Shown: positions 1-41,766 of the stretch, one piece after another | How the letters are laid out: each line of letters opens with the position of its first letter | Numbering within the stretch: the stretch's first letter is position 1 | DNA from: a virus | Lineage: Duplodnaviria > Heunggongvirae > Uroviricota > Caudoviricetes | Strand: one strand, 5' to 3' | DNA length: 41,766 bases | IMG/VR virus record: IMGVR_UViG_2531839131_000018 | Made by a program: the position numbers and the translations under genes | Notes under the pieces: generated by a model | The model's database searches: none | What the model saw: only the letters and a program-made list of their open reading frames with translations | Told to the model about the DNA's origin: nothing

Positions 1-1020
1 CTACTTACTGACCACAAGCGGCAAATCCAGTGTTGGGGTGATTTTGGTTTTACGATCGTAAATCAACACCTGATTTTCTGTTTTGTGTCCACTGAAAATT
101 TGTTTGTCGCGACTGCTGCCTTCGTAATCTGAAATCCCTTTGGCTTTTATGTCATGGAAGTTGCATCCAAACGGAACGCCGGCTTTTTGCTCGGCTGCAC
201 GTTTAGCCTGATTCCACCAGTTGTTCAGCGTCTTGGCTATTACCTTCTCGCCTTTGGTTGTGTTGATCACATACTCGCATGTGCCGGAAGATACATTTCG
301 GGCTAACTGGATCGCCGTACGTAATCGCGGAGACCATTCCTTGATTTGTTTAGTGCCAGTCTTGTTTTGCTCAATGTAAATCCCTTTATCCATAATATCC
401 TGCCATTTCAGCTCGAGTACATCACCGAGCCTTGCCGCACAAAGATAGGATATCTCCATTGCAATACATAACTGTGGAATTGCTTCCGCATATATTGCAG
501 CATACTGTTCATCGGTGATGTAAACAGTACGGGCTTTAAGTGTGAATTTTCTGACTCCTTTGCATGGATTATTTTTTACATACCCACGCTCGTATCCCCA
601 TCCGTATATACGGCTCAGACTTGCCAGTTCATGGTTTGCCTGGGTCTTGCTCTCAAGTCCTCGCTTATCCATGAAAATTCTTACCTGTTCAATTTTTACA
701 TTATCAGCAAGCACTTTTCCGAATACTGCCAACAATGCCCTTTGATGTTGCCGATAATCTTTTTGGGTTCGGGGGGCCAGTTCTGTAAATGCAGGGGAGT
801 CCATAAACATGTGCCATAATTTAGCTACTGTCATTATGTTGTGGAGTTTTGCTTTTTCCAGCTCATAATTTTGCCAGACTTTAGCTATGCTGGTTTCCCG
901 CACTCTTCCGAGCCCTATAGTTCTTGTGCTTCCTTCGGGTTTCCATACGTAACTGTAACCATTCGATCTAACACGCGGTGGTAGTGCATTATCTTTTTTG
1001 TTTTTTCTTGGTCTTCCCAT
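1..1020 (-). CDS. int: Phage integrase, tyrosine recombinase family (339 aa, complete; stop at 1-3)
   Basis: Full-length ORF at the prophage end, followed upstream by an overlapping small gene as for lambda xis-int; length and C-terminal R..H..Y-type region fit tyrosine recombinases. attL would lie left of the window. Confidence 0.85.
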   Translation of the reverse strand: MGRPRKNKKDNALPPRVRSNGYSYVWKPEGSTRTIGLGRVRETSIAKVWQNYELEKAKLHNIMTVAKLWHMFMDSPAFTELAPRTQKDYRQHQRALLAVFGKVLADNVKIEQVRIFMDKRGLESKTQANHELASLSRIYGWGYERGYVKNNPCKGVRKFTLKARTVYITDEQYAAIYAEAIPQLCIAMEISYLCAARLGDVLELKWQDIMDKGIYIEQNKTGTKQIKEWSPRLRTAIQLARNVSSGTCEYVINTTKGEKVIAKTLNNWWNQAKRAAEQKAGVPFGCNFHDIKAKGISDYEGSSRDKQIFSGHKTENQVLIYDRKTKITPTLDLPLVVSK

Positions 1021-1240
1021 TGTTCAGCGCCTCAAAATCGGGTTCAGCGGAAACCAGTTCAGGTGCTTTTGGCATCGTAGTCAGTCCGTGTGGAATATCC
1101 CTGCGAAGAACTATTGGTTCGTTTTTAGGACCGATTACAAATGGGATACCGTGCAGCCTTAACTGGTGTTGCTGTTTTGTGTATCGCTCGTATTTCGTGA
1201 TCTCTTGAATCTCTGCTGGCGATAGAGTTAATTCGTACAT
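989..1240 (-). CDS. Putative excisionase / small DNA-binding protein (83 aa)
   Basis: Small basic ORF immediately upstream of int and overlapping its start by about 30 nt, the lambda xis-int arrangement. Call is positional; no strong sequence motif recognised. Confidence 0.45.
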   Translation of the reverse strand: MYELTLSPAEIQEITKYERYTKQQHQLRLHGIPFVIGPKNEPIVLRRDIPHGLTTMPKAPELVSAEPDFEALNNGKTKKKQKR

Positions 1241-1306
1241 GTGGTCACGTGCCTTACAGCATGACCGCCGCCAATATAATTCGGGGACGGCGATCAGGGT
1301 TGAACA

Positions 1307-3673
1307 TTAAAAATCAACCGGATTCGGGATCAGTTTTTGCCAGATTGCTGAAACGTATTTTGCCTGGTGACGGGCATCATCCAGCGCATTGTGGCGCACG
1401 CCTTCAAATGGAATAACGATTCTGGCATCAAAGTCGATTGTTTTTCCCAGCTCAACGATTGTGCGTACATCGCGATCGTTGTAGTAACGCCACGGGCAGG
1501 GGATCCCCTGCCGTTCGTATGAACGGCGCAAAATCGTGTTGTCGAAGTTGGCTCCATTTCCCCAAACCTGAACAAAAAATTCACCGGAGTTTGCGTCGAT
1601 AAATTCCCGCAATTGTAACAGTGCATCATCTAACGGGATTTCATCGGTCATAATGGCAGATTGCGCTTCGCGTGATTGCTTAAGCCACCATTTAATGGTG
1701 TCCCGATCAATGACTCCGCCAGCAGTTTCCAGATCGATAGTCTTACTAAATTCCGGTCCCATATCTCCGGTTTGCGGATCGAAGAATATTGCACCTATTG
1801 AGATAATCGGGGCATCAGGATTGTTTCCCATGGTTTCAAGGTCGATCATTAGATGGTCACATGTCCTGCTGGTGGATGCGTCTATATGATGACCGTTCAT
1901 ATTAATTAAGGGATCTGTCACCTCGCCAGTTTCACTATCGCTGGCATGATGCTGATTGCCGCCAGGGTTCTCCTTGTGTGGATGTTCAGCACCTTCCATT
2001 TCCTCCGGATCATTTTCCTGAACTTCAACCTGATTCTCTTCATTGAATGTTTCCTGGTATGTTGCGTCGCCCATCGCCGCGCCACAATCAGGGCAGTTGC
2101 CCCCACCGCTCTGACCGCAGGTGGTGCAGACTTTTTCCGTTTCTTTCTGGTTCTGGTTCACAGAGTCGAGGGTTTCAATCCCCTTAACCCATTTTGGATC
2201 GTTCGGGTCGCTAATCCCTTCAACAAATTCTCCGCGAGAGGCAGCCAGTAATTTGTCTGCATCGACATGATTTTTGGGCGGAATGTTTTTCCGGGCTTCA
2301 TGGAGTTCTGCCCGCAGTTTCTGATATTTCGCATCAACAGAATTTACCTGTGACTGAGCATCCAGCGGCTGCGTGTTCTGATGATGTTCAGTTGCATTCG
2401 GTTCCACTGTTTCAGCCGTTGCCTGTTCATCTGCCATTGCGCCAGATGGTTGTGGTTTTTCTTCATCGTCCTGTTTTCCTTCTTCTGTTACTCGCTGCGG
2501 CATCGGGGCAGAGGAGCGACCGCAGGCAATATCCACGATTTCCGGATCAGGGTTGGCATGATCGGTTTCAGTCAGTACTTTGTTCAGATATTCAGTGACG
2601 TGTGCGGGGATGACCTCGATCCCAATTGGTGCTTCTTTCACGGACGCAACCACGATGGCGCGGGAATAATCCAGCCCGCCAGGCATAGTGATGAATTTGT
2701 CGCGGAAAACAGAAAAGGGTGGTTTATTTTCAGCGATAATTTCCTCAATGCGTTTAGCATGTGCCGGATGAAGGTTATAGATGTCCACGTCCATTGAACG
2801 GGCCAGTACGCCAGTGGCTACATCGCGCGCCAGTGACGTCAGATCGTGGACGAAACCTTCGCCGCGATCGGTGAGGTTCCCGCCGCCAGCATTAGCACCG
2901 GAAGCCGTGCGAGTGATGCGTGAAACACGATTCCCTTTTCGCCATTCTTTTGTCAGAAGACCGCGATCAATGTGTTCGGTATCCAGCCAGGCTGAAATGA
3001 AATTCTTAAATTCATTGGGCTGATGTTTTTTCGTGATAGAGAACACTGCCTTAATTGCATCAGTCAGGCGGAGCAGGGCGGCATTATCCAGAGTTGTCGG
3101 TTCTGCCATGCTGCGTATGGCCAACAGCAGATTCTGGACATAGCTGTTTTCCTGATCCATCTCAAGAGCAGTAATGTGTTTGCGTTGTTCACGGGTGGCA
3201 TGATGCAGGTATTTCCGATCCCCGGCTGCATACGTAAAAATGTGCAGAAGACGCTGTGTGAACCGCAAAGTGGCTACAGAGACTTCGCAATCCTGGCAAT
3301 CCTCATGGGCGTCTGCCTGCGCGTTTTCTTCCTGGCCTCCCGCCAGTTCTTTGGTTTCTTGAGCATTATCCTGGTGGTGAATGTCGTCTGGCGCTGCTCC
3401 CGGTTTTAGTTCCCAGGTCATGGAGTCTTTGCTGAGTTGATAGCGTTCACTCCAGGTAAAATCGATCTCACCTTCAGGGGGAAGGTCATTAACGACAGGA
3501 AAATTTGTGGCAACAGCTTTAAAATAGTTGCTCAGTTTTTTACCTGACTTAACGATCAGGTAGTCCAGAGTGGCACGGGTCGATTCAAAATCATCACTTG
3601 CCCACAGGATGACGTCAGGTTCACCGGATGATTTTTTCGCTTTCCGTAAAAGGAAGAGTGGTTTTGTGCTCAT
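1307..3673 (-). CDS. Large early protein with C-terminal DnaQ-like DEDDh 3'-5' exonuclease domain (788 aa); N-terminal region resembles the non-catalytic part of RecE (from memory)
   Basis: C-terminal motifs IDLETMG (Exo I), [13 protein letters not shown] (Exo II), [13 protein letters not shown] (Exo III, DEDDh); CTTCGQ..CPDCG zinc-ribbon-like motif; acidic low-complexity linkers. N-terminus [21 protein letters not shown] recalled as RecE-like, unverified. Confidence 0.8.
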
Positions 3674-3772
3674 TGTTTTTTAACCTCAACTCAGATTAAA
3701 ATTACTGCGAGTGATGAATGAATGTCCCAGGTTCTTCACTCAGGCCTGCACACTGTGCAGGCTTTCTTTTTT

Positions 3773-4048
3773 TCAGATTTCACCGTTTAATTTCATTGCG
3801 ATCAGGGTTGCCAGAAATCCGGCTTTTTTTTCTGCGGGCAGATTCTTTCCGATGTGAAACAGGCACATTTTTTTGACACCTTCGTGAAGTGTTTTAACGT
3901 TGCCTGATGGACCGTCGATATCAACCACAGTGAATGGGGTTTCTTTATTTTCTGTTTTAATCACGTAGCCAATACGCTTTCCTTCCAGATTAACTTCGTG
4001 AACAATGTCATCAGTAGTTACAACAGTGGCTTCATAACTGGTAATCAT
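3773..4048 (-). CDS. Hypothetical small early protein (91 aa), possibly RacC-like
   Basis: ATG preceded by AAGGAG at 6-nt spacing (reverse complement of 4049-4066); ORF MITSYEATVV... Family assignment is a guess from length and position. Confidence 0.55.
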   Translation of the reverse strand: MITSYEATVVTTDDIVHEVNLEGKRIGYVIKTENKETPFTVVDIDGPSGNVKTLHEGVKKMCLFHIGKNLPAEKKAGFLATLIAMKLNGEI

Positions 4049-4132
4049 GTTTTTCTCCTTAATTAAGGTTGAGCGAATCACTGCCATTGCTGGCATATAA
4101 AAATGAAACCGGATATTTATTACGGTGCTGGT

Positions 4133-4324
4133 TTAAAGCCCTGCCGGGACTTCGTTATTATCCATGCGAATAACTTTATCGACCGGATAACAGTTACCGG
4201 GAATTTTCTGTTCCGCTGCGGCAGCCATGCATTCTTTCATTGAGCCGTATACGCCAGTAACCATGTCAACCGGTTCACCGGAAACAAGAAAAACCGTCAG
4301 AACAAGTGCAAATGTGGTATTCAT
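4133..4324 (-). CDS. Small secreted or membrane-anchored protein with N-terminal signal-like segment (63 aa)
   Basis: MNTTFALVLTVFLVSG hydrophobic N-terminus; its ATG overlaps the stop of the upstream gene (ATGA), indicating translational coupling. Confidence 0.5.
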   Translation of the reverse strand: MNTTFALVLTVFLVSGEPVDMVTGVYGSMKECMAAAAEQKIPGNCYPVDKVIRMDNNEVPAGL

Positions 4325-4509
4325 TGCCAGCATCCTTTTTGCATCAGGCGTAAACGGGCCAGCATTGAAACAATGCATATTTGATTTAATAGCTCCCGTT
4401 CGTGTTTTCTCTTATTAATGGCATCTTCAGTAAATACGGGGTTACTGATTTTGACACCAATTTCAAAACAACCTTCAGACGTATTGACGTTTGGTAATAA
4501 CGTTTCCAT
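4321..4509 (-). CDS. Hypothetical small early protein (62 aa), possibly Kil-like
   Basis: METLLPNVNTSEGC...; GAGGA Shine-Dalgarno 7 nt upstream of ATG; stop overlaps start of downstream gene. Confidence 0.5.
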   Translation of the reverse strand: METLLPNVNTSEGCFEIGVKISNPVFTEDAINKRKHERELLNQICIVSMLARLRLMQKGCWQ

Positions 4510-5091
4510 TATCGCGTCCTCAACAATGAATTTTGTGATGCGGTGCCTGGTGCCTCCAGGTGACGTTAACCAGTTAACAATTAACGCCGGATACAGAGAA
4601 CCCACCCATAAGAACCAATACGGAGGTCAACTAGCCTTTTTAACTGTTCCGCGTGCGCTTAGCCGCATTCACCGCATCACAAAATTCACTTTAAAAAGGG
4701 CGGCAGAGCAGTCACGGAGTAAAACTGATACCGCCAAACGTCACCAGAAAATTGATAACAGAGGGCGTTGCAGCGGAGTTGTCACTTAAGTGTATGGTCA
4801 ACCTGACAACCCGGTGCTTCATCGGGAAGACATGAACCCCCCGCCATACTTACCGCCGCGCCATTTCGCGGAGTGCCACAACCGGAAGCGCACGGTCGAC
4901 GAAAATTTAACGACAGGCTATCTATGAACCAGCTACCTCGCCGTGCGCTTTCGCGTTATGGTCTGACTTTTCAGGGAAATATCCTTTCAGTAAACTGTCA
5001 GTTCCGGATGCTCACCCGTGTCCGGCGCACGCACTCCACCTCACCCGTGGAGAACTCCTTAATTACCAACCTTAGCTTCGTTGGTTAGCTA

Positions 5092-5310
5092 TTAACGCGG
5101 GTATGTAATCATTCTGGCAATGCTTAATGCCGCTGCTTTTTCCAGCCTGGTGATATCCTGCTCCAGAGCGGACAGATTTTCAGCCTGCTTAGCCCTGGCT
5201 TCATTGGCCCATTTCAGATCCTGCGCTGCATTAATTTTCTGGCGCATCCACTCATAAAGTTCATCATCGGTATAGTCTGGCGCGATGATGACGGGTTCTC
5301 GTTTCTGCAT
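5092..5310 (-). CDS. Hypothetical small early protein (72 aa)
   Basis: MQKREPVIIAPDYTDDELYEWMRQ...; AAGGAG Shine-Dalgarno immediately upstream of the ATG. The same frame stays open upstream to 5907 but the internal start is better supported. Confidence 0.55.
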   Translation of the reverse strand: MQKREPVIIAPDYTDDELYEWMRQKINAAQDLKWANEARAKQAENLSALEQDITRLEKAAALSIARMITYPR

Positions 5311-5436
5311 GTCGACTCCTTGTGGTTCGTGTTGCCTGCTTTTAACCACATCAGGCGAGGTGGTATCCTGAAAGCCGACCAAAGCTTTACGGATAAATAA
5401 GTTATGTTGCAACCACCAATAAATCCGCTTAAAAAT

Positions 5437-5724
5437 ATGAAAATTGATTACTGGTATAAAGCACTTACAGTTGTTGGTGCTGCGTTGTTTGTCTTTAATG
5501 GAACATCTTTTTTTGACAGATACCCCGTTGTTCCACTGGCTTTTTTGTCCTCCGGTATTTTCTTCACTGGCCTTGGAGAGTGGATCAATCACCCTCTCAG
5601 AGTGAGATTTATTGGTCCCGGAGCCGTTGCCCGGGGGCATAACCGTTCTCCGTGCACACTCGGCATTATCTTCGATATATTGGGTGTCTGCCTGATTGTT
5701 ACAGGAGTCGTCAAATTCTTCTGA
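5437..5724 (+). CDS. Possible small membrane protein (about 95 aa), opposite strand to surrounding early genes; SieB-like superinfection-exclusion role is speculative
   Basis: Two hydrophobic helix-like segments (ALTVVGAALFVF, SSGIFFTGLGEW). No good Shine-Dalgarno; conflicts with an antisense ORF on the minus strand, so very uncertain. Confidence 0.25.
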   Translation: MKIDYWYKALTVVGAALFVFNGTSFFDRYPVVPLAFLSSGIFFTGLGEWINHPLRVRFIGPGAVARGHNRSPCTLGIIFDILGVCLIVTGVVKFF

Positions 5725-6005
5725 AGAGAATCCACACACAGGGCATACAACCGGAATACGGCAAATGATTTCACCCGGCTCGATGTGTGGGTACTCGCCA
5801 TCAATTTTTTGTTGCTCCCGTATGCCCATGTTGACCTCATTTCCCCTTAACGCCGGGGTAGCGGAACAAAAACCTGCTGCATAGTTAAAGTTGAACCCTG
5901 CCGTCATGTTCTTACGCCTCGGGCTGGCTACTTAACCCCTGACCACTGCCTGGTAACTCGAAGTATTGCCCGGCGTTCTGTGGGGCGGGGTGGGTTGGTG
6001 AACAC

Positions 6006-6035
6006 ATCATAAAACACACAAAATGTGTTAGTCAA
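6006..6035 (-). promoter_or_regulatory. Candidate leftward early promoter (PL-like) overlapping palindromic operator-like sites
   Basis: On the minus strand TTGACT (reverse complement of 6030-6035), 18-nt spacer, TATGAT (reverse complement of 6006-6011); palindromes AACACAT..ATGTGTT (6001-6029) and ACAC-A7-GTGT (6035-6049) overlap it. Confidence 0.4.
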
Positions 6036-6057
6036 CACAAAAAAAGTGTATAAAGGG

Positions 6058-6089
6058 ATAAAAAACTCCCATTCAAGAGGCGATGGGAG
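6058..6089 (-). terminator. Rho-independent terminator after the ParE-like gene
   Basis: Hairpin CTCCCAT-N10-ATGGGAG (6066-6089) followed on the minus strand by a U-run (A-run 6060-6065 on plus). Confidence 0.5.
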
Positions 6090-6097
6090 GTGGTTAG

Positions 6098-6388
6098 TTA
6101 TTCGCTGTTACTGGGATATTGTTGGCGAGCATGTGCCACGCTTACAATTTCAATGCTTGAGGCAGCTACTTTGTACAGTATTATGTAGTTAGGGTGAGCC
6201 ACTATCTCTCTCAATCCAGAAACCCGTTCGCTTGGCGGATATAGGTACGGATGCTCAGATAGGGGTAGTACAGATGTTTCAATGCGTATTTTTAGTCTGC
6301 GCGCTGCCGGAGGGTTCTCCTTGGCGATGTAAGTTATGATCTGACGCAAATCATCGCGAGCAGACGGTAACCATAATATGGGCAGCAT
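6098..6388 (-). CDS. parE: ParE/RelE-superfamily type II toxin (96 aa)
   Basis: MLPILWLPSARDDLRQIITYIAKENPPAARRLKIRIETSVLPLSEHPYLY..GLREIVAHPNYIILYKV..IEIVSVAHARQ matches the ParE pattern; start overlaps antitoxin stop by 1 nt. Confidence 0.8.
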   Translation of the reverse strand: MLPILWLPSARDDLRQIITYIAKENPPAARRLKIRIETSVLPLSEHPYLYPPSERVSGLREIVAHPNYIILYKVAASSIEIVSVAHARQQYPSNSE

Positions 6389-6579
6389 TACACGCTCTCG
6401 CTTTCCGTGGCAATTTGATTGATGATTTTTTCCATTTTTGCCATTACTTCGTCGTGCGGAATTGCCGGGCGTGGATCTGCCAAACTTGCTGCAACCTTGG
6501 CGCGCAACCATTCGTTATAGCTGTTTTCTTGCTCGATAGTTTCAAATTCTGAGACTATTGGCGAAAGAACCGTGTTCAT
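6388..6579 (-). CDS. Small antitoxin (63 aa), PaaA2-like by size and position
   Basis: 63-aa acidic ORF directly upstream of and overlapping the ParE-like gene; GAGAGG Shine-Dalgarno 6 nt upstream. Resemblance to PaaA2 of the PaaR2-PaaA2-ParE2 module is from memory. Confidence 0.7.
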   Translation of the reverse strand: MNTVLSPIVSEFETIEQENSYNEWLRAKVAASLADPRPAIPHDEVMAKMEKIINQIATESESV

Positions 6580-6605
6580 AATATACCTCTCCCGTATGGT
6601 TGTGA

Positions 6606-7004
6606 TTATGCTCGACGTCCTTTTTGAGCGGCGAGCCATCTTGCAACGGTGCGATCCATTGATTCTTTTTTGTCTTTCATGTCCTTAAGCATTTGTTCTT
6701 GCTCTTCTTCTGGGAACGCCCCAAATGTTTGAAGTAAATCTCTTTGGCGCGGACCTATTTTCATTGAGTCAGGCACTACAACCTGTTCATCCTCGCTCGG
6801 AGGAAGCATGAACCAAAAAATAGGTCGTGCGGTTATTTGTGAAAGTCGATCTAAATTGTCAGGATTTGGACTAACCAAGCCCGCAGCCCATCGCTGCACT
6901 GTTTGTTGCGACACCCCAACTAATTTCCCAAGCTCCGCTTGACTCCAGCCTGTTTCAGACAAGAGTTTCTTTATTCTATATGCAGTGATCTCGAGTGTTT
7001 TCAT
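6606..7004 (-). CDS. HTH (XRE/Cro-CI family) repressor, RacR/PaaR2-like; likely prophage immunity repressor (132 aa)
   Basis: HTH motif SQAELGKLVGVSQQTVQRWAAG; divergent from a Cro-like gene; operator-like palindromes in the 7005-7110 intergenic region; co-oriented with the downstream toxin pair. Confidence 0.75.
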   Translation of the reverse strand: MKTLEITAYRIKKLLSETGWSQAELGKLVGVSQQTVQRWAAGLVSPNPDNLDRLSQITARPIFWFMLPPSEDEQVVVPDSMKIGPRQRDLLQTFGAFPEEEQEQMLKDMKDKKESMDRTVARWLAAQKGRRA

Positions 7005-7040
7005 ACCAACAATTCTACTCAAAAAATGAGTAATACGCGA

Positions 7041-7080
7041 CACACAAAAAACGAGTTTACACATACACGTTTTTTGTGTA
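7041..7080. promoter_or_regulatory. Operator-like inverted repeat in the divergent repressor/cro intergenic region
   Basis: ACACAAAAAACG (7042-7053) and CGTTTTTTGTGT (7068-7079) are near-perfect reverse complements; candidate -35 TTTACA at 7056-7061 lies between them. Confidence 0.45.
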
Positions 7081-7110
7081 ACCTCCTTTCGCATAATGGA
7101 GGTACAAATA

Positions 7111-7383
7111 ATGAATGAACATATTAAGAAAAAGGTTGCGGAAAAATTCTCCCAGCGAGAACTGGCTATGCTGATGAGCACGAAACAACAAAGTGTATCT
7201 CGTTGGTTCAACTCTAAGTTCCCTGCATCAAGGGTGATTCATTTGTGTCAATTGATGCAGTGGGAGGTTGTTCCCCATGAGCTCCGACCAGACATATACC
7301 CTAACCCAACCGACGGTTTACCTGTTGGATTCAAGGTTAACACATCAAATGCACCGGAGTTGATTCATGAAAATCAAGCATGA
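7111..7383 (+). CDS. Cro-like / YdaS-like HTH protein (90 aa)
   Basis: GGAGGT Shine-Dalgarno 6 nt upstream; HTH-like segment SQRELAMLMSTKQQSVSRWF; divergent from the repressor. Confidence 0.65.
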   Translation: MNEHIKKKVAEKFSQRELAMLMSTKQQSVSRWFNSKFPASRVIHLCQLMQWEVVPHELRPDIYPNPTDGLPVGFKVNTSNAPELIHENQA

Positions 7384-7792
7384 ACACATCCGCATGGCGA
7401 TGAATGCCTGGGCGCATCCGGACGGCGAGAAAGTACCGGCTGCAGAGATTGCCAAAGCGTATTTTGAGCTGGGAATGACGTTTCCTGAACTGTACGGCTA
7501 CAGCCATCCGGAAGCCCTGGCTCGCAATACTCAGAAAATATTCCGCTGGGTGGAGAAAGACACCCCTGATGCTGTTGAAAAAATTCAGGCGTTGTTACCA
7601 GCGATCGAAAAAGCAATGCCACCTCTGCTGGTGGCCAGAATGCGCAGCCACAGTTCAGCTTATTTTCGGGAGCTGGTGGAGACGCGGGAGCGACTGGTGA
7701 GAGACGCTGATGATTTTGTCGCAGTGGCGATCGCTGGTTTCAACCAGATGAATCGTGGTGGTCCGGCAGGTAATGCAGTGGCTGTACATTAA
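7367..7792 (+). CDS. YdaT-like protein (141 aa; CII-like or toxin-like family, function uncertain)
   Basis: Position directly after the cro-like gene with overlapping start; length and composition fit YdaT-like proteins of Rac-type prophages (from memory). Confidence 0.55.
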   Translation: MKIKHEHIRMAMNAWAHPDGEKVPAAEIAKAYFELGMTFPELYGYSHPEALARNTQKIFRWVEKDTPDAVEKIQALLPAIEKAMPPLLVARMRSHSSAYFRELVETRERLVRDADDFVAVAIAGFNQMNRGGPAGNAVAVH

Positions 7793-7811
7793 GAACGTTT
7801 ATGGGGTTAGG

Positions 7812-8777
7812 ATGAAGCTCCTTTTTGCCGAACGCCCGCTGGTTATAAACACACAACTGGCTATGAAAATTGGTTTAAACGAGGCCATTGTGTTGCAGCA
7901 GCTGCATTACTGGCTGAGAGATACCAGTTCCGGCATGGAACACGATGGTGTTCGCTGGATTTATAACACAACGGATCAATGGCTGGAACAGTTTCCGTTC
8001 TGGTCAGAGTCAACGTTAAAGCGCGCGTTCGCAAGCCTGAAAACACAGGGGCTTTTGCGTAGCGAAAAGCTCAATAAGTCGAAGCGCGACATGACCAATT
8101 TCTACACGATTAATTACGAGAGTGAGCTTTTAGATGATGGCAAAGTGAGCGAATCGAGCAGGTCAAAATGCACCGCCCCATCAGGTCAAATTGACGCGAT
8201 GGAAGAGGTCAAAGTGAAACGTTCCATTGGTTCAAAACGACCCAATGTCATCAGGTCAAAATGGCCCGATGATCCTACAGAGATTACTACAGAGATTACT
8301 ACAGAGAATAAAAACACTTCTTGTCCGGACGCTTCGCAACCGGACGGACAGACAGCAGAACAGGATTTTTTAACCCGACATCCTGATGCAGTTGTGTTCA
8401 GTGTAAAAAAACGCCGATGGGGAAGCCAGGAAGATTTGGCGTGTGCGCAGTGGATCTGGGGGCGGGTTGTAAACCTGTACGAACAGGCTGCCAGCGACGA
8501 TGGCGAGATCACGCGACCGAAAGAGCCCAACTGGACGGAATGGGCCAATGACGTGCGCATGATGCGGATGCTGGATGGCAGAACTCACAGGCAAATTTGC
8601 GAAATGTTCAGCCGGGCGCAGCGGGATCCGTTCTGGATAAAAAACGTCAGGAGCCCGTCGAAACTCCGCGAAAAATGGGACGAACTGGCAATTCGTTTGT
8701 GGCGCGGTTCTGCGCAGCGTTGTGTGAATCACATTTCTGAACCGGACACCGAAATTCCGCCGGGATTCAGGGGGTAA
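7812..8777 (+). CDS. Phage replication initiation protein (O-like replisome organiser, 321 aa)
   Basis: Located directly upstream of a DnaC-like loader; contains an internal iteron array (ori) in a low-complexity linker (TEITTEITTE); N-terminal DNA-binding-like region. Confidence 0.75.
   Translation: MKLLFAERPLVINTQLAMKIGLNEAIVLQQLHYWLRDTSSGMEHDGVRWIYNTTDQWLEQFPFWSESTLKRAFASLKTQGLLRSEKLNKSKRDMTNFYTINYESELLDDGKVSESSRSKCTAPSGQIDAMEEVKVKRSIGSKRPNVIRSKWPDDPTEITTEITTENKNTSCPDASQPDGQTAEQDFLTRHPDAVVFSVKKRRWGSQEDLACAQWIWGRVVNLYEQAASDDGEITRPKEPNWTEWANDVRMMRMLDGRTHRQICEMFSRAQRDPFWIKNVRSPSKLREKWDELAIRLWRGSAQRCVNHISEPDTEIPPGFRG
8156..8310. repeat. Iteron array, candidate phage replication origin inside the O-like gene
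   Basis: Copies of (C)AGGTCAAA(A/T)TG at 8159-8170, 8181-8193, 8205-8216, 8252-8263 plus a degenerate copy near 8231; then tandem 12-mers TACAGAGATTAC at 8275-8298 and an A-rich stretch. Confidence 0.6.
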
Positions 8778-8783
8778 CGGGCC

Positions 8784-9530
8784 ATGAAAAATATTGCGAC
8801 AGGTGGTGTTCTTGAGCGTATCCGTAAGCTGGTCCCGCAGCATGTAATCGCGCCGTACCGGACAGTTGACGAGTGGCGAGAGTGGCAACTGGCAGAAGAG
8901 CGAAAACGTAGCGAGGAGATCAACCGCCAGAATCGCCAGTTGCGGGTGGAAAAAATCCTGAATCGTTCGGGCATCCAGCCTCTGCACAGCAAATGCTCGT
9001 TTGCGAATTATCAGGTGCAGAACGACGGGCAAAAACACGCGCTGAGCCAGGCAAAATCCATCGCTGACGAACTGATGACCGGGTGCACGAATTTTGTGTT
9101 CAGTGGTAAGCCGGGTACCGGAAAGAATCACCTTGCAGCCGCCATTGGTAATCATCTTCTGGCGAAAGGTCGCAGCGTGATTGTGATAACGGTGGCTGAT
9201 GTGATGCTGGCGTTACACAACAGCTACGACAACAAAAACTCAGGCGAAAAATTTTTACAGGGGTTGTGTGATGTTGACCTGCTTGTCCTGGATGAAATCG
9301 GAATGCAGCGGGATACGCGCAACGAGCAGGTCACGCTGAACCAGATAGTCGACCGCAGAACGGCTTCGATGCGTAGTGTCGGAATGCTGACGAATCTGAA
9401 CCACGTAGCGATGAGTACGCTTCTTGGCGAGCGTGTAATGGACCGCATGGTCATGAACGGTGGTCGCTGGGTGAATTTTAACTGGGAGAGCTGGCGTTCG
9501 AATGTCAGACACCTGAGGGTTGTGAAGTAA
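8784..9530 (+). CDS. DnaC-like helicase loader (IstB-like AAA+ ATPase, 248 aa)
   Basis: Walker A GKPGTGKNHLAAAIG, Walker B DLLVLDEIG; typical position after the replication initiator. Confidence 0.9.
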   Translation: MKNIATGGVLERIRKLVPQHVIAPYRTVDEWREWQLAEERKRSEEINRQNRQLRVEKILNRSGIQPLHSKCSFANYQVQNDGQKHALSQAKSIADELMTGCTNFVFSGKPGTGKNHLAAAIGNHLLAKGRSVIVITVADVMLALHNSYDNKNSGEKFLQGLCDVDLLVLDEIGMQRDTRNEQVTLNQIVDRRTASMRSVGMLTNLNHVAMSTLLGERVMDRMVMNGGRWVNFNWESWRSNVRHLRVVK

Positions 9531-9551
9531 TTTTGTCCGGAGGAAATTTTA

Positions 9552-10304
9552 ATGGAAACCGTTTTTGACGCGCTGAAAGCAATGGGAAAAGCCACATCCA
9601 TAGAACTTGCTACGCGACTTGATATCAGTCGTGAAGAAGTGCTGAACGAACTATGGGAACTGAAAAAGGCTGGTTTTGTTGATAAAAGCGCGTACACCTG
9701 GCGTGTGGCTGATAACAACGTTCAGCAGGAACAGCCAGCGCAGGCAGAACTGCCGGAAGAAACCACCACAGCAACAGTAGCGAAAATCTCAGAGTGCGAT
9801 TTAACCGCGACGATTGAACAACGCGGACCACAAACGGCGGATGAGCTGGATGCGGTGTTCGGTACCACATCACGCAAAGTGGCTTCAACGCTGGCAATGG
9901 CAATCAGCAAAGGTCGTCTGATTCGCGTAAATCAGGACGGTAAATTTCGTTACTGCATGCCGGGCGATAATTTACCAGCAGAGCCGAAAGCCGCGCTGGT
10001 AACGGAAAGTGATGGTAAGGCCTTTCCTCAGCCAGCAGGTGTTGCGTTACCAGTACAGGAAGTTGCAACACAGGAAGATATAAAAACAGAAACTGTGGCT
10101 GATATTGTGCAATCGTTACCATCGTTTACTGAAACGCGAGCGGATGACCTGGTTTTACCATCGCTGCATATGGCAAACCGCGAATTGCGTCGGGCGAAAA
10201 GTCATGTCCAGAAGTGGGAGCGAGTCTGTGCCGCGCTGCGGGAGCTGAACAAGTACCGGGATATTCTGCGGGATATTGCCGCCACCAGAGAACAGCAGCG
10301 GTGA
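9552..10304 (+). CDS. Hypothetical protein with two winged-helix-like segments (250 aa)
   Basis: ORF with AGGA upstream; repeated motifs [17 protein letters not shown] and [16 protein letters not shown] suggest DNA binding; no family recognised. Confidence 0.55.
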
Positions 10305-10618
10305 GTGGCTGGGAGAAGTGGTGCCGTGCGGAAATTATGATACTCCGGCAGTGTGCGGGAGCGATGACAGTCGAAAGCATCGGTTATCTGATTGGCCGTA
10401 GTGAGTCAGCCGTCAGGACGAAAGCGCGGGAACTGGGTATCAGTCTGATGTTGCGGGGTGATTTTCACCAGTCGGTAAAAATTCCCCAGAGCAGTGTTGA
10501 GGTGATACGACAGCTACATGAGCAGGGCATTTCAGGTCGCGAGATAGCGGAAAAATTCGAAATGCCGCTGCGCACGGTGAATAACTATGTTTATTTCGAC
10601 AGGAGGGTACAAGGGTGA
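10303..10618 (+). CDS. Hypothetical HTH-containing protein (about 105 aa; start uncertain, GTG 10303 or ATG 10337)
   Basis: Two HTH-like segments (ESIGYLIGRSESAVRTKAREL, SGREIAEKFEMPLRTVNNY); start overlaps upstream stop. Confidence 0.45.
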
Positions 10619-11022
10619 GGGTTTATATCGCCGGTCCAATGACGGGGTATGAAAATTTCAACCGTGAGGCGTTTCACAAGGCAGAAGAGGAACTGAAACG
10701 GGAAGGGCATACAGTCTTGAACCCGGCAGTACTTCCGGACGGGCTGACACAGCCGCACTACATGGATATCTGCATGGCAATGATACGTAGCGTGGATGCG
10801 ATTTATATGCTGAAAGACTGGCAACGGTCAGCAGGCGCTAAAGCGGAAATGGCTCTGGCGGAGAAGCTAGGGCATGTGGTTGTTTTTCAGAGGGGGCGAT
10901 ATGCCGATTCTCTGGTTTCAGGAGGTGTGGGAAAAAGAAATGTGGGAAGGTCTTGTGATTGTGGCCGAAACAGTTCTTTTATTATGGTCTGTGATTGCGT
11001 GTATTTTTATGATTTATTGTGA
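10615..11022 (+). CDS. DUF4406-like / nucleoside 2-deoxyribosyltransferase-like protein (135 aa)
   Basis: N-terminal MRVYIAGPMTGYENFNREAF is the hallmark opening of DUF4406 proteins (from memory); AGGAGGG Shine-Dalgarno 7 nt upstream of a GTG start overlapping the upstream stop. Confidence 0.65.
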   Translation: MRVYIAGPMTGYENFNREAFHKAEEELKREGHTVLNPAVLPDGLTQPHYMDICMAMIRSVDAIYMLKDWQRSAGAKAEMALAEKLGHVVVFQRGRYADSLVSGGVGKRNVGRSCDCGRNSSFIMVCDCVYFYDLL

Positions 11023-11129
11023 ATGATGTGAATCTCGCGGTGGCCACTGAATTGCAACCATTACCCCCTGTGATGTAATTGTGGGGTAATGGTTGCGCAG
11101 GCATAGCGACAGGACTGGATGAGAAAAAT

Positions 11130-11552
11130 ATGACAAAATTTACCAGAGAGCAATTGATTGCTCATGCTAATGAAAGTGTGAAATCCATGAAATTTGCTGC
11201 GGGACAGACCGCGTTTAAGACTTCAAGAGTTGCCATTGAAATGGATCTTGCACTTGCCCGTATTGCGCTTGCCTCACTTGAAGCAATGCCAGTTGCATGG
11301 TCCTGTGCTAACAATATGGTTTTGTTCAATGCTGAATCTGTTGCGGCATACGCAAAACACTCAGCCATTGCGCCAAAACCCCTGTACGCTGCGCAACCGG
11401 CATCACTTTCACATGAGGAAGAGTTGACAATGCTGGTTAAACAATTGGTAAGTCAGTTGAAAAAAGCGAAACCAGATTGCAAATTACCGGAGAAGGCGAT
11501 GGACTACCTGAAGCGGAACGAACTGATAAGTGCAGAGGATGTTTTACGATGA
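11130..11552 (+). CDS. Hypothetical protein (140 aa)
   Basis: ATG with GGATGAG upstream; ORF MTKFTREQLIAHANESVKSMKF...; no family recognised. Confidence 0.5.
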   Translation: MTKFTREQLIAHANESVKSMKFAAGQTAFKTSRVAIEMDLALARIALASLEAMPVAWSCANNMVLFNAESVAAYAKHSAIAPKPLYAAQPASLSHEEELTMLVKQLVSQLKKAKPDCKLPEKAMDYLKRNELISAEDVLR

Positions 11553-11632
11553 CCTGGCCGGAGGCATTCACAACGACAGGAATTGCAATGGCGGTAGCAC
11601 TTGTTGTGTATTCGATTTGCCGCTGGGGATAA
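11549..11632 (+). CDS. Possible small hydrophobic peptide (27 aa), translationally coupled
   Basis: ATGA overlap with upstream stop; MTWPEAFTTTGIAMAVALVVYSICRWG has one transmembrane-like segment. Too short to be confident. Confidence 0.25.
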   Translation: MTWPEAFTTTGIAMAVALVVYSICRWG

Positions 11633-11843
11633 AAACGGTTTGCAGTGAAAGGGGAGTTAAGTAGAATTGCTGCGGGTGCTTGAGGCTATCTGTCTCAGGC
11701 ATGAACACCAAAAGGCAGATAGAGAAAAGCCCCAGTTAACATTACGCGTCCTGCAAGACGCTTAACATTAATCTGAGGCCCAATCTATGTCTCACAAATG
11801 TAGGTTAGCCTCTTACGTGCCGAAAGGCAAGGAGAAGCAGGCT

Positions 11844-11999
11844 ATGAAGCAGCAAAAGGCGATGTTAATCGCCCTTATCGTCATCTGTTTAACCGTCATA
11901 GTGACGGCACTGGTAACGAGGAAAGACCTCTGCGAGGTACGAATCCGAACCGGCCAGACGGAGGTCGCTGTCTTCACAGCTTACGAACCTGAGGAGTAA
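11844..11999 (+). CDS. hok: Hok/Gef-family type I toxin (51 aa), closest to HokD/RelF from memory
   Basis: MKQQKAMLIALIVICLTVIVTALVTRKDLCEVRIRTGQTEVAVFTAYEPEE shows the Hok signature (transmembrane segment, conserved Cys, C-terminal EVAVF..YE); an in-frame upstream ATG at 11787 gives a mok-like extension. Confidence 0.85.
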   Translation: MKQQKAMLIALIVICLTVIVTALVTRKDLCEVRIRTGQTEVAVFTAYEPEE

Positions 12000-12142
12000 G
12001 AGACCAGGCGGGGGAGAAATCCCTCGCCACCTCTGATGTGCCAGGCATCCTCAACGCACCCGCACTTAACCCGCTTCGGCGTTTTTTCCGTTGATTAACT
12101 CTAGTTATTAGAGAACCGAACTTTTATTGATGGGGCAGGGAG

Positions 12143-12535
12143 ATGAAGAAACTTGTTTTAGTCGCAGGTGTAATGATTGCAACAGTAATGTTGGGGGGGT
12201 GTGCAGCAAAGGTCGATCCAGCGTTGAAAGCAGAAGCAATGAAGCCACTAATATGTAATGATGAAAAGCAATGTGACTTTTATTGGAAACGAGCGCAATT
12301 CTGGTTGGCTAATAATTCCTCATGGAAAATTCAAACGGCGACAGACACGCTAATTTCCACTTATAATCCCTCACCAAATAGTCCATTCCTCGCTTATCAA
12401 GTGAGTAAAATGCCAAATGAAGATGGATCCTCAAGAATTTTCATCAAGCCTTTTTGCGATAATATGTTTGGCTGTCAACCAAACCCCTATCAGGCAGTTG
12501 TTTCCTTTAAAAACTTCGTTAAAACAGGGCAGTAG
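12143..12535 (+). CDS. Lipoprotein (130 aa), candidate moron
   Basis: Signal peptide with lipobox VMLGGC (Cys20); Cys-rich mature domain; GGGAG Shine-Dalgarno upstream. Confidence 0.65.
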   Translation: MKKLVLVAGVMIATVMLGGCAAKVDPALKAEAMKPLICNDEKQCDFYWKRAQFWLANNSSWKIQTATDTLISTYNPSPNSPFLAYQVSKMPNEDGSSRIFIKPFCDNMFGCQPNPYQAVVSFKNFVKTGQ

Positions 12536-12734
12536 TGTATAGCTTGGACGATAAATTATTAGTGAAAACGCCGTAAACCCTCACCCAATGTGGACTAAGC
12601 CTATCAAACATGACTGTGATGATTAGTCCGTAGTTGTTGCCTATGAAATCTGGATTGAGTCAGGGTTTAATCCAATAATTATTCTATCGTTCCTTTACAA
12701 GTCCGGTATATTACTTTCAGTTTGTTTTAGCATA

Positions 12735-12759
12735 CCCGCTTCGGCGGGTTTTGTTTTTT
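12735..12759 (+). terminator. Rho-independent terminator
   Basis: CCCGC-TTCG-GCGGG hairpin followed by TTTTGTTTTTT. Confidence 0.6.
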
Positions 12760-12831
12760 CCTGGCATTCTGGTTTACAATTCGCACGCCAGCCTGAACAA
12801 CTGGCACCTGCTGCGCCAGCAGAGACAACCG

Positions 12832-13110
12832 ATGGCGCACGATACCAAATTACACAATTCTAATGATTCTGCCGCCTTTGCCAGCAGGCACGGGCGGCGT
12901 TCTCATGCATTCAAACCTGACTGGTTCCAGCATGCCCCCTGCACTGAAGAGCAGGCCGAGTGGCTGATTCAGAACTATCGCAGACGTGGGTATGAGTTTA
13001 GGAAAGCCCTCACCCTCGATTATCGTCACTGGATAATCTACGTCAGGCTCCCTTATTCCGAACGCCCACCACGCCCGTCCCGCACATTCCAGCAACGCAT
13101 CTGGAGGTAA
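12832..13110 (+). CDS. Hypothetical nin-region protein (92 aa)
   Basis: ORF MAHDTKLHNSNDSAAF... ending 2 nt before the DUF968 gene; basic, Trp/Tyr-rich; no family recognised. Confidence 0.45.
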   Translation: MAHDTKLHNSNDSAAFASRHGRRSHAFKPDWFQHAPCTEEQAEWLIQNYRRRGYEFRKALTLDYRHWIIYVRLPYSERPPRPSRTFQQRIWR

Positions 13111-13111
13111 C

Positions 13112-14161
13112 GTGCGGGTATTACTTCGACCTGTTCTGGTACCGGAACTCGGGCTGGTGGTCGTTAAGCCGGGCCGTGAATCCATGCCGGTATTCCACAA
13201 TACCCGGGTACTGGTGGAGCCGGAACCGAAAAGCATGCGTAATCTGCCGTCCGGGGTCGTTCCTGCCGTTCGCCAGCCGCTGGTGGAAGACAAAACATTG
13301 CTGCCGTTTTTCAGTAACGCACGGGTGATTCGTGCTGCTGGTGGTGCTGGTGCATTGTCTGACTGGCTGTTGCGCCATATTAAATCCTGCCAGTGGCCAC
13401 ACGGCGATTATCATCACAGCGAAACCGTTATTCACCGATATGGTACCGGCGCAATGGTGTTGTGCTGGCACTGCGACAACCAGCTGCGTGACCAGACATC
13501 CGAATCACTCGAGCAACTTGCTCATCAAAACCTGTCAGCATGGATGATTGACGTCATCGGTCACGCAATAAGCGGTACGCAGGAGCGTGAATTATCTCTG
13601 GCTGAATTATCCTGGTGGGCGGTCCGCAATCAGCTGGCGGACGCGCTACCGGAAGCGGTATTACGTCGCTCGCTGGGATTACCAGCGGAAAAAATCTGCT
13701 CGGTGTACCGCGAAAGCGACATCGTACCGGGAGAGCAGACCGCCACCAGCATATTGAAACAGCGCACAAAAAATCTTGCACCGTTGCCTCACGCCCACCA
13801 GCAACAAAACCCATCACAGGAAAAGACGGTGGTAAGCATCACCGTTGATCCGGAGTCTCCGGAATCTTTCATGAGGCGACCTAAACGTCGCCGTTGGGTA
13901 AATGAGAAATATACGCGCTGGGTGAAGACACAGCCGTGTGCGTGTTGTGGTAAGCCAGCCGACGATCCCCATCACCTGATTGGTCATGGTCAGGGCGGAA
14001 TGGGAACAAAATCCCACGATATTTTTACGCTACCACTGTGCCGGGAGCATCACAATGAACTTCATGCTGATCCGCTGGCATTTGAAGAAAAGCATGGTTC
14101 CCAGATTGATTTAACTTTTCGTTTTCTTGATTACGCCTTTGCAACCGGCGTGCTCGGGTAA
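13112..14161 (+). CDS. DUF968-like protein with C-terminal HNH-like motif (YdfU-like, 349 aa)
   Basis: GTG start with GGAGG upstream; C-terminal CACCGKPADDPHHLIGHGQGGMGTKSHDIFTLPLCREHHNELH; position before rusA and Q as in other lambdoid prophages. Confidence 0.75.
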   Translation: MRVLLRPVLVPELGLVVVKPGRESMPVFHNTRVLVEPEPKSMRNLPSGVVPAVRQPLVEDKTLLPFFSNARVIRAAGGAGALSDWLLRHIKSCQWPHGDYHHSETVIHRYGTGAMVLCWHCDNQLRDQTSESLEQLAHQNLSAWMIDVIGHAISGTQERELSLAELSWWAVRNQLADALPEAVLRRSLGLPAEKICSVYRESDIVPGEQTATSILKQRTKNLAPLPHAHQQQNPSQEKTVVSITVDPESPESFMRRPKRRRWVNEKYTRWVKTQPCACCGKPADDPHHLIGHGQGGMGTKSHDIFTLPLCREHHNELHADPLAFEEKHGSQIDLTFRFLDYAFATGVLG

Positions 14162-14173
14162 AAGAGGTTACTG

Positions 14174-14548
14174 ATGCGTATAGAGTTTGTTTTGCCTTAC
14201 CCGCCAATGGTGAACACCTACTGGCGACGTCGTGGCAGCACATATTTTGTATCAAAAGCCGGTGAGCGTTATCGCCGGGATGTGGCGCTTATTGTTCGCC
14301 AGCAGCGACTGAAATTAAATCTGTCCGGAAGGCTGGCGATAAAGATTATTGCAGAGCCACCGGATAAGCGCCGTCGTGACCTGGACAATATTCTGAAAGC
14401 ACCACTTGATGCACTGACACACGCGGGGTTGCTTATCGACGACGAGCAGTTTGATGAAATTAATATTGTGCGCGGTCAGGTCGTTCCTGGTGGTCGGCTG
14501 GGCGTGAAGATTTACGAAATAATGCATGACGGGCAGGTCAAAAAATGA
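14174..14548 (+). CDS. rusA: Holliday junction resolvase RusA (124 aa)
   Basis: Matches RusA layout and motifs (PPMVNTYWRRRG..., RRRDLDNILKAPLDALTHAGLLIDDEQ); typical nin-region position. Confidence 0.85.
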   Translation: MRIEFVLPYPPMVNTYWRRRGSTYFVSKAGERYRRDVALIVRQQRLKLNLSGRLAIKIIAEPPDKRRRDLDNILKAPLDALTHAGLLIDDEQFDEINIVRGQVVPGGRLGVKIYEIMHDGQVKK

Positions 14549-15366
14549 AGCTGGAAGATTTACCGAAATACTATTCCCCAAAATCGCCTGGCCTGACTGA
14601 TGCATCCGCCTCGACGTCAAAAGATGCGCTTAGTATCACTGATGTGATGGCTGCGCAGGGCATGACACAGAATCGGGCTGAGATGGGGTTTTCTGCGTTC
14701 CTGGGGAAAATGGGCATCAGTATGAATGACAGGGCGCGGGCAACAGAATTACTGGCAGATTATGCACTCAGTCGGTGCGATCGTGTGGCGGCGTTGAGAA
14801 AACTTCCGGCAGAAATAAAACCGGTAGTGATGCGCATTATGGCTTCGTATGCTTTTGAGGATTATGCCCGCAGTGCAGCGAGTAAAAAGCAGTGTTCTTG
14901 TTGCCGTGGGGAAAAATTTATTGAAAGCGAAGTTTTTACAAACAAGGTTCAGTATCCGGATGGTAAGCCGCCAGTATGGGCAAAGTGCACAAAAGGCGTG
15001 TATCCGTCTTATTGGGAAGAATGGAAAAAAATCCGGGAGGTGGTGAAAGTTTCCTGTCCTGAATGTAAAGGGAAGGGAGAGATCTCCACTGCCTGTAAAG
15101 ACTGCCGTGGGCGTGGTGTTGCCATTCATCGTGAAGAGTCAGAAAAACGGGGTATGCCTGTTATCAGGGACTGCCGGCGTTGTGGCGGTCGTGGCTATGA
15201 AAGACTGCCATCAACGGAGGCATTTAATGCCATATGCAAAGTGACGAGTGCTATCACACTTGATACATGGAAAAAATCAGTGAAACGCTTTTACGATACG
15301 TTGGTGGTTCGGTTTGACATTGAAGAGGCATGGGCGGAGCGGCAGTTAAAGAGGGTAACGCGATAG
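14545..15366 (+). CDS. Late-gene antiterminator Q-like protein (273 aa)
   Basis: ATGA overlap with rusA stop; Cys-rich zinc-finger-like cluster (CPECKGKG..CKDCRGRG..CRRCGGRG); immediately upstream of a promoter plus short terminator. Confidence 0.7.
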   Translation: MKLEDLPKYYSPKSPGLTDASASTSKDALSITDVMAAQGMTQNRAEMGFSAFLGKMGISMNDRARATELLADYALSRCDRVAALRKLPAEIKPVVMRIMASYAFEDYARSAASKKQCSCCRGEKFIESEVFTNKVQYPDGKPPVWAKCTKGVYPSYWEEWKKIREVVKVSCPECKGKGEISTACKDCRGRGVAIHREESEKRGMPVIRDCRRCGGRGYERLPSTEAFNAICKVTSAITLDTWKKSVKRFYDTLVVRFDIEEAWAERQLKRVTR

Positions 15367-15371
15367 TGTTG

Positions 15372-15399
15372 TTGATTTTTCCCGAATCTGTGGTAAATT
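15372..15399 (+). promoter_or_regulatory. Candidate late promoter (PR'-like) downstream of Q
   Basis: TTGATT (15372-15377), 16-nt spacer, TAAATT (15394-15399); followed about 50 nt later by an intrinsic terminator. Confidence 0.45.
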
Positions 15400-15448
15400 A
15401 ACCCTAACGATGGGCGTTTTATGCCTGACGTTAGAAGAATTTTTACAA

Positions 15449-15472
15449 CCCGCCACCGAGCGGGTTTTTTAT
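15449..15472 (+). terminator. Rho-independent terminator (tR'-like, candidate target of Q antitermination)
   Basis: CCCGC-CACCGA-GCGGG hairpin followed by TTTTTTATT. Confidence 0.65.
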
Positions 15473-15594
15473 TGCCTGAAAAACGGCACAGGACGTTAAA
15501 TGCGCTGGTGGTTGCGAATACTGGCCTTTCAACTTGCTGGCTTTTTCGACAAGAGTTATTGGTATGTCACGTTAACCAGAAAAGGGAAAAAGAC

Positions 15595-15792
15595 ATGCTA
15601 AAACAGCAGGATATGACCGAAACCGCCAGAGTGGTGTTTAATGAATTAAGCGTCACCGAACCGGCGACCGTCGGGGAGATTGCGCAGAATACTTACCTTT
15701 CACGCGAACGCTGCCAGTTAATACTGACCCAGCTTGTTATGGCGGGTCTGGCAGATTATCAGTTCGGTTGTTACAGACGCCTTCCGCGGTGA
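15595..15792 (+). CDS. Small hypothetical protein, possibly winged-helix (65 aa)
   Basis: MLKQQDMTETARVVFNELSVTEPATVGEIAQNTYLSRERCQLIL resembles a wHTH recognition segment; weak Shine-Dalgarno. Confidence 0.4.
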   Translation: MLKQQDMTETARVVFNELSVTEPATVGEIAQNTYLSRERCQLILTQLVMAGLADYQFGCYRRLPR

Positions 15793-15942
15793 AGGTTTTT
15801 TAATTTGTGGTAATGGGCGGCTGGTGGGTGTTAGCGGCACCTGCCAGCCATCTGCTCATGCGTTGTGGTCACAAGCAAACCTCAGGCCCATCTGCTTTGC
15901 GCAAAAGCGGTATGAGCCTATCAGAGAAGTGCTTATTGATCT

Positions 15943-24152: not shown

Positions 24153-25657
24153 TGGCAATTCTGGATGATGTGATTGGTGTTTTTTCTCCAGGCTGGAAAG
24201 CTGCGAGGTTGCGATCAAGAGCGTTAATCTGCGCTTATGAGGCCGTGAAACCCACACGCACACACAAAGCCCGACGGGAAAACCGTTCTGCCGACCAGCT
24301 CAGTAAGTACGGGGCGGTTTCCCTGCGGGAGCAGGCCCGTTTTCTGGATATCAATCATGACCTCGTAATCGGCGTTTTCGACAAGCTTGAGGAGCGGGTG
24401 ATTGGTGCAAAAGGGATTATTGTTGAACCCCAGCCATTACTGAAAAACGGTGGTGTGGCTACAGAGCTGGCAATGATTATCCGTCGTTTGTGGGCGGAAT
24501 GGTCTGTCAGTCCGGATGTGACCGGACAGCATACGCGCCCCATGCTCGAACGTCTGCTGTTGCGTACCTGGTTACGTGATGGCGAAGTTTTTGCCCAGAT
24601 GGTCAGAGGCGCAGGTGCCGGGCTGGCGCGGACTGCCGGTGTGCCTTTCTGGCTCGAGGCTATGGAGCCGGATTTTGTGCCCATGCTCAGTGATGAGTCT
24701 GCGGGAATGAATCAGGGGGTTTTTCTGGATGAGTGGGGCAGACCGAAAAAATACCTTGTTTATAAAAATTATCCGGTTACCGGACGGCAGAGTGATACCA
24801 AAGAGATTGCAGCTGAAAATATGGTGCATCTGAAGTTTACCCGCCGGCTGCACCAGACGCGTGGTACATCCATGTTGTCGGGTGTGCTGATGCGGATCAG
24901 TGCACTTAAGGAGTACGAGGATTCTGAGTTGGTTGCAGCGCGTGTTGCTGCGGCTCTGGGGTTATATATTCGTAAAGGAGATGGACAGGATTATGAAGAT
25001 GTTGTGACAAATAAAGATAATGACCGGGAGTTGCATATCACTCCCGGCATTATTTATGACGATCTTCGTAAGGGGGAAGATATTGGCATGGTCAAATCTG
25101 ACAGGCCTAACCCTAACCTGGAAACTTTTCGTAATGGTCAGTTGCGGGCCATGGCGGCGGGCACACGTCTGAGTTTTTCCAGTACAGCACGTAACTATAA
25201 CGGTACCTACAGCGCCCAGCGACAGGAACTGGTTGAGTCCCCCGATGGCTATCTGATCCTGCAGGACTGTTTTATTGGTGGCGTAACCCGTCCGGTGTAC
25301 CGGGCATGGCTGAATATGGTGGTCGCCGCGGGGTTACTGAAAATTCCGTCGGATGTGGATATGAAAACGTTATATAACGCAACATATTCTGGCCCGGTGA
25401 TGCCGTGGATCGACCCGGTCAAGGAGGCTGAAGCCTGGAAAATTCAGATCCGGGGTGGTGCGGCGACAGAATCAGACTGGGTGCGCGCCAGTGGTCGTAA
25501 TCCGGATGACGTCAAACGTCGGCGTAAGGCTGAGATTGATGAAAACCGCAGGCTGGAACTGGTATTTGATACCGATCCGGCAAGTGATAAAGGAGGTGGT
25601 AATGCTGAAACAGAACGCGTGGTTCCGCGGCGAACCGAAGGCCAGCCTGAAGAATAA
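24152..25657 (+). CDS. B: Portal protein (lambda gpB-like, 501 aa)
   Basis: Position after W, size and composition consistent with lambda-family portal proteins. Confidence 0.85.
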   Translation: MAILDDVIGVFSPGWKAARLRSRALICAYEAVKPTRTHKARRENRSADQLSKYGAVSLREQARFLDINHDLVIGVFDKLEERVIGAKGIIVEPQPLLKNGGVATELAMIIRRLWAEWSVSPDVTGQHTRPMLERLLLRTWLRDGEVFAQMVRGAGAGLARTAGVPFWLEAMEPDFVPMLSDESAGMNQGVFLDEWGRPKKYLVYKNYPVTGRQSDTKEIAAENMVHLKFTRRLHQTRGTSMLSGVLMRISALKEYEDSELVAARVAAALGLYIRKGDGQDYEDVVTNKDNDRELHITPGIIYDDLRKGEDIGMVKSDRPNPNLETFRNGQLRAMAAGTRLSFSSTARNYNGTYSAQRQELVESPDGYLILQDCFIGGVTRPVYRAWLNMVVAAGLLKIPSDVDMKTLYNATYSGPVMPWIDPVKEAEAWKIQIRGGAATESDWVRASGRNPDDVKRRRKAEIDENRRLELVFDTDPASDKGGGNAETERVVPRRTEGQPEE

Positions 25658-27674
25658 TTCCTGGTTCAGGATGAAGGCGGGTCATAAAAGTGATGCGGAT
25701 ATTTATATCTACGATGAGATTGGTTTCTGGGGAGTTACGGCGAAGCAGTTTGTCAGTGATCTGAATGCGCTGGGTAATATCACCCACATTAATCTCCATA
25801 TCAATTCACCGGGTGGCGATGTCTTTGAAGGCATCGCCATTTTTAATGCGCTGAAAAATCACGGAGCATCCATCACTGTTTATGTGGATGGCGTTGCCGC
25901 ATCCATGGCATCGGTCATTGCAATGGTGGGGGATCCTGTCATCATGCCAGAAAATGCATTCATGATGATCCATAAACCATGGGGAGTGAGTGGTGGCGAT
26001 GCGGATGATATGCGCGATTATGCCGACCTGCTTGATAAAGTTGAATCGGTCCTGTTGCCTGCTTATGCGCAAAAAACCGGAAAAACTACCGATGAAATTG
26101 CCGCCTTGCTGAAGGATGAAACCTGGATGTCTGGTGCCGAATGCCTGGCACACGGATTTGCTGACCAGGTGACACCGGAAGTTAAGGCCATGGCATGTAT
26201 TCAGTCAAAACGTACAGAGGAATTTAAAAAAATGCCGGAATCCATCCGAAATATGATTATTCCGCCACGCAACAGTGCAACGCGTGAGCCTGAAAACAAA
26301 AATACTGTATCTCAGACACAGGAGCAGACTACGGCTCAGGTTGTCGCAACCGCGACCAGTACCGTGACCACTGCAAATGCGTCTTCCGCAGATGAAAGCA
26401 GTATCCGTGCACAGGTGCTGGCTGAGCAAAAAGCACGCGTGAGTGGTATTAATGATCTGTTTGGTATGTTTGGCGGGCGTTATCAGACATTGCAGGCCAG
26501 TTGTCTTTCCGATCCGGAGTGCTCGCTTGAGCAGGCTCGCGAGAAGTTACTGAATGAAATGGGTAAGGAATTTTCACCATCAAATAAAAATACCCCGTCC
26601 CATATTTATGCCGGCAACGGTAATTTTGTGGGGGACGGGATTCGTCAGGCGCTGATGGCGCGTGCCGGATTTGCTGAGCGTGAACAGGATAACGTCTATA
26701 ACGGGATGACCCTGCGTGAATATGCCCGAATGTCACTGACAGAACGTGGTATTGGGGTTTCCGGTTATAACCCGATGCAGATGGTCGGGGCTGCGTTCAC
26801 GCACAGCACGTCTGACTTCGGTAATATTCTCCTGGATGTCGCGAACAAAGCCATTCTGCAGGGATGGGAAGAAGCCCCTGAGACTTACGAACAGTGGACC
26901 CGGAAAGGTCAGCTGTCTGATTTTAAAATTGCCCATCGTGTGGGAATGGGGGGCTTCAGTTCTCTGCGTCAGGTGCGTGAAGGGGCTGAATATAAGTACG
27001 TCACCACCGGAGATAAACAGGCCACGATTGCACTGGCGACTTATGGTGAACTGTTCAGCATCACCCGTCAGGCCATTATCAACGATGATCTGAATATGCT
27101 GACCGATGTTCCGATGAAACTGGGGCGTGCGGCGAAATCCACGATTGCCGATCTGGTTTATGCCATTCTGACATCTAACCCGAAAATCTCCACGGATAAT
27201 GTGAGCCTGTTCGATAAAGCGAAACATGCAAACGTGCTGGATAATGCAGTAATGGACGTGGCGTCACTGGATAAAGCCCGCCAGTTGATGCGCGTTCAGA
27301 AAGAGGGCGAGCGTCATCTGAATATTCGTCCTGCGTTCGTACTTGTCCCGACGGCGATGGAATCCGTGGCTAACCAGGTGATCCGTTCTGCCAGTGTGAA
27401 AGGCGCAGATATTAATGCCGGTATTATTAACCCGGTGAAAGATTTTGCGACCGTTATTGCAGAGCCGCGCCTTGATGATAACAGCCAGACCACCTTTTAT
27501 CTGGCTGCGGCGAAAGGTACGGATACCATCGAAGTGGCTTATCTCAATGGGGTGGATACGCCATATATTGATCAGATGGAGGGCTTCAGCGTGGACGGCG
27601 TGACAACGAAAGTGCGTATTGACGCCGGTGTTGCACCAGTTGATCACCGCGGTCTGGTGAAATGTACGGCGTAA
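25602..27674 (+). CDS. Head maturation protease (ClpP/S49-like) fused to major capsid protein (690 aa; alternative start at 25671)
   Basis: AGGAGG Shine-Dalgarno before ATG 25602 (56-nt overlap with portal in another frame); N-terminal protease-like region, central Thr/Ala-rich linker, C-terminal capsid-like domain. Confidence 0.8.
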   Translation: MLKQNAWFRGEPKASLKNNSWFRMKAGHKSDADIYIYDEIGFWGVTAKQFVSDLNALGNITHINLHINSPGGDVFEGIAIFNALKNHGASITVYVDGVAASMASVIAMVGDPVIMPENAFMMIHKPWGVSGGDADDMRDYADLLDKVESVLLPAYAQKTGKTTDEIAALLKDETWMSGAECLAHGFADQVTPEVKAMACIQSKRTEEFKKMPESIRNMIIPPRNSATREPENKNTVSQTQEQTTAQVVATATSTVTTANASSADESSIRAQVLAEQKARVSGINDLFGMFGGRYQTLQASCLSDPECSLEQAREKLLNEMGKEFSPSNKNTPSHIYAGNGNFVGDGIRQALMARAGFAEREQDNVYNGMTLREYARMSLTERGIGVSGYNPMQMVGAAFTHSTSDFGNILLDVANKAILQGWEEAPETYEQWTRKGQLSDFKIAHRVGMGGFSSLRQVREGAEYKYVTTGDKQATIALATYGELFSITRQAIINDDLNMLTDVPMKLGRAAKSTIADLVYAILTSNPKISTDNVSLFDKAKHANVLDNAVMDVASLDKARQLMRVQKEGERHLNIRPAFVLVPTAMESVANQVIRSASVKGADINAGIINPVKDFATVIAEPRLDDNSQTTFYLAAAKGTDTIEVAYLNGVDTPYIDQMEGFSVDGVTTKVRIDAGVAPVDHRGLVKCTA

Positions 27675-27698
27675 ACGTCGCAGACAACAACTCTGATG

Positions 27699-27717
27699 GC
27701 CCGTAAGGGCTTTTTTT
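27699..27717 (+). terminator. Rho-independent terminator after the capsid gene
   Basis: GCCC-GTAA-GGGC hairpin followed by TTTTTTT; a second hairpin AGCCCC-GTTCA-GGGGCT follows. Confidence 0.5.
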
Positions 27718-27761
27718 GTACCTGAAATCAGCCCCGTTCAGGGGGCTTTGCGGAGGCTGTT

Positions 27762-28085
27762 ATGGCAAAGAATTTTGTGGAAGACGGGAAAACGGTGGAG
27801 ATTGTCGCTGGCGCAAATATCAGTAGCGGAGAGCTGGTACAGGTGGGCGATATTTTTGCTGTGGCACTGACCGATATTGCAAAAGGCGAAATTGGGGACG
27901 GCATGACTGAAGGTGTATTTATGCTGCCGAAACTGAAAACGGATGATATGAAAACCGGTAAGAAGGTTTATCTGAAATCCGGAAAAGTTCAGCTGACGAA
28001 CAGCGGCTCTGATCCGCTGGTCGGGGTTGTCTGGGCAGATGCCGGAACCAGTGCAGAAGACGTGCCGGTAAAACTCAATGTCTGA
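27762..28085 (+). CDS. Small head-associated protein, DUF2190-like (107 aa)
   Basis: GGAGG Shine-Dalgarno; position between capsid and head-tail joining genes; family assignment from memory. Confidence 0.55.
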   Translation: MAKNFVEDGKTVEIVAGANISSGELVQVGDIFAVALTDIAKGEIGDGMTEGVFMLPKLKTDDMKTGKKVYLKSGKVQLTNSGSDPLVGVVWADAGTSAEDVPVKLNV

Positions 28086-28353
28086 TCCCTTTTCCCGGTT
28101 GGCAGCCCGTATGGATGCTGTCACGATCAGAAAAATGGGGAAAACGGCCTCGATTAATGATGCGGATATGATTGTGATCCCGGGAGAAACACTGGCAGAG
28201 CTGAATGCGCTGTCCGGATCGGCGGTTTCTCTGGTGGTGTTTTCTTCGGGGTATCGTCCGCGGCGCGGGGACCGCGTTGTTTATGACGGACAACAATGGA
28301 CGGTCACACGGCATGAACGCTTTAACGGTAAACCCGTGATCTTTATTGAGTAA
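28078..28353 (+). CDS. Head-tail connector protein, FII-like (91 aa)
   Basis: Overlapping start; size and position before Z/U as for lambda FII. Confidence 0.5.
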   Translation: MSDPFSRLAARMDAVTIRKMGKTASINDADMIVIPGETLAELNALSGSAVSLVVFSSGYRPRRGDRVVYDGQQWTVTRHERFNGKPVIFIE

Positions 28354-28363
28354 AGGGGGATGG

Positions 28364-28942
28364 ATGAAGGGGCTTGAGAATGCTATTCGCAATCTGAACA
28401 GCCTTGATACCCGTATGGTACCGCAGGCCAGTGCATGGGCGATAAACCGTGTGGCGCAGAAAGCGGTCTCGGTAGCTACCCGGCAGGTTGCGCAGAATAC
28501 CGTTGCGGGTGACAACCACGTAAAAGGGATCCCCCTGAAAACGGTGCGTCAGCGCGTCCGGGTATTGAAGGCCAGCCCGTCAGGAAAAATGTATGCCCGT
28601 ATCCGGATTAACCGGGGCAACCTGCCAGCCATTAAGCTCGGGGCGGCTCAGGTCAGGCTGGCGCGGCGTGGCGGAAAGCTACGGTACCGGGGAAGTCTGC
28701 TGAAGGTGGGCAAATATCTTTTCCGGGATGCGTTTATTCAGCAACTGGCGAACGGTCGCTGGCATGTGATGCGGCGTATTGACGGCAAAAATCGTTACCC
28801 CATTGATGTGGTGAAAATCCCGTTGTCCGGACCGCTGACGCAGGCATTTACGGAAGCCAGTCGGCATATTGCTGAAACGGAGATGCCGAAACAACTGGGT
28901 TATGCACTGAAGCAGCAACTGAGGTTATTTCTGACACGATGA
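28364..28942 (+). CDS. Z: Tail completion protein Z-like (192 aa)
   Basis: MKGLENAIRNLNSL... with INRVAQKA, GNLPAIKLG, AFIQQLANGRWHVMRRIDGKNRYPIDVVKIPLSGPL, LGYALKQQLRLFLTR matching lambda gpZ as recalled. Confidence 0.8.
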   Translation: MKGLENAIRNLNSLDTRMVPQASAWAINRVAQKAVSVATRQVAQNTVAGDNHVKGIPLKTVRQRVRVLKASPSGKMYARIRINRGNLPAIKLGAAQVRLARRGGKLRYRGSLLKVGKYLFRDAFIQQLANGRWHVMRRIDGKNRYPIDVVKIPLSGPLTQAFTEASRHIAETEMPKQLGYALKQQLRLFLTR

Positions 28943-29340
28943 ACAGACATACAAAAATCCGTCAGGCGGTACTGGCACGTCTGTGTGAGGAGTGTGGCGA
29001 GTGCGCCACATTTTTTGACGGGCTTCCGGCCTTTATTGATGCACAGGAGTTGCCCGCTGTGGCGGTCTGGCTGAGCGATGCCCGGTATACCGGAAAAATG
29101 ACAGATGAGGACGACTGGCAGGCCGTTCTGCATATCGCTGTGTTTATCCGTGCGCAGGCACCGGATTCAGAGCTGGATGAGTGGATGGAAAATAGCATTT
29201 ATCCGGCGCTGAGGCATATACCGGCGCTTTCCGGGCTGATCGACACCATGACACCGCAGGGGTTTAACTACCAGCGCGATGATGAGATGGCGACGTGGGC
29301 GATGGCGGAAATCACGTATCAGATCGCCTACACGAACTGA
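28939..29340 (+). CDS. U: Tail terminator protein U-like (133 aa)
   Basis: ATFFDGLPAFIDAQELPAVAVWL...WQAVLHIAVFIRAQAPDSELDEWMENSIYPAL matches lambda gpU as recalled. Confidence 0.8.
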   Translation: MNRHTKIRQAVLARLCEECGECATFFDGLPAFIDAQELPAVAVWLSDARYTGKMTDEDDWQAVLHIAVFIRAQAPDSELDEWMENSIYPALRHIPALSGLIDTMTPQGFNYQRDDEMATWAMAEITYQIAYTN

Positions 29341-29362
29341 ATAAATAATGTAAGGAGGAGTG

Positions 29363-30133
29363 ATGTCCACACCGAATCCACTGGAGAAAACGAAAGGCGC
29401 AGGGACAACATTCTGGATGTATACCGGGATGGGAGATCCGTTTGCGTCTGCATTGTCAGACACGGACTGGCTGCGACTGGCAATGGTGAAGGATTTGCAG
29501 CCGGGCGAAATGACGGCTGATGCGGAAGACGACACGTATCTTGATGATGAGAATGCGGACTGGAAGAGCACATCTCAGGGCCAGAAAACCGCTGGCGATA
29601 CGTCTGCCACACTGGCATGGCGTCCGGGCGACAGCGGACAGAAAAAACTGGTTGAGTTGTTTTATTCCGGCGAGGTTTGTGCGTTTCGCATTCTGTACCC
29701 CAACGGCACAGTTGATGTTTTTCGTGGCTGGTTGAGTTCGCTGGGCAAAGCGGTGACGTCAACGGAAGTGATGACCCGGACCATCAAAATCACCGGGATT
29801 GGGCGTCCGTACCTGGCGGAAGAGTGTCAGGAGGTGGTCAGCGTCACCGGTGTGACGGTGACACCGATGGCGGTGACACTGCATCCTGGTGAAACGTCCA
29901 AACTGACGTTTGTGCTTGTACCGGAAAACGCCTCGGATAAAACGCTCACGGTGTTTTCCACGGATCCGCAGACAGCAACGGTAAGCCTGAGCGGCCTTGT
30001 GGCTACGGTATCTGCCCGCCAGGAAGGGACGGTCAGTATTGTGGGTATGAGCGGTGATGGCCGTACGGGGCAGGTGGTCAAGGTGACCGTGGCCCCTGCT
30101 GAGGAGAAGAGTACCGGACGTACCCGGGGATAA
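29363..30133 (+). CDS. V: Major tail protein V-like with C-terminal Ig-like domain (256 aa)
   Basis: AAGGAGGAG Shine-Dalgarno; position after U; C-terminal Thr/Val-rich beta-strand-like region typical of Big_2 domains. Confidence 0.8.
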   Translation: MSTPNPLEKTKGAGTTFWMYTGMGDPFASALSDTDWLRLAMVKDLQPGEMTADAEDDTYLDDENADWKSTSQGQKTAGDTSATLAWRPGDSGQKKLVELFYSGEVCAFRILYPNGTVDVFRGWLSSLGKAVTSTEVMTRTIKITGIGRPYLAEECQEVVSVTGVTVTPMAVTLHPGETSKLTFVLVPENASDKTLTVFSTDPQTATVSLSGLVATVSARQEGTVSIVGMSGDGRTGQVVKVTVAPAEEKSTGRTRG

Positions 30134-30193
30134 CAGGGCCATGTTTATCATCAGCCCCGGTTCGCCGGGGTTTTTTATTCGGGGAGAAGAGAA

Positions 30194-30583
30194 ATGTTTC
30201 TGAAACAGGATACGTTTAATTACGGCAATCAGTCGGTGGTACTGAATGAACTGTCTGGTCTGCAGCGTGTGGAATACCTGGCTTATGCCCGTGAACGCGC
30301 GGCGCAGTTTGATGAGGCTTCTGCAGGAATGGAAGAAGGGGCCCGCCAGATTGCTTTTATGGAAATGGGGATGGACATCAACGCCTGGCTGGTTTCCCGT
30401 TCGCTGTGGAATGCCGACCAGTCTCAGAATGTGGCGGCGCTTTTTTCCTCCGTGCGCGTGACATGGTCCTGGGATGCGCTGGGGATGGCGGCGGAAAGCA
30501 TTCTGGCGCTGAGCGGTATGGCACTGACAGTGGCGACAGAGGGGGATGACGTGAAGGAGGTGCTGACGCCGGAAAAGTCCTGA
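30194..30583 (+). CDS. G: Tail assembly chaperone G-like (129 aa)
   Basis: MFLKQDTFNYGNQSVVLNELSGLQRVEYLAY resembles the lambda gpG N-terminus as recalled; followed by a -1-frame ORF overlapping its end. Confidence 0.8.
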   Translation: MFLKQDTFNYGNQSVVLNELSGLQRVEYLAYARERAAQFDEASAGMEEGARQIAFMEMGMDINAWLVSRSLWNADQSQNVAALFSSVRVTWSWDALGMAAESILALSGMALTVATEGDDVKEVLTPEKS

Positions 30584-30591
30584 CGCAGGAA

Positions 30592-30906
30592 ATGCAGTTT
30601 GTCATGCGGCTGGCCCGGGAGTTCCGGCGGGGCGACTGGCGGCGAATGCTGTCAGAAATGTCAGCCACAGAACTGGGAGAGTGGGGGGATTATTTCCGGC
30701 GGCAGAGTTTCAGTGATGTGTGGCTGGATGCGCAATTTGCCACACTGAAAACGCTGATTGTGCAGATGGTTTCCGGAAAAACCGTGGCGGCGGATATGTT
30801 CAGCTTGTTGCCTTCAGAGACAGAAGCGCCCGTCCGGACAGATGAAGAGCTGATGTTTCTGGGGGAAGGTATCGCGGGAGGAATAAGAATTGAGCCAGAT
30901 AGCTGA
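30592..30906 (+). CDS. T: T-frame extension of the G-T tail assembly chaperone (frame open from 30550; expected to be made as a G-T fusion by -1 frameshift)
   Basis: ORF in the -1 frame relative to G, open across the G stop; candidate slip site G GAA AAG at 30571-30577. Confidence 0.6.
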   Translation: MQFVMRLAREFRRGDWRRMLSEMSATELGEWGDYFRRQSFSDVWLDAQFATLKTLIVQMVSGKTVAADMFSLLPSETEAPVRTDEELMFLGEGIAGGIRIEPDS

Positions 30907-33900
30907 CCTTGTTATTGATTTAAGTGTTGATACGGCTGATTTTAAGGAACAGCTTCCGCGTATTAAAGCGCAACTCAATGGTACCGCCAGCGAAGCGGCG
31001 CGCGCAGAAGCGCGGGTCAGACAGTTTGAAGCGAGTCAGAAGCAGGCGGCGACTACCGCGGTGAAACAGACTCAGGCACTGGCGGGGAATGCGCAGGCGC
31101 ATGTTTCGTTGTCAGAGGATGTGGAACAGACCCGTCAGCGACTTGATGCCCTGAACCGGAAAATGCGTGAGGAGCAGGCGCAGGCGGCGGCACTGGCTGC
31201 TGCTCAGGATAAAGCCGCTGCTGCATTTTATCGTCAGATTGACAGTGTGAAACAGGCGGGGGCCGGACTGCAGGAGCTGCAGCGTATTCAGCAGCAGGTC
31301 CGTCAGGCCAGAAACAATGGTGGCATCGCGCAGCAGGATTATCTGGCGTTAATCTCCGAAGTGACGGCAAAAACCCGCGTGCTGGCTCAGGCTGAAGAAT
31401 CCGCCACCCGCCAGAAGACGGCCTTTATCCGGCGGCTGAAGGAGCAGGTATCCGCTCAGAATCTTTCATCCACGGAGCTGCTCAGGGCAAAAGCCGCGCA
31501 GCTGGGTGTCAGTAGTGCGGCTGAGGTGTATATCAGCAAAATGGAAAAAGCCGGGAAGGTCACGCATTCGCTGGGGCTGAAAAGTGCGGCGGCCCGCCAG
31601 GAGATAGGTGTTCTGATAGGTGAAATTGCCCGGGGTAATTTCGGTGCGCTTCGTGGCTCCGGGATCACCCTGGCTAACCGTGCCGGATGGATTGACGCGC
31701 TGATGTCCCCGAAAGGCATGGCTGTCGGCGGGGTTATCGGTGGACTCACTGCTGCTGTTGTCGGGCTGGGAAAGGCCTGGTATGACGGTCAGAAGGAGGG
31801 GGAGGTGTTTAATCGTCAGCTGGCGTTGACAGGGCATTATGCGGGCATCACTACCGGACAGCTGTGGACTCTCAGTCGCGCCATTTCCGGGAATGGTATC
31901 ACGCAACATGCTGCAGCCAGTGCGCTGGCTCAGGCGGTTGGCAGCGGTGCATTTCGTGGAGGTGATATCGCCATGGTGGCGAAAGCTGCCGCGCAAATGG
32001 AAAGTTCAGTGGGGCAGTCTGTCAGCGACACCATCAGTCAGTTTAAGCGACTGAAGGATGACCCGGTAAATGCAGCCAGGACGCTGGATAATGAACTGCA
32101 TTTCCTGACTGCCACCCAGCTTGAACAAATCCGTGTTCTCGGGGAACAGGGGCGTGCCAGTGATGCTGCCCGGATCGCCATGTCAGCGCTGGCAGAGGAA
32201 ACCGGTAAACGCACATCTGATATTGATAATAATCTCAATGCGCTGGGCAGTACGCTGCAAACCTTATCTGACTGGTGGAAGCAGTTCTGGGATGCCGCCA
32301 TGAATATCGGGCGTAATGATTCCCTTGATGCGCAGATTGCGGCGCTGCAGGAAAAAATTCAGCGTGCGAAAAAATCGCCCTGGACAAATGCATCCACCAC
32401 AGTGGAATACGACCAGCAGCGCCTTGATGAACTTCAGGAGAAAAAGCGCCAGAAAGATTTACAGGATGCAAAAGAGCAGGCAGAGCGGAATTATCAGGAG
32501 CAACAGAAACGCCGGAATGCTGAAAATGCCGCGCTGAACCGGATGAACGAAACGGAAGCGGCACGACATCAGCGTGAAATTGCGCGTATTAATGCCATGC
32601 AGTACGCAGATCAGTCGGTCAGGGACGCAGCGATACAGCGTGAAAATAAACGTCACAAAAAAGCCATTAAGAAAGAAACGCCTGCCACCCGTAATGATGA
32701 GGCCACCCGGTTATTACTGCAGTACAGCCAGCAACAGGCGCAGGTGGAGGGGCAGATCGCCGCCGCCAGACAGTCCGCGGGACTGACCACGAAAAAAATG
32801 ACGGAAGCGCATAAGCAGCTTCTGGCCCTGCAGCAGCGTATCAGTGATTTAGCCGGTAAAAAGCTGACGGCAGATGAAAAAAGCGTGCTGGCGCATAAGG
32901 ATGAACTGATTCAGGCGCTGACGCTGCTGGATGCAAAACAGCAGGAGCTGCAGAAGCAGACGGCGCTGAATGACCTTAAGAAAAAATCCATTCAGCTTGC
33001 CAGCCAGCTGGCGGAAGAGGAGCGGGTTCTGCGTCAGCAACATGACCTGGATATCGCCACGACAGGGATGGGGGATAAACAGCGTCAGCGATACCAGGCA
33101 CAGTTCAGTCTGCAACAAAAATATCAGCAGCAGCGGGAACAGTTGGAGCGTGACAGTAAGCGGAAAGGAACATATGGCACAGATGAATACCGGAATGCTG
33201 AGCAGACGCTGACAGACAGTCTTAACCGGCAACTGAACGAAAACAGACGCTACTGGCAGGAGCAGGAACTGATGCAGGCAGACTGGAAAAACGGTGCCAT
33301 GCGGGCGTTTCAGAATTTTACGGCAGATGCGGATAATGCGGCAGGAACTGCTGAGCAGATGTTTACAGCGGCATTTAACAGTGCAGGTAATGCACTGGCG
33401 ACGTTCTGCACGACAGGTAAACTGAATTTCAAATCCTTTACCGCCTCGCTTCTTTCCGACCTGGCAAAAATCATGGCGCAGATGGCCATTATGCAGGCGG
33501 TGAAGGGGATTGGTTCGGCGTTTGGCTGGGGGAGCGCATCCGCTGCCAGTGTGACGCCCAATGCAGATGGCGGTGTTTATCAGTCTGCGGATTTGAGCCG
33601 TTACAGTGGCTCAGTGGTTAACCGCCCGACGTTTTTTGCCTTTGCAAAAGGCGCGGGGGTGATGGGAGAAGCGGGACCTGAAGCCATTCTGCCACTGCGT
33701 CGTGGTGCCGACGGTAAGCTGGGCGTTGTGGCGGATATTGGTGGTTCAGGCATGGTGATGTTTGCCCCGCAGTACAACATCGCGATCAATAACGACGGTA
33801 CGAACGGGCAGATAGGTCCGGCTGCCCTGAAGGTGGTTTATGACCTCGGGAAAAAAGCTGCAGCGGACTTTATGCAACAGCAGTCCCGTGATGGCGGTCA

Positions 33901-33922
33901 GTTAAGCGGAGTGTATCGGTAA
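30890..33922 (+). CDS. H: Tail tape measure protein H-like (1010 aa)
   Basis: TTG start with GGGAGG upstream; long coiled-coil-rich ORF; C-terminal INNDGTNGQIGPAALKVVYDLGKKAAADFMQQQSRDGG matches the lambda gpH C-terminus as recalled. Confidence 0.9.
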   Translation: MSQIADLVIDLSVDTADFKEQLPRIKAQLNGTASEAARAEARVRQFEASQKQAATTAVKQTQALAGNAQAHVSLSEDVEQTRQRLDALNRKMREEQAQAAALAAAQDKAAAAFYRQIDSVKQAGAGLQELQRIQQQVRQARNNGGIAQQDYLALISEVTAKTRVLAQAEESATRQKTAFIRRLKEQVSAQNLSSTELLRAKAAQLGVSSAAEVYISKMEKAGKVTHSLGLKSAAARQEIGVLIGEIARGNFGALRGSGITLANRAGWIDALMSPKGMAVGGVIGGLTAAVVGLGKAWYDGQKEGEVFNRQLALTGHYAGITTGQLWTLSRAISGNGITQHAAASALAQAVGSGAFRGGDIAMVAKAAAQMESSVGQSVSDTISQFKRLKDDPVNAARTLDNELHFLTATQLEQIRVLGEQGRASDAARIAMSALAEETGKRTSDIDNNLNALGSTLQTLSDWWKQFWDAAMNIGRNDSLDAQIAALQEKIQRAKKSPWTNASTTVEYDQQRLDELQEKKRQKDLQDAKEQAERNYQEQQKRRNAENAALNRMNETEAARHQREIARINAMQYADQSVRDAAIQRENKRHKKAIKKETPATRNDEATRLLLQYSQQQAQVEGQIAAARQSAGLTTKKMTEAHKQLLALQQRISDLAGKKLTADEKSVLAHKDELIQALTLLDAKQQELQKQTALNDLKKKSIQLASQLAEEERVLRQQHDLDIATTGMGDKQRQRYQAQFSLQQKYQQQREQLERDSKRKGTYGTDEYRNAEQTLTDSLNRQLNENRRYWQEQELMQADWKNGAMRAFQNFTADADNAAGTAEQMFTAAFNSAGNALATFCTTGKLNFKSFTASLLSDLAKIMAQMAIMQAVKGIGSAFGWGSASAASVTPNADGGVYQSADLSRYSGSVVNRPTFFAFAKGAGVMGEAGPEAILPLRRGADGKLGVVADIGGSGMVMFAPQYNIAINNDGTNGQIGPAALKVVYDLGKKAAADFMQQQSRDGGQLSGVYR

Positions 33923-34251
33923 TGGAGACGTTTCACTGGAAAATTCGTCCTGATATGACAGTTGCATCGGAACCGAAGGTGTTGACGGTAAAGCTGGGGG
34001 ATAGCTATGAACAGCGGCGACCGGCAGGACTGAATAATTTATTGTCTGTTTACAGTGTGACTATCCGGATACGTAAAGGAGAACATCAGTCACTGGAGGA
34101 TTTTCTGGCGCGGCATGGCGGTGTCAGGGCGTTTCAGTGGGTGCCGCCTTATGGCTGGAAACCAGTCAGGGTGGTTTGTCGTAAATGGTCGACACGCGTT
34201 GGGGCGTTATGGGTGACTGTAACGGCAGATTTTGAGCAGGTGGTGAACTGA
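33922..34251 (+). CDS. M: Minor tail protein M-like (109 aa)
   Basis: METFHWKIRPDMTVASEPKV...FQWVPPYGW..VTADFEQVVN closely resembles lambda gpM as recalled. Confidence 0.9.
   Translation: METFHWKIRPDMTVASEPKVLTVKLGDSYEQRRPAGLNNLLSVYSVTIRIRKGEHQSLEDFLARHGGVRAFQWVPPYGWKPVRVVCRKWSTRVGALWVTVTADFEQVVN

Positions 34252-41766: not shown

Follow-up and report, generated by a model that had tools for sequence, protein, structure and literature searches.

RecE/RecT is a workhorse of recombineering, and a gene that joins a RecE-like N-terminal region to a DnaQ-type 3'-5' exonuclease, with no RecT gene next to it, raises the question of what such a protein does. A fusion of this kind, 788 aa in length, is encoded at positions 1307..3673 of a 41,766-nucleotide sequence from a virus of the class Caudoviricetes (IMG/VR record IMGVR_UViG_2531839131_000018; the entire stretch is referred to here as the window) and was delineated using the open reading frame list and Pfam, NCBIfam and PHROG scans. 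The gene is on the minus strand, as are all its parts, the adjacent genes and the intergenic region described below. The reading frame starts with an ATG codon, with GAGG located about 10 nt upstream, and ends with a stop codon at 1307-1309.

Scaffold, linkers and exonuclease head

The resemblance of the first 550 or so residues to RecE, which the initial annotation proposed, is borne out by profile and sequence searches. The NCBIfam RecE equivalog model NF007259 aligns, over its positions 1-603 of 877, with aa 1-591 (909 bits; the score falls under the cut-off of 1269 bits because the nuclease part is missing), aa 2-182 match PF06630 (Exonuc_VIII) in Pfam (E 3e-66), and BLASTP detects 89% identity between aa 1-589 and the RecE of Rac-SA53, a match that is confined to the non-catalytic part of RecE, with no similarity beyond aa 589. 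The 11 residues at the start of Rac RecE (exodeoxyribonuclease VIII, with RecT as its partner) are identical in the 788-aa protein, and the two proteins share, in addition to PF06630, a helical core, a four-cysteine (Cys4) motif and acidic linkers. However, Pfam finds no PF12684-like PD-(D/E)XK domain in the 788-aa protein, whereas Rac-SA53 RecE has one, and the predicted polarity is 3'-5' rather than 5'-3'.

The scaffold starts with a small alpha/beta domain (aa 1-95; 3389..3673) that corresponds to the first half of PF06630, followed, after linker 1 (aa 96-124; 3302..3388; pLDDT below 50, acidic by inspection of the translation), by an all-helical core (aa 125-396; 2486..3301) that is distantly common to the N-terminus of the YdfE/Tritos type. 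Linker 2 (aa 397-443; 2345..2485; acidic, predicted disordered, pLDDT 30-38) leads into a middle module (aa 444-531; 2081..2344) that consists of a long helix, a 28-residue stretch and a CxxC-x7-CxxC motif, with helices predicted by AlphaFold at aa 441-463 and 472-479. BLASTP comparisons with RecE and with the Tritos protein show that Rac RecE shares this module, which the DEDDh fusion contains whichever of its two N-terminal types it has. Linker 3 (aa 532-603; 1865..2080; acidic, predicted disordered, pLDDT 37-52) separates the module from the nuclease. The long acidic linkers noticed at the outset thus correspond to D/E-rich stretches of the translation that AlphaFold predicts to be disordered (aa 96-124, 397-443 and approximately 532-584).

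The four cysteines of the middle module (C516-x2-C519-x7-C527-x2-C530; 2084..2128) are kept in six of six close relatives from E. coli and Salmonella and in Rac RecE but are missing from distant fused relatives. Of the zinc-ribbon-like motif suggested initially, the CxxC..CxxC pattern is present, but neither Pfam DZR (E 0.46) nor the AlphaFold model (pLDDT about 55) confirms a ribbon; the zinc ribbon is putative, an idea drawn from the four conserved cysteines.

Homology with RecE stops within linker 3, at aa 589. In this linker, dN/dS is 0.5-1.1, compared to 0.10-0.18 in the nuclease head, which places linker 3 under relaxed constraint. The crystallised fragment of RecE begins at residue 606. 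According to a review, the RecE nuclease domain begins at residue 564 of 866 (PMC11611040). The homology thus stops where the acidic linker runs out, approximately at the start of the nuclease domain of RecE, and the initial proposal that a RecE scaffold has had its nuclease domain swapped is literally correct.

The C-terminal head (aa 604-784; 1322..1864) is assigned as a DEDDh 3'-5' exonuclease on the basis of PF16473, AlphaFold, Foldseek and phmmer. The PF16473 (Rv2179c-like) profile matches aa 607-778 over its positions 2-177 of 177 (E 6e-67; 225 bits against a curated cut-off of 27 bits), and Pfam E-values near 1e-66 exclude a chance match. All three DEDDh motifs reported in the C-terminal 190 or so residues are there, namely LMIDLETMG (D611, E613), VWGNGANFD (D711) and a 13-residue motif (H761, D766), and the five catalytic residues are retained in 72-76 of 76 homologues. 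AlphaFold models the head with pLDDT 95-98. With a structure-prediction alignment made without T4 DexA, the best Foldseek match is T4 DexA (8KEN/8KEL, E 3e-12), with RNase T, REXO2/Orn and Cap18 next in rank and a Foldseek probability of 1.00 for DexA, RNase T, REXO2 and Orn; a phmmer search against PDB also returns T4 DexA (8KEL, E 3e-7) as the best match. These results agree with the DEDDh fold expected of the C-terminus, and the head, with its intact two-metal active site, is predicted to be a DEDDh 3'-5' exonuclease.

Genomic context and expression

As noted initially, there is no other gene between this one and xis-int: an excisionase gene (xis, 989..1240; PHROG 1266, E 7e-23) follows immediately downstream in the same operon and on the same strand, and is followed by a gene for a 339-aa tyrosine integrase (int, 1..1020) whose DNA is 95% identical to that of the integrase in the JNE25-003 prophage, which adjoins yccA. 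Immediately upstream is a racC-like gene (3773..4096; PHROG 4778), which belongs to a Rac-derived patch and is contiguous with the match to Rac-SA53 that covers racC. An upstream racC and an early-left position near xis-int are features shared with Rac RecE. A kil/ydaE arrangement upstream, taken from the list of phage matches, was rejected; the order in the window is racC, ydfD-like, dicB-like, DicF.

The intergenic region 5' of the gene (3674..3772) was analysed with a promoter/terminator scan and by inspection of its sequence, and no promoter-like site or terminator was found there on the sense strand; only on the plus (antisense) strand does a T-run follow the hairpin at 3742-3764. The 788-aa gene, which is the last early-left gene before xis-int and has a fixed position, is thus likely to be read through from the early-left operon and accordingly would be made after induction or infection but not in a repressed lysogen.

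PHROG scans of 30 other open reading frames, spread over the early and late-regulatory regions of the window, detect no annealase of the RecT, Bet, Erf or Sak type, in agreement with the initial statement that no annealing partner is visible, and there is no recT, ralR or ydaC downstream of the gene. In Rac, the equivalent slot is filled by recE-recT. Unlike in this SynExo pair, the 788-aa gene has xis and int as its neighbours and no recT, and the same is true of 8 related loci. Altogether, the slot before xis-int without RecT is observed in 9 independent contexts (the window, Tritos, JNE25-003, Evi, Salmonella P0018, P0133, P0137, P0141 and P0140), down to about 40% identity; in the complete phage Tritos, no annealase is annotated anywhere. 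Stand-alone heads with 53-55% identity are encoded before xis-int in phages F1055 and OS31.

The same scaffold carries other heads. At 50% identity, there are at least 18 clusters with PD-(D/E)XK heads and at least 12 with DEDDh heads; a Rad52-like annealase head is present in P0134, P0154 and P0265 and RecT domains in P0127 and P0211. In the Rad52-like proteins (PHROG 2489), the same N-terminal scaffold types occupy the same slot but bear an annealing head instead of a nuclease, and a Sipho_Gp157 gene comes next. Given that proteins with PD-(D/E)XK, Rad52-like and RecT heads share this scaffold, and that the scaffold proteins of every head type are always encoded in the slot before xis-int, the scaffold is linked to recombination.

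RecA and annealases need 3' tails. A 3'-5' nuclease, which leaves 5' tails or blunt ends that are unusable by single-strand annealing proteins, would therefore be best compatible with an annealase-independent module. In the explanation that we favour, although with somewhat less than even confidence, the gene product is a DNA exonuclease, made in the delayed-early phase, that the RecE scaffold delivers and that trims 3' ends independently of any annealase, a role inferred from these observations. The protein would be a modular early product of a lambdoid prophage, with the scaffold domains (aa 1-95 and 125-396) joined to the DexA-like head through the disordered acidic linkers and the Cys4 motif and with expression probably by read-through from the early-left promoter. 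The head would strip nucleotides from free 3'-OH ends, probably of DNA rather than RNA, whereas the scaffold would take it to a target or partner common to the 5'-3' nuclease of RecE and the sister annealase domains, most likely phage DNA ends or intermediates of recombination or replication. Such a protein would act as a one-gene end-trimming module rather than as a SynExo recombinase, much as T4 DexA does when double-strand breaks are repaired and DNA is broken down.

An unconventional recombination function, in which the fusion would still promote recombination, aided by RecA, RecFOR or RecJ of the host or by a phage annealase that is encoded elsewhere and has escaped recognition, draws on much of the same context, namely the slot that is equal to that of recE-recT and of the scaffold-Rad52-like gene and the presence of a RusA resolvase in the window (14174-14548). 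PMC12153337 also ascribes to T4 DexA a part in double-strand-break repair during intron homing. The 3'-5' polarity, however, would destroy the very 3' tails that RecA and annealases require, and an annealase is found neither among the 30 scanned frames of the window nor in the annotation of Tritos, so that this function appears improbable.

Relatives of the head and possible substrates

The head shares with T4 DexA (exonuclease A) the DEDDh fold and the five catalytic residues (D611, E613, D711, H761 and D766 align with D7, E9, D119, H186 and D191 of DexA), but the identity is only about 22-32% and DexA has extra loops. Furthermore, neither DexA nor its E. coli homologue EcD has a scaffold; both stand alone, with a length of approximately 180-230 aa. 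DexA W152 corresponds to Y731 in the head, at a position where 40 of the 76 homologues have W and 17 have Y, and DexA D169 to F748, which is flanked by D747 and D749 (pairwise alignment, 32% identity). Judging from these alignments, the residues that recognise 5hmC do not appear to be clearly conserved in the head.

EcD ('HREX') cleaves 5hmC DNA and protects against T4, and the change of D90 to A, with loss of a tetramer residue, is said to restrict its activity to modified DNA (PMC12153337). EcD (HAK9828821.1) was set against the head only through its description in that paper. By homology to EcD and DexA, the head could selectively degrade the 5hmC DNA of incoming T-even phages and so protect the lysogen or the induced cell from competitors. 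The matches to DexA in both the phmmer and the Foldseek searches, the aromatic residue Y731 at the W152 position, the acidic residues around the D169 position and the occurrence of head DNA in 75% of complete E. coli genomes, at up to 7 places in each, are compatible with such an exclusion or defence function. Still, the gene belongs to the early-left operon and no separate promoter is detected for it, so that a lysogen should not express it, D683 of the head aligns with DexA D90, so that the change of this residue to A seen in EcD is absent, and a scaffold common to recombination proteins would be left unexplained. EcD, which begins with MIDTET and ends with IPETYD, is not among the 150 best representatives and hence is a more distant relative as well as a stand-alone protein; no protein with the MIDTET start occurs among the 395 proteins examined, and the 23-nt core of the EcD primer has no exact match in the collections of genome contigs and viral contigs. 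PADLOC-DB 2.0 yields a weak, generic match to the Cas-associated DEDDh model PDLC01247 (E 7e-6, 24.8 bits), with no defence partner genes for this match. Taken together, these observations make an EcD-like defence function unlikely.

DEDDh nucleases act from 3' ends, and cyclic signals are not substrates for them. As an RNA- or oligonucleotide-degrading enzyme of the Orn, REXO2 or Rv2179c kind, the head could destroy host immune nucleic acids with free 3' ends during lytic growth, such as retron/DRT-type cDNA, linear oligonucleotide signals or guide and regulatory RNAs. PF16473, to which the head belongs with a full-length profile match, is named after its founder Rv2179c of M. tuberculosis, a stand-alone bacterial exoribonuclease; the fold matches include Orn, REXO2 and CBASS Cap18; expression in the lytic phase would fit; and the early-left accessory regions of lambdoid phages commonly hold host-takeover genes, with dicB, DicF and kil as neighbours of the gene. 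However, Rv2179c itself is found neither in the PDB sequence search (E <= 0.01) nor among the top 50 fold matches, the closest solved relative of the head is the DNA exonuclease DexA, which we count toward a DNA substrate, the sister architectures on the scaffold are recombination proteins with no known anti-defence proteins among them, and cyclic signals are unusable by a nuclease that depends on 3' ends. A counter-defence function of this kind is accordingly regarded as another unlikely one, and trimming of phage DNA ends remains the preferred explanation.

Distribution, mosaic origin and the scaffold as a platform

The gene is more ordinary than the initial annotation supposed: the fusion design is already in the databases and is very common in E. 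coli prophages. Head DNA is detected in 4053 of 5426 complete E. coli genomes (75%), mostly on a YdfE-type N-terminus and with several copies in EHEC strains. Homologues with the same Exonuc_VIII + Rv2179c-like fusion, for which the initial annotation had proposed a search, form the 12 or more clusters mentioned above, and the architecture is kept down to about 35-47% identity. It is catalogued in Pfam and in PHROG 607, 2082 and 20376, and NCBI holds two entries for the identical protein (HFK1300041.1 and HGU0227562.1) as well as WP_001479275.1, named 'exonuclease', in the same 90% cluster. Literature searches found neither a paper on the RecE-scaffold/DEDDh fusion nor an experimental characterisation of it, so that the family is catalogued rather than characterised, and the design appears never to have been studied.

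Lambdoid phages of the DicB type (Tritos, mEp460, PPompW, CP-933P) encode a closely related 823-aa 'exonuclease', which is 94-96% identical to the 788-aa protein in the middle module, linker and head and shares the slot before xis-int with no annealase. Its N-terminal 460 residues, however, are of a different type from the Rac-type N-terminus of the 788-aa protein: PF06630 is not detected there, and the helical core is matched only distantly. The ydfE pseudogene of E. coli K-12 (Qin) is an IS2-truncated remnant of this 823-aa type. The exoD pseudogene of DLP12 was also considered as a remnant of the family and rejected: its translation ends with EQWR, like lambda Exo, and contains none of the motifs of the family.

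A local blastn comparison of the window with three loci (L001, L002 and L003) places a junction at 2135..2143, near aa 511-513: window positions 1-2143 are 95% identical to the JNE25-003 prophage (DicB/Tritos-type DNA) and positions 2135-4097 are 95% identical to Rac-SA53 (Rac-type DNA). The allele is thus a mosaic, with a Rac patch in a DicB-type backbone and a crossover near aa 511. Such a recent origin, the fact that the full-length combination is found at the DNA level in none of the 5426 complete E. coli genomes, and the existence of a truncated relative in K-12 could be taken to indicate that a Rac-like prophage and a DicB-type phage recombined by accident to give a chimera with no function. 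Against this, the reading frame and the catalytic residues are intact, the architecture persists in the divergent relatives noted above, and dN/dS is 0.10-0.28 across all folded parts, including the comparison with a Salmonella homologue of the same architecture (79% DNA identity), so that both scaffold domains and the head are under purifying selection. The chimera reading is already disfavoured and is considered highly improbable.

With regard to the scaffold in general, full-length RecE differs in behaviour from its nuclease domain, and the 600-residue N-terminus is described as 'of unknown function' (PMC11611040). It is possible, although doubtful, that the RecE N-terminus is a portable delivery platform for swappable heads in temperate phages of enterobacteria, including PD-(D/E)XK (5'-3'), DEDDh (3'-5'), Rad52-like or RecT-like annealases and at least one further tail, with the DEDDh form as a module of its own. 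A partner would be recruited via the scaffold or via motifs of the linkers (Cys4 or GxGVFSIEGL). If so, the DEDDh form would be a distinct, widespread, annealase-independent single-gene module rather than a degenerate RecE, with a function of its own, for example the trimming of ends so as to influence recombination or the access of RecBCD, or the exclusion of competing phages. Among the early genes of E. coli prophages that have not been studied, it is probably one of the most common, and its role has a bearing on how prophages recombine and become mosaic and perhaps on competition between phages. A single scaffold that carries nucleases of opposite polarity and annealases in the same prophage slot offers a direct experimental handle.

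The NCBI names for the fusion include 'exonuclease', 'RecE family exodeoxyribonuclease' and '3'-5' exoribonuclease'. Many of the names that databases give to these proteins are misleading, among them 'exodeoxyribonuclease VIII' and, for the Rad52-like-headed PHROG 2489, 'exonuclease'.

Domain architecture and active site

The gene at 1307..3673 (minus strand; ATG start, with GAGG about 10 nt upstream) encodes a 788-aa protein in which a Pfam scan identifies PF06630 (Exonuc_VIII; aa 2-182, E 3e-66) in the N-terminal scaffold and the whole length of PF16473 (Rv2179c-like 3'-5' exonuclease; aa 607-778, E 6e-67) in the C-terminal head. In NCBIfam, aa 1-591 align with positions 1-603 of the 877 in the RecE equivalog model NF007259; the score of 909 bits falls below the cut-off of 1269 bits because the model's nuclease portion finds no counterpart in this protein. 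A BLASTP comparison with RecE of phage Rac-SA53 reveals 89% identity across aa 1-589 and no similarity beyond, and the PD-(D/E)XK domain PF12684, which Rac-SA53 RecE carries, is not detected. Thus, the RecE-like N-terminal region recognized in the initial annotation is borne out, and so is the replacement of the RecE-type nuclease. The RecE N-terminus was still described as "of unknown function" in a 2023 review (PMC11611040).

The three DEDDh motifs originally quoted are all present. When the head is aligned with T4 DexA, its catalytic residues D611, E613, D711, H761 and D766 correspond to DexA D7, E9, D119, H186 and D191, and each is kept in 72-76 of the 76 homologues; to judge from this alignment, the two-metal site of the head is intact, and the protein is a genuine DEDDh/PF16473 family member. 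One alternative is an exclusion nuclease directed against phages with 5hmC DNA, similar to EcD, the E. coli DexA homologue, and other 5hmC-recognising (HREX) exonucleases. Conservation of the 5hmC-recognition residues in the head is ambiguous (DexA alignment, 76 homologues). D683, which aligns with DexA D90, is retained, and EcD specificity has been attributed to the loss of D90 (PMC12153337). The retention of this residue and the early-left operon context both weaken this reading, which appears improbable.

AlphaFold models made from alignments of 60 and 76 homologues comprise a small alpha/beta domain (aa 1-95, pLDDT ~77-93), a disordered acidic linker (aa 96-124, <50), an all-helical domain (aa 125-396, 86-97), a second disordered linker (aa 397-443, 30-38), helices at aa 441-463 and 472-479 (67-86), a CxxC-x7-CxxC motif (aa 516-530, ~55), a third disordered acidic linker (aa 532-584, 37-52) and the DEDDh domain (aa 604-784, 95-98). 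A Foldseek search with the C-terminal model confirms the expected DEDDh fold, with T4 DexA as the top PDB match (8KEN/8KEL, E 3e-12, probability 1.00), followed by RNase T, REXO2/Orn and Cap18; DexA is also the sole solved relative found by sequence (E 3e-7). That the protein serves instead in counter-defence, or degrades RNA or oligonucleotides, seems doubtful.

Distribution, selection and mosaic origin

Searching 1.8 billion representative proteins yielded 11,801 matches at E <= 0.001, and modules were assigned with local phmmer probes on the best 150 of these. Among these 150, a RecE-type scaffold bears a DEDDh head in at least 12 clusters at 50% identity, where identity to the query falls as low as about 35-47%; for PD-(D/E)XK heads the count is at least 18 clusters. 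The window gene and that of the Salmonella homologue P0018 are collinear (79% DNA identity). The two scaffold domains and the head have dN/dS values of 0.10-0.28, against 0.5-1.1 for the linker: all folded parts are constrained. The fusion is an old architecture that selection maintains. A functionless chimera, opposed both by selection and by the conservation of the architecture, is very improbable. A rough neighbour-joining tree, which has no bootstrap support, places all scaffold-fused heads in a single clade, sister to stand-alone heads of the temperate phages F1055 and OS31, the genes of which also lie directly 5' of xis-int.

The identical protein is already in NCBI (HFK1300041.1 and HGU0227562.1; "3'-5' exoribonuclease"), its 90% cluster contains ENA98469.1 and WP_001479275.1 ("exonuclease"), and it is seen on about 20 contigs. 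The head DNA (window 1307-1900) is present in 4053 of the 5426 complete E. coli genomes, with as many as 7 places in a single genome; the products are named "exonuclease", "3'-5' exonuclease" and "3'-5' exoribonuclease domain-containing protein". Given that the family is already catalogued and abundant, it is not a new kind of system. In the literature library searched, no paper deals with a RecE-scaffold/DEDDh fusion.

The entire 2.4-kb gene is found in one place in none of the 5426 genomes because it is a mosaic. A DicB-type prophage adjoining yccA in strain JNE25-003 matches window 1-2143 at 95% identity; window 2135-4097, which holds racC and the 5' 1.5 kb of recE, matches Rac-SA53 at 95%; and window 4063-5200 is again of the DicB type. 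This pattern is a clean case of prophage mosaicism, a Rac patch placed in a DicB/Qin-type backbone by double crossover. The intragenic crossover lies near residue 511, inside a module (aa 471-590) found both in Rac RecE and in the common 823-aa "exonuclease" of DicB-type phages such as Tritos, which has a different N-terminus without a PF06630 match. The ydfE pseudogene of the K-12 Qin prophage (locus L013, 4079-4843) is 99% identical to aa 1-255 of the Tritos-type protein and is cut there by IS2, so that K-12 has lost the nuclease head of the fusion gene.

Other heads on the same scaffold

In three clusters (P0134, P0154 and P0265), the same scaffold carries a C-terminal domain of about 260 aa in place of the nuclease. 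This domain has no significant Pfam match (PF04098, Rad52_Rad22, reaches no more than E 0.01 in one of the three). Among its stand-alone homologues (E 1e-57 to 1e-61) are proteins called "Rad52/Rad22 family DNA repair protein" and others for which a PF04098 match is precomputed, and the domain is taken to be a Rad52-like annealase. The Rad52-like-headed genes (L014/L015, 6001-8445, for P0154; L016, 6001-8208, for P0265) occupy the same slot before xis-int, with a Sipho_Gp157 gene next. The label "exonuclease" of PHROG 2489 (728 aa), which has this architecture, is probably wrong. Two further clusters, P0127 (703 aa) and P0211 (615 aa), have a RecT domain (PF03837) attached directly to the scaffold, which may reflect a real fusion or an in-frame recE-recT deletion. 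The C-terminal 220-360 aa of P0197 (732 aa) and P0261 (641 aa) are a further scaffold tail common to both (E 1e-23), which has no Pfam match and matches PHROG 26058 (unknown function).

The scaffold accompanies both halves of phage recombination modules, and the occurrence of nuclease and annealase heads on one scaffold is the chief reason to assign the DEDDh version to DNA-end/recombination biology. The fusion is best described as an uncharacterised variant of a known system, made more interesting by this modular pattern. The short, conserved motif GxG[VIMF][FY]S[IV][ED][GNS]L, found with any head type in the disordered linker that follows the scaffold in 19 of the 56 long representatives (P0137-9, P0142-3, P0146-7, P0151, P0154-5, P0158, P0161, P0189, P0193, P0197, P0229, P0246, P0261), may be a partner-docking motif; in Rac RecE, the window protein and proteins of the Tritos type, roughly its position is taken by the Cys4 motif.

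Operon context and proposed role

As first described, the gene lies directly upstream of xis-int, with the excisionase (989-1240) and tyrosine integrase (1-1020) genes downstream on the same minus strand. On its upstream side are a racC-like gene (3773-4096) and, beyond it, ydfD-like and dicB-like genes (4133-4605, minus) and the DicF sRNA (4698-4749, minus; Rfam RF00039, 76.7 bits), then a 271-aa ORF (5092-5907, minus) and a toxin-antitoxin pair (ParE, PF05016, with a PaaA2-type antitoxin, PF21217; 6098-6639, minus), which separates the early-left genes from the cI-like repressor. A promoter/terminator scan detects no sense-strand promoter-like site in the 99 bp 5' of the fusion gene. The G+C-rich, 10-bp hairpin between the racC-like and fusion genes (3742-3764) is followed by a T-run on the plus strand only and would terminate antisense (rightward) transcription, not the operon. 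With neither a sense-strand promoter nor a terminator at its 5' side, the gene looks like the final gene of the early-left operon, a position that would imply delayed-early expression after induction.

The fusion gene is likewise the final early-left gene before xis and/or int in Tritos, JNE25-003, Evi and the contigs carrying P0018, P0133, P0137, P0141 and P0140, in none of which recT lies downstream; the complete Tritos genome has no annealase annotation. The equivalent slot of Rac-SA53 is occupied by recE-recT-ralR-ydaC. A RecT partner is absent from the window as well: scans of 30 other ORFs against PHROGs turned up no annealase. Missing both the PD-(D/E)XK domain and the RecT partner that define RecE, the protein is not a RecE; such proteins are often annotated "exodeoxyribonuclease VIII".

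The ends that a 3'-5' nuclease produces are blunt or have 5' tails and are of no use to annealases, and this would explain why RecT is absent. The scaffold would deliver the head to the same target as in RecE, where the head would trim 3' ends of DNA. An unconventional role in recombination, exerted jointly with host proteins, is a less probable version of events. For the 3'-end-trimming role, the nearest functional analogue of the head is T4 DexA, a 3'-5' exonuclease that acts on DNA both when host DNA is broken down and when double-strand breaks are repaired in the course of intron homing (PMC12153337).

Separate segments of the 271-aa ORF (aa 1-27, 31-170 and 200-267) match three different PHROGs of unknown function, with no Pfam match; it may be a composite or over-long ORF call. 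Rightward of the repressor are genes resembling cro and cII, the replication genes (O-like and DnaC-like), hok/sok, a DUF968/HNH protein, RusA, Q, a DNA methyltransferase, two tRNAs, lysis genes and terminase. A sok antisense RNA (11674-11849, plus; RF01794, 120 bits) implies that the nin-like region holds a hok/sok type I toxin-antitoxin locus. No PHROG matches the 321-aa ORF at the right end of the window (40755-41720, minus), which runs opposite to the tail genes. The methyltransferase is split into two adjacent plus-strand ORFs (15943-16992; 209 and 137 aa; PHROGs 6025 and 6952), located downstream of Q and followed by the two tRNA genes (17042-17288, plus).

What the first reader, a model, noticed from the sequence alone, without database searches (positions are those of the whole stretch)
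3745..3761. Perfect 8-bp-arm palindrome with a T-run on the strand opposite to the flanking genes
CCTGCACA-C-TGTGCAGG followed by CTTTCTTTTTTT reads as a plus-strand terminator, yet both neighbouring genes are on the minus strand. It may stop antisense or convergent transcription into the early-left operon, or act as a protein-binding site.
Basis: seen in the sequence. Interest (0 to 1): 0.2.

Follow-up and report, generated by a model that had tools for sequence, protein, structure and literature searches.

The report
Terminator of a prophage antisense RNA
The hairpin plus T-run is a real plus-strand terminator that most likely ends a roughly 62-base antisense RNA made between the prophage genes racC and recE; this RNA is already catalogued in E. 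coli K-12 as candidate "t29", its function is untested, and the finding is correct but fairly ordinary.

Summary
CCTGCACA-C-TGTGCAGG lies at 3745-3761, and the arms are really 9 bp (3744-3762). TTTCTTTTTTT follows at 3763-3773, in the 99-nt spacer between racC (3773-4048, -) and a recE-like gene (1307-3673, -).

A palindrome alone is chance-level. A GC-rich perfect stem followed by a T-run occurs 3 times in the window against 0.035 expected.

The element is present in 131 of 139 related loci, in three allele families. Stem pairs covary (95.6% paired), and it always co-occurs with an upstream GATTAAAAT -10 box.

For the E. coli K-12 ortholog, published Term-seq maps a strong plus-strand 3' end in the T-tract. 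Published dRNA-seq maps a class I start site 8 nt after that -10 box. Together they define a ~64-nt RNA listed as sRNA "t29" (recE-racC).

The hairpin is therefore the intrinsic terminator of a short cis-antisense RNA.

The RNA's function is unknown. An OOP-like role on the racC-recE message is inference only. The transcribed segment is a divergent island: 58% identical to K-12, with flanks at 94-96%.

Interest is low to moderate.

The parts
3744..3762 (+). Terminator stem-loop GCCTGCACA-C-TGTGCAGGC. It has 9 perfect pairs and folds with a 3-nt loop. It extends to 3742-3764 through a G.U and an A-U pair.
   Evidence: -14.4 kcal/mol, z = -5.0. Covariation over 16 distinct variants gives 95.6% of cells paired, 4 pairs with changes on both sides, and 0 of 500 shuffles as good.
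3763..3773 (+). T-tract TTTCTTTTTTT (10 T of 11) directly after the stem. By analogy with K-12 the predicted RNA 3' end is about 3769-3771. T3773 is shared with the racC stop codon.
   Evidence: A T-rich tail is kept in all 131 loci that carry the hairpin, with 6-10 T in the next 11 bases. The K-12 Term-seq 3' end lies 7 nt after GCAGGC.
3697..3702 (+). Predicted -10 box TAAAAT, within the conserved GATTAAAAT, of the antisense-RNA promoter.
   Evidence: The block 3669-3703 is 100% identical to K-12. The K-12 class I TSS FWD_(I)-1415447 maps 8 nt downstream of this hexamer. GATTAAAAT and the hairpin co-occur: 131 loci have both, 8 have neither, none has only one.
3673..3678 (+). Weak -35-like TTGTTT (3 of 6 matches, 18-bp spacer). 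It overlaps the recE start codon on the other strand.
   Evidence: Read from the sequence. It is too weak for the consensus scan to list. This part is inference.
3709..3771 (+). Predicted antisense RNA of about 62 nt, ortholog of K-12 candidate sRNA t29 (allele A). It has a 5' stem-loop at 3709-3741 and the terminator hairpin, and is fully complementary to the racC-recE intercistronic mRNA.
   Evidence: The fold is -22.8 kcal/mol, z = -3.1. The K-12 ortholog folds the same way, z = -4.9, as do all 18 A and B variants folded. The ends are inferred from K-12 data. The ORFs that start inside it run through the terminator and are not shared between alleles.
3704..3772 (.). Divergent allelic island that coincides with the transcribed antisense RNA.
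   Evidence: Window against K-12: recE 5' end plus promoter 96.2% identical, island 58.2%, racC 93.5%.
3773..4048 (-). racC homolog (91 aa). Its stop codon abuts the T-tract.
   Evidence: 95% identical to K-12 RacC. Annotated as racC in related records.
1307..3673 (-). recE-like gene (788 aa). Its start codon and Shine-Dalgarno sequence lie within or next to the antisense promoter.
   Evidence: Pfam Exonuc_VIII PF06630 at residues 2-182 and Rv2179c-like exonuclease PF16473 at residues 607-778. Annotated as exodeoxyribonuclease VIII in related records.

Best explanation
The hairpin and its T-run form a Rho-independent terminator that works on the plus strand. It ends a short, constitutively made cis-antisense RNA of about 62 nt.

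This RNA starts about 8 nt after a conserved TAAAAT -10 box, near 3709/3710, about 37 nt upstream of the recE start codon on the opposite strand. It runs antisense through the racC-recE intercistronic spacer. It folds into a 5' stem-loop and the terminator hairpin, and is released in the U-tract about 2 nt before the racC stop codon. It is the allele-A ortholog of E. coli K-12 candidate sRNA t29.

Shown for the K-12 ortholog: a primary start site, a strong plus-strand 3' end in the U-tract, and a discrete small RNA.

Shown here: the terminator anatomy, its statistical excess, covariation of the stem, and strict co-occurrence of promoter and terminator.

Inferred only: the terminator gives the RNA its stable 3' hairpin and keeps antisense polymerases from running into racC, dicB and DicF. 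The RNA then pairs with read-through racC-recE mRNA and lowers recE expression, by RNase III processing as with lambda OOP and cII, or by promoter interference.
For: (1) Anatomy: 9-10 pairs, 6 of them G-C, a 3-nt loop, -14.4 to -15.5 kcal/mol, then UUUCUUUUUUU. The minus strand has no U-tract.

(2) Excess over chance: 3 strict terminator-like sites against 0.035 expected.

(3) Conservation: present in 131 of 139 loci anchored on the recE start, in three allele families all of the form GCCTGC-N7-GCAGGC. Compensatory changes occur at pairs 2-24 (AU/UA), 3-23 and 10-16 (AU/GC, seen both between and within families). 95.6% of cells are paired and 0 of 500 shuffles reach this.

(4) Strand: three apparently independent one-sided C->T changes (GCCTGTACA, AGCCTGTG, TTCATTCAG) give G.U in the plus-strand RNA and C.A in the minus-strand RNA. 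For the two in the terminator stem, hairpin energy is -13.5 against -7.5 and -13.1 against -10.8 kcal/mol.

(5) Published 3'-end mapping of the K-12 ortholog: position 1417486 (+), classed as antisense to racC, 185,664 and 146,140 reads. This exceeds SokC (66,698) and SgrS (6,222) in the same sheet (PMC7815308). The position was verified on NC_000913.3. No racC or recE entry appears in that paper's Rho-termination table.

(6) Published TSS: FWD_(I)-1415447, with sRNA 't29', recE-racC, orientation <- -> <- (PMC4681348 supplement). It maps to a G 8 nt after TAAAAT.

(7) The promoter block 3669-3703 is identical between the window and K-12. The -10 box and the hairpin always co-occur.

(8) All alleles fold into a 5' hairpin or hairpins plus the terminator, with z = -3.1, -4.9 and -5.8.
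Against: There are no transcript data for this window's allele, whose RNA body is only about 58% identical to K-12.

The -35 element is weak (3 of 6) and the consensus promoter scan does not list the promoter.

Converting the TSS from U00096.2 to U00096.3 coordinates uses an offset of 1976 that I recalled from memory. It was checked only to within 2 nt against the racR start.

The 143-nt extent given for t29 in PMC4681348 suggests some read-through past the K-12 terminator.

One variant, GTTATGCAGGC, is wobble-compatible only on the minus strand, so the strand test is 3 to 1 and weak.

The core GCCTGC/GCAGGC never varies, so most of the stem is uninformative.

The regulatory role is pure inference. 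The RNA does not cover the recE Shine-Dalgarno sequence. No Hfq RIL-seq or CLASH entry labelled racC was found, and no functional study was found.
Confidence: 0.85

Rival explanations
1. The hairpin matters mainly in the sense (minus-strand) racC-recE mRNA. There it would act as a 3' stabiliser of a processed racC message, or as an RNase III or RNase E processing signal between the two cistrons. The T-run would then be incidental.
For: The hairpin sits 13 nt after the racC stop codon and folds equally well on the minus strand, at -14.2 kcal/mol, z = -4.4. Watson-Crick covariation cannot tell the strands apart. One apical variant is wobble-compatible only on the minus strand.
Against: A T-rich tail on the plus strand is kept in all three allele families and all 131 loci, which a sense-strand element would not need. 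Two of the three one-sided C->T changes fall in this stem and weaken the minus-strand hairpin by 2-6 kcal/mol. The third is in the 5' stem and is also plus-compatible only. A strong plus-strand 3' end is observed in K-12. A dual role remains possible.
Confidence: 0.12
2. It is a generic insulating terminator that stops pervasive antisense transcription arising inside recE and int. It would have no dedicated promoter and no discrete functional RNA in this phage.
For: K-12 has weak class II plus-strand start sites inside recE, FWD_(II)-1415269 and 1414535. The -35 of the proposed promoter is poor.
Against: A class I TSS lies 64 nt upstream of the 3' end in K-12, and the product is listed as a discrete sRNA. 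The -10 box is identical in this window and always co-occurs with the hairpin. The body folds into a conserved 5' hairpin in every allele.
Confidence: 0.08
3. It is a DNA palindrome bound by a dimeric protein, such as an operator or a recombination site, with constant half-site spacing GCCTGC-N7-GCAGGC.
For: Both half-sites and the 7-bp spacing are invariant or nearly so across three otherwise diverged allele families.
Against: One-sided C->T changes break the palindrome but keep RNA pairing. Inner positions covary in the way base pairs do. The loop inverts or varies freely. There is no second copy of the motif in the window. The conserved adjacent T-tract and the mapped RNA 3' end have no explanation on this reading. 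The invariant core can be explained by linkage to the roughly 94%-conserved racC module.
Confidence: 0.03
4. It is a chance palindrome or a decaying relic with no present function.
For: Perfect palindromes of this size are as frequent as in shuffled sequence.
Against: The stem-plus-T-run combination is about 85 times more frequent than expected. The stem shows compensatory changes and 95.6% pairing across alleles. The ortholog gives one of the stronger plus-strand Term-seq peaks seen in the part of the table read.
Confidence: 0.02

Closest known systems
E. coli K-12 Rac prophage candidate sRNA 't29' (recE-racC intergenic). Its TSS is in Romero et al. 2014 (PMC4681348 supplement, which cites Raghavan et al. 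2011 as verification). Its 3' end is in the Adams et al. 2021 Term-seq data (PMC7815308).
   Same: It occupies the same locus and orientation, between recE and racC on the opposite strand. The promoter block is identical. It has the same GCCTGC-N7-GCAGGC terminator next to the racC stop codon, the same two-hairpin architecture, and a similar length (about 62 against 64 nt).
   Different: The transcribed body is a different allele, about 58% identical with indels. The stem has 9-10 pairs with a 3-nt loop, against 9 pairs with a 5-nt loop in K-12. The U-tract is longer and cleaner, UUUCUUUUUUU against UAUUUCUUU. No expression data exist for this allele. t29 itself is not annotated in RefSeq MG1655, and I found no functional study.
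Bacteriophage lambda OOP RNA and its terminator. This comparison rests on my own knowledge (Krinke and Wulff 1987, 1990) and was not checked with the tools.
   Same: Both are short (about 60-77 nt) structured antisense RNAs of a lambdoid phage. Each has its own promoter and intrinsic terminator lying opposite to both flanking genes. Each is expressed in the lysogen and is complementary to the junction of two early genes.
   Different: The location differs: the pL-side racC-recE spacer here, against the pR-side cII-O junction for OOP. This RNA does not overlap coding sequence, whereas OOP overlaps the 3' end of cII. No sequence similarity was evident and none was tested. RNase III-dependent target decay is demonstrated for OOP and only conjectured here.
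Canonical Rho-independent (intrinsic) terminators
   Same: It has a GC-rich stem, a short loop and an immediately adjacent U-tract, with the 3' end 7-8 nt after the stem.
   Different: Nothing essential differs. It is unidirectional, because there is no A-tract upstream on the plus strand, so it is not a bidirectional terminator.
RalA sRNA of the Rac prophage, the type I antitoxin of RalR (Guo et al. 2014, PMC4041452)
   Same: Both are small RNAs of the same prophage family, encoded opposite to early-left genes and ending in an intrinsic terminator.
   Different: RalA is a different gene. It lies opposite ydaC, several kb away, is 179 nt long and Hfq-dependent, and acts through a 16-nt repeat. 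No toxin partner is evident here.

Membership tests
Rho-independent (intrinsic) terminator | GC-rich stem of at least about 5-10 bp with a short (3-8 nt) loop and a stable fold | tested here: met
   9-10 pairs, 6 of them G-C, a 3-nt loop, -14.4 to -15.5 kcal/mol, z = -5.0.
Rho-independent (intrinsic) terminator | U-rich tract beginning 0-2 nt after the stem on the transcribed strand | tested here: met
   TTTCTTTTTTT at 3763-3773 on the + strand. The - strand has CTGAGTGAAGAA after the stem. The tract is conserved in 131 of 131 hairpin-bearing loci.
Rho-independent (intrinsic) terminator | RNA 3' ends map within the U-tract in vivo and are not Rho-dependent | tested here: inconclusive
   Met for the K-12 ortholog. 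The Term-seq end at 1417486 (+) lies 7 nt after GCAGGC, and there is no racC or recE entry in the Rho-termination table. No data exist for the allele in this window.
Rho-independent (intrinsic) terminator | Transcription actually reaches it from an upstream promoter on the same strand | tested here: inconclusive
   K-12 has a class I TSS 64 nt upstream. The -10 block is identical in the window. Promoter activity in this phage has not been measured.
Bidirectional terminator | A-tract upstream and U-tract downstream, so that both strands read hairpin plus U-run | tested here: not met
   The plus-strand sequence upstream is TTCTTCACTCAG. The minus-strand sequence downstream has only 2 U in 12 nt.
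t29 sRNA locus of Rac-like prophages | Location between recE and racC, transcribed opposite to both | tested here: met
t29 sRNA locus of Rac-like prophages | Shared promoter (GATTAAAAT) and shared terminator core next to the racC stop codon | tested here: met
   Alignment, identity profile, and co-occurrence of 131 both / 8 neither / 0 one only.
t29 sRNA locus of Rac-like prophages | Sequence homology of the RNA body | tested here: inconclusive
   Only residual similarity remains (AGTGA..ATGA..CC.GG..CACT), with 58% identity in a forced alignment. The two-hairpin fold is kept. I treat it as a diverged allele.
Cis-antisense regulator of the lambda OOP type | Pairing with the target mRNA causes RNase III-dependent cleavage or lowered expression of the overlapped gene | not testable with these tools
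   Complementarity to the racC-recE spacer is complete by construction. No experimental data were found.
Hfq-dependent trans-acting sRNA | Recovered with Hfq in interactome data, with trans targets | tested here: not met
   No racC-labelled RNA appears in the RIL-seq-based tables of PMC8175672 or in the Hfq CLASH tables of PMC7213987. This is weak negative evidence, because it depends on how those tables label features. No complementarity above chance was found elsewhere in the window.
Rfam RNA families | Match at or near a family's gathering score | tested here: not met
   Nothing matched at 3500-4000. The best plus-strand hits scored about 16 bits against thresholds of 41-55.

The most novel reading that the evidence does not exclude
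The transcribed body of this antisense RNA may be an exchangeable specificity cassette. Three unalignable alleles (A, B, C) sit between an identical promoter and an identical terminator core, in flanks that are 94-96% identical. A resident prophage's RNA could then silence or process the racC-recE message only of phages carrying the same allele. That would be an RNA-based, allele-specific control of RecE, which is reported as a retron trigger with RacC as a blocker (bioRxiv 10.1101/2020.06.22.160242), and diversification would be driven by competition between phages. The evidence does not exclude this. It supports it only through the divergent island and the conserved fold. The island is also simply the unconstrained part of an intergenic spacer, where mosaic joints would be tolerated.
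Probability: 0.12. Interest if true: 0.55.

Novelty: new member of a known kind. Interest (0 to 1): 0.25.

Why it matters
The result explains why a terminator points the wrong way inside a prophage early operon. It belongs to a small antisense RNA gene tucked between racC and recE, found in about a third of complete E. coli genomes (1778 of 5426).

The RNA is abundant in K-12 data sets but is unannotated in RefSeq MG1655 and has not been studied. It lies next to recE, the recombineering exonuclease reported as a retron trigger, and racC, reported as a retron-toxin blocker.

If the RNA controls recE expression, that would bear on why recET is silent in Rac lysogens and on phage-defence interplay. 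As it stands, this is a correct but modest annotation point.

Tried and rejected
- **Rfam:** the gathering-threshold scan of the whole window and the permissive scan of 3500-4000 found no family for this RNA.
- **Literature:** searches for racC or recE with terminator, antisense, sRNA or t29 found no functional study. The first search was swamped by 'raccoon' and 'receptor' matches.
- **Papers not held, so not checked:** Raghavan 2011, Thomason 2015, Hershberg 2003 and Tjaden 2002. The origin of the name t29 (Tjaden 2002 arrays) is from my memory only.
- **No supplements held:** the RIL-seq paper (PMC5145812), the 3'-UTR Term-seq paper (PMC9023263) and the 3'-seq comparison (PMC12259150).
- **No racC entry:** the Bar 2021 RIL-seq tables and the Iosub 2020 CLASH tables.
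- **RalA** was considered and rejected as the same RNA, because it lies opposite ydaC.
- **Small protein:** the plus-strand ORFs starting at 3711 and 3718 run through the terminator and are not shared with the K-12 allele, so this was rejected (sequence).
- **Trans targets:** only chance-level matches of 11 nt or less elsewhere in the window, E >= 0.4.
- **Shine-Dalgarno-sequestering hairpin** in the recE leader, pairing AUUUUAAUCU with AGGUUAAAA: it folds but is not better than shuffles, z = -1.15, so it is not claimed.
- **Palindrome significance:** the palindrome alone is not significant.

Full report
**What is in the sequence**

The window reads GCCTGCACA-C-TGTGCAGGC at 3744-3762, followed by TTTCTTTTTTT at 3763-3773. 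The consensus scan counts 10 pairs over 3742-3764 with a 3-nt loop.

The element lies in a 99-nt spacer between two minus-strand genes. One is a RacC homolog at 3773-4048 (91 aa, 95% identical to K-12 RacC). The other is a 788-aa RecE-like gene at 1307-3673. The last T of the run is the first base of the racC stop codon. Read on the minus strand, the hairpin has an A-run before it and CUGAGUGAAGAA after it. So it has terminator form on the plus strand only.

**Is it more than chance?**

As a bare palindrome it is not. Perfect inverted repeats with arms of 8 bp or more are as common as in dinucleotide shuffles, 9 entries at 6 loci against 6.5 +/- 3.4. The loose terminator scan is also at background, 11 against 12.9.

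The full combination is different. I defined it as a perfect stem of 8 bp or more with at least 5 G/C, followed by at least 6 T in the next 9 bases. It occurs three times on both strands of the window (3744, 20699 and 40494, all on the plus strand). The shuffle mean is 0.035, and none of 200 shuffles reached three. The hairpin RNA folds at -14.4 kcal/mol with z = -5.0.

**Where the window comes from**

The region matches Rac-like and Qin-like lambdoid prophages of E. coli. The neighbours are annotated recE (exodeoxyribonuclease VIII) and racC. A 301-nt query around the site hits 1778 of 5426 complete E. coli genomes.

The surrounding early-left operon on the minus strand reads, from right to left:
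- an HTH repressor-like gene
- ParE
- a gene of unknown function
- DicF RNA
- DicB
- a DUF1482 protein
- RacC
- the RecE-like gene
- the integrase

**Comparative evidence**

I anchored on the invariant recE start region (CATTGTTTTTTAACCTCAAC) and collected 139 loci, the window included, from genome and viral collections. Of these, 131 carry a hairpin of the form GCCTG(C/T)-N7-G(C/T)AGGC followed by a T-rich tail with 6-10 T in 11 bases. The other 8 have a different upstream gene and no hairpin.

There are three allele families:
- **A**, the window type: GCCTGCACA C TGTGCAGGC.
- **B**, the K-12 type: AGCCTGCG CCATA CGCAGGCT.
- **C**, found in Citrobacter and some viral contigs, with a 135-nt spacer: AAGCCTGCA CTTGT TGCAGGCTT or GCCTGCG CCTGT CGCAGGC.

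On 16 distinct variants, the 10-pair helix has 95.6% of cells paired. Four pairs show changes on both sides, including AU/UA at 2-24 and AU/GC at 10-16. The AU/GC change at 10-16 is seen both between families and within family C. None of 500 shuffles matched the pairing or the covariation score, and slid controls drop to 24-43% paired.

The loop varies freely. In families A and B it also occurs as its exact reverse complement (C/G, and CCATA/TATGG).

Three one-sided C->T changes appear to be independent. They are GCCTGTACA in A, AGCCTGTG in B, and TTCATTCAG in the 5' stem of A. All give G.U in the plus-strand RNA and C.A in the minus-strand RNA. One apical variant goes the other way. This is a weak but consistent hint that the plus-strand RNA is the molecule under selection.

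**Published transcript ends at the orthologous site**

Adams et al. 2021 (eLife, PMC7815308, Supplementary file 1) list a Term-seq 3' end at MG1655 position 1417486 on the + strand. It is classed as antisense to racC, with 185,664 average reads in the first sheet (LB, OD 0.4) and 146,140 in a second. The surrounding sequence, TCTTGCCGGATACACACTGTTCATAGCCTGCGCCATACGCAGGCTATTTCT|TTCAGATTTC, is the allele-B hairpin. racC occurs three times in that three-sheet file; two of the occurrences were displayed.

For scale, SokC has 66,698 reads and SgrS 6,222 in the same sheet. Neither racC nor recE occurs in that paper's Rho-termination table.

On NC_000913.3 the position is the T in GCAGGCTATTTCT. It lies 7 nt after the stem core and 2 nt before the racC stop codon at 1417488-1417490. 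The A of the recE start codon is at 1417386.

Romero et al. 2014 (Mol Microbiol, PMC4681348, supplement) list a class I primary start site, FWD_(I)-1415447. They also list an sRNA 't29' with flanking genes recE-racC, orientation <- -> <-, coordinates 1415447-1415590, and 'previously verified: Raghavan et al. 2011'.

To convert between genome versions I used an offset of 1976, recalled from memory. I checked it to within 2 nt using the leaderless racR start site. With that offset the TSS is the G at 1417423, 8 nt after TAAAAT, and the RNA is about 64 nt. The 143-nt extent in that table suggests some read-through. RefSeq MG1655 annotates no RNA gene at this site.

**Transfer to this window**

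The block 3669-3703 holds the recE start codon and Shine-Dalgarno sequence on one strand. On the other strand it holds a TTGTTT -35-like element and the GATTAAAAT -10 box. It is identical to K-12.

The -10 box and the hairpin co-occur without exception: 131 loci have both, 8 have neither, and none has only one.

By analogy, the RNA here starts at G3709 or A3710 and ends near 3769-3771. It folds into a 5' stem-loop (3709-3741, GAGUGA/UCACUC) and the terminator, at -22.8 kcal/mol, z = -3.1. The K-12 RNA folds the same way with z = -4.9, and the family C RNA has three hairpins with z = -5.8.

The window's U-tract is longer than the K-12 tract. Termination should therefore be at least as efficient here, but this is inference.

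**The divergent island**

Between the window and K-12, the recE 5' end plus promoter is 96.2% identical and racC is 93.5% identical. The segment 3704-3772 is only 58% identical and has indels. This is almost exactly the transcribed RNA.

One reading is that the RNA body is an exchangeable allele. The other is that this is simply the unconstrained part of the spacer, where mosaic joints are tolerated. I cannot separate these two readings.

**Mechanism and its status**

Well supported: the element is an intrinsic terminator on the plus strand that ends a short antisense RNA with its own promoter.

Inferred only:
- The hairpin also stabilises the RNA and shields racC, dicB and DicF from antisense polymerases.
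- The RNA pairs with read-through racC-recE mRNA, over positions -37 to about -100 relative to the recE AUG.
- That pairing lowers recE expression by RNase III processing, as lambda OOP does to cII (my own knowledge, not checked here), or by promoter interference.

The RNA does not cover the recE Shine-Dalgarno sequence. I found no evidence for Hfq-dependent trans action and no trans target within the window.

**Rivals**

- **Sense-strand stabiliser or processing hairpin.** This remains possible as a second role. It does not explain the conserved plus-strand T-tract or the mapped plus-strand end.
- **Protein-binding palindrome.** This is disfavoured by the wobble-type changes, the free loop, the absence of a second copy and the conserved T-tract.
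- **Chance.** This is excluded for the ortholog and is very unlikely here.

**Comparison with what is known, and verdict**

This is the allele-A counterpart of a catalogued but uncharacterised K-12 sRNA candidate. Its architecture is closest to lambda OOP. It matches no Rfam family.

Its main interpretation is supported and can be made sharper. I rate the novelty as a new member of a known kind, and the interest as low to moderate.

Noticed in passing
window 3704-3772 against L002 (E. coli C600/K-12): The transcribed antisense-RNA segment is a sharply bounded divergent island, 58% identical, between flanks that are 96.2% and 93.5% identical. At least three unalignable alleles exist among 131 loci. 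All keep the same promoter box and terminator core.
   Followed up: partly
window 3744-3762 and the orthologous hairpins in L028, L006, L037 and others: In both allele families the hairpin also occurs as its exact reverse complement (central C/G, and CCATA/TATGG). This looks like small loop inversions at a palindrome.
   Followed up: partly
window 1307-3673 (-): The 'recE' here has the N-terminal Exonuc_VIII domain (PF06630, residues 2-182) joined to a C-terminal Rv2179c-like 3'-5' exonuclease domain (PF16473, residues 607-778). It is followed directly by the integrase (1-1020), with no recT. It is therefore not a classical RecET pair.
   Followed up: no
window 4698-4749 (-): A full-length DicF RNA (Rfam RF00039, 76.7 bits) lies just upstream of dicB (4321-4605) in the same early-left operon as racC and recE. 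The arrangement is a Qin/Rac mosaic.
   Followed up: no
window 11674-11849 (+): There is a sok antitoxin RNA match (RF01794, 120 bits), which implies a hok/sok-type type I toxin-antitoxin locus inside the prophage.
   Followed up: no
window 6098-6511 (-) and 6606-7211 (-): A ParE-family toxin gene sits directly next to the HTH repressor-like gene at the head of the early-left operon. A YdaT-like gene (7367-7792, +) lies on the other side.
   Followed up: no
window 17042-17117 and 17215-17291 (+): Two phage-borne tRNA genes, tRNA-Met (CAT) and tRNA-Arg (TCT).
   Followed up: no
window 20699-20718 and 40494-40515 (+): These are the only two other sites in the window that meet the strict terminator definition: AGCCCCGCAAATGCGGGGCT+TTTTT and AGCCCGCCGGTTCAGGCGGGCT+TTTTT.
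   Followed up: no
window 1495-1512: A perfect 18-bp palindrome with no loop, GGCAGGGGATCCCCTGCC, lies inside the recE-like coding sequence. It contains a GATC site.
   Followed up: no
window 3679-3703 (-): In the recE leader, the complement of the antisense -10 box (AUUUUAAUCU) can pair with AGGUUAAAA and sequester the Shine-Dalgarno sequence. The block is 100% conserved, but the fold is not better than shuffles (z = -1.15).
   Followed up: partly

Follow-up and report, generated by a model that had tools for sequence, protein, structure and literature searches.

The window analysed here, a 41,766-nucleotide stretch of a Caudoviricetes genome (IMG/VR record IMGVR_UViG_2531839131_000018), carries four small open reading frames on the minus strand, at 3773-4048 (91 aa), 4133-4324 (63 aa), 4321-4509 (62 aa) and 5092-5310 (72 aa). 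They lie in an early-left operon, between the immunity region and an exonuclease gene, in the location and at the lengths that an earlier note on this DNA had described. Read in the direction of transcription they are ydfC, dicB, ydfD and racC, and the small RNA gene dicF lies between the first two. Strong ribosome-binding sites are found at three of them (AAGGAG for the 91-aa ORF, AGGAG for the 72-aa ORF and GAGGA for the 62-aa ORF) and the 62- and 63-aa ORFs share an ATGA overlap at 4321-4324, again as the earlier note had read. The block had also been taken for a single run of coupled genes; coupling is limited to dicB and ydfD, and the other intervals are 582 nt (72-aa to 62-aa ORF), 84 nt (63-aa to 91-aa ORF) and 99 nt (91-aa ORF to exonuclease gene). 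Longer starts, giving proteins of 107, 81 and 94 aa, were rejected because the shorter forms agree with the lengths annotated in K-12, with the ribosome-binding sites and with the HMM boundaries. The absence of recognisable domains, another of the initial impressions, did not survive profile searches: PF05358 and NF049927, PF07358, and NF007306 all match above their curated cut-offs, and the HMM E-values for the ORFs (3.7e-23 to 1.5e-59) are far beyond chance. In the best E. coli matches, the RefSeq annotation runs ydfC, dicB, DUF1482/ydfD.

The 62-aa ORF (4321-4509, minus strand) encodes the cell-division inhibitor DicB, identical to K-12 DicB at 56 of 62 residues. The family match spans residues 1-62 of 62, with 131.5 bits for Pfam PF05358 (8.8e-39, cut-off 27) and 134.4 bits for NCBIfam NF049927 (cut-off 100). 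K-12 DicB binds MinC and requires ZipA for the division block (PMC6832061), and by homology the protein encoded here would be a kil-type division inhibitor. The dicB stop codon overlaps the start of ydfD (4133-4324, minus strand), whose 63-aa product belongs to Pfam DUF1482 (PF07358; 3.7e-23, 81.6 bits against a cut-off of 25) and is identical at 46 of 63 positions (73%) to K-12 YdfD, the protein tested in published work, where it causes lysis and binds and inhibits IspG (PMC8835842). The signal-like N-terminus noticed earlier in one ORF is that of this protein, with a mean Kyte-Doolittle hydropathy of 2.43 over residues 4-15 and -0.14 over the rest. Homology thus points to YdfD as a probable lysis protein here too.

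The 582-nt gap between ydfC and dicB holds, at 4698-4750 on the minus strand, the DicF small RNA, which the earlier ORF-based reading had missed. The match to Rfam RF00039 runs over model positions 1-52 of 52 (76.7 bits, gathering score 48, E = 2.4e-15), the sequence is identical to K-12 dicF at 53 of 53 nucleotides, and a TTTTT run (4693-4697) comes after its 3' stem-loop; the annotation of phage Tritos places DicF at the matching position. The activity of DicF has been described for K-12 (PMC10448788, PMC5069750). Nucleotides 25-36 pair with positions -12 to -1 of ftsZ (CGGAGAGAAACU) at 11 of 12 positions, the K-12 ftsZ serving as a proxy for that of the host. This specific 12-nt pairing replaced a test of whole-molecule duplex energy against the same proxy, in which 65 of 500 shuffled DicF sequences did as well. 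On the promoter side of DicF there is an untranslated spacer of 341 nt (4751-5091, minus strand), the DicF precursor region, with a fold z-score of -2.63 and 322 of 343 aligned columns identical to K-12, a conservation above that of dicB or ydfD. In K-12, RNase III cuts this region to generate a 190-nt DicF precursor (PMC10448788). The dicF-dicB spacer (4510-4697, minus strand), which is the dicB leader, retains 162 of 188 columns of the K-12 sequence with a 14-nt indel, is 82% identical to the kilR leader of Rac, and gives a sub-threshold Rfam match to STnc100 (35.3 bits, gathering score 47). A plus-strand ORF of 123 aa (4418-4789), antisense to dicB and dicF, was treated as spurious; it has no family match and contains the 14-nt indel relative to K-12.

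RacC, the product of the 91-aa ORF (3773-4048, minus strand), matches NCBIfam NF007306 over its full length (198.1 bits against a cut-off of 171) and is identical to K-12 RacC at 86 of 91 residues, the two genes differing by 11 synonymous and 5 non-synonymous codons. K-12 RacC blocks the retron toxin RcaT (bioRxiv 10.1101/2020.06.22.160242), and its counterpart in the window is, by homology, a candidate anti-defence protein. The earlier note had mentioned a possible resemblance to RacC, YdaE and KilR, which proved right for RacC; YdaE and KilR gave noise in tblastn of the whole window (E of 0.19 or more) and scores of 19-24 in pairwise alignment. Downstream of racC, the exonuclease gene (1307-3673, minus strand), with a product of 788 aa, joins a RecE-like N-terminal part to an Rv2179c-like 3'-5' exonuclease C-terminus (Exonuc_VIII at residues 2-182, Rv2179c-like at 607-778), and the NCBIfam exonuclease VIII model matches it over positions 1-603 of 877 only, below the cut-off. 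The published partner of RacC is RecE, and because the nuclease encoded next to it here differs in its catalytic domain, the blocker-trigger logic may not apply to this pair. An excisionase-like gene (989-1240) comes directly after the exonuclease gene, and recT is absent.

The remaining gene, ydfC (5092-5310, minus strand), lies just upstream of the dicF spacer and is a named K-12 gene with no assigned function. Its 72-aa product is identical to K-12 YdfC at 71 positions (4 nt differences between the genes), matches phrog_1744 (1.9e-39), and has homologues in Escherichia only, the orthologues being named 'protein YdfC' in RefSeq. In an AlphaFold2 model (pLDDT 87) the invariant N-terminus is extended and residues 15-69 form a single long helix; our guess from this model is that YdfC may serve as a small helical adaptor, with the invariant peptide at its N-terminus binding a host or phage partner.

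It is with YdfC that part of the original reading endures, namely that the block encodes four small early proteins that are uncharacterised and lack recognisable domains, and whose functions may be new ones of the kil, shut-off or anti-defence kind. For YdfC there is no Pfam family and no solved relative, and our literature search gave no published function; moreover, no PADLOC model matched any of the four proteins, PHROGs labels all four families 'unknown function', and a search of solved structures returned no relatives for DicB, YdfD or YdfC and one weak, unconvincing match for RacC. Nevertheless, three of the four proteins share 73-95% identity with K-12 proteins whose activities have been published, and DicB and DUF1482 are Pfam families in their own right. 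The reading is already refuted for DicB, YdfD and RacC and stands for YdfC, the one gene of the four without a published function, and as an account of the whole block we consider it very improbable. Its guess at kil, shut-off and anti-defence functions was right in kind, with DicB and DicF, the lysis protein YdfD and RacC, and wrong in holding the genes to be unrecognisable; homology searches return well-characterised proteins, with which the novelty is gone, and their functions are related rather than unrelated to those suggested. The observation in the earlier note is therefore partly confirmed, and its interpretation partly supported.

At the start of the operon there is a PL-like sigma-70 promoter at 6006-6035 on the minus strand (TTGACT, 18 nt, TATGAT; 10/12 in a consensus scan), predicted from sequence, with the parE terminator hairpin shortly before it and a conserved leader shortly after it. 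Two 15-bp operator-like palindromes are found at 6014-6049, OL1 (6014-6028) in the promoter spacer and OL2 (6035-6049) abutting the -35 hexamer. The palindrome, ACACAAAAAANGTGT, occurs 5 times in 41.8 kb at up to two mismatches, against 0.37 occurrences expected, and no shuffle out of 100 reached 5. The three other sites lie in the repressor/cro intergenic region (7017-7031, 7042-7056 and 7065-7079), which thus carries the same operator palindrome as the PL-like promoter. A third OL site was sought, even at 3 mismatches, and none was found. The repressor is a PaaR2-like HTH protein (gene at 6606-7010), and the PaaA2 and ParE genes come after it. The conserved 5' leader (5830-5999, minus strand) matches those upstream of ydfA in Qin and of ydaG in Rac and that of the D10 prophage, with 90% identity across 154 nt for Rac, 96% for E. 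coli D10, and 95% for Qin within its last 42 nt, which include the ydfA ribosome-binding site and ATG. A put-like antiterminator RNA in the leader (5830-6000) was considered and rejected; the fold is no stabler than those of shuffled sequences (z = -0.02), and a literature search gave no relevant result.

The immunity side resembles that of CP-933P from E. coli O157:H7 (paaR2-paaA2-parE2, ydaS-ydaT, PL933P). In both, an HTH repressor gene is followed by genes for a PaaA2-type antitoxin and a ParE toxin, the repressor gene has YdaS-like and YdaT-like genes diverging from it, and a PL-type promoter with operators lies beyond parE; the layout of PaaR2-PaaA2-ParE2 and then PL with its OL sites has been shown experimentally in CP-933P (PMC8630535). 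The operator half-site reported for CP-933P, GTTTAGTAA, differs from the palindrome of the window, and therefore the immunity specificity differs. The window has two OL sites, whereas three are reported for K-12 and CP-933P.

Between the leader and ydfC, on the plus strand and outside the coding set of the operon, lies a gene (5404-5724) for an uncharacterised membrane protein of 106 aa. The protein has 56 homologues, with invariant DYWYKA and GEWINHP motifs, and in several otherwise different prophages the gene sits on the early-left side of the phage repressor gene, on the strand opposite to the operon. A 25-nt exact-pattern scan of genome contigs for this gene gave no match, and fold searches with a model of the protein returned none at E <= 0.001 (best 0.67 in PDB and 0.015 in BFVD, TM-scores <0.5). 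The operon transcript has to cross the embedded gene, and a convergent gene between the promoter and ydfC could attenuate transcription of the operon. The minus-strand frame antisense to it is open and continues in frame into ydfC; its first codon is the conserved ydfA-type start (5829), and it has no stop across the embedded gene. The antisense strand was rejected as a real gene within the overlap, where both dN/dS and the counts by codon position point to the plus-strand gene. We think it unlikely that the minus frame is translated from 5829 through to ydfC, keeping ribosomes on the early-left transcript. If it were, the operon could accommodate the convergent 'moron' gene with no Rho-dependent polarity affecting ydfC, dicF and dicB, and a 245-aa YdfC fusion protein would arise as a by-product.

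The dicBF operon of the K-12 prophage Qin has the order ydfA-ydfB-ydfC-dicF-dicB-ydfD-ydfE. In a blastn comparison, positions 5326-4063 of the window align with Qin in one piece at 90.8% identity, beginning a little upstream of ydfC and ending shortly after ydfD, and both share the succession of ydfC, 341-nt spacer, dicF, second spacer, dicB and ydfD, ATGA overlap included. On the other hand, the opposite-strand membrane-protein gene replaces ydfA and ydfB in the window, where tblastn found no match to YdfA, YdfB or DicA; the repressor is the PaaR2-like HTH protein instead of DicA, with its own ACAC-N7-GTGT palindrome as the sites; racC stands between ydfD and the exonuclease gene; and the latter is intact, whereas ydfE of K-12 Qin is cut by IS2. 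The early-left operon of K-12 Rac (ydaG-ydaF-[sieB]-kilS-kilR-ydaE-racC-recE-recT) is aligned by blastn with positions 4097-3377, from upstream of racC into recE, and the DNA there is 87-91% identical over two stretches. Rac also shares the promoter-proximal leader, and it too embeds an opposite-strand membrane-protein gene (sieB). It differs in that dicB and ydfD replace kilR and ydaE in the window, the Rv2179c-like domain replaces the C-terminal nuclease domain of RecE, and recT is missing.

Positions 4063-4097 belong to both the Qin-like and the Rac-like stretch and mark the mosaic joint. Of 5426 complete E. coli genomes, 4763 contain a match to the core block, as do 63 phage records, while the ydfD-racC joint is rare (2/5426 genomes). 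Judged from these alignments, the block is a dicBF early-left operon of mosaic Qin/Rac make-up, and we are highly confident that the region represents the promoter-distal part of a dicBF-type early-left operon in a lambda-like Escherichia prophage, Qin-like from ydfC to ydfD and Rac-like at racC and the start of the exonuclease gene. In the pL operon of lambda, the early-left gene kil arrests host division once induction has taken place. It has the same position and role as dicB here and no sequence relationship with it; DicB differs in working via MinC and ZipA, with a small RNA that additionally targets ftsZ.

That the block is instead a decaying remnant in a cryptic prophage, its ORFs and RNA non-functional, is hardly credible: the best-studied copy (Qin of K-12) does sit in a defective prophage, and the tail-tip gene J of the window appears split into two overlapping ORFs, but every ORF has precisely the length, start codon and ribosome-binding site of its K-12 counterpart, substitutions relative to K-12 fall mostly at third codon positions (racC 14/18, dicB 9/15, ydfD 20/38), DicF is unchanged, the exonuclease gene has escaped the IS2 interruption of K-12 ydfE, Q, terminase, portal, capsid, tape-measure and tail genes are present in the window, and sequenced phage records, Tritos and vB_EcoS-813R8 among them, contain near-identical blocks.

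For the dicBF-type operon, the identities of the genes and of the RNA, their order, their coupling and the promoter- and operator-like sites come from the present analysis, and from K-12 work we infer all the activities of its products. The repressor would leave the two operators at the PL-like promoter (6035-6006), allowing leftward transcription, and the polymerase would traverse the leader, the antisense strand of the embedded membrane-protein gene, ydfC, and then the 341-nt untranslated spacer and DicF. As in K-12, cleavage by the nucleases RNase III and RNase E, in combination with the terminator-like 3' hairpin, is expected to free the 53-nt DicF, which would pair with the ftsZ ribosome-binding site and reduce FtsZ synthesis. 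Read-through transcripts would yield DicB, which would bind MinC and bring it to the Z ring via ZipA, so that division stops; DicB may also block the ManYZ-dependent DNA entry of other phages. YdfD, translationally coupled to DicB, would act as a membrane-anchored lysis protein, reported to inhibit IspG, with its lysis presumably restrained while division is blocked. RacC would come next, neutralising RcaT-type retron toxins, and the exonuclease, excisionase and integrase genes would be the last to be transcribed.

The four genes are the well-studied prophage genes ydfC, dicB, ydfD and racC, accompanied by DicF, and therefore this is an ordinary, already described host-takeover operon; the module is known, and its novelty is nil. 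The gain is one of annotation, as named genes replace four unknown small ORFs and a small RNA gene is added that is invisible to an ORF-based reading. Features specific to this copy are modest, namely the rare ydfD-racC joint, RacC beside a non-RecE catalytic domain, and the opposite-strand membrane-protein gene replacing ydfA and ydfB. Our results add one more copy of a module present in most E. coli genomes which, by analogy with K-12, would on induction halt host division, could lyse the cell, and may exclude some other phages and counter retron defence.

The four small minus-strand ORFs that an earlier note had described at 3773-5310, between the repressor side and the exonuclease gene, are all present at the lengths claimed (91, 63, 62 and 72 aa), and a Shine-Dalgarno sequence (AAGGAG, AGGAG or GAGGA) can be read ahead of every chosen start. 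They had been said to carry no recognisable domains, which is contradicted by searches of Pfam and NCBIfam. The 62-aa ORF (4321-4509) is DicB (Pfam PF05358, 8.8e-39; NCBIfam NF049927, 134.4 bits, cut-off 100), the 63-aa ORF (4133-4324) is YdfD (DUF1482, PF07358, 3.7e-23), the 91-aa ORF (3773-4048) is RacC (NCBIfam NF007306, 198.1 bits, cut-off 171) and the 72-aa ORF (5092-5310) is YdfC (phrog_1744, 1.9e-39); identities to E. coli K-12 are 56/62, 46/63, 86/91 and 71/72, respectively. Since substitutions with respect to K-12 lie mostly at third codon positions (14 of 18 in racC, 9 of 15 in dicB and 20 of 38 in ydfD), the ORFs are under coding constraint. The block is an already known module of the dicBF type plus racC, and the kil, host-shutoff or anti-defence functions guessed for it were right in kind. 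The suggested resemblance to RacC, YdaE and KilR holds for RacC; KilR and YdaE were looked for in the window and are absent.

The start of ydfD, whose product has a hydrophobic N-terminus, falls within the stop codon of dicB (ATGA overlap), but the other gaps are of 582 nt (non-coding, ydfC to dicB), 84 nt (ydfD to racC) and 99 nt (racC to the exonuclease gene), so that the block is not a single coupled run as had been proposed. The observation itself is real, and its description partly wrong.

The 582-nt gap contains a gene that had been missed. An Rfam scan of the window detected the small RNA DicF on the minus strand (4698-4749; 76.7 bits, gathering score 48), and the 53-nt stretch 4698-4750 matches K-12 dicF at every position. 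Nucleotides 25-36 of DicF pair at 11 of 12 positions with -12 to -1 of K-12 ftsZ, whose translation, like that of other mRNAs, is repressed by DicF base pairing (PMC5069750). In K-12, DicF is excised from a polycistronic RNA: cleavage by RNase III produces a 190-nt species, and cleavage by RNase E the one of 53 nt (PMC10448788). The ydfC-dicF spacer (341 nt) is more conserved with respect to K-12 (322/343 identical) than dicB (92% at the nucleotide level) or ydfD (80%), and it folds somewhat better than shuffled sequences (z = -2.63); both properties fit its known role as the processed DicF precursor region. The dicF-dicB spacer gives a sub-threshold match to Rfam STnc100 at 4532-4686, minus strand (35.3 bits, gathering score 47; E = 2.3e-5), and is 82% identical to the Rac kilR leader, which adjoins the annotated kilS sRNA.

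Upstream, the operon has a promoter-like site on the minus strand (6035-6006, TTGACT-18-TATGAT), located after the hairpin and T run that follow the end of a ParE toxin gene (6098-6391). A 15-bp palindrome, ACACAAAAAANGTGT, of the form ACAC-N7-GTGT, occurs twice at this promoter, in the spacer (6014-6028) and abutting the -35 hexamer (6035-6049); three further copies lie in the intergenic region that separates the repressor gene from the cro-like gene (7017-7079). A scan of the whole window allowing up to 2 mismatches found only these 5 sites, against 0.37 expected, and none of 100 shuffles reached 5. We read them as putative operators OL1, OL2 and OR1-3. The 170-nt leader that follows the promoter is 90-96% identical to the operon leaders of Rac, Qin and strain D10. 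The repressor gene (6606-7010), encoding a PaaR2-like HTH_3 protein without a peptidase domain, is followed by genes for a PaaA2-type antitoxin (6388-6639) and the ParE toxin; a YdaS-like and a YdaT-like gene are arranged divergently to it. The immunity region (6098-7079) is of the CP-933P type. For CP-933P the same layout has been shown experimentally, with a PL promoter and its OL sites located on the far side of parE; the CP-933P operator sequence differs from the palindrome found here (PMC8630535).

Comparison with K-12 prophages reveals a mosaic. Positions 5326-4063 match Qin in one blastn piece of 90.8% identity that begins a little before ydfC and ends shortly after ydfD. Positions 4097-3377 match Rac at 90.6% identity, beginning upstream of racC and extending into recE; the overlap of these stretches, 4063-4097, therefore marks the joint. 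In contrast to K-12 Qin, the window lacks ydfA and ydfB, its repressor is not DicA, and racC has been added. The exonuclease gene (1307-3673, minus strand, 788 aa), intact here in contrast to K-12, is RecE-like (exonuclease VIII) in its N-terminal part, but an Rv2179c-like DEDD 3'-5' exonuclease domain replaces the RecE nuclease domain at the C-terminus, so that RacC adjoins a nuclease other than its published partner. No recT follows it in the window. A 10-bp GC-rich hairpin between racC and the exonuclease gene (3742-3774), inside the Rac-like stretch, is followed on the plus strand by TCTTTTTTTC, and therefore reads as a putative terminator of plus-strand (antisense) transcription and not of the operon.

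The block region is common, matching 4763 of 5426 complete E. coli genomes (median, 2 places per genome) and 63 phage records; among the latter are sequenced Escherichia phages, for example Tritos, in which DicF is annotated. The ydfD-racC joint (3900-4300) is rare: each half is common, but it is covered in only 2 of the 5426 genomes. With Q, terminase, portal, capsid, tape-measure and tail genes, the window looks like a nearly complete lambda-like phage and not a remnant. Its tail-tip protein J appears divided between two overlapping plus-strand ORFs, 36305-38035 and 37947-39797, both of which have J domains; the gene may be frameshifted or a pseudogene, or the sequence may contain an error. 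Elsewhere on the plus strand are two tRNA genes, tRNA-Met (CAT) and tRNA-Arg (TCT), at 17042-17291, and a region (11674-11999) that combines a sok antitoxin RNA (Rfam RF01794, 120.1 bits) with a 70-aa ORF (11787-11999), which has a hydrophobic core and whose start the RNA overlaps; the pair presumably resembles a hok/sok type I toxin-antitoxin locus.

The leader is separated from ydfC by a plus-strand gene (5404-5724) that encodes a 106-aa membrane protein, in a stretch (5311-5826) without megablast match in the 5426 E. coli genomes. The family of this protein is uncharacterised: Pfam, PHROGs, NCBIfam and PADLOC gave no match, and fold searches with its model, in which three helices and a hairpin are predicted (pLDDT 85.7), found no relative. 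The motifs DYWYKA and GEWINHP are invariant among its 56 homologues. The position of the gene is shared by several prophages of E. coli, Yersinia and metagenomes that otherwise differ: it is found to the early-left-operon side of the repressor, on the strand opposite to the operon, the same kind of place that sieB occupies in Rac. We consider it a candidate lysogen-expressed exclusion or defence gene.

Antisense to it runs an open minus-strand frame (5092-5907, chiefly 5311-5829) that, in codon register with the membrane-protein gene, is stop-free in 84 of 86 loci analysed and contains stops in most of the distant homologues. It starts at ATG 5829, with the RBS and start codon that serve ydfA in K-12, and joins ydfC in frame to give a 245-aa ORF; in the form usual for E. 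coli, represented by about 70 IMG/VR loci of this species, an in-frame fusion links it to codons 1-34 of ydfB. In the overlap, dN/dS clearly favours the plus-strand gene. Just past the plus-strand stop, about 16 codons with the conserved motif IPxxCPxCGF vary mainly at minus-frame third positions across homologues whose membrane proteins are 54-88% identical. As 25% of 107-codon windows in the genes of this phage have a stop-free antisense register, the signal for possible translation is modest.

YdfC, for which we found no published function in the literature, belongs to a family restricted to Escherichia in our homologue search. Its AlphaFold2 model (20 sequences, pLDDT 87) has an extended N-terminal peptide and then a single long helix (residues 15-69); the 11 invariant alignment columns all fall within residues 1-25, mostly in the peptide.

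In the K-12 dicBF operon, DicA represses at dicBp (PMC10448788). DicB binds MinC and, in a ZipA-dependent manner, stops cell division; it further blocks ManYZ-dependent phage DNA entry (PMC6832061). YdfD causes cell lysis, which DicB co-expression prevents, and is reported to inhibit IspG (PMC8835842). RacC was the strongest blocker of the retron-Sen2 toxin RcaT, and together with recE next to it makes up a blocker-trigger pair (bioRxiv 10.1101/2020.06.22.160242). By homology, DicF, DicB, YdfD and RacC of this phage would have the same activities as their K-12 counterparts.

Follow-up and report, generated by a model that had tools for sequence, protein, structure and literature searches.

The closest described system to the locus analyzed here is the dicBF operon of the cryptic Qin prophage in Escherichia coli K-12 (ydfA-ydfB-ydfC-dicF-dicB-ydfD). 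In K-12, DicF derives from the processing of a polycistronic transcript, with an RNase III-dependent 190-nt species, and experiments on the K-12 region, which is near-identical to ours, found no internal promoter (PMC10448788). Also relevant are the antiparallel overlapping genes of E. coli O157:H7, such as ano, described by the Neuhaus/Scherer group mainly from RNA-seq and ribosome-profiling signals and comprising embedded ORFs, usually in other frames (PMC5960689, PMC9927249, bioRxiv 10.1101/2020.11.18.388249). The genes ydfB, ydfC, and dicB are absent from the text of the last of these reports.

The window (the whole 41.7-kb stretch of viral DNA that was analyzed) carries a Qin-type lambdoid prophage, and positions 4133-6035 hold the promoter-proximal part of its early-left (pL/dicBp) operon, which is encoded on the minus strand (Table 1). 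Leftward from a pL-like promoter, the order is a leader, an ORF starting at 5829, ydfC, a 342-nt spacer, dicF, dicB, ydfD, and an exonuclease gene. From ydfC to ydfD, the order and spacing are those of K-12 and the sequence is nearly identical, with 71 of the 72 YdfC residues shared, a dicF that aligns without a single difference, and a ydfD that overlaps the dicB stop by 4 nt in both. These matches establish the identities of dicF, dicB, ydfC, and ydfD. As in Qin, the pL-like promoter adjoins a CI/Cro-type immunity region, although the immunity genes here are of the paaR2-paaA2-parE2/ydaS-ydaT type and not dicA/dicC, and, unlike cryptic Qin, the prophage appears otherwise complete (exonuclease, tRNAs). 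The promoter-proximal ydfA and ydfB of K-12 were not found; an inverted cassette, comprising a plus-strand membrane-protein gene and a minus-strand CPxCG head, stands in their place. Relatives of the HannyBb type retain ydfA and a truncated ydfB. Our preferred reading, to which we give a probability of roughly 0.55, is that of a DicF locus carrying an inverted cassette, where ribosomes would cross the plus-strand gene on the pL transcript.

Table 1. Features of the early-left region, in window coordinates.
Feature	Position	Strand	Basis or remark
ydfD, 63 aa, DUF1482, lysis protein	4133..4324	-	Pfam DUF1482, E=7.7e-23
dicB, 62 aa, cell-division inhibitor	4321..4509	-	Pfam DicB 131 bits; NCBIfam 134 bits
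dicF-dicB spacer	4510..4697	-	K-12-like except for a 14-nt insertion
dicF small RNA	4749..4698	-	Rfam RF00039, 76.7 bits (gathering score 48), E=2.4e-15
Long stem in the ydfC-dicF spacer (predicted)	4874..4962	-	Inverted repeat 4883-4895/4941-4953; -37.4 kcal/mol, z=-2.3
ydfC, 72 aa	5092..5310	-	phrog_1744, E=1.9e-39; own AAGGAG ribosome-binding site
Stop-free antisense passage	5311..5724	-	Shares the plus gene's codon register over 5404-5724
Membrane-protein gene, 106 aa	5404..5724	+	Conserved homologues; inverted relative to the operon
Minus-ORF head, 35 codons, peptide PGE.I(C/F).IP..CP.CGF	5725..5829	-	GAGG-N5-ATG start; codon-position bias
Conserved untranslated leader of the early-left operon	5830..5998	-	95-98% identical in phages Tritos, 813R8, and 606R7
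pL/dicBp-like sigma-70 promoter, predicted (TTGACT-18-TATGAT)	6006..6035	-	Consensus scan, 10/12 matches

The dicF small RNA and its operon

A sequence-only reading of the window had drawn attention to 4606-5091 as a stretch with no credible ORF that might encode a regulatory RNA or hold early promoters. This stretch is the ydfC-dicB intergenic region, and the ORFs within or across it are indeed all short or antisense (4418-4789 (+), 4712-4822 (-), 4790-4927 (+), 4873-5088 (+)). The first of these, of 123 aa, was considered and set aside as unsupported, being antisense to dicB and dicF. Judged by its Rfam match and its likeness to K-12, the stretch encodes the known regulatory RNA DicF together with its processing spacer, and its role as the precursor of this small RNA accounts for the lack of coding sequence. 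The suggestion of a regulatory RNA was therefore borne out. The dicF match covers 52 positions of the Rfam model and is full-length (dicF is 53 nt in K-12), lies on the operon strand between the end of ydfC (5092) and the start of dicB (4509), and closes with a terminator-like stem (GGCGG...CCGCC) and a UUUUU run. For the dicF part of the locus, which is textbook, the value lies only in correct annotation.

The ydfC-dicF spacer follows K-12 nearly base for base. By analogy, its long stem fits a predicted RNase III substrate setting the 5′ end (about 4887) of the 190-nt DicF precursor; RNase III would cut this stem to give the 190-nt species, which RNase E would then trim to the 53-nt DicF, ending at its own terminator hairpin (4698). 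In the dicF-dicB spacer, positions 4532-4686 gave a sub-threshold Rfam match to STnc100 (35.3 bits against a threshold of 47). The 6-bp hairpin reported earlier near 5055-5080 does exist (ACCAAC/GTTGGT), but is sited at 5065-5070/5080-5085, immediately beyond the ydfC stop codon in the minus-strand direction. It lacks a U run, comparison with K-12 shows no clear compensatory change, and we treated it as unremarkable.

The early promoters proposed for the gap did not materialize. No promoter-like site was found on its minus strand, consistent with the K-12 experiments (PMC10448788), and the promoter-like site of the operon lies upstream of the leader (Table 1), where it is flanked by the immunity and toxin-antitoxin genes of the paaR2-paaA2-parE2 type on one side and by the conserved leader on the other. 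From its position, this predicted promoter would drive the whole minus-strand operon. The leader was also considered as a structured nut/put-like RNA, which we rejected for now given that its fold (5826-6000, minus strand) was no better than that of shuffled sequences (z=0.08) and that the leader region returned no Rfam match at E<=1.

The inverted membrane-protein gene

On the plus strand, the same earlier reading had described a membrane-like ORF at 5437-5724. Its end at 5724 stands, while its start is most likely at 5404, as favored by residues N7 and L9, which lie upstream of the second Met and are nearly invariant in the family; the ATG at 5404 is preceded by only a weak Shine-Dalgarno site. 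By the measure of its conservation, this ORF is a real and uncharacterized gene. The protein, modeled as three helices and a beta-hairpin (AlphaFold2 pLDDT 87), conforms to a family pattern of ~100-110 aa with invariant W17 Y18 K19 ... G56 G58 E59 W60 N62 H63 P64, the motifs DYWYK and GLGEWINHP (GEWINHP) being invariant across family alignments that hold 11-13 invariant columns in all. One search returned 56 homologues and another 73 distinct proteins in 47 clusters, spread across the Proteobacteria (Yersinia, Pantoea, Roseateles, Herminiimonas, Reinekea, and Arcobacter) and including the phages mEp390 and Bcep176. Between the window and HannyBb, the plus-frame substitutions fall at codon positions in the ratio 9/8/27, with 24 synonymous and 12 non-synonymous codon changes, which points to clear purifying selection on the plus frame.

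Wherever it occurs in enterobacterial prophages, the gene adjoins the repressor and points against the early operon. A consensus-promoter scan found no promoter for it, a candidate site being TTAACC-N16-TGGTATCCT at about 5348-5376, and its position beside the immunity region points to probable expression during lysogeny, when pL is repressed. This placement resembles that of the lysogen-expressed moron and exclusion genes rexAB and sieB of phage lambda and sieB of P22, where a small membrane protein likewise sits beside the repressor within the early-left unit. However, lambda sieB is in the pL orientation, whereas the gene in the window is inverted relative to pL, and its product resembles neither SieB nor RexB in sequence or fold. 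The homology search proposed earlier for SieB-like proteins returned no Pfam, NCBIfam, PHROG, or PADLOC family at E<=0.01, SieB included, and comparison of the model with the PDB and BFVD (Foldseek) gave nothing significant (best E=1.4 and 0.024, respectively). A lysogen-expressed exclusion role, which is suggested by gene position alone, is a guess.

We consider it very unlikely that the first interpretation of this locus holds as a whole, namely that the gap holds early promoters or an unknown RNA and that a SieB-like plus ORF excludes the minus ORF. A regulatory RNA is present, and a small membrane protein beside the immunity region and inverted against the lytic operon is typical of lysogen-expressed exclusion genes, but the RNA is the known DicF, the membrane protein resembles no SieB or defence family in sequence and no PDB or BFVD entry in fold, and the coding head and stop avoidance of the minus ORF speak against one ORF excluding the other.

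The same slot between the leader and ydfC is most commonly occupied, in E. coli prophages, by a cassette of the ECs_2282 family, which shares the inverted plus-strand orientation and the upstream flank (TTAACCAC...TGGTATCCT). Its product, a 66-aa putative zinc ribbon with two CxxC knuckles, is unrelated to the plus protein. This cassette is also wholly covered by an open minus-strand ORF in the same register (119 codons) in 19 of 19 variants. We considered it as a second test of selection, but at 92-100% identity the variants hold too little diversity to inform.

The antisense reading frame

As noted earlier, the minus frame is open over 5092-5907 (271 aa), with an ATG at 5829 that begins MGIREQQ and a CPVC motif; from this ATG, it encodes 245 aa including the in-frame ydfC. 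The ORF is a composite in which a CPxCG head is followed by a passage running antisense to the plus gene, and this in turn is joined in frame to ydfC (5310-5092). The ATG at 5829 and its Shine-Dalgarno sequence are common to the first gene of Tritos, and both overlapping ORFs are intact with start signals, GAGG-N5-ATG on the minus strand and an ATG with a weak Shine-Dalgarno site on the plus strand.

Across five lineages, substitutions in the head fall mostly at minus-strand third codon positions (7/5/15, 9/8/13, and 4/5/11), and nucleotide changes beneath invariant residues are synonymous. This substitution pattern shows the head to evolve in the manner of a minus-strand coding sequence. The CPxCG head directly before the overlap also occurs in Roseateles and metagenome lineages, for a total of seven lineages, although one variant carries a nonsense codon in the head (L167) and another a frameshift (L172). 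A zinc ribbon with two CxxC/CxxH knuckles and four ligands was not found in the head, which has a single conserved CPxCG; its upstream Cys is either C or F, and neither head nor tail has a conserved second Cys pair. Against Pfam, the minus ORF gave only sub-threshold zinc-knuckle matches, and its homologues are confined to close relatives.

The passage behaves differently from the head. Read in the minus frame, the codon differences between the window and HannyBb comprise 33 non-synonymous and 3 synonymous changes; as far as substitutions can tell, the amino acid sequence of the passage is unconstrained, the changes tracking the plus frame alone. Purifying selection is clear on the plus frame; for the minus frame, stop avoidance and the constrained head suggest selection, but within the overlap no amino acid constraint was seen. 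The far end of the ORF is also variable. Where relatives terminate immediately ahead of ydfC, the window reads through at a Leu codon; the fusion partner is YdfC in alleles like that of the window and YdfB in those of the HannyBb type. Different heads precede the same kind of passage in mEp390 and Pantoea and in a further lineage (L169). Across lineages, the minus ORF ends 6-13 codons past the plus-gene start.

The plus gene contains no TTA, CTA, or TCA codon, against 4.9 antisense stops expected (P=0.0002) when its own third-codon bases are shuffled among synonymous codon boxes. The same own-composition shuffle gave P-values of 0.0002-0.12 across 18 open lineages, and the per-lineage P(0) under three null models was 0.001-0.17; combined P-values are rough, given that the lineages are not fully independent. 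Control lineages with antisense stops match the shuffle expectation. In neighbouring genes, these three codons make up 4.7-5.5% of codons and at least one is present in 43 of 44. The plus gene is rich in TTG and CTT but never uses TTA or CTA; TCA is absent as well, although A is the third base in 23% of its other four-fold codons. Set against composition in this way, the codon usage shows the antisense passage to be kept free of stop codons beyond chance.

Openness also follows the head. Among distinct proteins, the frame is open in 21 and closed in 3 where a CxxCG head is present, and open in 13 and closed in 39 where it is absent. Sister lineages without the head (L170 and L173) have antisense stops, as do homologues in co-directional chromosomal contexts, and homologues of the same GC3 elsewhere have 3-12. 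Among the lineages that bear the CPxCG head, antisense stops in the passage are limited to three recent E. coli variants (L045, L046, and L122). Each of these has a single such stop while its plus gene is intact, and the open frame can therefore be dispensed with. A comparison of neighbour-ORF orientation with antisense openness at 50 loci was discarded as too noisy, since shadow ORFs get picked.

These data bear on whether the minus ORF is an ordinary shadow ORF, in which case only the plus gene and ydfC would be real, the frame -1 opposite a real gene tending to be stop-poor and gene callers preferring the longer ORF. The shared register is the classic shadow frame, the minus translation mirrors the plus motifs (GEWINHP becoming V-I-D-P-L) and is conserved among close relatives only, high-GC homologues are open as composition predicts, and gene calls of this kind are the source of both phrog_35040 and cluster P0062 (1798 members). 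In addition, 28% of the 106-codon windows in the long ORFs of this phage lack a same-register antisense stop, an empirical null that we kept as the most conservative bound, although it comes from CTG-rich structural genes and is ill-suited to a gene rich in TTG and CTT. Composition does not, however, explain the openness seen here: own-composition shuffles gave P=0.0002-0.06 in most open lineages, same-GC3 homologues elsewhere are closed, the head outside the overlap is independently conserved as minus-strand coding sequence with its start site, and openness tracks its presence. We regard the shadow explanation as quite unlikely.

The converse explanation is a true antiparallel gene pair, in which the minus protein would be the CPxCG head plus a ~110-aa hydrophilic tail whose presence or length is needed, the two proteins or complementary mRNAs forming a module (a switch or toxin/antidote-like). 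The co-occurrence of head and open frame in seven lineages that span enterobacterial prophages, Roseateles, and environmental contigs, the consistent end point of the minus ORF, the composition-controlled stop avoidance, and the stops in headless sister lineages all agree with such a pair. On the other side, the tail has no amino acid constraint of its own (9/8/27 in the plus frame; in the minus frame, 33 codon changes are non-synonymous and 3 synonymous), synonymous sites are saturated between lineages, the head amounts to one CxxC knuckle with no family match, the ORF fuses freely to YdfB or YdfC, and stop-bearing variants persist. A pair of this kind seems to us unlikely.

The O157:H7 overlaps likewise involve a long ORF that spans an established gene on the opposite strand within E. 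coli (pro)phage sequence, with both strands candidates for translation. Here, the support is comparative, coming from the many diverged lineages that avoid stops and from a head that is conserved outside the overlap, and the overlapping ORF exceeds in length the gene opposite it. The earlier expectation that only one of the two ORFs is real did not survive these results, given that the plus gene is conserved and the minus ORF holds ydfC, a coding head, and a passage stop-free beyond chance; both ORFs may be used. Whatever the cause, we lean slightly toward the membrane-protein gene and its CPxCG-headed same-register antisense ORF being an evolutionarily maintained pair, from enterobacterial prophages to environmental Proteobacteria.

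A proposed role for ribosomes on the pL transcript

In our preferred reading, we infer both the timing of expression of each strand and the reason why the frame stays open. The inverted cassette sits between the leader and ydfC, and its plus gene would be expressed in the lysogen during pL repression. Once pL fires, the transcript would run antisense through the plus gene, and translation from 5829 would yield the CPxCG head peptide, continue through the antisense stretch and, in this allele, pass in frame into ydfC. Uninterrupted translation would keep ribosomes on the pL transcript across the inverted gene; otherwise, more than 300 nt would be left untranslated, and either Rho-dependent polarity on this stretch or its pairing with the convergent mRNA would lower the expression of ydfC, dicF, dicB, and the recombination genes. 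That translation would matter where sequence does not is consistent with the unconstrained passage, the fusions to YdfB or YdfC, the varied heads, and the open frame across the ECs_2282 cassette.

The antisense RNA is not obviously C-rich, which counts against the Rho-polarity rationale, itself something that we infer, and a protein-independent antiterminator in the conserved leader may be an alternative to it. The conserved head argues for a protein function, and a ribosome conduit alone leaves the head unexplained.

The selective maintenance of long antisense ORFs in bacteria is disputed. The locus makes this dispute testable, offering stop avoidance in diverged lineages, a composition-matched control, and a tractable E. 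coli prophage operon with DicF and DicB-filamentation readouts. If the pair is indeed evolutionarily maintained, it would be a rare case in which comparative genomics by itself reveals that selection holds an antisense frame open over the full length of a gene, the cause being either a functional second protein or the need of the operon for ribosomes across the inverted gene; if the latter, there would be a constraint on the backward insertion of genes into phage operons.

In current annotation, RefSeq usually places nothing in the cassette and calls ydfB a pseudogene, while phage annotators and Prodigal call the long minus ORF (the 1798-member cluster; phrog_35040) and mostly miss the conserved plus gene. 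The pair is carried by ~15% of complete E. coli genomes, mostly unannotated.

An inverted membrane protein gene in a variable slot

Alignment of the window with the phages 813R8 and Tritos resolves three segments, a conserved leader, a variable cassette, and the conserved ydfC-dicF-dicB block (see the table). The slot between leader and block holds ydfA and ydfB in Tritos and K-12, and a plus-strand 66-a.a. zinc ribbon gene (ECs_2282 family) in most E. coli prophages, whereas the window carries a different cassette, comprising an inverted gene for a 106-a.a. membrane protein and the head (first 35 codons) of a minus-strand ORF.

The inverted gene, recognized in the sequence-only reading as a membrane-like plus-strand ORF ending at 5724, is almost certainly real and conserved. 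When both translations were searched, the plus protein matched phage HannyBb (88.7% identity, tblastn), mEp390, and gp33 of the Burkholderia phage Bcep176 (both 36%), and the minus translation matched only HannyBb (63%). A large protein search returned 56 homologues of the plus protein, Yersinia, Herminiimonas, and Reinekea among them, and scans of genome, viral, and metagenome collections brought the family to 73 distinct proteins in 47 clusters, with invariant W17, Y18, K19, G56, G58, E59, W60, N62, H63, and P64. Since N7 and L9, which precede the second methionine, are nearly invariant in the family, we place the start at 5404. Between the window and HannyBb, substitutions are distributed 9/8/27 over the plus codon positions, with 24 synonymous and 12 non-synonymous codon changes in the plus frame. 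AlphaFold2 predicts three long helices and a beta-hairpin (residues 65–79; pLDDT 87). The protein displayed no family match in Pfam, NCBIfam, PHROG, or PADLOC and no fold match in PDB or BFVD, so the proposed SieB homology is unsupported. In enterobacterial prophages, the gene is always found beside the repressor gene, in the orientation opposite to that of the neighbouring early operon.

The mEp390 member of the family (2456–2911) sits in the early-right operon, inverted and directly behind a cro-like gene; the deposited annotation has an antisense 151-a.a. ORF there (mEp390_039), described as similar to Bcep176 gp33, which is on the other strand. The Arcobacter sp. Pygsuia-1 chromosome has three copies, all equally similar to the query (37% identity, E = 1e-16), a pattern that points to a repeated mobile element as their carrier. 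A ~45-nt element, TGCCTGCTTTTAACCAC.TCAGGCGAGGTGGTATCCT (5333–5376, plus strand), immediately precedes the plus-strand cassette and is common to the window, HannyBb, and the ECs_2282-bearing 813R8; Tritos, in which the inverted gene is lacking, does not have it. Visual inspection picks out a possible −35 (TTAACC) and extended −10 (TGGTATCCT) within the element, a candidate promoter not called by a consensus scan.

Of 5426 complete E. coli genomes, 797 carry the HannyBb-type cassette at ≥80% coverage. In most of the best-matching rows, the matched stretch bears no annotated feature; of two RefSeq examples inspected, one leaves the cassette unannotated and marks ydfB as a truncated pseudogene, and the other calls a 191-a.a. 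minus ORF. The minus ORF cluster in the large protein collection has 1798 members and the plus-gene clusters ~280; PHROGs contains a family built on the minus ORF (phrog_35040) and has no family representing the plus protein.

A probably maintained antisense reading frame

The minus frame described in the sequence-only reading was found as stated: it is open over 5092–5907 and contains a CPVC motif and an ATG at 5829 (MGIREQQ...). This ATG, together with a GAGG, falls where the first operon gene of Tritos starts. The 21 minus codons just outside the overlap (5725–5787) encode a conserved peptide, (P)GE.I(C/F).IP..CP.CGF, and substitutions in the head are concentrated at minus third positions, those under invariant residues being synonymous; the head is probably coding. 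A same-register CPxCG head directly precedes the overlap in Roseateles and in metagenome lineages L165, L167 (with a nonsense codon in the head), L168, and L171, and L172 retains a frameshifted remnant. Different conserved heads precede the same kind of antisense passage in mEp390 and Pantoea, and yet another in L169. The ORF ends 6–13 codons past the plus gene's start in relatives; in the window type (the window and three further loci), a Leu codon replaces that stop, so the ORF runs in frame into ydfC (245 a.a. from 5829), which retains its own AAGGAG ribosome-binding site. The HannyBb-type ORF carries the first 34 residues of YdfB as an upstream fusion.

Because both ORFs are read in the same codon register, antisense stops can arise only from plus codons TTA, CTA, and TCA. 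These are entirely lacking in the plus gene of every enterobacterial lineage examined (the window, HannyBb type, L013, L008-10, Yersinia L011-12, mEp390, and Pantoea), genes that are AT-rich (GC 0.40–0.48) and in which 23% of other four-fold codons end in A. The same codons make up 4.7–5.5% of all codons in neighbouring early genes, at least one occurring in 43/44 of them. Under three null models, the probability of no stop was 0.001–0.17 per lineage, with a product over five lineages, assuming their independence, of 2e-6 to 9e-14. Shuffling each gene's third bases among synonymous boxes gave 4.9 expected stops in the window against none observed (P = 0.0002; 0.0002–0.12 across 18 open lineages), while counts in six control homologues with stops agreed with expectation.

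A plain shadow ORF is disfavoured by this shortage of stops, by the evolution of the head as minus-strand coding sequence, and by the association of open frame and head: among distinct plus proteins, the frame is open in 21 and closed in 3 with the head, and open in 13 and closed in 39 without it. The headless sister lineages L170 and L173, of similar GC3, have 2–3 stops, and stops are also present in homologues from co-directional chromosomal contexts. Each of three recent E. coli variants has a single stop, created by the substitution A85S of the plus protein (minus TGC to TGA). An open same-register ORF also spans the ECs_2282 cassette in 19/19 variants. The other main rival, a true bifunctional overlapping protein gene, has to be weighed against 3 synonymous and 33 non-synonymous changes in the minus frame between the window and HannyBb; the minus amino-acid sequence inside the overlap is unconstrained.

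The best-supported reading is that a conserved gene was inserted in inverted orientation, that the minus ORF is genuinely initiated with a functional head, and that selection removes antisense stops and leaves other changes; we put the probability that selection keeps the frame open at about 65%. The simple mutual exclusion first assumed does not apply to the ORFs, which together offer an unusual and testable example of an antisense frame being maintained. What matters may be that ribosomes translate the pL transcript without a break across the inverted gene, which would shield the transcript from Rho-dependent polarity or pairing with the convergent mRNA and would secure expression of ydfC, DicF, DicB, and genes beyond, a rationale we regard as tentative and rather doubtful.

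The DicF locus and other prophage features

The stretch 4606–5091, in which ORFs are all short or antisense as originally noted, had been proposed to hold a regulatory RNA or early promoters. The former is correct, the RNA being, with virtual certainty, the known DicF; a promoter scan found no promoter-like site on the minus strand within the stretch. The K-12 Qin prophage is organized in the same way (ydfC, 340 nt, dicF, 174 nt, dicB, ydfD), its spacers align nearly base for base, and YdfC is identical at 71/72 residues; the ydfC-dicF-dicB block occurs in 4754/5426 complete E. coli genomes (megablast). DicF is processed out of the dicBp polycistronic transcript, RNase III making a 190-nt and RNase E a 53-nt species, and no internal promoter was found (Ragunathan et al. 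2023, PMC10448788). Judging from that published length, a 190-nt RNA that ends at 4698 would have its start at ~4887, at the position of the long stem. The "ORF-free" gap is hence an already known non-coding processing substrate, neither a new RNA nor a promoter region.

HannyBb-type prophages (HannyBb 2090–2500 versus window 4500–5100) lack ydfC and ~90 nt of spacer and retain dicF and the region of the predicted RNase III stem; three small ORFs annotated there (CDS0035-0037), one over dicF, are probably spurious. The dicF-dicB spacer of the window has a 14-nt insertion relative to K-12 and a sub-threshold match to the Salmonella sRNA STnc100 (4532–4686, minus strand; 35.3 bits versus 47, E = 1.5e-5).

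Features of the window
Feature	Coordinates	Strand	Basis or remark
ydfD	4324..4133	minus	DUF1482
dicB	4509..4321	minus	Pfam, 131 bits
dicF	4749..4698	minus	Rfam DicF, 76.7 bits (gathering score 48)
Long stem	4874-4962		ydfC-dicF spacer; core inverted repeat 4883-4895/4941-4953
ydfC	5310..5092	minus	phrog_1744
Conserved ydfC-dicF-dicB block			alignment with 813R8 and Tritos
Variable cassette	between leader and block		alignment with 813R8 and Tritos
Conserved leader	5830-5998		alignment with 813R8 and Tritos
pL-like promoter	6035..6006	minus	TTGACT-18-TATGAT
PaaA2 antitoxin	within 6101-7211	minus	Pfam, E=3e-22
ParE toxin	within 6101-7211	minus	E=8e-17
HTH_3 repressor-like gene	6609-7211	minus	followed by PaaA2 and ParE, same strand
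YdaS- and YdaT-family genes	7096-7789	plus	facing HTH_3/PaaA2/ParE genes
sok antitoxin RNA	11674-11849	plus	Rfam RF01794, 120 bits (gathering score 59)
tRNA gene	17042-17114	plus	Rfam tRNA, 72.5 bits
tRNA gene	17215-17288	plus	Rfam tRNA, 70.1 bits

The immunity region is of the paaR2-paaA2-parE2/ydaS-ydaT type and appears to resemble the module of an O157:H7 cryptic prophage, which reportedly combines bistable toxin-antitoxin and immunity functions. Elsewhere in the prophage, the strong sok match points to a type I toxin-antitoxin locus of the hok/sok kind.

Follow-up and report, generated by a model that had tools for sequence, protein, structure and literature searches.

Candidate operators of a lambda-type immunity switch whose repressor operon carries a ParE toxin–antitoxin pair

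Described immunity switches and the layout of the locus

An immunity region of closely similar layout has been described for prophage CP-933P (Sp12) of E. coli O157:H7, where the paaR2-paaA2-parE2 / ydaS-ydaT genes were studied by Jurenas et al. 2021 (PMC8630535), and YdaT was studied by Prolic-Kalinsek et al. 2023 (PMC9986795). According to EMSA, footprinting and gfp fusions, PaaR2 and Cro (YdaS) control PR, PRM and PL: both proteins bind to OR, with repression of PR and PL, and PRM, which drives the repressor-antitoxin-toxin operon, is activated by PaaR2 at low levels (PMC8630535). The paaR2 gene is leaderless, PaaR2 octamerises, and PaaA2 has no DNA-binding domain. The repeats of the CP-933P operators fall into two overlapping classes, for which the exact PaaR2 and YdaS sequences were left open by the authors (PMC8630535).

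The DNA analysed in the current study (the window) is a phage sequence of 41,766 bp. Its immunity region is arranged as OL/PL – terminator – ParE – PaaA – repressor – OR3/2/1 – cro – YdaT box – ydaT, with the following features outside the operators and promoters:

6059–6089, minus strand: likely intrinsic terminator of the operon for repressor, antitoxin and toxin (hairpin 6066–6089 and T-run 6059–6065).
6098–6388, minus strand: ParE-family toxin, 96 aa (Pfam ParE_toxin, 2.9e-17; 66% identical to CP-933P ParE2).
6388–6579, minus strand: PaaA-type antitoxin, 63 aa (Pfam PaaA2, 1.7e-22; 73% identical to CP-933P PaaA2).
6606–7004, minus strand: immunity repressor, 132 aa (Pfam HTH_3, 5.8e-11; 434/P22-like HTH and PaaR2/DicA-like C-terminal domain).
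7111–7383, plus strand: cro-like gene, 90 aa (Pfam YdaS_toxin, 8e-10; PDB match to Xfaso1 Cro).
7360–7377: YdaT (CII-like) box, TTGATTCATGAAAATCAA, at the cro/ydaT junction, marking a PRE-like establishment promoter region.
7367–7792, plus strand: ydaT, functional CII analogue, 141 aa (Pfam YdaT_toxin; 84% identical to CP-933P YdaT).

The order PL/OL – ParE – PaaA – short non-cleavable repressor – PRM/OR/PR – cro-like gene – YdaT box – ydaT is common to the window and CP-933P. The box TTGATT-N6-AATCAA, the motif footprinted for CP-933P YdaT (PMC9986795), is identical in both and has a single exact match in the window (7360–7377). The repressor gene of the window may have a leaderless start: the putative PRM –10 hexamer TAGAAT is found 7 nt before the ATG, no Shine-Dalgarno sequence is present, and a –10-to-ATG distance of 6–7 nt is kept in relatives. 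The C-terminal 55 aa of the repressor (residues 78–132) are 53% identical to PaaR2. In contrast, the N-terminal DNA-binding domain is unrelated to that of PaaR2 and does not align with it, the Cro proteins have no detectable similarity, and the operators differ (TTTAGT…ACTAAA in CP-933P), the CP-933P intergenic sequence lacking ACAC-N7-GTGT and the window lacking the CP-933P repeats. CP-933P is also reported to have three OL sites, whereas two were found in the window, and it is cryptic, whereas the window looks like a full-length prophage. Because the DNA-binding domain, Cro and the operators are non-homologous, the CP-933P experiments support the present assignments by analogy of architecture only; the DNA-recognition specificity differs from that of CP-933P. 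An O157 locus (L002) with a repressor 61% identical to that of the window was considered as the source of CP-933P PaaR2, but this was refuted by the Table S3 primers and the true locus.

Likeness to phage lambda is found in the divergent PRM/PR promoters with three sites at OR, the recurrence of the operator family at PL, a repressor mRNA that would be leaderless, the transcription of accessory genes together with the repressor, a terminator before OL, and a similar operator spacing (21–25 bp centre to centre). There is no sequence homology to lambda, and the window repressor has no autocleavage domain; moreover, the window has a toxin–antitoxin (TA) pair instead of rexAB, YdaT instead of CII, and two detected OL sites instead of three. 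The DicA repressor of Qin and those of Gifsy-1 and Gifsy-2 are of similar size and likewise have no S24 domain, and the leftward operon of the window leads by synteny to dicF and dicB, which are also in the operon repressed by DicA, but the recognition helices differ, and presumably the operators too. Gifsy-1/-2 and DicA-annotated repressors were 32–35% identical to the window repressor over about 85–90% of the length; the best tblastn matches had either 31–35% identity over the whole length (DicA-like, Gifsy-1/-2) or 45–50% over the N-terminal half only. In the 132-aa repressor Pfam found HTH families only and no S24 peptidase (autocleavage) domain. Gifsy repressors are inactivated by LexA-controlled antirepressors, and no LexA box (CTGT-N8-ACAG), which would be a sign of SOS-controlled antirepression, was found in the window.

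The genes of the repressor operon are closely packed, with a gap of 26 nt between repressor and PaaA and a 1-nt overlap of the PaaA stop and the ParE start; the ParE gene call is present in identical loci. The hairpin downstream (6066–6089) had an RNA fold of –9.8 kcal/mol (z = –2.3), which is moderate support for a terminator. It was not called by a simple terminator scan, probably because its uninterrupted 7-bp stem leaves a 10-nt loop and the scan was limited to loops of 3–8 nt. An equivalent hairpin with a T-run was found in L001, L002, L003, L009, L011 and L042, and was not evident in L010, L053 and L056.

Candidate operators and promoters

It had been predicted from the sequence that ACAC..GTGT palindromes at 6001–6049 and 7041–7080 flank the toxin-repressor operon. 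All three exact matches to ACAC-N7-GTGT in the window (6014–6028, 6035–6049 and 7065–7079; 0.68 expected) fell inside these two stretches, and gene content and layout agreed with the flanking position. When the pattern was relaxed to AC(A/T)C-N7-G(A/T)GT, five matches were obtained in the whole window (about 1.8 expected), all of them in the two intergenic regions, the additional ones being 7042–7056 (ACAC..GAGT) and 7017–7031 (ACTC..GAGT). The sites and the promoters at which they lie are as follows:

6006–6035, minus strand: PL-like leftward early promoter (–35 TTGACT 6030–6035, 18-bp spacer, –10 TATGAT 6006–6011; 10/12 in the consensus scan).
6014–6028: candidate operator OL1, ACACACAAAATGTGT, within the PL spacer; exact match, PWM 18.6 bits (rank 3).
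6035–6049: candidate operator OL2, ACACAAAAAAAGTGT; exact match, PWM 19.1 bits (rank 2).
7011–7039, minus strand: putative PRM, read from the sequence (–10 TAGAAT 7011–7016, weak –35 CGCGTA 7034–7039 next to OR2).
7017–7031: candidate operator OR3, ACTCAAAAAATGAGT, in the PRM spacer; member of the repeat family, PWM 17.3 bits (rank 5).
7042–7056: candidate operator OR2, ACACAAAAAACGAGT, between the PRM –35 and the PR –35; one-mismatch match, PWM 17.8 bits (rank 4).
7056–7084, plus strand: putative PR, assigned from position and homology only (–35 TTTACA 7056–7061, 17-bp spacer, –10 TAACCT 7079–7084).
7065–7079: candidate operator OR1, ACACGTTTTTTGTGT, within the PR spacer and extending to the –10; exact match, PWM 19.4 bits (rank 1).

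The PWM was trained on the sites of L003 (Rahnella) and L010 only, whose repressors are 71–73% identical to that of the window, and it placed the five sites at ranks 1–5 in the window (17.3–19.4 bits), the next position scoring 13.2. That the palindromes arose by chance in A+T-rich intergenic DNA is scarcely credible: three exact ACAC-N7-GTGT matches were indeed reached in 2 of 100 whole-window shuffles, but in 20,000 simulations with the A+T-rich base composition found locally in the two intergenic regions, three or more sites of the relaxed pattern never appeared, and the clustering of the sites, their PWM ranks, and the conservation and covariation described below effectively refute this explanation.

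On the right side, the repressor starts at 7004 and cro at 7111, and the 106 bp between them contain three sites (7017–7079). The palindromic character noted in the original prediction is real there, but it belongs to three separate sites and not to one composite palindrome, and the site at 7017–7031 had been missed. The last T of OR3 is the first base of the PRM –10. PR (–10 TAACCT) and PRM were below the threshold of the consensus promoter scan; in relatives PR has the form TTGAxx-18-TAnnCT, and the last T of the operator is again the first base of the –10.

The left-hand palindromes are likewise real and consist of two sites; the half-site at the edge (ACAC, 6002–6005) was not counted, and was rejected as a third OL site on the grounds that it has no partner, scores low with the PWM, and varies among alleles. 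The strong leftward promoter proposed for this region is supported by its match to the consensus (TTGACT-18-TATGAT, 10/12). OL2 abuts the PL –35 or overlaps it by one base, and is 94% complementary to the OR1 17-mer. The same operator/–35/operator/–10 design was also found at the PL-like promoters of relatives.

Among alleles of the same immunity type, 2 of 40 half-site positions varied, against 8 of 35 central positions and 26 of 91 other intergenic positions (Fisher p = 0.002), so that the central bases and spacers drift while the half-sites are conserved. The varying half-site positions were 7054, the non-consensus base of OR2, and 6026 in OL1, the half-sites of which are otherwise kept among alleles. 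These data bear on the highly unlikely explanation that, instead of being phage operators, the palindromes merely follow from promoter architecture (A/T tracts) or are targets of a host factor (CRP-like). The site centres are A/T tracts oriented with transcription, and the sequence at 6024–6039 (TGTGTTAGTCAACACA) matches 8/10 of the CRP core, with TGTGT-N6-ACACA where OL1 meets OL2. The conserved positions, however, are the ACAC/GTGT ends and not the A/T centres, and these ends co-vary with phage-encoded helices (see below). With an OL1-OL2 spacing of anywhere from 21 to 29 bp in relatives, the CRP-like junction lacks conservation, and it was treated as a by-product.

Recognition helices and half-sites in relatives

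The repressor matched the N-terminal domains of P22 C2 and 434 in the PDB, and its recognition helix reads S-Q33-Q34-T-V-Q-R38-W; that of Cro reads K-Q-Q-S-V-S-R-W. The HTH domains of the window repressor and Cro are 47% identical, and the QQ..RW positions are common to both. Like the 434 repressor, the window repressor belongs to the same HTH class, with Q28 and Q29 of 434 aligned to Q33 and Q34 (ungapped through the helix), half-sites that begin with ACA (AC(A/T) in the window sites), an A/T-rich centre, and operators, three of them at OR, that would be shared by repressor and Cro. The similarity to 434 is weak (27% over 59 aa), and the window C-terminal domain is not of the RecA-cleavable S24 type. 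Furthermore, the 434 operator has 14 bp (ACAA-N6-TTGT), whereas the window sites have 15 bp (N7), and 434 combines Gln at helix position 6 with A at base 4, whereas the window combines Arg with C; Arg38 aligns with Gln33 of 434. The residue contacts of 434 are known from 434 repressor-operator crystal structures. By this comparison, Gln33 and Gln34 would read ACA, Arg38 would read the G opposite C4, and the A/T-rich central 7 bp would probably not be contacted.

Comparative loci were mostly taken from IMG/VR; the scan of genome contigs yielded two loci only. Loss of the motifs in related prophages had been named in advance as a possible refutation; the sites were kept at both places in relatives. 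In 12 scanned loci about 33 of 39 exact matches to ACAN-N7-NTGT lay immediately upstream of the repressor or immediately downstream of its operon, the downstream cluster being countable only where the locus extends that far, and all sites in relatives were 15 bp long (N7). Where the repressor carries QQTVQRW and Cro carries QQxxSRW (window, L001, L003, L010), C was found at half-site position 4 in 38 of 40 half-sites. Where the repressor carries QQTVQQW and Cro ..WQW, ..AQW or ..SLW, C was found in 0 of 50, with G or A instead. Thus helix residue 6 of both proteins is Arg with ACAC, and Gln or Leu with ACAG/ACAA, in loci that are phylogenetically non-independent (about four lineages with Arg and about five with Gln). 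Upstream ACAC-N7-GTGT sites also occur in the GC-rich phage L057, whose repressor is 30% identical and has the same Arg helix. Where helix position 6 is Lys, the half-sites were GTGT in one clade and TTGT in another, and a general rule that a basic residue at this position goes with C at base 4 was rejected, as it fails for the QQTIQKW clade.

The covariation also bears on whether the sites are used by one regulator only, for example by Cro alone with the repressor at another motif, or the reverse. This is an unlikely arrangement. It would fit the half-sites of OR3 (ACTC), which differ from those of OR1, and the two overlapping repeat classes of CP-933P with their open PaaR2/YdaS sequences (PMC8630535). 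The near relationship of the two window HTH domains with their common QQ..RW argues against it, as does the joint change from Arg to Gln or Leu in repressor and Cro together with the operator base; in addition, no second repeated motif common to OL and OR was found in a repeat search. Very likely, Cro shares the candidate sites of the repressor, which refines the original prediction.

Most type II TA operons are controlled by their own antitoxin-toxin complex, and the sites could on that ground be assigned to classical autoregulation by a PaaA-ParE complex at its own promoter. This can be given very little credence: PaaA has no DNA-binding domain and matches only the 33-residue ParE-binding PaaA2 motif (Pfam), and PL, where the sites also occur, is no promoter of TA genes. 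Moreover, both clusters of sites are present in L056, although OL follows there about 465 bp after the repressor start, which apparently leaves too little space for a TA pair.

The proposed switch and its distribution

Taken from sequence comparison, the five 15-bp sites are, with good confidence, the operators in a bistable immunity switch of the lambda type, and the window almost certainly contains an ordinary lambda-style switch in which a ParE TA pair belongs to the repressor operon. Repressor dimers at OR1 and OR2 would shut PR, and with it cro, ydaT and the replication genes, while dimers at OL1 and OL2 would shut PL, whose operon leads by synteny to the division inhibitors DicF and DicB. 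At OR2 the repressor would adjoin the weak PRM –35 and probably stimulate PRM; OR3, the most degenerate site and located in the PRM spacer, is predicted to mediate repression of PRM when the repressor is abundant. Oligomerisation of the PaaR2-like C-terminal domain is probable, and a loop may thereby form between OL and OR, which are about 1 kb from each other. Cro, with the same QQ...RW helix, would switch off the repressor through these operators too, and YdaT at the box at 7360–7377 is expected to start repressor synthesis.

PRM would produce a leaderless mRNA for the repressor, the PaaA antitoxin and the ParE toxin, ending at the hairpin before OL2, which would place the toxin pair under the same control. 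The earlier proposal that one repressor governs both early promoters, and possibly its own operon with the toxin pair, is supported by the motif on the promoters, by the helix covariation and by the CP-933P precedent. One switch would then silence the lytic genes, set ParE toxin–antitoxin expression and, by synteny, keep DicF/DicB off. The current understanding of phage switches is unchanged by this, the design having already been shown in the related E. coli O157 prophage; what is provided is a map of the operators of a further lambdoid immunity type, with five sites, their promoter overlaps and a predicted order of affinities, OR1 ≈ OL2 ≈ OL1 > OR2 > OR3 for the repressor and possibly the opposite order at OR for Cro.

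The correlation between Arg or Gln and base 4 offers a handle on the evolution of heteroimmunity, and may help to define the register of the operators for repressors of this family. It is possible, if somewhat doubtful, that helix position 6 acts as a natural one-residue specificity switch that shifts in step in repressor and Cro. If so, heteroimmune phages would arise from otherwise mosaic-identical immunity regions, and an R38Q exchange in both proteins should give this phage the immunity of L002, the O157-type relative.

Megablast of 5700–7500 against 50,697 phage records matched the flanks only, and no close relative was found among deposited phages, where the best repressor match had less than 60% identity. 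The CI proteins of Phi467 and Stx2_95 were rejected as members of the same immunity type, their helix (AQSVQYW) and repeats being different. In the clade L133-L141, a window-like repressor with the Arg helix has a PaaR2-like CI on one side and the TA pair on the other, and no ACAC-N7-GTGT was found within 2.5 kb, which counts against the operator assignment. As a corollary of the specificity-switch reading, this orphan repressor could be a stand-alone immunity gene directed against window-type phages. Many assemblies, for the most part apparently from E. coli, contain the immunity type of the window itself.

Candidate operators and promoters of the immunity region

The region 5900–7800 is a lambdoid immunity region, in which the following genes were annotated:

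6098–6388, minus strand, ParE toxin, 96 aa
6388–6579, minus strand, PaaA-type antitoxin, 63 aa
6606–7004, minus strand, HTH repressor, 132 aa
7111–7383, plus strand, cro-like gene of the YdaS family, 90 aa
7367–7792, plus strand, YdaT gene

Replication genes lie 3' of the YdaT gene. The repressor lacks an S24 domain, and no LexA box (CTGT-N8-ACAG) was found anywhere in the 41.7-kb window. In the gap between the repressor and antitoxin genes (6578–6606, minus strand), a promoter-like sequence, ATCACA-17-TATTAT (9/12 match), could allow expression of the toxin-antitoxin pair independently of the repressor.

The original prediction placed ACAC-(A/T-rich)-GTGT palindromes at both ends of the immunity region, and three exact copies of ACAC-N7-GTGT were indeed detected in 41,766 bp (at 6014, OL1; 6035, OL2; and 7065, OR1), compared with 0.68 expected. 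A repeat search added two family members, at 7042 (OR2, ACAC..GAGT) and 7017 (OR3, ACTC..GAGT), and the pattern AC(A/T)C-N7-G(A/T)GT therefore has five matches, all within two intergenic regions (~1.8 expected window-wide). None of 20,000 local-composition simulations reached even three such matches. Measured start to start, the left pair is 21 bp apart and the right-hand sites are 25 and 23 bp apart.

The strong leftward promoter (PL) that had been proposed was recovered as the only strong one in a consensus scan of 5700–7500 (TTGACT-18-TATGAT, minus strand, 6035..6006, 10/12 match). Its spacer is filled by OL1, and its -35 is abutted by OL2. At the OL1/OL2 junction, TGTGT-N6-ACACA (6024–6039), with the PL -35 at its centre, agrees with the CRP core consensus at 8/10 positions; this match is probably incidental, since the spacing is not kept in relatives. 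Three further elements were assigned:

7056–7084, plus strand, putative rightward promoter toward cro (PR), TTTACA-17-TAACCT
7011–7016, minus strand, TAGAAT of the putative repressor-PaaA-ParE operon promoter (PRM)
6059–6089, minus strand, hairpin and T-run immediately right of OL2, -9.8 kcal/mol, z = -2.3

PR and PRM fell under the threshold of the promoter scan, and their assignment therefore rests on where they lie and on relatives being arranged in the same way. The PR spacer contains OR1 and the end of OR2 falls on the PR -35, while the PRM spacer contains OR3 and its weak -35 adjoins OR2. In each of the three promoters, the -10 hexamer begins with the last T of an operator. The PRM TAGAAT lies only 7 nt 5' of the repressor ATG, and a Shine-Dalgarno sequence is absent. 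The hairpin, which resembles the terminator closing the cI-rexAB operon of lambda, would end the repressor-antitoxin-toxin transcript.

Conservation of the sites and covariation with the recognition helix

About 140 loci with relatives of the repressor were gathered, the sources being IMG/VR, GTDB genomes, E. coli genomes and further public assemblies (Logan, NCBI). Twelve loci were scanned for exact ACAN-N7-NTGT sites, and nearly all of those found lie either 20–90 bp upstream of the repressor or directly downstream of the repressor operon, on a leftward promoter with TTGAC. The order hairpin, operator, -35, operator, -10 is found at the left sites in most relatives; the hairpin was not evident in three (L010, L053 and L056). 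A weight matrix trained solely on sites from L003 (Rahnella sp.) and L010, both distant relatives (repressors 71–73% identical), ranked the window's five sites as its top five (17.3–19.4 bits; next position 13.2). Alleles sharing the window's immunity type (≥98% repressor identity) comprised 10 distinct OR and 9 distinct OL sequences, i.e. the window plus 9 and 8 others. Among these, 2/40 half-site positions were variable, compared with 8/35 central and 26/91 other intergenic positions (p = 0.002). Conservation in related prophages, on which the original prediction had been staked, was thus found.

None of the 50,697 deposited phage records had the window's immunity type. The closest repressors among them are DicA-like and Gifsy-1/-2 proteins (32–35% identity), and two CI proteins with 45–50% identical N-terminal domains differ from the window's in both helix and repeats.

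In 434 structures, ACA is read by Gln28 and Gln29, and base pair 4 by residue 33. The repressor HTH aligned without gaps to that of the 434 repressor through the recognition helix, and 434 Q28, Q29 and Q33 correspond to Q33, Q34 and R38 (helix position 6); PDB matches of the repressor include the P22 C2 and 434 N-terminal domains. The Cro helix, KQQSVSRW, follows the repressor-like pattern, and the two proteins are 47% identical across the HTH. Across just ~4 Arg lineages and ~5 Gln lineages, half-site position 4 was C in 38/40 for loci with repressor helix QQTVQRW (Cro QQxxSRW), and G or A in 50/50 for those with QQTVQQW (Cro ..WQW, ..AQW or ..SLW). By analogy with 434, the natural reading is that the Arg would contact the G opposite C4. 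A GC-rich phage, L057, with an Arg-helix repressor 30% identical, has ACAC-N7-GTGT sites upstream as well. This correlation is the sole part of the analysis of some wider interest, and is directly testable.

Of two clades with Lys at helix position 6, one has GTGT half-sites and the other TTGT. The QQSVQKW loci (L072–L081, L119–L123) carry three AAAGTGT half-sites with degenerate partners, and the QQTIQKW loci (L083, L126–L129) AAGG/AAAG-TTGT half-sites, both with the same C-terminal domain; specificity is therefore set by more than position 6.

Comparison with CP-933P and the proposed switch

The immunity region of CP-933P (E. coli O157:H7), whose true locus was found via primers published in PMC8630535, has the same layout as the window. 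There, PaaR2 (CI-like) and YdaS (Cro-like) act at OR and a PL promoter, according to EMSA, footprinting and gfp fusions; low PaaR2 activates PRM, the paaR2 message is leaderless, the PaaR2 protein forms octamers and is without a RecA-cleavage motif, and YdaT activates an establishment promoter, PRE (PMC8630535). The ydaS/ydaT junction carries the TTGATT-N6-AATCAA box bound by YdaT (PMC9986795); the window has one exact copy, at 7360–7377. YdaT (84%), PaaA (73%), ParE (66%) and the last 55 residues of the repressor (53% identity) are shared, whereas the repressor DNA-binding domains fail to align, Cro has no detectable similarity and the CP-933P operators are TTTAGT/ACTAAA repeats, unlike ACAC-N7-GTGT. 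The experimental precedent therefore covers the architecture, not the window's protein-DNA pair.

As judged from sequence, the earlier interpretation that one repressor acts at both the left and right early promoters is supported, and the immunity region is almost certainly an ordinary switch of the lambdoid kind, with the CP-933P type of architecture and a new operator specificity. Beside the observed sites, promoter overlaps, conservation, covariation and homologies, we infer repressor binding, a site hierarchy, activation, looping and an induction route. In the lysogen, repressor would block PR at OR1 and OR2 and PL at OL1 and OL2, and would be expressed together with PaaA and ParE from PRM, which is probably activated through OR2 and probably limited through OR3, the predicted weakest site. 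OL and OR are ~1 kb apart, and the PaaR2-like C-terminal domain may bring them together. Cro would flip the switch through the same sites, and YdaT would start repressor synthesis from a PRE-like promoter.

In loci L133–L141 (e.g. L133, 1915–3225), two repressor genes lie in tandem. The first encodes a PaaR2-like CI of 123 aa that has a Cro and TTAAGTT-type repeats of its own; the second, for a window-like Arg-helix repressor (QQSVQRW), precedes PaaA and ParE, and ACAC-N7-GTGT sites are absent within 2.5 kb. The second repressor gene may be an orphan giving immunity against window-type phages.

The predicted PL operon and other prophage features

Further features were located as follows:

4321–4509, minus strand, dicB (DicB cell-division inhibitor), downstream of PL by synteny
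4698–4749, minus strand, DicF antisense RNA (Rfam, 76.7 bits), downstream of PL by synteny
5092–5907, minus strand, first ORF downstream of PL, 271 aa; the same gene in related locus L062 has no Pfam match on record
5404–5724, plus strand, 106-aa ORF antisense inside 5092–5907, without Pfam match
11674–11849, plus strand, sok antitoxin RNA (Rfam RF01794, 120 bits)
17042–17114 and 17215–17288, plus strand, two tRNA genes (Rfam), ~10 kb right of the immunity region

The placing of DicF and DicB 3' of a PL-like promoter is that of the Qin dicB operon; in Qin, DicA keeps the division inhibitors off. Since DicF and dicB lie downstream of PL, silencing of PL probably does the same here. In relatives, YdfA/YdfB (DUF1391) take the place of the 5092–5907 ORF.

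Mosaic boundaries are sharp at 5900–6000 and 7240–7383. The first 100 bp transcribed from PL are near-identical in heteroimmune prophages, with divergence beginning at the PL -10/+1; a 1501-bp query including them matched 3,730/5,426 complete E. coli genomes, many of these matches covering only the first ~100 bp. Arg-type and Gln-type loci differ in the HTH half of Cro but have nearly identical C-terminal halves. The sok match implies a predicted type I toxin-antitoxin locus of the hok/sok kind in this prophage, beside ParE/PaaA.

Follow-up and report, generated by a model that had tools for sequence, protein, structure and literature searches.

What is a toxin-antitoxin pair doing directly behind the repressor of a prophage? 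The window analysed here, a stretch of viral DNA of 41,766 nucleotides, carries on its minus strand a three-gene unit composed of an HTH repressor (6606-7004), an antitoxin (6388-6579) and a toxin (6098-6388), a layout that the original prediction had likened to the PaaR2-PaaA2-ParE2 system. Our analysis identifies the unit as a prophage repressor, a small antitoxin and a ParE toxin, encoded where a lambda-like E. coli prophage controls the choice between lysis and lysogeny; the unit probably serves to make that control region hard to lose. Systems of this kind are already well described, and the original prediction both spotted and read the locus correctly. As a discovery the locus carries little weight: the system type has been on record since 2010, structures of the toxin-antitoxin pair have been solved, the CI/Cro/CII-like switch was dissected in 2021-2023, and an essentially identical locus, an IMG/VR entry with 99.98% DNA identity, is already public. 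Complete E. coli genomes match at about 92% identity at best.

The toxin, antitoxin and repressor genes

Analysis of the parE-like toxin gene (6098-6388, minus strand) supports the ParE fold originally proposed for its 96-residue product. The protein matches the solved ParE2 structure 5CW7_B from end to end (residues 1-93, E 1.3e-35) and Pfam ParE_toxin with 63.5 bits (cutoff 23), and because it is 66% identical to crystallised ParE2 it would be expected to adopt the ParE/RelE fold. The paaA-like antitoxin gene (6388-6579, minus strand) encodes 63 residues that match the PaaA2 structure 3ZBE (E 1.7e-23) and Pfam PF21217 PaaA2 (79.6 bits; cutoff 27); the Pfam search detected no domain besides PaaA2, and the protein is without a DNA-binding domain. 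The sizes of the two products and the single nucleotide that their genes were said to share were confirmed on the minus strand, the TAA stop of the antitoxin and the ATG of the toxin having one base in common (GTG TAATG CTG). The distance from the repressor stop to the antitoxin ATG, which had been put at 24 nt, measures 26 nt (6580-6605, TCACAACCATACGGGAGAGGTATATT) and includes a GGAGAGG Shine-Dalgarno sequence.

The paaR-like repressor gene, a CI analogue (6606-7004, minus strand), encodes 132 residues with an N-terminal HTH_3 domain (Pfam, E 5.8e-11) and a C-terminal PaaR-type domain. The product is 99% identical to RefSeq WP_047087139.1, and its start (MKTLE) is the one used by RefSeq for the 99%-identical protein of E. 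coli RM9088. As in PaaR-PaaA-ParE systems, the regulator is a separate gene with PaaR homology, on the same strand as the antitoxin and directly upstream of it. The similarity to PaaR2 is confined to the C-terminal half, the N-terminal domains of the two proteins not being homologous. A sequence search for a solved repressor structure returned generic HTH matches only (P22 C2, HipB and 434, none with E better than 1e-3) and thus gave no PaaR structure. Pfam reported HTH families only and no peptidase S24 domain, for which the protein is too short; because this autocleavage domain is absent, RecA-stimulated self-cleavage of the repressor is not expected. The S24 motif is likewise missing from PaaR2 (PMC8630535). 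A reading of the repressor as a DicA orthologue was considered and rejected: the DicA family NCBIfam PRK09706 covers residues 8-128 of 132 with 58.2 bits (E 7e-16), below the curated cutoff of 101, identity to K-12 DicA is 27%, and the two proteins are alike in architecture only.

The proposed likeness to PaaR2-PaaA2-ParE2 held up in structure, Pfam and alignment comparisons. The repressor, antitoxin and toxin are homologous to PaaR2, PaaA2 and ParE2 (33, 68 and 66% identity, respectively), but each stands nearer to its counterpart in the Sakai Sp4 copy (ECs_1069, ECs_1068 and ECs_1067; 61, 75 and 90.5%).

Operators, promoters and the terminator

The repressor had been described as diverging from a cro-like gene across a palindrome-rich stretch, and a search with the operator motif ACACNAAAAANGTGT (at most two mismatches) bears this out. 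Five copies occur in the 41.8 kb, all at 6014-6049 or 7017-7079, with 1.16 copies expected by chance and none of 100 shuffles reaching five. Three of these predicted operators (7017-7031, 7042-7056 and 7065-7079) lie in the OR analogue (7012-7084). The other two (6014-6028 and 6035-6049) belong to the OL/PL analogue (6006-6049, minus strand) and overlap a leftward promoter, TTGACT-18-TATGAT (6035 to 6006), which scored 10/12 matches in the promoter scan and whose position corresponds to PL933P/OL of CP-933P (PMC8630535). To the left of PL the window carries the ydfC-dicF-dicB division-inhibitor operon, with DicF at 4698-4749 and DicB at 4321-4605; the possibility that a 271-aa ORF (5092-5907) is the first gene behind PL was examined, but the ORF was not accepted as a single gene.

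Within the OR analogue, the candidate -10 hexamer of PRM is TAGAAT (7017 to 7012, minus strand) and the candidate PR consists of TTTACA (7056-7061), a 17-nt spacer and TAACCT (7079-7084). Both hexamer pairs fall below the threshold of the consensus promoter scan; we infer their placement from position and from analogy with PRM933P and PR933P (PMC8630535). The repressor ATG follows the candidate PRM hexamer after 7 nt and lacks a Shine-Dalgarno sequence. The window and CP-933P have in common such a -10-like hexamer 6-7 nt from the repressor ATG and no Shine-Dalgarno sequence, which suggests a leaderless transcript, and by this analogy the repressor transcript of the window is probably leaderless.

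On the other side of OR, 106 bp from the repressor start, lies a divergent ydaS-like gene (7111-7383, plus strand), the Cro analogue, whose 90-aa product matches Pfam YdaS_toxin (E 8e-10) and shares 62% identity with Sp4 ECs_1070 and 29% with CP-933P YdaS; GGAGG lies 8 nt upstream of its ATG. It is followed by a ydaT-like gene (7367-7792, plus strand), the CII analogue, with a 141-aa product that matches Pfam YdaT_toxin (E 7e-10) and is 84% identical to Sp12 YdaT and 89% identical to Sp4 YdaT. The junction of these two genes contains a predicted YdaT operator OM, TTGATT-N6-AATCAA (7360-7377), which marks the PRE analogue. This is one exact match and the sole site in the window at up to one mismatch, with 0.21 expected by chance, and its motif and position agree with the footprint in PMC9986795. 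The divergent ydaS-ydaT genes, the OR and OL operators and the YdaT site together give the region the layout of a lambdoid immunity region. While the two products match the Pfam families by sequence, the names YdaS_toxin and YdaT_toxin should not be read as functions, and YdaS and YdaT of CP-933P act as Cro- and CII-like regulators, not as a toxin-antitoxin pair (PMC8630535). The annotation needs correcting on this point: calling PaaA a 'RelB family antitoxin', the Cro analogue a 'YdaS toxin' and the CII analogue a 'YdaT toxin' misleads.

The intrinsic terminator claimed to follow the toxin gene was assigned to 6060-6089 (minus strand) by RNA folding and by comparison of related loci. Folding gives a stem of nine pairs (CUCCCAUCG...CG.AUGGGAG) followed by UUUUUUAU (U6), with an energy of -9.8 kcal/mol (z = -2.1) that 8 of 200 shuffled sequences also reached. 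A consensus terminator scan made no call after parE, missing the hairpin because its loop is long and bulged. Among 80 related loci, the region just 3' of the toxin gene exists as 25 distinct sequences, and every one of the 25 has a G+C-rich hairpin and then a T run in the same place, built from at least four unrelated kinds of stem sequence. The folding and the 25 variants outweigh the negative scan, and the suggestion that a terminator is absent was rejected. No terminator was found between the repressor and the antitoxin.

Proposed regulation and function of the cassette

We hold it to be very probable that a lambda-like prophage has its leftward immunity operon here, with a captured PaaA-ParE cassette that acts as an addiction module. 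The gene identities, layout, operators, terminator and conservation on which this reading draws were computed here, while repression, co-transcription, PaaA lability and addiction come from experimental work on the homologue in CP-933P; we infer the leaderless start, the promoter positions and the same behaviour of the window copy. Under this reading the repressor would bind palindromes of 15-17 bp, three in OR and two in OL. Bound repressor would keep off the rightward promoter, with the cro-like ydaS, the cII-like ydaT and the replication genes, as well as the leftward PL, with the ydfC-dicF-dicB division-inhibitor operon, exo and int, and it would autoregulate its own, probably leaderless, transcript. 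The paaA and parE genes, whose products have no DNA-binding domain and which lack a convincing promoter of their own, would ride both the repressor transcript and the YdaT-activated PRE transcript as far as 6060-6089. ParE would be a nucleoid-targeting, SOS-inducing toxin kept inactive by protease-labile PaaA. Cells in which the immunity segment is lost or replaced would stop making PaaA and be poisoned, and for this reason the cassette would be an addiction module that stabilises both the prophage and its immunity region.

Co-transcription of the three genes and their repression by the regulator are predicted for the window from its anatomy, namely the short junctions, the lack of an internal terminator or usable promoter and the terminator after parE. 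Growth arrest by the toxin, neutralisation by the antitoxin, antitoxin lability and replicon stabilisation are predicted from ParE2 and PaaA2. Work on CP-933P established the operon structure and the footprints of PaaR2 and YdaS on OR, and demonstrated that PaaR2 represses PR and PL and activates PRM at low dose, that paaR2 is leaderless, that PRE is YdaT-activated, that PaaA2 is degraded by ClpAP/ClpXP, that ParE2 induces SOS and that the module stabilises a plasmid by post-segregational killing; the term 'addiction' rests on plasmid-loss assays (PMC8630535). The original prediction had asked what would follow if the repressor served both lysogeny and control of the toxin pair, an 'if' that is not new, as Jurenas et al. 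2021 demonstrated that PaaR2 serves both in CP-933P (PMC8630535). The order of site occupancy and the octamer looping of PaaR2 may not transfer to the window repressor because the DNA-binding domain and the operators differ (33% identity overall).

In all 80 related IMG/VR loci examined, the repressor gene immediately precedes paaA in the same orientation and ydaS is divergent; parE is also present in 79 of them. The repressor N-terminal domain has been swapped repeatedly among related loci, with the C-terminal domain and the toxin-antitoxin genes remaining linked, a pattern that would fit a toxin-antitoxin pair policing recombination in the immunity region. Operators vary among the window, Sp4 and Sp12 types, and the repressor HTH and the Cro analogue vary with them. 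A scan of genome contigs did not find the antitoxin in any enterobacterial representative genome.

The alternative that survives best, though we regard it as unlikely, couples prophage induction to toxin release. Induction would turn PRM off, labile PaaA would decay, and free ParE would damage DNA or topoisomerases, with the outcome that SOS and the commitment to lysis are reinforced or that cells aborting induction die. Such coupling would be in keeping with the dependence of the toxin-antitoxin genes on the repressor transcript in an operon with no usable internal promoter, and with the protease lability of PaaA2 and the SOS induction by ParE2. The late gene set also appears full, with Q and lysis genes and with large ORFs in the places expected for terminase, portal and tail genes, so that, unlike in CP-933P, a real induction pathway may exist. 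However, the toxin-antitoxin operon of the CP-933P reporter is transcribed in both switch states, still appreciably so in the ydaST-on ('lytic') state, toxin activity appears in neither, and SOS-positive cells are equally rare in both (0.88 vs 0.95%) (PMC8630535). Coupling of induction and release was therefore looked for on a cryptic-prophage reporter and none was seen, because neither switch state releases ParE2 (PMC8630535), and the YdaT-activated PRE, whose operator is conserved in the window, would supply toxin-antitoxin transcription when PR is on. We give an equally small chance to its counterpart in a full prophage, where the non-cleavable repressor would be inactivated, presumably by an antirepressor, PRM would fall silent, PaaA would decay and freed ParE would cause DNA damage or an SOS signal that feeds forward and makes the lytic decision irreversible, or that kills cured cells.

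Lambda carries rexA-rexB downstream of cI in one operon, and some type II toxin-antitoxin systems give phage defence. The window cassette occupies the rexA-rexB position and also occurs in unrelated bacteria, as a mobile pair that stands alone, and it might by this token serve abortive infection or exclusion of superinfecting phages instead of addiction. We nevertheless consider this very improbable, as post-segregational killing has been demonstrated (PMC8630535) and the literature examined on the PaaR-PaaA-ParE family reports no defence phenotype. Neither toxin nor antitoxin, nor YdaS or YdaT, matches a PADLOC defence model, and the repressor gives generic HTH matches only.

That the pair is a self-expressed or non-functional passenger, adjacent to the repressor without regulatory meaning, is scarcely credible: a weak promoter-like match (6606 to 6578, 9/12), the only one found by the promoter scan inside the operon, and the occurrence of the pair without a PaaR gene outside enterobacteria speak for it, but the match was rejected as a toxin-antitoxin promoter, being unable to express the antitoxin because its -10 ends inside the paaA start codon; the repressor-antitoxin-toxin order stays unchanged across all 80 loci despite the repeated N-terminal domain swaps; a terminator lies behind the toxin gene, with none detected between repressor and antitoxin; and the two ORFs, both intact, share 75-90% identity with the Sp4/CP-933M copy, which we take to be the PaaA1-ParE1 pair and whose antitoxin is described as specific for its own toxin. 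The addiction module is thus the reading we prefer, and since the prophage is apparently complete, the role of its toxin-antitoxin pair during real induction or curing is testable, unlike in cryptic CP-933P.

Comparison with known systems

Stand-alone PaaA-ParE pairs from Bartonella, Sphingomonas/Sphingobium, Rhodobacterales and Burkholderiales have the same overlapping two-gene arrangement as the window (antitoxin 47-80%, toxin 48-74% identical). They lie outside lambdoid immunity regions, usually after a non-coding stretch or an unrelated gene, and no PaaR-like repressor was detected adjoining them save for a weak match in one locus (L023; 26% identity, E 1e-6), located downstream of a toxin fragment at a site where the antitoxin match is truncated. 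In the Qin cryptic prophage of E. coli K-12, DicA resembles the window repressor in being short, lacking a peptidase domain and combining an N-terminal HTH with a C-terminal helical domain, and the 27% identity extends over the full length of the alignment. Qin also has its repressor upstream of a ydfC-dicF-dicB division-inhibitor operon, but no toxin-antitoxin pair lies between dicA and the ydfA promoter, and DicC is 24% identical to the window YdaS-like protein.

The lambda cI-rexA-rexB operon matches the window in design, with a repressor, accessory genes and a terminator on one transcript between OR/PRM and OL/PL, three OR operators, a probable leaderless repressor mRNA, divergent Cro and CII analogues and a PRE-type back-up promoter. 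In contrast, sequence similarity to CI, Rex, Cro or CII is absent, the window repressor is without an S24 domain, and its passengers are a type II toxin-antitoxin pair rather than Rex.

The PaaR2-PaaA2-ParE2 copy of CP-933P/Sakai Sp12, reportedly described by Hallez in 2010 and with structures 3ZBE and 5CW7 said to come from Sterckx in 2014/2016, is the more distant of the two characterised copies. Like the window it has the three components inside a lambdoid immunity region, a ParE fold and a PaaA without a DNA-binding domain; the repressors have a C-terminal domain in common (...LLQxFxAFPEExQxxxxxxxKxKKESMxxxxARWxAAQKxRRA), and the YdaT operator is identical. The C-terminal 18 residues of the antitoxin and the N-terminal domain of the repressor are unrelated, however, and the operators are of the GTTTAGTAA type, unlike those of the window. 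CP-933P is cryptic, whereas the window prophage looks complete.

The closest characterised relative is the Sp4 copy, which shares with the window its gene order, gene sizes (133, 63 and 95 aa in Sp4) and junctions, the ydaS-ydaT flank on one side and the terminator and OL/PL on the other, and the type of antitoxin C-terminal tail. We take Sp4 to be CP-933M, and this copy to be 'system 1' (PaaR1-PaaA1-ParE1, Hallez et al. 2010), partly from the correspondence of Sakai and EDL933 prophages. Sequence comparison places the window module nearer the PaaR1-PaaA1-ParE1 lineage than PaaR2-PaaA2-ParE2. PaaA1 is specific for its own toxin, and because PaaA1 and PaaA2 do not cross-neutralise, the window copy is expected by analogy to be insulated from ParE2 (2016 review). 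Its terminator stem sequence is unrelated to that of Sp4. The two copies also differ in the HTH region of the repressor and in their operators, ACAC-N7-GTGT in the window against the ACAG/ACAAT type in Sp4, and this is a difference in immunity specificity. The window thus holds a heteroimmune allele, in which a new set of operator half-sites, ACAC-N7-GTGT, is paired with a different HTH, and this allele could be of use for comparing the ways in which PaaR-type repressors recognise DNA.

Gene layout and protein identities

The three-gene PaaR-PaaA-ParE module is real and, its closest relative apart, was read correctly in the original prediction; all of the defining features of the family that sequence can reveal were found. 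Its genes all read in one direction on the minus strand, span 6098-7004 and encode a 132-aa repressor (6606-7004), a 63-aa antitoxin (6388-6579) and a 96-aa toxin (6098-6388). The repressor N-terminus (MKTLE) is the RefSeq start of a 99%-identical protein from E. coli RM9088. Between the repressor stop and the antitoxin ATG lies a space of 26 nt, rather than the 24 nt first given, which contains a GGAGAGG Shine-Dalgarno, and the predicted 1-nt overlap of antitoxin stop and toxin start is read at their junction (TAATG). The operon had also been proposed to end in an intrinsic terminator, and the minus strand at 6060-6089 does contain a G+C-rich hairpin of 9 pairs with UUUUUUAU after it. A simple terminator scan missed this hairpin; RNA folding of the minus strand gave -9.8 kcal/mol (z = -2.1), with 8 of 200 shuffles folding as well. 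A hairpin and T run occur at the same position in all 25 distinct downstream-of-toxin sequences from 80 related IMG/VR loci, with at least four unrelated stem sequences among these variants, so that folding and comparison both bear out the proposal and the comparative evidence for the predicted terminator is good.

The ParE fold claimed for the 96-aa protein is supported, as residues 1-93 align with the E. coli O157 ParE2 crystal structure (5CW7_B, E 1.3e-35) and Pfam ParE_toxin matches well over threshold. The antitoxin matches the PaaA2 structure 3ZBE (E 1.7e-23) as well as Pfam PF21217 (PaaA2), and Pfam detected no DNA-binding domain in it. Pfam places an HTH_3 domain at the N-terminus of the repressor and detects no S24 peptidase in it; among solved structures only generic HTH domains match. 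NCBIfam DicA matches the repressor over its full length at 58 bits, below the cutoff of 101, and identity to K-12 DicA is 27%. Pfam assigns the genes divergent from the repressor to the YdaS (7111-7383) and YdaT (7367-7792) families. Toxicity, neutralisation and co-transcription are predicted for the window copy by analogy.

Operators, promoters and regulation

Palindrome-rich regions had been noted on both sides of the module, and it is only there that the ACACNAAAAANGTGT motif (two mismatches or fewer) occurs: the 41.8-kb window holds five copies confined to two clusters, against a chance expectation of 1.16, and 0 of 100 shuffles reached five. Three predicted operators (OR; 7017-7031, 7042-7056 and 7065-7079) lie in the 106-bp repressor/ydaS intergenic region and two (OL; 6014-6028 and 6035-6049) just past the terminator. 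A promoter scan returned a strong leftward match (TTGACT-18-TATGAT, 6035 to 6006) overlapping the OL sites, which corresponds to PL933P/OL of CP-933P (PMC8630535), and a candidate PR (TTTACA-17-TAACCT) spans 7056-7084. A TAGAAT hexamer stands 7 nt before the repressor ATG, with no Shine-Dalgarno upstream of that ATG; likewise, GATAAT lies 6 nt ahead of the paaR2 ATG in CP-933P, and the Sp4 and RM9088 loci carry a -10-like hexamer 6-7 nt ahead of the repressor ATG. Leaderless translation has been shown for paaR2 and lambda cI (Jurenas et al., PMC8630535), and the hexamer position and absent Shine-Dalgarno suggest that the window repressor may be translated in the same manner. The YdaT operator was footprinted as TTGATT-N6-AATCAA at the end of ydaS (Prolic-Kalinsek et al., PMC9986795); an exact copy at 7360-7377, the sole match in the window with 0.21 expected, is the predicted YdaT operator. 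Operators differ between window/RM9088, Sp4 and Sp12, tracking the differences in repressor HTH and YdaS, and the window is, judged from these sequences, a distinct immunity specificity on a common chassis.

Directly left of OL, about 80 bp (5912-5990, plus strand: GGGTGGGTTGGT...CCTGACCACTGCC...GGGCTGGCTACTTAAC) are nearly identical in four heteroimmune prophages (the window and loci L001, L003 and L005) whose adjoining operators differ. A transcript from PL would begin with this stretch as its 5' leader, which might act as a regulatory RNA element, nut-like or otherwise.

The best-supported mechanism is the published CP-933P account, carried over by homology. The repressor would shut PR and PL and autoregulate PRM, YdaS would contend for the repressor's own sites, and PRE, switched on by YdaT, would read back across the operon, with PaaA and ParE expressed from the repressor and PRE transcripts. 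ClpAP and ClpXP would degrade PaaA and, once the locus is lost, freed ParE would associate with the nucleoid and induce SOS. The CP-933P system stabilises an unstable plasmid (PMC8630535). The original prediction further suggested that prophage induction is coupled to toxin release. Coupling has so far been examined on a dual reporter of the cryptic prophage CP-933P, where transcription of the TA operon persisted in either switch state and the share of SOS-positive cells was similarly small (0.88 vs 0.95%; PMC8630535); we therefore consider its probability low. Expression of the TA pair independently of the repressor is unlikely, since the sole internal promoter-like match ends within the antitoxin start codon. 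A Rex-like defence role finds no support, PADLOC giving no matches for PaaA-ParE.

Prophage surroundings

The window is a lambdoid prophage that looks complete from its gene content and ORF positions. It carries an integrase (1-1020), exonuclease VIII (1307-3673), Q (14545-15366), replication genes, RusA, a methyltransferase, a TerB-like gene, and holin and endolysin genes, with large rightward ORFs at the expected terminase, portal, head and tail positions. The PL analogue has DicB (4321-4605, minus strand; Pfam E 4e-38) and the DicF sRNA (4698-4749, minus strand; Rfam 76.7 bits) downstream of it, so the repressor probably also keeps these cell-division inhibitors silent, like DicA in Qin. 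A second and unrelated toxin-antitoxin system, the type I hok/sok locus, is revealed by a sok antisense RNA (11674-11849, plus strand; Rfam RF01794, 120 bits). Two plus-strand tRNA genes, one with anticodon CAT (17042-17117; tRNA-Met per ARAGORN, ileZ in Sakai prophages) and a tRNA-Arg (TCT; 17215-17291), lie between the post-Q methyltransferase ORFs and the lysis genes, the same arrangement as in O157 Sp prophages.

Just left of PL, a 271-aa ORF (5092-5907, minus strand) is probably not a single gene, as only its ends have counterparts in E. coli genomes, in ydfC and in an "ECs_2282 family putative zinc-binding protein" (60% coverage, 97% identity). Translation probably begins inside it, from an ATG at 5829 that AAGGGGAAATGAGG precedes, as in Qin ydfA. 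The unmatched middle overlaps a 106-aa ORF (5404-5724, plus strand) with several hydrophobic segments, seemingly a small membrane protein; Pfam and NCBIfam gave no family for either ORF.

Origin of the cassette and its known relatives

The order YdaT- YdaS- / repressor+ PaaA+ ParE+ is invariant over the 80 related IMG/VR loci (L025-L104), the repressor lying directly upstream of paaA in every one and parE also being seen in 79; across 5.2 kb, one of them shares 99.98% identity with the window. When PaaR2 and an uninspected group of 27 IMG/VR loci with a 166-aa upstream ORF are counted along with the other loci, the N-terminal domain of the repressor can be sorted into four or more classes, perhaps five, that are unrelated or divergent. 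Because paaA, parE and the C-terminal part of the repressor hardly vary while the N-terminal classes change, the comparison implies a putative recurrent recombination junction within the repressor gene. Evi, an isolated temperate phage, carries a PaaR2-type version.

Among species-representative genomes, PaaA-ParE pairs occur in Bartonella, Sphingomonas, Rhodobacterales and Burkholderiales (antitoxin identity 47-80%), and no PaaR gene was found beside these non-Escherichia pairs, the sole weak repressor-like match lying downstream of a toxin fragment (L023). In the alpha- and betaproteobacterial pairs of loci L008-L014 (Bartonella spp.) and L016-L021, antitoxin identity is 64-80%; the toxin is disrupted in several Bartonella species (L011, L013, L014 and L023). 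Similar pairs so far from Escherichia, together with these disruptions, suggest wide horizontal spread followed by decay. In Qin, the ydfA promoter directly follows dicA without a TA pair between them. Capture of a two-gene TA cassette behind a repressor gene is an idea already published (PMC8630535), and the stand-alone pairs and the Qin arrangement support such a capture in a DicA/PaaR-type immunity region.

The window was compared with two Sakai loci, Sp4 (ECs_1067-1071), which we take to be CP-933M, and Sp12 (ECs_2277-2281). Identities to the Sp4 and Sp12 copies are 61% and 33% (PaaR2) for the repressor, 75% and 68% (PaaA2) for the antitoxin, 90.5% and 66% (ParE2) for the toxin, 62% and 29% for YdaS, and 89% and 84% for YdaT. 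These values place the window module, by sequence, in the PaaR1-PaaA1-ParE1 lineage and not the PaaR2 lineage. Likeness between PaaR2 and the window repressor is limited to the C-terminal domain (...ELLQxFxAFPEE.Q......K.KKESM....ARW.AAQK.RRA), and the antitoxin ends in 18 residues that follow the Sp4 type and bear no relation to the PaaA2 tail. In a review citing Hallez 2010, PaaA1 and PaaA2 are described as not neutralising each other's toxins; insulation of the window copy from ParE2 is therefore expected. According to Jurenas et al. (PMC8630535), Sp12 and CP-933P are identical and CP-933M holds a homologous system. The PaaR-PaaA-ParE system is already known, with near-identical copies public. 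The proposed likeness to PaaR2-PaaA2-ParE2 holds in that all three proteins align to the family, while the closest relative is instead the CP-933M/Sp4 paralogue.

Follow-up and report, generated by a model that had tools for sequence, protein, structure and literature searches.

Where does this lambdoid prophage start its replication, and which of its sequences sets the specificity of that event? The window, by which we mean the whole 41,766-nucleotide stretch of viral DNA that was analyzed, offers one strong candidate. Positions 8133-8345 are very probably the vegetative replication origin of the prophage, carried inside its own initiator gene, in the part that codes for the linker. That the origin fires, and that the initiator binds its iterons, we infer from the lambda paradigm; a literature search found no report of origin firing or initiator binding for members of this initiator family.

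The gene set of the window is that of a lambdoid phage and includes an integrase, a RecE-like exonuclease, Q, terminase, portal, protease-capsid, tape measure, and J. The J gene is split into two ORFs, and, given this split, the prophage copy may be defective as a phage. With window positions 7000-9600 as the query, the best E. coli matches reach just 90-94% identity. The genes surrounding the candidate origin are the following.

7096-7383, plus strand: YdaS-like Cro analogue (Pfam YdaS_toxin; PHROG 35 and 163 for the YdaS/YdaT pair)
7367-7792, plus strand: YdaT-like CII analogue (Pfam YdaT_toxin; PHROG 35 and 163 for the YdaS/YdaT pair)
7812-8777, plus strand: O-like replication initiator gene, 321 amino acids (ORF from ATG; PHROG 391)
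8784-9530, plus strand: DnaC-like AAA+ helicase loader gene (PRK12377, Pfam IstB_IS21, PHROG 50)

A divergent HTH repressor also lies upstream, and transcription crossing the origin would start from the rightward operon genes at 7096-7792. The loader scores 496 bits against NCBIfam PRK12377 (cut-off, 389; E = 2e-149) and 315 bits against the DnaC equivalog, which is under the cut-off of 357. It is presumed to be the partner of the initiator.

What kind of protein is the initiator? The preliminary description of this DNA called it O-like, and two results bear this out: a match to PHROG 391, "replication initiation O-like" (E = 2e-89), and homology of the C-terminal half to lambda O. The protein can be divided into four parts.

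Amino acids 1 to ~105: winged-helix-like N-terminal domain
Amino acids ~108-174: disordered linker carrying the candidate origin (AlphaFold2 [AF2] pLDDT, ~24)
Amino acids ~180-297: lambda-O-like C-terminal domain
Amino acids 298-321: DnaT/YdaU-like tail (matches to DnaT and YdaU)

The AF2 model of the initiator is of low confidence overall (mean pLDDT, 56), and the residues at which it falls to ~24, 108-174, are exactly those encoded by the origin segment. The repeats had been placed in the linker of the initiator, and there they are: 8133-8345 lies inside the ORF, and linker residues 108-174 are predicted to be disordered. By BLASTP, amino acids 151-294 of the initiator align with lambda O 139-270 (36% identity over 144 columns; E = 2e-26). 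This alignment starts with the block of 12-mers described below, opposite the peptide encoded by the A+T-rich block of lambda, and the same comparison finds nothing in the N-terminal half. Pfam gives no match to the initiator at E <= 0.01, nor at E <= 5 among nine diverse members. Faint winged-helix hints to PadR, Cdc6_C, and HTH_5 appear for the N-domain above E 0.1 only. A BFVD fold search, treated here as weak, returned phage replication initiators and HTH proteins, with lambda O absent. Nothing detectable links the N-domain to lambda O or to a Pfam family, and homology was rejected; by Pfam and BLASTP the domain is not of the Phage_rep_O type found in the lambda O family. At the other end of the protein, the last 22-24 residues match the C terminus of E. 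coli DnaT, and the last 19 match Rac YdaU (E = 4e-06), the rest of the initiator giving no alignment. The idea that the initiator is a YdaU homologue was rejected because the C-terminal tail alone matches. The O-like reading must therefore be corrected for the N-domain, which has no detectable similarity to lambda O or Rac YdaU.

The iterons themselves occupy window positions 8133-8271 as six abutting 23-bp imperfect palindromes, four good copies and two degenerate ones.

8133-8155, plus strand: iteron 0 (degenerate), GATGATGGCAAAGTGAGCGAATC, placed by register and pattern chain
8156-8178, plus strand: iteron 1, GAGCAGGTCAAAATGCACCGCCC, from repeat and pattern search
8179-8201, plus strand: iteron 2, CATCAGGTCAAATTGACGCGATG, reference copy of the repeat family and best palindrome
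8202-8224, plus strand: iteron 3, GAAGAGGTCAAAGTGAAACGTTC, from repeat and pattern search
8225-8247, plus strand: iteron 4 (degenerate core, strong dyad), CATTGGTTCAAAACGACCCAATG, with the degenerate stretch GGTTCAAAACGACC
8249-8271, plus strand: iteron 5, CATCAGGTCAAAATGGCCCGATG, from repeat and pattern search

From unit to unit, the spacing is 23, 23, 23, 23, and 24 nt. A repeat search detected 23-nt units at 8179, 8202, 8225, and 8249 and 17-nt units at 8159, 8182, 8205, and 8252; the degenerate unit at 8133-8155 was picked up under a relaxed search and is in 23-nt register with the array. Iteron 2, CATCAGGTCAAATTGACGCGATG, agrees with its reverse complement at 18 of its 23 positions, by a count on the sequence itself. 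Five copies of the word RGKTCAAARYG are found in 41.7 kb, where 0.44 are expected, and none of 100 shuffles reached five. Four of these matches fall within 8160-8263. The only one outside the array is a single site at 40844, and the window is without a second iteron cluster. The preliminary description had reported iteron repeats at 8156-8310, as four copies plus a degenerate fifth. The repeats are present there, far above chance, and they are periodic, but they number six, two of them degenerate. The span has also changed: the array starts at 8133, and the element reaches 23 nt further left and ~35 nt further right.

Three further features follow the array, the last of which is absent from the preliminary description.

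8275-8310, plus strand: three tandem 12-mers, CTACAGAGATTA / CTACAGAGATTA / CTACAGAGAATA, consensus (C)TACAGAGATTA
8306-8319, plus strand: A-rich run ending the A+T-rich block, GAATAAAAACACTT, from sequence and composition (A-run core, 8306-8315)
8323-8345, plus strand: inverted repeat, GTCCGGACGC-TTC-GCAACCGGAC

Tandem 12-mers after the iterons had been noted before, and both tests agree on them. TRF reports 8275-8307 with a period of 12, 2.8 copies, and a 100% match, and the core ACAGAGAWTA is found three times in the window (0.07 expected), always at 8277-8310. The A-rich stretch noted with them is likewise present, at 8306-8315, with the regional GC minimum, 0.32, nearby at 8275-8324. The 12-mer block is merely moderately A+T-rich (GC, 0.32), and its purine asymmetry is below lambda's. 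By analogy, the 12-mers are proposed to be the DNA-unwinding and helicase-entry element, the counterpart of the lambda A+T-rich block. The inverted repeat appears to be the counterpart of the repeat to the right of that block in lambda. Its DNA fold (-7 kcal/mol; z, -1.8) is weak taken alone. In many relatives GTCnGG...CCnGAC is kept, and the inner arms differ yet are complementary (TTCC/GGAA, TTGC/GCAA, or TTTC/GAAA). Could the segment hold some other kind of signal? An RNA element was dropped as a reading, as no Rfam family matched over 5000-11000 at E <= 0.1. An internal promoter or terminator was dropped as well, the counts of such signals in 8100-8400 being at or under shuffle expectation. 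DnaA boxes match at chance level, with none within 8100-8400.

Are these repeats a property of the DNA or of the peptide that it encodes? The six units lie in frames 0, 2, 1, 0, 2, and 2, so that one DNA word is translated as RSK, GQI, EVK, and GSK. As 23 is not a multiple of 3, the units occupy all three frames and are thus not amino-acid repeats. Repeats that only mirrored amino-acid repeats, without periodicity, had been named in advance as the outcome that would speak against an origin; what was found is three frames and strict spacing of the 22-24 type (23, 23, 23, 23, 24). The close homologues of the initiator gene tell the same story. Eighty-three were collected, of which 61 are distinct, all of them 966 nt long. 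Among the 61, third-codon-position diversity is 0.034 in 8156-8350 and 0.172 in the rest of the gene, a ~5-fold difference (Mann-Whitney p = 2.5e-9). By segment, the two domains have mean pairwise third-position diversities of 0.143 (N) and 0.197 (C), and the values fall to 0.037 for the iterons, 0.025 for the 12-mers, and 0.032 for the inverted repeat. At first and second codon positions, the origin segment is no more conserved than the domains. That third positions are conserved and first and second positions are not argues that selection in 8156-8350 acts on the nucleotide sequence, not the peptide. Codon choice was also followed in TExT peptide blocks, which were chosen by peptide since choosing by the CAGAGA word would be circular. 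All 79 linker instances use ACA for the first Thr and GAG for the Glu; outside the linker in the same genes, ACA is used in 26% and GAG in 46%.

How widespread is this arrangement? The N-terminal domain, ~105 amino acids long with the motif LNEAIVLQQLHYWL, was found by tblastn in 158 phage records, the hosts including Escherichia, Klebsiella, Erwinia, Pseudomonas, Vibrio, Staphylococcus, Bacillus, Lactobacillus, Bacteroides, and Flavobacterium; prophages of a wide range of genera have it too. Directly after the N-domain, 2-6 iterons are found in most Proteobacterial and many Firmicute members, and relatives with iterons at the same site come from Gamma-, Beta-, and Deltaproteobacteria, Campylobacterota, and Firmicutes. 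Iteron spacing in the relatives is 23 nt in 90 of 142 cases and 22-24 nt in 120 of 142. The CAAAATG center is constant, and the arms are lineage specific: GGTCA/TGACC, GGGCA/TGCCC, GTGCA/TGCAC, GGACA/TGTCC, GATCA/TGATC, or TATCA/TGATA. A Bacillaceae group has the N-domain and entirely lacks iterons and repeats, so the domain does not automatically generate such DNA.

The 12-mers, too, recur across phyla. Tandem (T/A)ACAGAGA(Y)TAC, in 2-5 copies, follows the iterons in 38 of 69 representatives, carriers including Gamma-, Beta-, and Deltaproteobacteria, Campylobacterales, and Firmicutes, and ACAGATA variants occur in Bacteroides and Flavobacterium phages. The spacing is 12 nt in 67 cases and 9-11 nt in 11 cases, nine of them 11 nt; with spacings other than 12 nt, the ACAGAGA word is read in other frames. 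The 12-mers persist across C-domain/helicase-partner types (none, DnaC-like, DnaB-like, and primase-helicase). On this sequence evidence, the ACAGAGA word is conserved as DNA and tied to the N-domain/iteron module. The exactness of 12-mer conservation suggests specific recognition, possibly by an invariant part of the N-domain. Among the papers listed by literature searches on the 12-mer words, the peptide TEITTE, and the iterons of this initiator family, none describes the 12-mers, and those listed for the 12-mers do not contain the DNA words. As for the DnaT-like tail, it was found with a downstream dnaC-like gene in 18 cases and without one in 31, and 13 dnaC-like genes go without a tail, counts on which strict linkage of the two was rejected.

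Among the named relatives, Escherichia phages mEp460 and HannyBb, Klebsiella phages Kp4882-3 and SopranoGao, Erwinia phage PEp14, Pseudomonas phages AF and 8P, Staphylococcus phages 96 and 42E, and Lactobacillus phage mv4 have the N-domain in common with the window initiator, at 43-93% identity (93% for mEp460_ev081). Most have CAAAATG-centered iterons at the same position, followed by ACAGAGA repeats; they differ in iteron arms, C-terminal domains, and helicase partners. Phage 8P gave no array under the spacing criterion, and AF and mv4 have weak or variant iteron copies at most. No origin is annotated in the records of these relatives.

If the N-domain recognizes the iterons, the variable arms might be expected to change with the protein. 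Residue 67 stands at the start of predicted helix 66-78, which, according to the model, is tentatively the recognition helix of a winged-helix fold. Covariation was scored in 48 representatives with a scorable iteron consensus. Where the base just 5' of CAAAATG is T, residue 67 is Ser in 16 of 22; where it is G, residue 67 is Asp in 16 of 17; and where it is A, residue 67 is Lys or Arg in 6 of 6. The mutual information between residue 67 and position -1 is 1.37 bits, the next column, residue 66, giving 0.69. Residue 67 and the dyad-related position +7 share 1.24 bits, the second-highest value among all protein-by-DNA pairs. In a test that ignores phylogeny, none of 5000 shuffles reached the observed covariation, even with the maximum taken over all columns. 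All three pairings turn up again in lineages far from one another: Ser-T in Enterobacteria, Xenorhabdus, Staphylococcus, and Macrococcoides; Asp-G in Pseudomonas, Erwinia, Campylobacterales, Comamonas, and Acinetobacter; and Lys/Arg-A in Pantoea, Niallia, and Staphylococcus phage 96. Binding of palindromic iterons by N-domain dimers would be expected to produce such a pattern. The covariation of residue 67 with -1 and +7 also lends support to an earlier suggestion, that the iteron sequence sets replication specificity.

How might the parts of this origin work together? Each 23-bp palindrome would be bound by a dimer of the winged-helix N-domain, and Ser67, at the start of helix 66-78, would read the base pair that flanks CAAAATG on each half-site. 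The six phased, A-tract-centered sites would wrap and bend the DNA into an O-some-like complex, and this complex, together with negative supercoiling and rightward transcription, would open the 12-mer/A-rich block. The C-domain and DnaT-like tail would then bring DnaB, which the phage DnaC-like loader or host DnaC would load as helicase on the opened strands. A bolder proposal, which we offer as a speculation with the balance against it, is that the ACAGAGA(Y)TAC 11-12-mers are an undescribed origin element, a sequence-specific opening or helicase-entry site read, in double- or single-stranded form, by an invariant part of the N-domain (compare the 13-mers of oriC, DnaA-trios, and the 13-mers of RK2), with the iteron arms read through a residue 67 code of Ser-T, Asp-G, and Lys/Arg-A. 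If true, this 12-mer/residue 67 rule set would allow the position of the origin and the specificity of the replicon to be predicted for a large class of phages and prophages in several phyla.

Might the array do something other than start replication? It could be a site at which initiator binding serves mainly for control, be it autoregulation, copy-number handcuffing, or the exclusion of related phages, and the prophage would then start its replication elsewhere. Protein-DNA covariation of the kind described indicates binding rather than firing, plasmid iteron arrays serve both control and initiation (PMC5043065), and cloned lambda ori fragments are reported to be able to inhibit related phages (PMC3349717, PMC4488673). 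However, an A+T-rich repeat block and an inverted repeat adjoin the array in the order of the functional lambda origin, the lone site at 40844 does not amount to a second iteron cluster, and within the window the 12-mers occur nowhere else. We regard the control-site explanation as improbable. It is less probable still that the conserved DNA, and above all the 12-mers where the N- and C-domains meet, is a recombination linker for initiator domain swaps with no role in initiation. Among relatives the C-domain type does switch just after the 12-mer/inverted-repeat block, the window having a lambda-O-like domain and PEp14, AF, SopranoGao, and Staphylococcus phage 96 having unrelated ones. Yet ACAGAGA words are found in phyla (Firmicutes, Campylobacterota, and Proteobacteria) so far apart that homologous exchange among them cannot be ongoing, and a swap point leaves the 11-12-nt tandem periodicity and the 79/79 ACA and GAG codons unexplained. 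Least credible is the view that the repeats are a by-product of a low-complexity protein linker, arising from compositional bias or repeats in the peptide and functionless as DNA: the 12-mers are in frame, encoding TEITTEITTE, and the region is a predicted-disordered linker, but the amino-acid-repeat explanation was rejected on a 23-nt period that spans three frames, third positions (not first or second) that are ~5 times more conserved than elsewhere in the gene, and fixed synonymous codons, with CAGAGA recurring at 11-nt spacing, in other frames, in several lineages.

What does a probable replication origin at 8133-8345 bring to the understanding of these phages? For the prophage itself, it fixes the likeliest replication start and the sequence likeliest to set specificity, a property relevant to how the lambdoid prophages of Escherichia exclude one another, form hybrids, or prove incompatible. 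For unannotated phages and prophages, it suggests a recipe for finding origins: look in the initiator linker for 23-bp CAAAATG-centered palindromes and then for ACAGAGA repeats. It also supplies, in residue 67, a directly testable specificity rule and, in the 12-mers, a conserved candidate unwinding element.

Three known systems invite comparison. Like the window, the iteron plasmids (F, RK2, pPS10, and P1) have phased repeats of ~22 bp, a winged-helix initiator, and a short-repeat unwinding element built of 13-mers (PMC5043065), one strand of which, once opened, is bound by plasmid Rep proteins (PMC5043065). They differ from the window in that its origin lies inside the initiator gene and its iterons are palindromic, implying dimer binding. 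The window is also without nearby DnaA boxes, and its initiator, which has no Rep_3/RepA match, falls outside the Rep/RepA type.

A second comparison is with the Rac module (ydaS-ydaT-ydaU-ydaV, with oriJ). Its gene order and its YdaS, YdaT, and YdaV (DnaC-like) families are those of the window, Rac YdaU and the window initiator have the C-terminal tail ...PD..IPPGFRG in common, and an active origin, oriJ, has been reported for Rac (PMC3945230). Rac differs in the initiator: YdaU is a DUF1376 protein in the K-12 RefSeq annotation, and the window protein is not of the YdaU type.

The third comparison is with the origins of lambda and of other lambdoid and Stx phages. A lambdoid ori sits in mid-O and consists of iterons and an A+T-rich tract (PMC7466680, PMC5043065). 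The iterons are bound and bent by O, which binds single-stranded DNA as well, and two iterons with the A+T block are enough for unwinding (PMC7466680, PMC5043065). In the window, as in these phages, the initiator ORF contains the candidate origin, which separates the DNA-binding N-domain from the partner-binding C-domain, the latter homologous to lambda O ~140-270. Direct, imperfectly palindromic repeats at about two helical turns, at least four of ~19-23 bp in this type of origin and six of 23 bp in the window, are followed at once by an A+T-rich block and then an inverted repeat. The lambda record shows four iterons (ATCCCTCAAAACGAGGGA and three variants, spaced 20, 24, and 23 nt), then its A+T-rich block and the inverted repeat GTCAGAGAATTC..GAATCCTCTGAC. 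When the two sets of iterons are compared, as the preliminary description proposed, both are dyad symmetric, with variable arms around the common center TCAAAAYGA and a spacing of 20-24 nt. The cro-cII-O-loader operon is also as in lambda (PMC7466680). With the same order of elements, the same location between the two domains, and a homologous C-terminal half, the ori-within-O arrangement that had been claimed for this locus is supported. Set against these likenesses are several differences. The N-domains have no detectable similarity, the window has six iterons versus four, and its arms are GGTCA/TGACC versus TCCCT/AGGGA in lambda. In place of lambda's purine-rich run, its A+T block is a tandem 12-mer, ACAGAGATTACT. 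The partner is an AAA+ loader of the DnaC/IstB type rather than a P-type recruiter such as lambda P, and the initiator has an extra DnaT-like C-terminal tail that lambda O is without. The replicon type thus differs from lambda in N-domain, iteron specificity, tandem-12-mer block, and DnaC-like partner. Taken locally, the case is an ordinary one that a specialist would expect, and its layout is common to relatives in several bacterial phyla. What may be new is family-wide: the constant iteron center, the one-residue code for the arms, and the ACAGAGA repeats that cross phyla.

Does this type of replicon need a helicase loader of its own? The loci L002 (mEp460_ev081, positions 2495-3902) and L004 (mEp460_4F5), two relatives with the same N-terminal initiator domain family, have the same initiator, iterons, and 12-mers as the window. 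Neither has a helicase-loader gene downstream of the initiator, the genes that come next being annotated as LygF and a hypothetical protein. The replicon type of the window is apparently able to work on host loaders alone.

The two kinds of repeat also come apart among the relatives. L141, L146, and L153, from Bacillus and its relatives, carry the ACAGAGA 12-mers at about nucleotides 400 to 460 of the gene, with clear CAAAATG-centered iterons weak or absent. Uncoupling of the two elements is thus possible. In nine members of the domain family on Bacillaceae chromosomes (L149, L167, L168, L163, L172, L157, L164, L156, and L176), the linker is acidic and lacks both iterons and ACAGAGA repeats, which makes these members natural negative controls. 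Either these proteins do something else, or their origin is located elsewhere. The host labels in the record titles of four genome contigs (L099, L100, L158, and L161) are at odds with the type of copy carried: near-identical Escherichia-type copies occur in MAGs labeled Bacillota and Veillonella, and a Staphylococcus-type copy occurs in records labeled Nocardioides and Micromonospora. These mismatches are probably binning or contamination artifacts in public assemblies.

GATC (Dam) sites are a recurring feature of the outer iteron ends in many enterobacterial relatives, giving a consensus GATC...GATC at iteron junctions. A link to methylation or SeqA control is possible. The window has a single such site at its iteron ends:

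8270-8273: GATC (Dam) site, after the last iteron and before the first 12-mer

Two features lie away from the origin:

36305-39797: homologue of the central tail fiber J, in two overlapping ORFs (36305-38035 and 37947-39797)
6098-6639, minus strand: two small overlapping ORFs of 83 and 137 amino acids

The split in J suggests a frameshift, and the prophage may therefore be defective, or the split may be a sequencing error. The small ORFs, flanked by the repressor on one side and the leftward early region on the other, resemble a toxin-antitoxin pair in size and arrangement.

The initiator itself ends in a distinctive tail:

8703-8774: DnaT/YdaU-like C-terminal tail, ...VNHISEPDTEIPPGFRG (amino acids 298-321)

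It may be a portable motif that engages DnaB/DnaC. Among relatives, a phage dnaC-like gene is missing beside 31 of the 49 tail-bearing genes. Lambda O is without such a tail, whereas the extreme C terminus of E. coli DnaT (PDB 2ru8, 6aep, and 9zbt) is matched by it, as is that of Rac YdaU. In E. coli, Rac, and the window alike, the tail-bearing gene lies directly 5' of a dnaC-type gene.

Follow-up and report, generated by a model that had tools for sequence, protein, structure and literature searches.

The open reading frame (ORF) at 10615..11022 on the plus strand of the window (the whole stretch of DNA analysed, 41,766 nucleotides) encodes a protein of 135 aa which is almost certainly a standard DUF4406 protein. 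The first 94 residues form the core domain of the family, and the extra 41 residues are read here as a run-on and not as a new domain. The full explanation, in which the DUF4406 identity and the run-on tail are combined with an inferred nucleotide N-glycosidase chemistry, is on balance probable, if not by much. Both the family and the gene are already named in RefSeq, Pfam, and PHROGs, and the original prediction of a DUF4406-like gene is a correct but ordinary find, not an unusual or newly seen one.

Identity of the Gene and Its Start Signals

The GTG start codon (10615-10617) shares bases with the stop codon of the HTH ORF on its 5′ side, a TGA at 10616-10618, so that the two form a GTGA at 10615-10618. 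A Shine-Dalgarno-like AGGAGGG, read from the sequence, is located at 10602..10608 (+), 6 nt 5′ of the start. The overlap and the ribosome-binding site had both been described in the original prediction and are confirmed in the sequence. The N-terminus of the protein, MRVYIAGPMTGYENFNREAF, agrees with the DUF4406 consensus MKIYIAGPMTGYxNFNRxAF, and residues 1-91 cover the Pfam DUF4406 profile (PF14359) end to end (positions 1-91 of 91) with 127.2 bits against a cut-off of 22 and an E value of 3.4e-37, far beyond chance. Consensus and full-length profile match together bear out the ORF with its DUF4406-type beginning. A further match is given by PHROG 355, annotated as “nucleoside 2-deoxyribosyltransferase” (E 3.6e-46), and no match to the protein was found in NCBIfam or PADLOC. 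The family is a large one, with 11,169 cluster representatives (50% identity) at E <= 0.001.

The core domain, residues 1-94 (10615..10896, plus strand), consists of four strands and three helices, and its limits are drawn from Pfam, from pLDDT, from the conserved columns, and from the alignment to solved chains. The residues conserved in the family, namely, Y/F4, G7, G11, F20, N36-P37, L40-P41-x-G43, Y49, and S72-x-G74-A75-x-x-E78, are all present in the window protein; in three alignments, each of these columns is either invariant or conserved to 90% or more. The RefSeq DUF4406 proteins of Rac/Qin-type E. coli prophages (e.g., WP_001266139 and rac19 of Rac-SA53) show 83-87% identity to it, nearly all of the first 92 residues being invariant. 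Their genes occupy the same place past the replication genes and likewise overlap by 4 nt with an HTH or DUF977 gene on the 5′ side.

Typical members are single-domain proteins of ~93-101 aa that end in a short acidic tail and, among these relatives, begin with MRVRVY, whereas the window allele, which at 135 aa lies outside this size range, begins with MRVY and carries a nonhomologous run-on of 41 residues. At the start codon of three relatives (L001-L003), a GTGAGG hexamer is duplicated (GTGAGGGTGAGGGTT); the window has a single GTGAGG copy within 10609-10620, and the sequence immediately 5′ of it also differs.

Prophage Context and Spread in E. coli

The window is a Rac/Qin-type lambdoid prophage. 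A YdaT-toxin-family ORF (7367-7792, plus strand), named after the Pfam label that its identical counterpart bears in public contigs, is located directly 5′ of the O-like replication gene (7755..8777) and overlaps it. The DnaC-like loader (8784..9530) and a DUF1627 (ydaW-like) gene (9552..10304) follow, and then the HTH gene (10301..10618, plus strand), whose start is uncertain (GTG 10301, ATG 10340, or GTG 10214). The longest ORF of the HTH gene has sub-threshold Sigma70_r4_2 and HTH_23 matches at residues 95-127; the gene matches phrog_323, “transcriptional regulator” (E 5e-23), and is annotated as 105 aa in public contigs. On the 3′ side of the DUF4406 gene are found a phrog_660 gene (11130..11552), the sok antitoxin RNA (11674..11849, plus strand; Rfam 120 bits), and, together with sok, a hokD-type toxin ORF (11844-11999, plus strand) with an overlapping mok-like ORF (11787..11999); past hok comes DUF968. 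A full-length DicF antisense RNA (Rfam 76.7 bits) is encoded on the minus strand at 4698-4749. DicF is an element of the dicB region of the Qin prophage, and both DicF and hok/sok are known from cryptic E. coli prophages. Two tRNA genes detected by Rfam are also carried inside the prophage (17042-17114 and 17215-17288, plus strand).

Annotations of Rac-SA53 and of many E. coli chromosomes show the same arrangement of genes, which places the DUF4406 gene in an accessory early region just past the replication genes. The original prediction had put it inside the replication module, between the DnaC-like loader and hok; its position between loader and hok holds, whereas its membership among the replication genes does not, as it lies just downstream of them.

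The 1-kb region around the gene is matched in 1472 of 5426 complete E. coli genomes, that is, in about a quarter. The exact 135-aa protein occurs in 37 blocks of the contig index and in at least 24 public E. coli contigs (all 24 contigs that were read carry it), and the six loci compared for this protein have identical synteny and a run of five G in all cases. A 250-bp stretch at 10885-11135, which spans the tail, is present in only 36 of the 5426 complete genomes, all copies being at least 98% identical; the carriers that we recognised are ETEC strains. This stretch was not found in the phage and plasmid collections or in any of the GTDB species representatives.

The G-Tract and the Probable Run-On Tail

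The Cys-rich tail, residues 95-135 (10897..11022, plus strand), is outside the family. Residues 92-135 fall beyond the Pfam domain, similarity to most relatives ends at ~10893, near residue 93, and in 48 diverse members nothing is conserved past strand 4. The AlphaFold pLDDT is about 90-96 for residues 1-94 and below 50 for residues 95-135, the tail being modelled as disordered. At the junction, codons R93-G94 contain a G5 homopolymer (10892..10896, plus strand), and in near-identical prophages the tract is G5, G6, G7, G8, or GGGGAGGGGG. Among 31 copies, G6 was counted in 20, G5 in nine, and G7 and G8 in one each; one of the nine G5 copies counted by script (L024) really carries GGGGAGGGGG, and some of the IMG/VR loci duplicate one contig.

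The length of the tract sets the frame of everything downstream, and its variation takes the tail through all three reading frames. G5, the allele of the window, gives a product of 135 or 137 aa with the Cys-rich tail, G6 a product of 116 aa with a different, basic tail, and G7 a product of 139 aa in which a hydrophobic peptide is fused in frame to the domain. G5, G6, and G7 all occur on one haplotype with identical flanks, and G5 is found on two haplotypes, from which it follows that the tract has changed its length repeatedly. The G5 of the window is not an error, since many independent assemblies have exactly the same allele.

These length variants are treated differently in annotation. PGAP accepts the G6 allele (116 aa) as an intact gene and takes those with G5 and G7 for pseudogenes without a C-terminus (L004, L005, and L006), cutting the G5 allele at the junction; the G6 tail is likewise only read-through. 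A Cys-rich C-terminal run-on had been suspected beforehand, and it is supported by the lack of homology, by the modelled disorder, and by the other frames used in near-identical relatives. In our judgement the tail is a run-on that very probably has no function. A recombination junction would have replaced the usual short acidic C-terminus and the stop codon of the family, and the slippage-prone G-tract at this junction would then decide the reading frame of the run-on, with the G5 allele yielding the 135 aa of the window protein.

Programmed frameshifting at the tract was considered and rejected: an in-frame X-XXY-YYZ heptamer is absent, and for transcriptional slippage the tract is too short. 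In the tail, neither an Rfam family nor a terminator was detected.

A Candidate Small ORF and an Inverted Repeat in the Tail DNA

In the +1 frame relative to DUF4406, the tail DNA contains a candidate small membrane-protein ORF of 41 aa, MPILWFQEVWEKEMWEGLVIVAETVLLLWSVIACIFMIYCE (10901..11026, plus strand). This ORF has its own ATG, preceded at a distance of 7 nt by GAGG (10890-10893), and it encodes a hydrophobic peptide. Each of the 31 copies examined preserves the ATG and an open frame; a deletion of 15 nt leaves the frame unchanged, and in one lineage the stop is lost and the peptide is longer by 8 residues. Four substitutions are observed in the tail. All four are nonsynonymous in the frame of the DUF4406 tail, while in the frame of the small ORF one is synonymous and three are conservative (F>L, L>I, and I>V). 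This pattern weakly favours a small membrane protein, the sample being too small to decide. No match to the small ORF was obtained in Pfam, PHROG, or NCBIfam or by tblastn in phages and plasmids. Patterns built from degenerate codons and from the hairpin gave none across all GTDB species representatives, and a proper dN/dS test would need diverged copies, of which there are none.

Between the tail and the next gene lies a perfect 14-bp inverted repeat, GCAACCATTACCCC / GGGGTAATGGTTGC (11054..11096, plus strand), with a folding energy of -33 kcal/mol and a z of -3.8 against shuffles. It has no T-run after it, is not called as a terminator, belongs to no Rfam family, and is absent from the GTDB species representatives.

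Fold and Active Site

The AlphaFold model of the protein has the flavodoxin-like α/β architecture of the N-(deoxy)ribosyltransferase-like fold and matches solved members of it. In a Foldseek comparison with the PDB, nucleoside 2-deoxyribosyltransferases (NDTs) come first (2a0k, E 2.7e-5), followed by MilB/BcmB and DNPH1/Rcl, all with a probability of 1.00. A profile of 48 diverse DUF4406 members aligns over its full length to the T. brucei NDT (2a0k), with YIAGP on YIAGP and S-x-G-A-x-x-E on D-C-G-T-A-F-E, so that the catalytic Glu is in register. The E value of 0.0012 obtained here is the best that links the family by sequence to solved enzymes, and this link is weak. The same DUF4406 motif falls on S-P-G-T-H-I/V-E in BcmB and BlsM, two CMP N-glycosidases (GTHIE / GTHVE, 4jen and 5vto). 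These comparisons show DUF4406 to be a ~94-residue minimal version of the NDT / DNPH1 / MilB fold. The predicted sharing of a fold with nucleoside deoxyribosyltransferases is thus upheld by the model, by Foldseek, and by the profile alignment. The original prediction was to be given up if profile searches showed no relation to DUF4406 or to deoxyribosyltransferase folds; profile and fold searches both return these families.

Searches of the PDB with the single sequence and with a shallow profile returned nothing relevant, and the NDT and CMP N-glycosidase chains came up only with the diverse 48-member profile. DNPH1 and L. leichmannii NDT, whose reference sequences were checked against the PDB beforehand, gave meaningless short alignments when compared singly with the shallow profile by hhalign and a nonsignificant local S-x-G-x-x-x-E match alone by hmmsearch. 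DNPH1 has no significant sequence similarity to DUF4406, its best local alignment being this S-x-G-x-x-x-E at a negative score. Two further small families of phages and bacteria, DUF1937 (PDB 1t1j) and DUF7768, also match the NDT fold; they are separate and equally uncharacterised.

Within the motif, S72, G74, A75, and E78 show little or no variation in three alignments. E78 is placed as the nucleophile Glu of [D/S]-x-G-x-x-x-E, at the helix start after the third strand, and this candidate for the catalytic Glu, which the original prediction had proposed to check, is conserved. S72, six residues before it, falls on the Ser of S-P-G-T-H-x-E that marks the phosphate position in the DNPH1/MilB group. 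Together with an aromatic residue on strand 1, the same fold, phosphate-position Ser, and nucleophile Glu are shared with DNPH1/Rcl, MilB, BcmB, and BlsM. It has been reported that the triad of DNPH1 is Y24/D80/E104 and that S98, together with S128′ of the partner subunit, binds the phosphate (PMC10603095). Unlike the DNPH1/MilB group, DUF4406 is ~50 residues shorter and possesses neither the helical extension nor a general-acid Asp conserved across the family; the second phosphate ligand coming from the extension of the partner (S128′ in DNPH1) is absent, with no structured sequence after residue 94. The general-acid Asp of NDTs, which is D72 in the L. leichmannii enzyme and has its counterpart in D80 of DNPH1, aligns beside Y49 in a variable column, and D51 is conserved only in enterobacterial members.

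Proposed Function

Manipulation of the nucleotide pool, DNA modification, and counter-defence had been named in the original prediction as plausible roles of the gene. A minimal nucleotide N-glycosidase chemistry is put forward tentatively for DUF4406. The conserved residues on which this proposal is based are E78 as the nucleophile, Y4 on strand 1, and S72, which is Asp in the nucleoside transferases. Expression would take place from the early rightward operon, the start/stop overlap with the HTH gene being an arrangement typical of translational coupling. The protein, probably a dimer like its relatives, would cleave the N-glycosidic bond of a (deoxy)nucleoside 5′-monophosphate via a covalent ribosyl-Glu78 intermediate. 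As a result, the nucleotide pool would be altered or cleaned in the early phase of lytic growth, perhaps at a step following that of a dNTP pyrophosphohydrolase. The substrate and even the catalysis are uncertain, because DUF4406 is without the C-terminal 40-60 residues that in NDT and DNPH1 complete the site of the neighbour, the second phosphate Ser included.

The link to nucleotide metabolism is circumstantial and consists of a few cases and of database names. The viral structural relatives in BFVD include proteins named dATP/dGTP diphosphohydrolase N-terminal domain-containing, which may be fusions, and the DUF4406 protein also matches a PHROG annotated as MazG-like pyrophosphatase. In a distant prophage (L116, 4470-6411), the DUF4406 gene directly follows a Dam-type methyltransferase, and a PF04447 dATP/dGTP diphosphohydrolase gene is located ~1 kb upstream; the other DUF4406 contexts viewed are plain prophage early regions. 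No informative Pfam fusion partner was found in 33 longer DUF4406 homologues. The literature search returned DUF4406 only in annotation mentions and no functional study; one preprint on phage deoxyribosyltransferases concerns the PF05014 NDTs of diaminopurine phages, a family different from DUF4406.

A bolder extension of the proposal, which we regard as rather unlikely, would make DUF4406 a very large phage family of minimal nucleotide N-glycosidases that, alone or with dNTP pyrophosphohydrolases, destroy particular (d)NMPs early and thereby sanitise the pool or starve nucleotide-based defences of precursors; separately, the G-tract would be a real switch by which a minority of cells would tether the enzyme at the membrane. 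T5 Dmp reportedly acts against Kongming by such a starvation of a nucleotide-based defence of its precursors.

Alternative Readings

Other accounts of the core domain have to be weighed against an N-glycosidase. PHROGs and some GenBank names make the protein a genuine nucleoside 2-deoxyribosyltransferase, which would swap bases between deoxynucleosides for salvage, and the NDTs are indeed its best structural matches. The score against the NDT family PF05014 is only 15.1 bits, below the cut-off of 28.8 (E 0.027), and the Asp of the D-x-G-T-x-x-E motif is replaced by the invariant Ser72. Moreover, the DUF4406 domain aligns only to residues 9-106 of the 161-residue NDT chain and stops after strand 4, so that the C-terminal third is missing, that is, the part which in L. 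leichmannii NDT supplies Asn123 and the C-terminal carboxylate of the neighbouring subunit. A true transferase is for these reasons improbable. A role in counter-defence, with the protein acting on NAD+ or on a nucleotide-derived immune signal as a TIR-like hydrolase or as a noncatalytic sponge, is a little less doubtful and still unlikely: NDT, MilB, and DNPH1 outscore the TIRs, the motif aligns to those enzymes, PADLOC gives no match, and the loci viewed contain no conserved partner or defence-linked context.

The instability of the 3′ end raises the question of whether the gene is a decaying pseudogene of a cryptic prophage with a nonfunctional protein. The marking of the G5 and G7 alleles as incomplete pseudogenes by PGAP, the unstable frame after residue 94, and the presence of DicF and hok/sok, which are known from cryptic E. 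coli prophages, all point in this direction. Nevertheless, the core is intact and keeps every family-conserved residue, no frameshift or stop falls within residues 1-93 in any copy examined, and at least 24 contigs share the identical allele. Since the C-termini of DUF4406 are short and unconserved anyway, the protein could remain active in spite of a junk tail, and decay is accordingly given a low probability. The opposite view, that the tail matters, would have its 41 Cys-rich residues bind metal or would have slippage at the G-tract toggle between a soluble protein and a membrane-anchored DUF4406-TM fusion (G7). Two copies (L006 with G7 and L024) do encode an in-frame fusion to the hydrophobic ORF, and the tract length recurs on identical haplotypes. 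The fusion alleles are, however, the rarest (2 of ~31), G5-G8 is short for programmed phase variation, and no canonical slippery heptamer is in frame. The Cys-rich frame itself is without homologues and modelled as disordered, and its residues are changed by every one of the four observed substitutions. A functional tail is consequently very improbable, and the preferred reading is still that of an intact DUF4406 core followed by a run-on.

Significance

For a lambdoid prophage this is an everyday accessory gene that annotation already covers, and recombination together with homopolymer slippage most likely accounts for its unusual tail. As this case shows, a short run of G where two modules meet leads annotation pipelines to label one allele as “intact” (116 aa) and its neighbours as “pseudogenes,” and none of the tails looks functional. 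What is added by the analysis is small: the frame polymorphism of the G-tract and its consequences for annotation, a candidate small ORF, and a residue-level case for a nucleotide N-glycosidase over the transferase name. Judged from its conserved residues, DUF4406 looks more like a nucleotide N-glycosidase than like the transferase after which it is frequently named. The family is abundant, and the Glu, Tyr, and Ser that serve in catalysis in its characterised relatives are retained in it.

Follow-up and report, generated by a model that had tools for sequence, protein, structure and literature searches.

A prophage-borne hok/sok-type locus that is very probably a complete cassette of the hokD/hokW subfamily

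The hok/sok (parB) locus of plasmid R1 is plasmid-borne, has a role in post-segregational killing and is controlled in an RNase III-dependent manner. It combines a 70-codon mok leader ORF, an mRNA in which the tac and fbi elements pair, a ucb element, and a Sok RNA antisense to the region of the mok start. [quoted passage not shown] The 933W record annotates mokW, hokW and sokW, with mokW given as an in-frame extension of hokW. Three further members are found in E. coli K-12. The hokD (relF) gene lies in the relBEF operon of the Qin prophage and is co-transcribed with relBE (PMC3598666), while hokC/gef-mokC-sokC and hokB-mokB-sokB are chromosomal loci outside prophages, unlike the locus described here, and a copy of IS186 ends ~20 nt downstream of hokC.

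We compared with these systems a locus in a 41,766-nt stretch of Caudoviricetes DNA (IMG/VR record IMGVR_UViG_2531839131_000018; hereafter the window), in which features are on the plus strand unless stated otherwise. By gene content (a CI-like repressor and Cro-like and CII-like regulators) the window is a lambdoid prophage. The locus had been assigned to a nin-like region in a first-pass annotation, and the gene order around hok bears this out: CI, Cro, CII, O-like and DnaC-like genes, a DUF4406 gene, a gene for a 140-residue protein, a micro-ORF, hok, a gene for a 130-aa lipoprotein, DUF968 (YdfU), RusA and Q, with the cassette in the same orientation as the early-right operon. The Qin neighborhood of K-12 is the same, with hokD, rem and ydfU, and with DUF968/YdfU, RusA and Q downstream. 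Our analyses leave little doubt that the type I toxin-antitoxin cassette at positions 11639-12087 is of the hok/sok type, belongs to the hokD/hokW subfamily and is complete, forming a self-contained "moron" that would operate by the standard hok/sok mechanism. The R1 features listed above all have counterparts in the window, and RNase III-dependent control would be expected there by homology. The system is therefore an already-known one, an ordinary copy of the well-studied hok/sok that offers little new biology; the leads that remain are a hypervariable recognition loop, a weakened terminator and a mostly unannotated micro-ORF.

The toxin ORF encodes 51 aa (ATG at 11844, stop at 11997-11999). 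It had been given a Hok/Gef signature, the mark of toxins of ~50 aa with an N-terminal transmembrane helix and a conserved C-terminal domain, and near-identity to HokD/RelF; alignment confirms both, with 51 of 51 residues identical to E. coli K-12 HokD/RelF, a match to Pfam HOK_GEF that covers 42/42 model positions (E=1.2e-23) and a match to PHROG 251, "MokW-like host killing" (E=2.8e-33). The public protein collection lists the exact sequence as HokD; 47/51 residues are shared with HokW of 933W, the four that differ being C-terminal. A set of 140 related loci, taken from IMG/VR, from reference records and from the window itself, yielded 95 distinct full-length versions, and column entropy within the hok ORF is near zero across these versions. 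HokW, which is 92% identical to the window protein, is toxic as the 51-aa form alone and is neutralized by sokW (PMC8621323), and earlier literature cited in PMC3598666 describes RelF toxicity. By analogy with HokW and sokW, the window Hok would be expected to be toxic and to be neutralized by its Sok. The codon for Tyr47 (TAC followed by G, UACG in the mRNA; 11982-11985) is a candidate site for TadA A-to-I recoding of Tyr to Cys, and editing of hokD at the equivalent Tyr codon is reported in the introduction of a preprint (bioRxiv 10.1101/2025.08.07.668861). A 54-aa ORF on the minus strand, antisense to hok (11813-11977), was set aside as a mechanical ORF.

Upstream of hok, a consensus scan identified a promoter at 11639-11667 (TTTGCA or TTGCAG, a 16-17 nt spacer, and TAGAAT at 11662-11667), for which the predicted +1 of the mRNA is the G at 11674. 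Among the 30 commonest upstream versions (out of 47), nearly all retain the TTGnnn-spacer-TAGAAT arrangement; these versions come from roughly eight unrelated contexts. The predicted full-length mok-hok mRNA extends from 11674 to 12087, as judged from its fold and from the end of homology at 12087; its minimum free energy (MFE) is -157.7 kcal/mol, and the 417-nt stretch 11674-12090 folds with z=-5.95 relative to shuffled sequences. The Rfam model RF01794 matches 11674-11849 on the plus strand over its full length (120 bits, E=5.6e-27), starting at the predicted +1, and the K-12 hokC and hokB leaders score 110-118 bits. A match of this quality, like the z-score of the fold, is not fortuitous. 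RF01794 is named "sok" but models the sense leader of hok mRNA: in K-12 hokC, K-12 hokB and 933W it matches the hok strand, opposite the annotated sokC, sokB and sokW. Weak Rfam matches to isrK (12008-12087), to ceN48 and to "sok" on the minus strand were far below threshold (E=0.2-0.7) and were discarded.

The predicted structure of this mRNA contains the pairings that characterize the R1 system. In the MFE fold, tac at the 5' end (11674-11685) forms 12 pairs with fbi (CCUCAACGCACCC, 12049-12061), which is the kind of long-range pairing that the first-pass annotation had suggested folding might reveal, and the mok Shine-Dalgarno (SD) region, GAGGC at 11775-11779, is paired with GCCCC (11729-11733) of ucb (AAGCCCC, 11727-11733). 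We refer to this as the closed form. In the alternative open form, ucb pairs instead with tac, as seen when the 5' fragment is folded by itself and in the Rfam consensus structure, both of which also define tac; when the tac/ucb pairing is forced, GAGGC pairs unprompted with dcb (GCCUC, 11808-11812). The tac and fbi elements are 100% paired yet invariant across the 95 versions, which are closely related, so covariation support must come from the R1-type comparison, where the equivalent 5'-3' pairing is made by other sequence. The ucb/SD helix contains three pairs with changes on both sides, indicating compensatory variation. These sequence elements, their conservation and the pairings predicted for them are demonstrated here computationally. 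The calculated penalty for adopting the open form falls from 11.0 kcal/mol in the full-length RNA to 4.7 after removal of the 3' 41 nt, which include fbi; in this thermodynamic folding the open conformer is not the MFE structure of the truncated RNA, and the modeled change is in the direction that the R1 model requires.

The antisense RNA can be placed by comparison with 933W. Transfer of the coordinates of the annotated sokW predicts a 71-nt Sok on the minus strand, running from 11795 to 11725. The expectation that a Sok-like RNA lies on that strand was thus correct, but the interval proposed for it, 11740-11850, was not. The predicted RNA folds into a 14-nt 5' tail (GUGAGACAUAGAUU) followed by a long hairpin and UUUU (-32.7 kcal/mol, z=-4.95); it spans the mok SD and AUG, and its 5' end lies 8 nt inside mok, matching the geometry of K-12 sokC. 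Its promoter, which could not be defined by eye in the first pass, occupies 11802-11830 on the minus strand, within mok, with a -35 of TTGCCT (11830-11825), a 17-nt spacer and a -10 of TAACCT (11807-11802). In a generic promoter scan this promoter fell below threshold, its -10 matching the consensus at 3/6 positions; we assigned it because it is identical to the sokW promoter, the -10 of which is the hexamer that Takada et al. mutated, with primers YO-421/422, for a promoter-less construct (PMC8621323), and the whole of 11800-11839 is identical to the 933W sequence. Promoter identity and fold together predict that Sok is transcribed in the window. On the mRNA, the Rfam consensus structure and our folds define a Sok target hairpin (11775-11812) that is closed by the pairing of GAGGC (11775-11779) with GCCUC (11808-11812); its inner stem (11782-11790 with 11798-11806) contains the mok AUG, and its 7-nt loop, CUCACAA, occupies 11791-11797.

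Of the known systems, hokW-sokW of 933W is nearest to the window cassette: over 523 nt, the two share 91% nucleotide identity and have in common the promoter, tac, ucb, an in-frame 70-codon mok, the Sok promoter and fbi; 933W also carries the micro-ORF upstream of the cassette. The two differ in the Sok 5' tail and target loop (CUCACAA in the window versus CUGAACA in 933W), in the 3' end beyond fbi, which is unrelated, and in position, the cassette being at the far right end of the 933W map versus the nin-like region of the window. The relationship to K-12 hokD is of another kind. From the hok SD to the terminator, the DNA of the two loci is 98% identical, and K-12 retains only the equivalent of 11830-12087, with relBE in place of the promoter, tac, ucb, mok start, target hairpin and Sok gene. 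Because the K-12 copy is truncated in this way, the window represents the complete, autonomous form of the hokD locus, of which the 3' part survives in K-12 as hokD/relF.

Related cassettes are abundant. A 592-nt region of the window is matched in 4946 of 5426 complete E. coli genomes (median 2 and maximum 10 places per genome; the best E. coli matches are 97.5% identical and annotated as hokD) and in 83 phage records, and prophages are reported to be enriched in hok (bioRxiv 10.1101/2025.08.07.668861). Among the 140 loci, homology begins at 11540-11549, at 11627 or at 11649-11662 and ends in most at 12087, and the upstream flanks are of roughly eight unrelated kinds. Boundaries that coincide with the promoter and terminator, together with varied flanks, mark the cassette, to judge from these alignments, as an autonomous moron that travels among phage contexts. 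Near-identical copies vary in three respects: the mok frame, the Sok recognition loop and the terminator.

By comparison with related sequences, the 3' end of the cassette (12070-12087) is a putative, degenerate intrinsic terminator, CCCGC-UUCG-GCG followed by UUUUUU. Most relatives have AACCCGC-TTCG-GCGGGTT and a T-run, forming a 7-bp stem of -12 to -15 kcal/mol, whereas GCGTTTTTT stands at this position in the window and in about nine further loci; here a GG has been lost, and a 3-bp stem and T6 are left. A generic terminator scan of the locus called none. Judged by sequence, the terminator is the single weak point among the cassette elements, and 3'-end formation may differ as a consequence of its weakening.

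This weakness raises the question of whether the cassette is a decaying, non-functional remnant that no longer kills or regulates, as is the case for several hok loci of laboratory E. coli. Precedents exist: K-12 hokD is itself truncated, and chromosomal hokA, hokB and hokC are reported, in work cited in bioRxiv 10.1101/2025.08.07.668861, to lack post-segregational killing. However, 933W is devoid of a canonical terminator altogether and its hokW-sokW still functions; in the window, the promoter, tac, ucb, mok SD and ATG, dcb, Sok promoter and hairpin, hok ORF and fbi are all intact and match that functional system, and the toxin is identical to HokD. In addition, overexpressed Hok homologs other than HokB and PndA of R483 are lytic or toxic according to studies that the same preprint cites. 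We therefore consider a remnant unlikely and favor an intact cassette.

Within the cassette, hok is preceded by a mok-type leader ORF of 70 codons, identified from the ORF itself and from alignments (11787-11999, of which 11787-11843 is specific to the leader), with GAGG at 11775-11778 as its SD. The ATG at 11787 had been read as the start of an in-frame, mok-like leader, and this reading holds: the ATG lies 57 nt upstream of that of hok, in the same frame and with no intervening stop, giving a 70-aa ORF whose exact sequence is in the public protein collection and in ~1000 contigs. The accompanying view, that this departs from classical mok genes, which are read in another frame, is correct for R1, where the AUGs are at 116-118 and 174-176 (58 nt apart, out of frame; PMC9841398), and for K-12 mokB/hokB (58 nt, out of frame). 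It does not make the window an anomaly, since 933W mokW/hokW and K-12 mokC/hokC both have a spacing of 57 nt, are in frame and share a stop, and 82 of the 95 versions have the 57-nt, in-frame spacing, 81 of these encoding a 70-aa ORF. The 57-nt, in-frame arrangement is also found on an IncFII plasmid with a Hok identical to the R1 query sequence. As far as these sequences indicate, an in-frame mok is not unusual in this branch of the family. In 12 of the 95 versions the spacing is 56 nt, producing a 19-codon mok with a TGA that overlaps the hok ATG, and in one it is 58 nt (+1, as in R1). The mok frame is accordingly a free variable rather than an essential feature.

The open, in-frame leader could also mean that the real product is a 70-aa, N-terminally extended Hok isoform initiated at 11787, such that Sok represses a toxin isoform directly and not through coupling alone. 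The prevalence of in-frame versions is compatible with this, and some records call the 213-nt ORF "host killer protein" or "Hok family toxin". The versions with a 56- or 58-nt spacing argue against it, as do the hypervariability of the first codons of the extension and the presence of a separate SD for hok, AGGAG at 11830-11834, 9 nt 5' of its start. Moreover, the 51-aa HokW is toxic alone, and in R1 translation of mok is needed only as far as the hok start (PMC9841398). We regard a functional 70-aa isoform as improbable, and consider 11787-11843 a leader whose translation would be coupled to that of the 51-aa toxin.

The most variable part of the cassette is the region where Sok and mok would meet. 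Column entropy is low in most of the leader and peaks at 11784-11802 (0.67-0.70 bits per column). This 19-nt segment makes up the inner stem and loop of the hairpin that Sok targets, and it coincides both with the Sok 5' end and with the opening codons of mok. At least 18 variants of this segment occur in cassettes that are otherwise 93-98% identical. In all 13 variants that we folded, the outer GAGGC/GCCUC pairing forms, and the inner stem forms in all but one; the hairpin energies are -12 to -14.7 kcal/mol, and the loop sequences differ. Insertions and deletions of 1 nt within the segment change the mok/hok frame between variants. On these features the segment looks like a specificity determinant. 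That it is a specificity module under diversifying selection is a tentative proposal, to which we give somewhat less than even weight. Six groups of genomes with co-resident prophage cassettes were examined, four of which were comparable: in the four genomes compared, each with two or three cassettes, the variants were identical in two and different in two. If the proposal is true, each co-resident prophage cassette would answer to its own Sok only, and gain or loss of a single nucleotide would decide whether a cassette makes a 70-aa Mok-Hok fusion or uses a short, coupled leader.

Based on R1 and hokW-sokW, by analogy with which we infer the expression, processing, host toxicity and biological role of the window cassette, we propose the following mechanism. 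A constitutive promoter would produce a stable mRNA of ~414 nt, in which tac/fbi pairing would keep the mok SD sequestered by ucb, such that the full-length RNA would be neither translated nor bound by Sok. Slow 3' trimming would remove fbi, allowing tac to pair with ucb and the mok SD to enter the target hairpin. In a lysogen, the abundant but unstable 71-nt Sok would pair with the mok SD/AUG region, the 5' tail of Sok and the loop of the hairpin making the initial contact, and the Sok/mok duplex would be cleaved by RNase III. Were Sok transcription stopped or overrun, as upon prophage induction, host shut-off or loss of the element, mok would be translated, opening the hok start, and the 51-aa Hok would insert into the inner membrane and depolarize or lyse the cell. 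As the cassette and the early-right operon point in the same direction, antiterminated transcription reading through upon induction could override the convergent Sok promoter. Such an override would fit the fall in sokW and rise in HokW that follow mitomycin C treatment in Sp5. The most likely role, by the same analogy, would be assistance with lysis when the prophage is induced, which has been shown for hokW, and/or abortive infection or retention of the prophage.

Immediately upstream of the cassette is a hydrophobic micro-ORF of 27 codons (MTWPEAFTTTGIAMAVALVVYSICRWG, 11549-11632), taken from the ORF list and retained on conservation. Its ATG overlaps the TGA (as ATGA) of the preceding 140-aa gene (11130-11552), in agreement with the translational coupling proposed in the first pass, and its stop is 7 nt before the hok -35. 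Of 31 distinct versions from related loci, 26, that of the window among them, are intact 27-codon ORFs; the remainder are disrupted by a frameshift or an early stop, or have lost the stop or the ATG. The first, second and third codon positions contain 12, 10 and 22 variable sites, and pooled pairwise pN/pS is 0.29 in frame versus 1.00 and 1.86 in the other frames, values that are indicative since the pairs are non-independent. The micro-ORF is probably a real gene for a small membrane protein, as this pattern of substitution suggests.

A role for the micro-ORF within the toxin system, for example as a second small membrane toxin or as a regulator of hok, is suggested by its hydrophobicity, small size and position directly upstream of the hok promoter, but is very improbable given that it occurs without hok in BP-4795 and ArgO145, that it is absent from most hok cassettes, in which homology begins at 11627-11662, that it is translationally coupled to the upstream gene and that no antisense partner was detected for it. 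Instead, the micro-ORF is probably linked to the C-terminal module of the gene before it and does not depend on hok. In BP-4795 it lies between a DUF551 gene upstream and DUF4222, xis and int downstream; this copy (MNWPEAFTAVGVAIAVAFILYSLFRWG) is of equal length, retains the WPEAF and RWG motifs and likewise has a start that overlaps a stop codon (TGATG). In ArgO145 the next genes are those of a type II toxin-antitoxin system on the other strand. An exact look-up of the peptide in the protein collection and searches against Pfam and PHROGs gave no match, and four of five records inspected carry no CDS annotation for it, the fifth annotating a 36-aa variant. By tblastn it is found in 90 phage records, down to 56-63% identity, and its DNA is present in 1518 of 5426 complete E. 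coli genomes, making it a widely conserved and largely unannotated small gene.

The most variable part of the hok/sok cassette coincides with the site at which its antisense RNA would be expected to meet the mRNA. Comparison of related cassettes revealed at least 18 variants of the segment at window 11784-11802 in cassettes that are otherwise 93-98% identical, and this segment occupies the same place as the 5' end of the predicted Sok RNA and the loop of its target hairpin. Folding of the variants indicated that the target hairpin is retained in nearly all of those folded, and the frame of the mok-type leader relative to hok is determined by 1-nt indels within the same 19 positions. The Rfam family RF01794 carries the name "sok antitoxin" and matches window 11674-11849. 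In all of the annotated reference loci (L004, L167 and L001, the last from phage 933W) its match falls on the sense strand, that of the hok mRNA, opposite to the strand on which sokC, sokB and sokW are annotated; the strand of an RF01794 match should therefore not be taken as that of Sok. Upstream of its L0142 gene, the 933W locus also contains an Rfam sRNA-Xcc1 match (L001 186-274, 69 bits) that is unrelated to the window.

Upstream of the cassette lies a conserved 27-codon ORF (window 11549-11632; positions 1201-1284 in each of the loci L165 and L166). Among 5426 complete E. coli genomes, 1518 carry it, as do 90 phage records; of five records inspected for its annotation, four leave it unannotated. 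The DNA downstream of this ORF differs by locus, being hok/sok in the window, a type II toxin-antitoxin system in ArgO145, and DUF4222, xis and int in BP-4795, and the site after the ORF may be a hotspot for cargo insertion. Two tandem hok cassettes, approximately 500 nt apart, are present in one related locus (L122 2195-3086), and in another (L160) the hok leader that follows the micro-ORF ends abruptly at the equivalent of window 11702, with a complete hok cassette (L077) located further downstream on the same IMG/VR contig.

At the 3' end of hok, the window and approximately nine related loci share a shortened terminator stem (window 12070-12087), reading GCGTTTTTT instead of GCGGGTTTTT, and transcription of hok could possibly continue through it into the lipoprotein gene located downstream (12143-12535). 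Within hok, the Tyr47 codon TAC and the G that follows it (UACG, window 11982-11985) form, by motif match, a candidate site for TadA A-to-I editing. A preprint reports Tyr to Cys recoding at this editing motif in hokB, with hokC, hokD and hokE edited at the corresponding codon (bioRxiv 10.1101/2025.08.07.668861).

Elsewhere in the prophage, a full-length DicF sRNA (Rfam RF00039, 76.7 bits) is located at window 4698-4749 on the minus strand; Qin-like prophages likewise carry DicF, in their immunity/dicB region. Genes for tRNA-Met (CAT; 17042-17117) and tRNA-Arg (TCT; 17215-17291), both on the plus strand, lie downstream of the Q antiterminator gene, a typical position for tRNA genes in Stx-type and other lambdoid prophages. 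Of 5426 complete E. coli genomes, a single one matches 80% or more of the 6 kb at window 9500-15500, with 91% identity. Among the IMG/VR contigs, three (L086-L088) show 100% identity to the window over whatever part of 11540-12140 each contains. The prophage has a mosaic make-up and is seldom seen in complete genomes.
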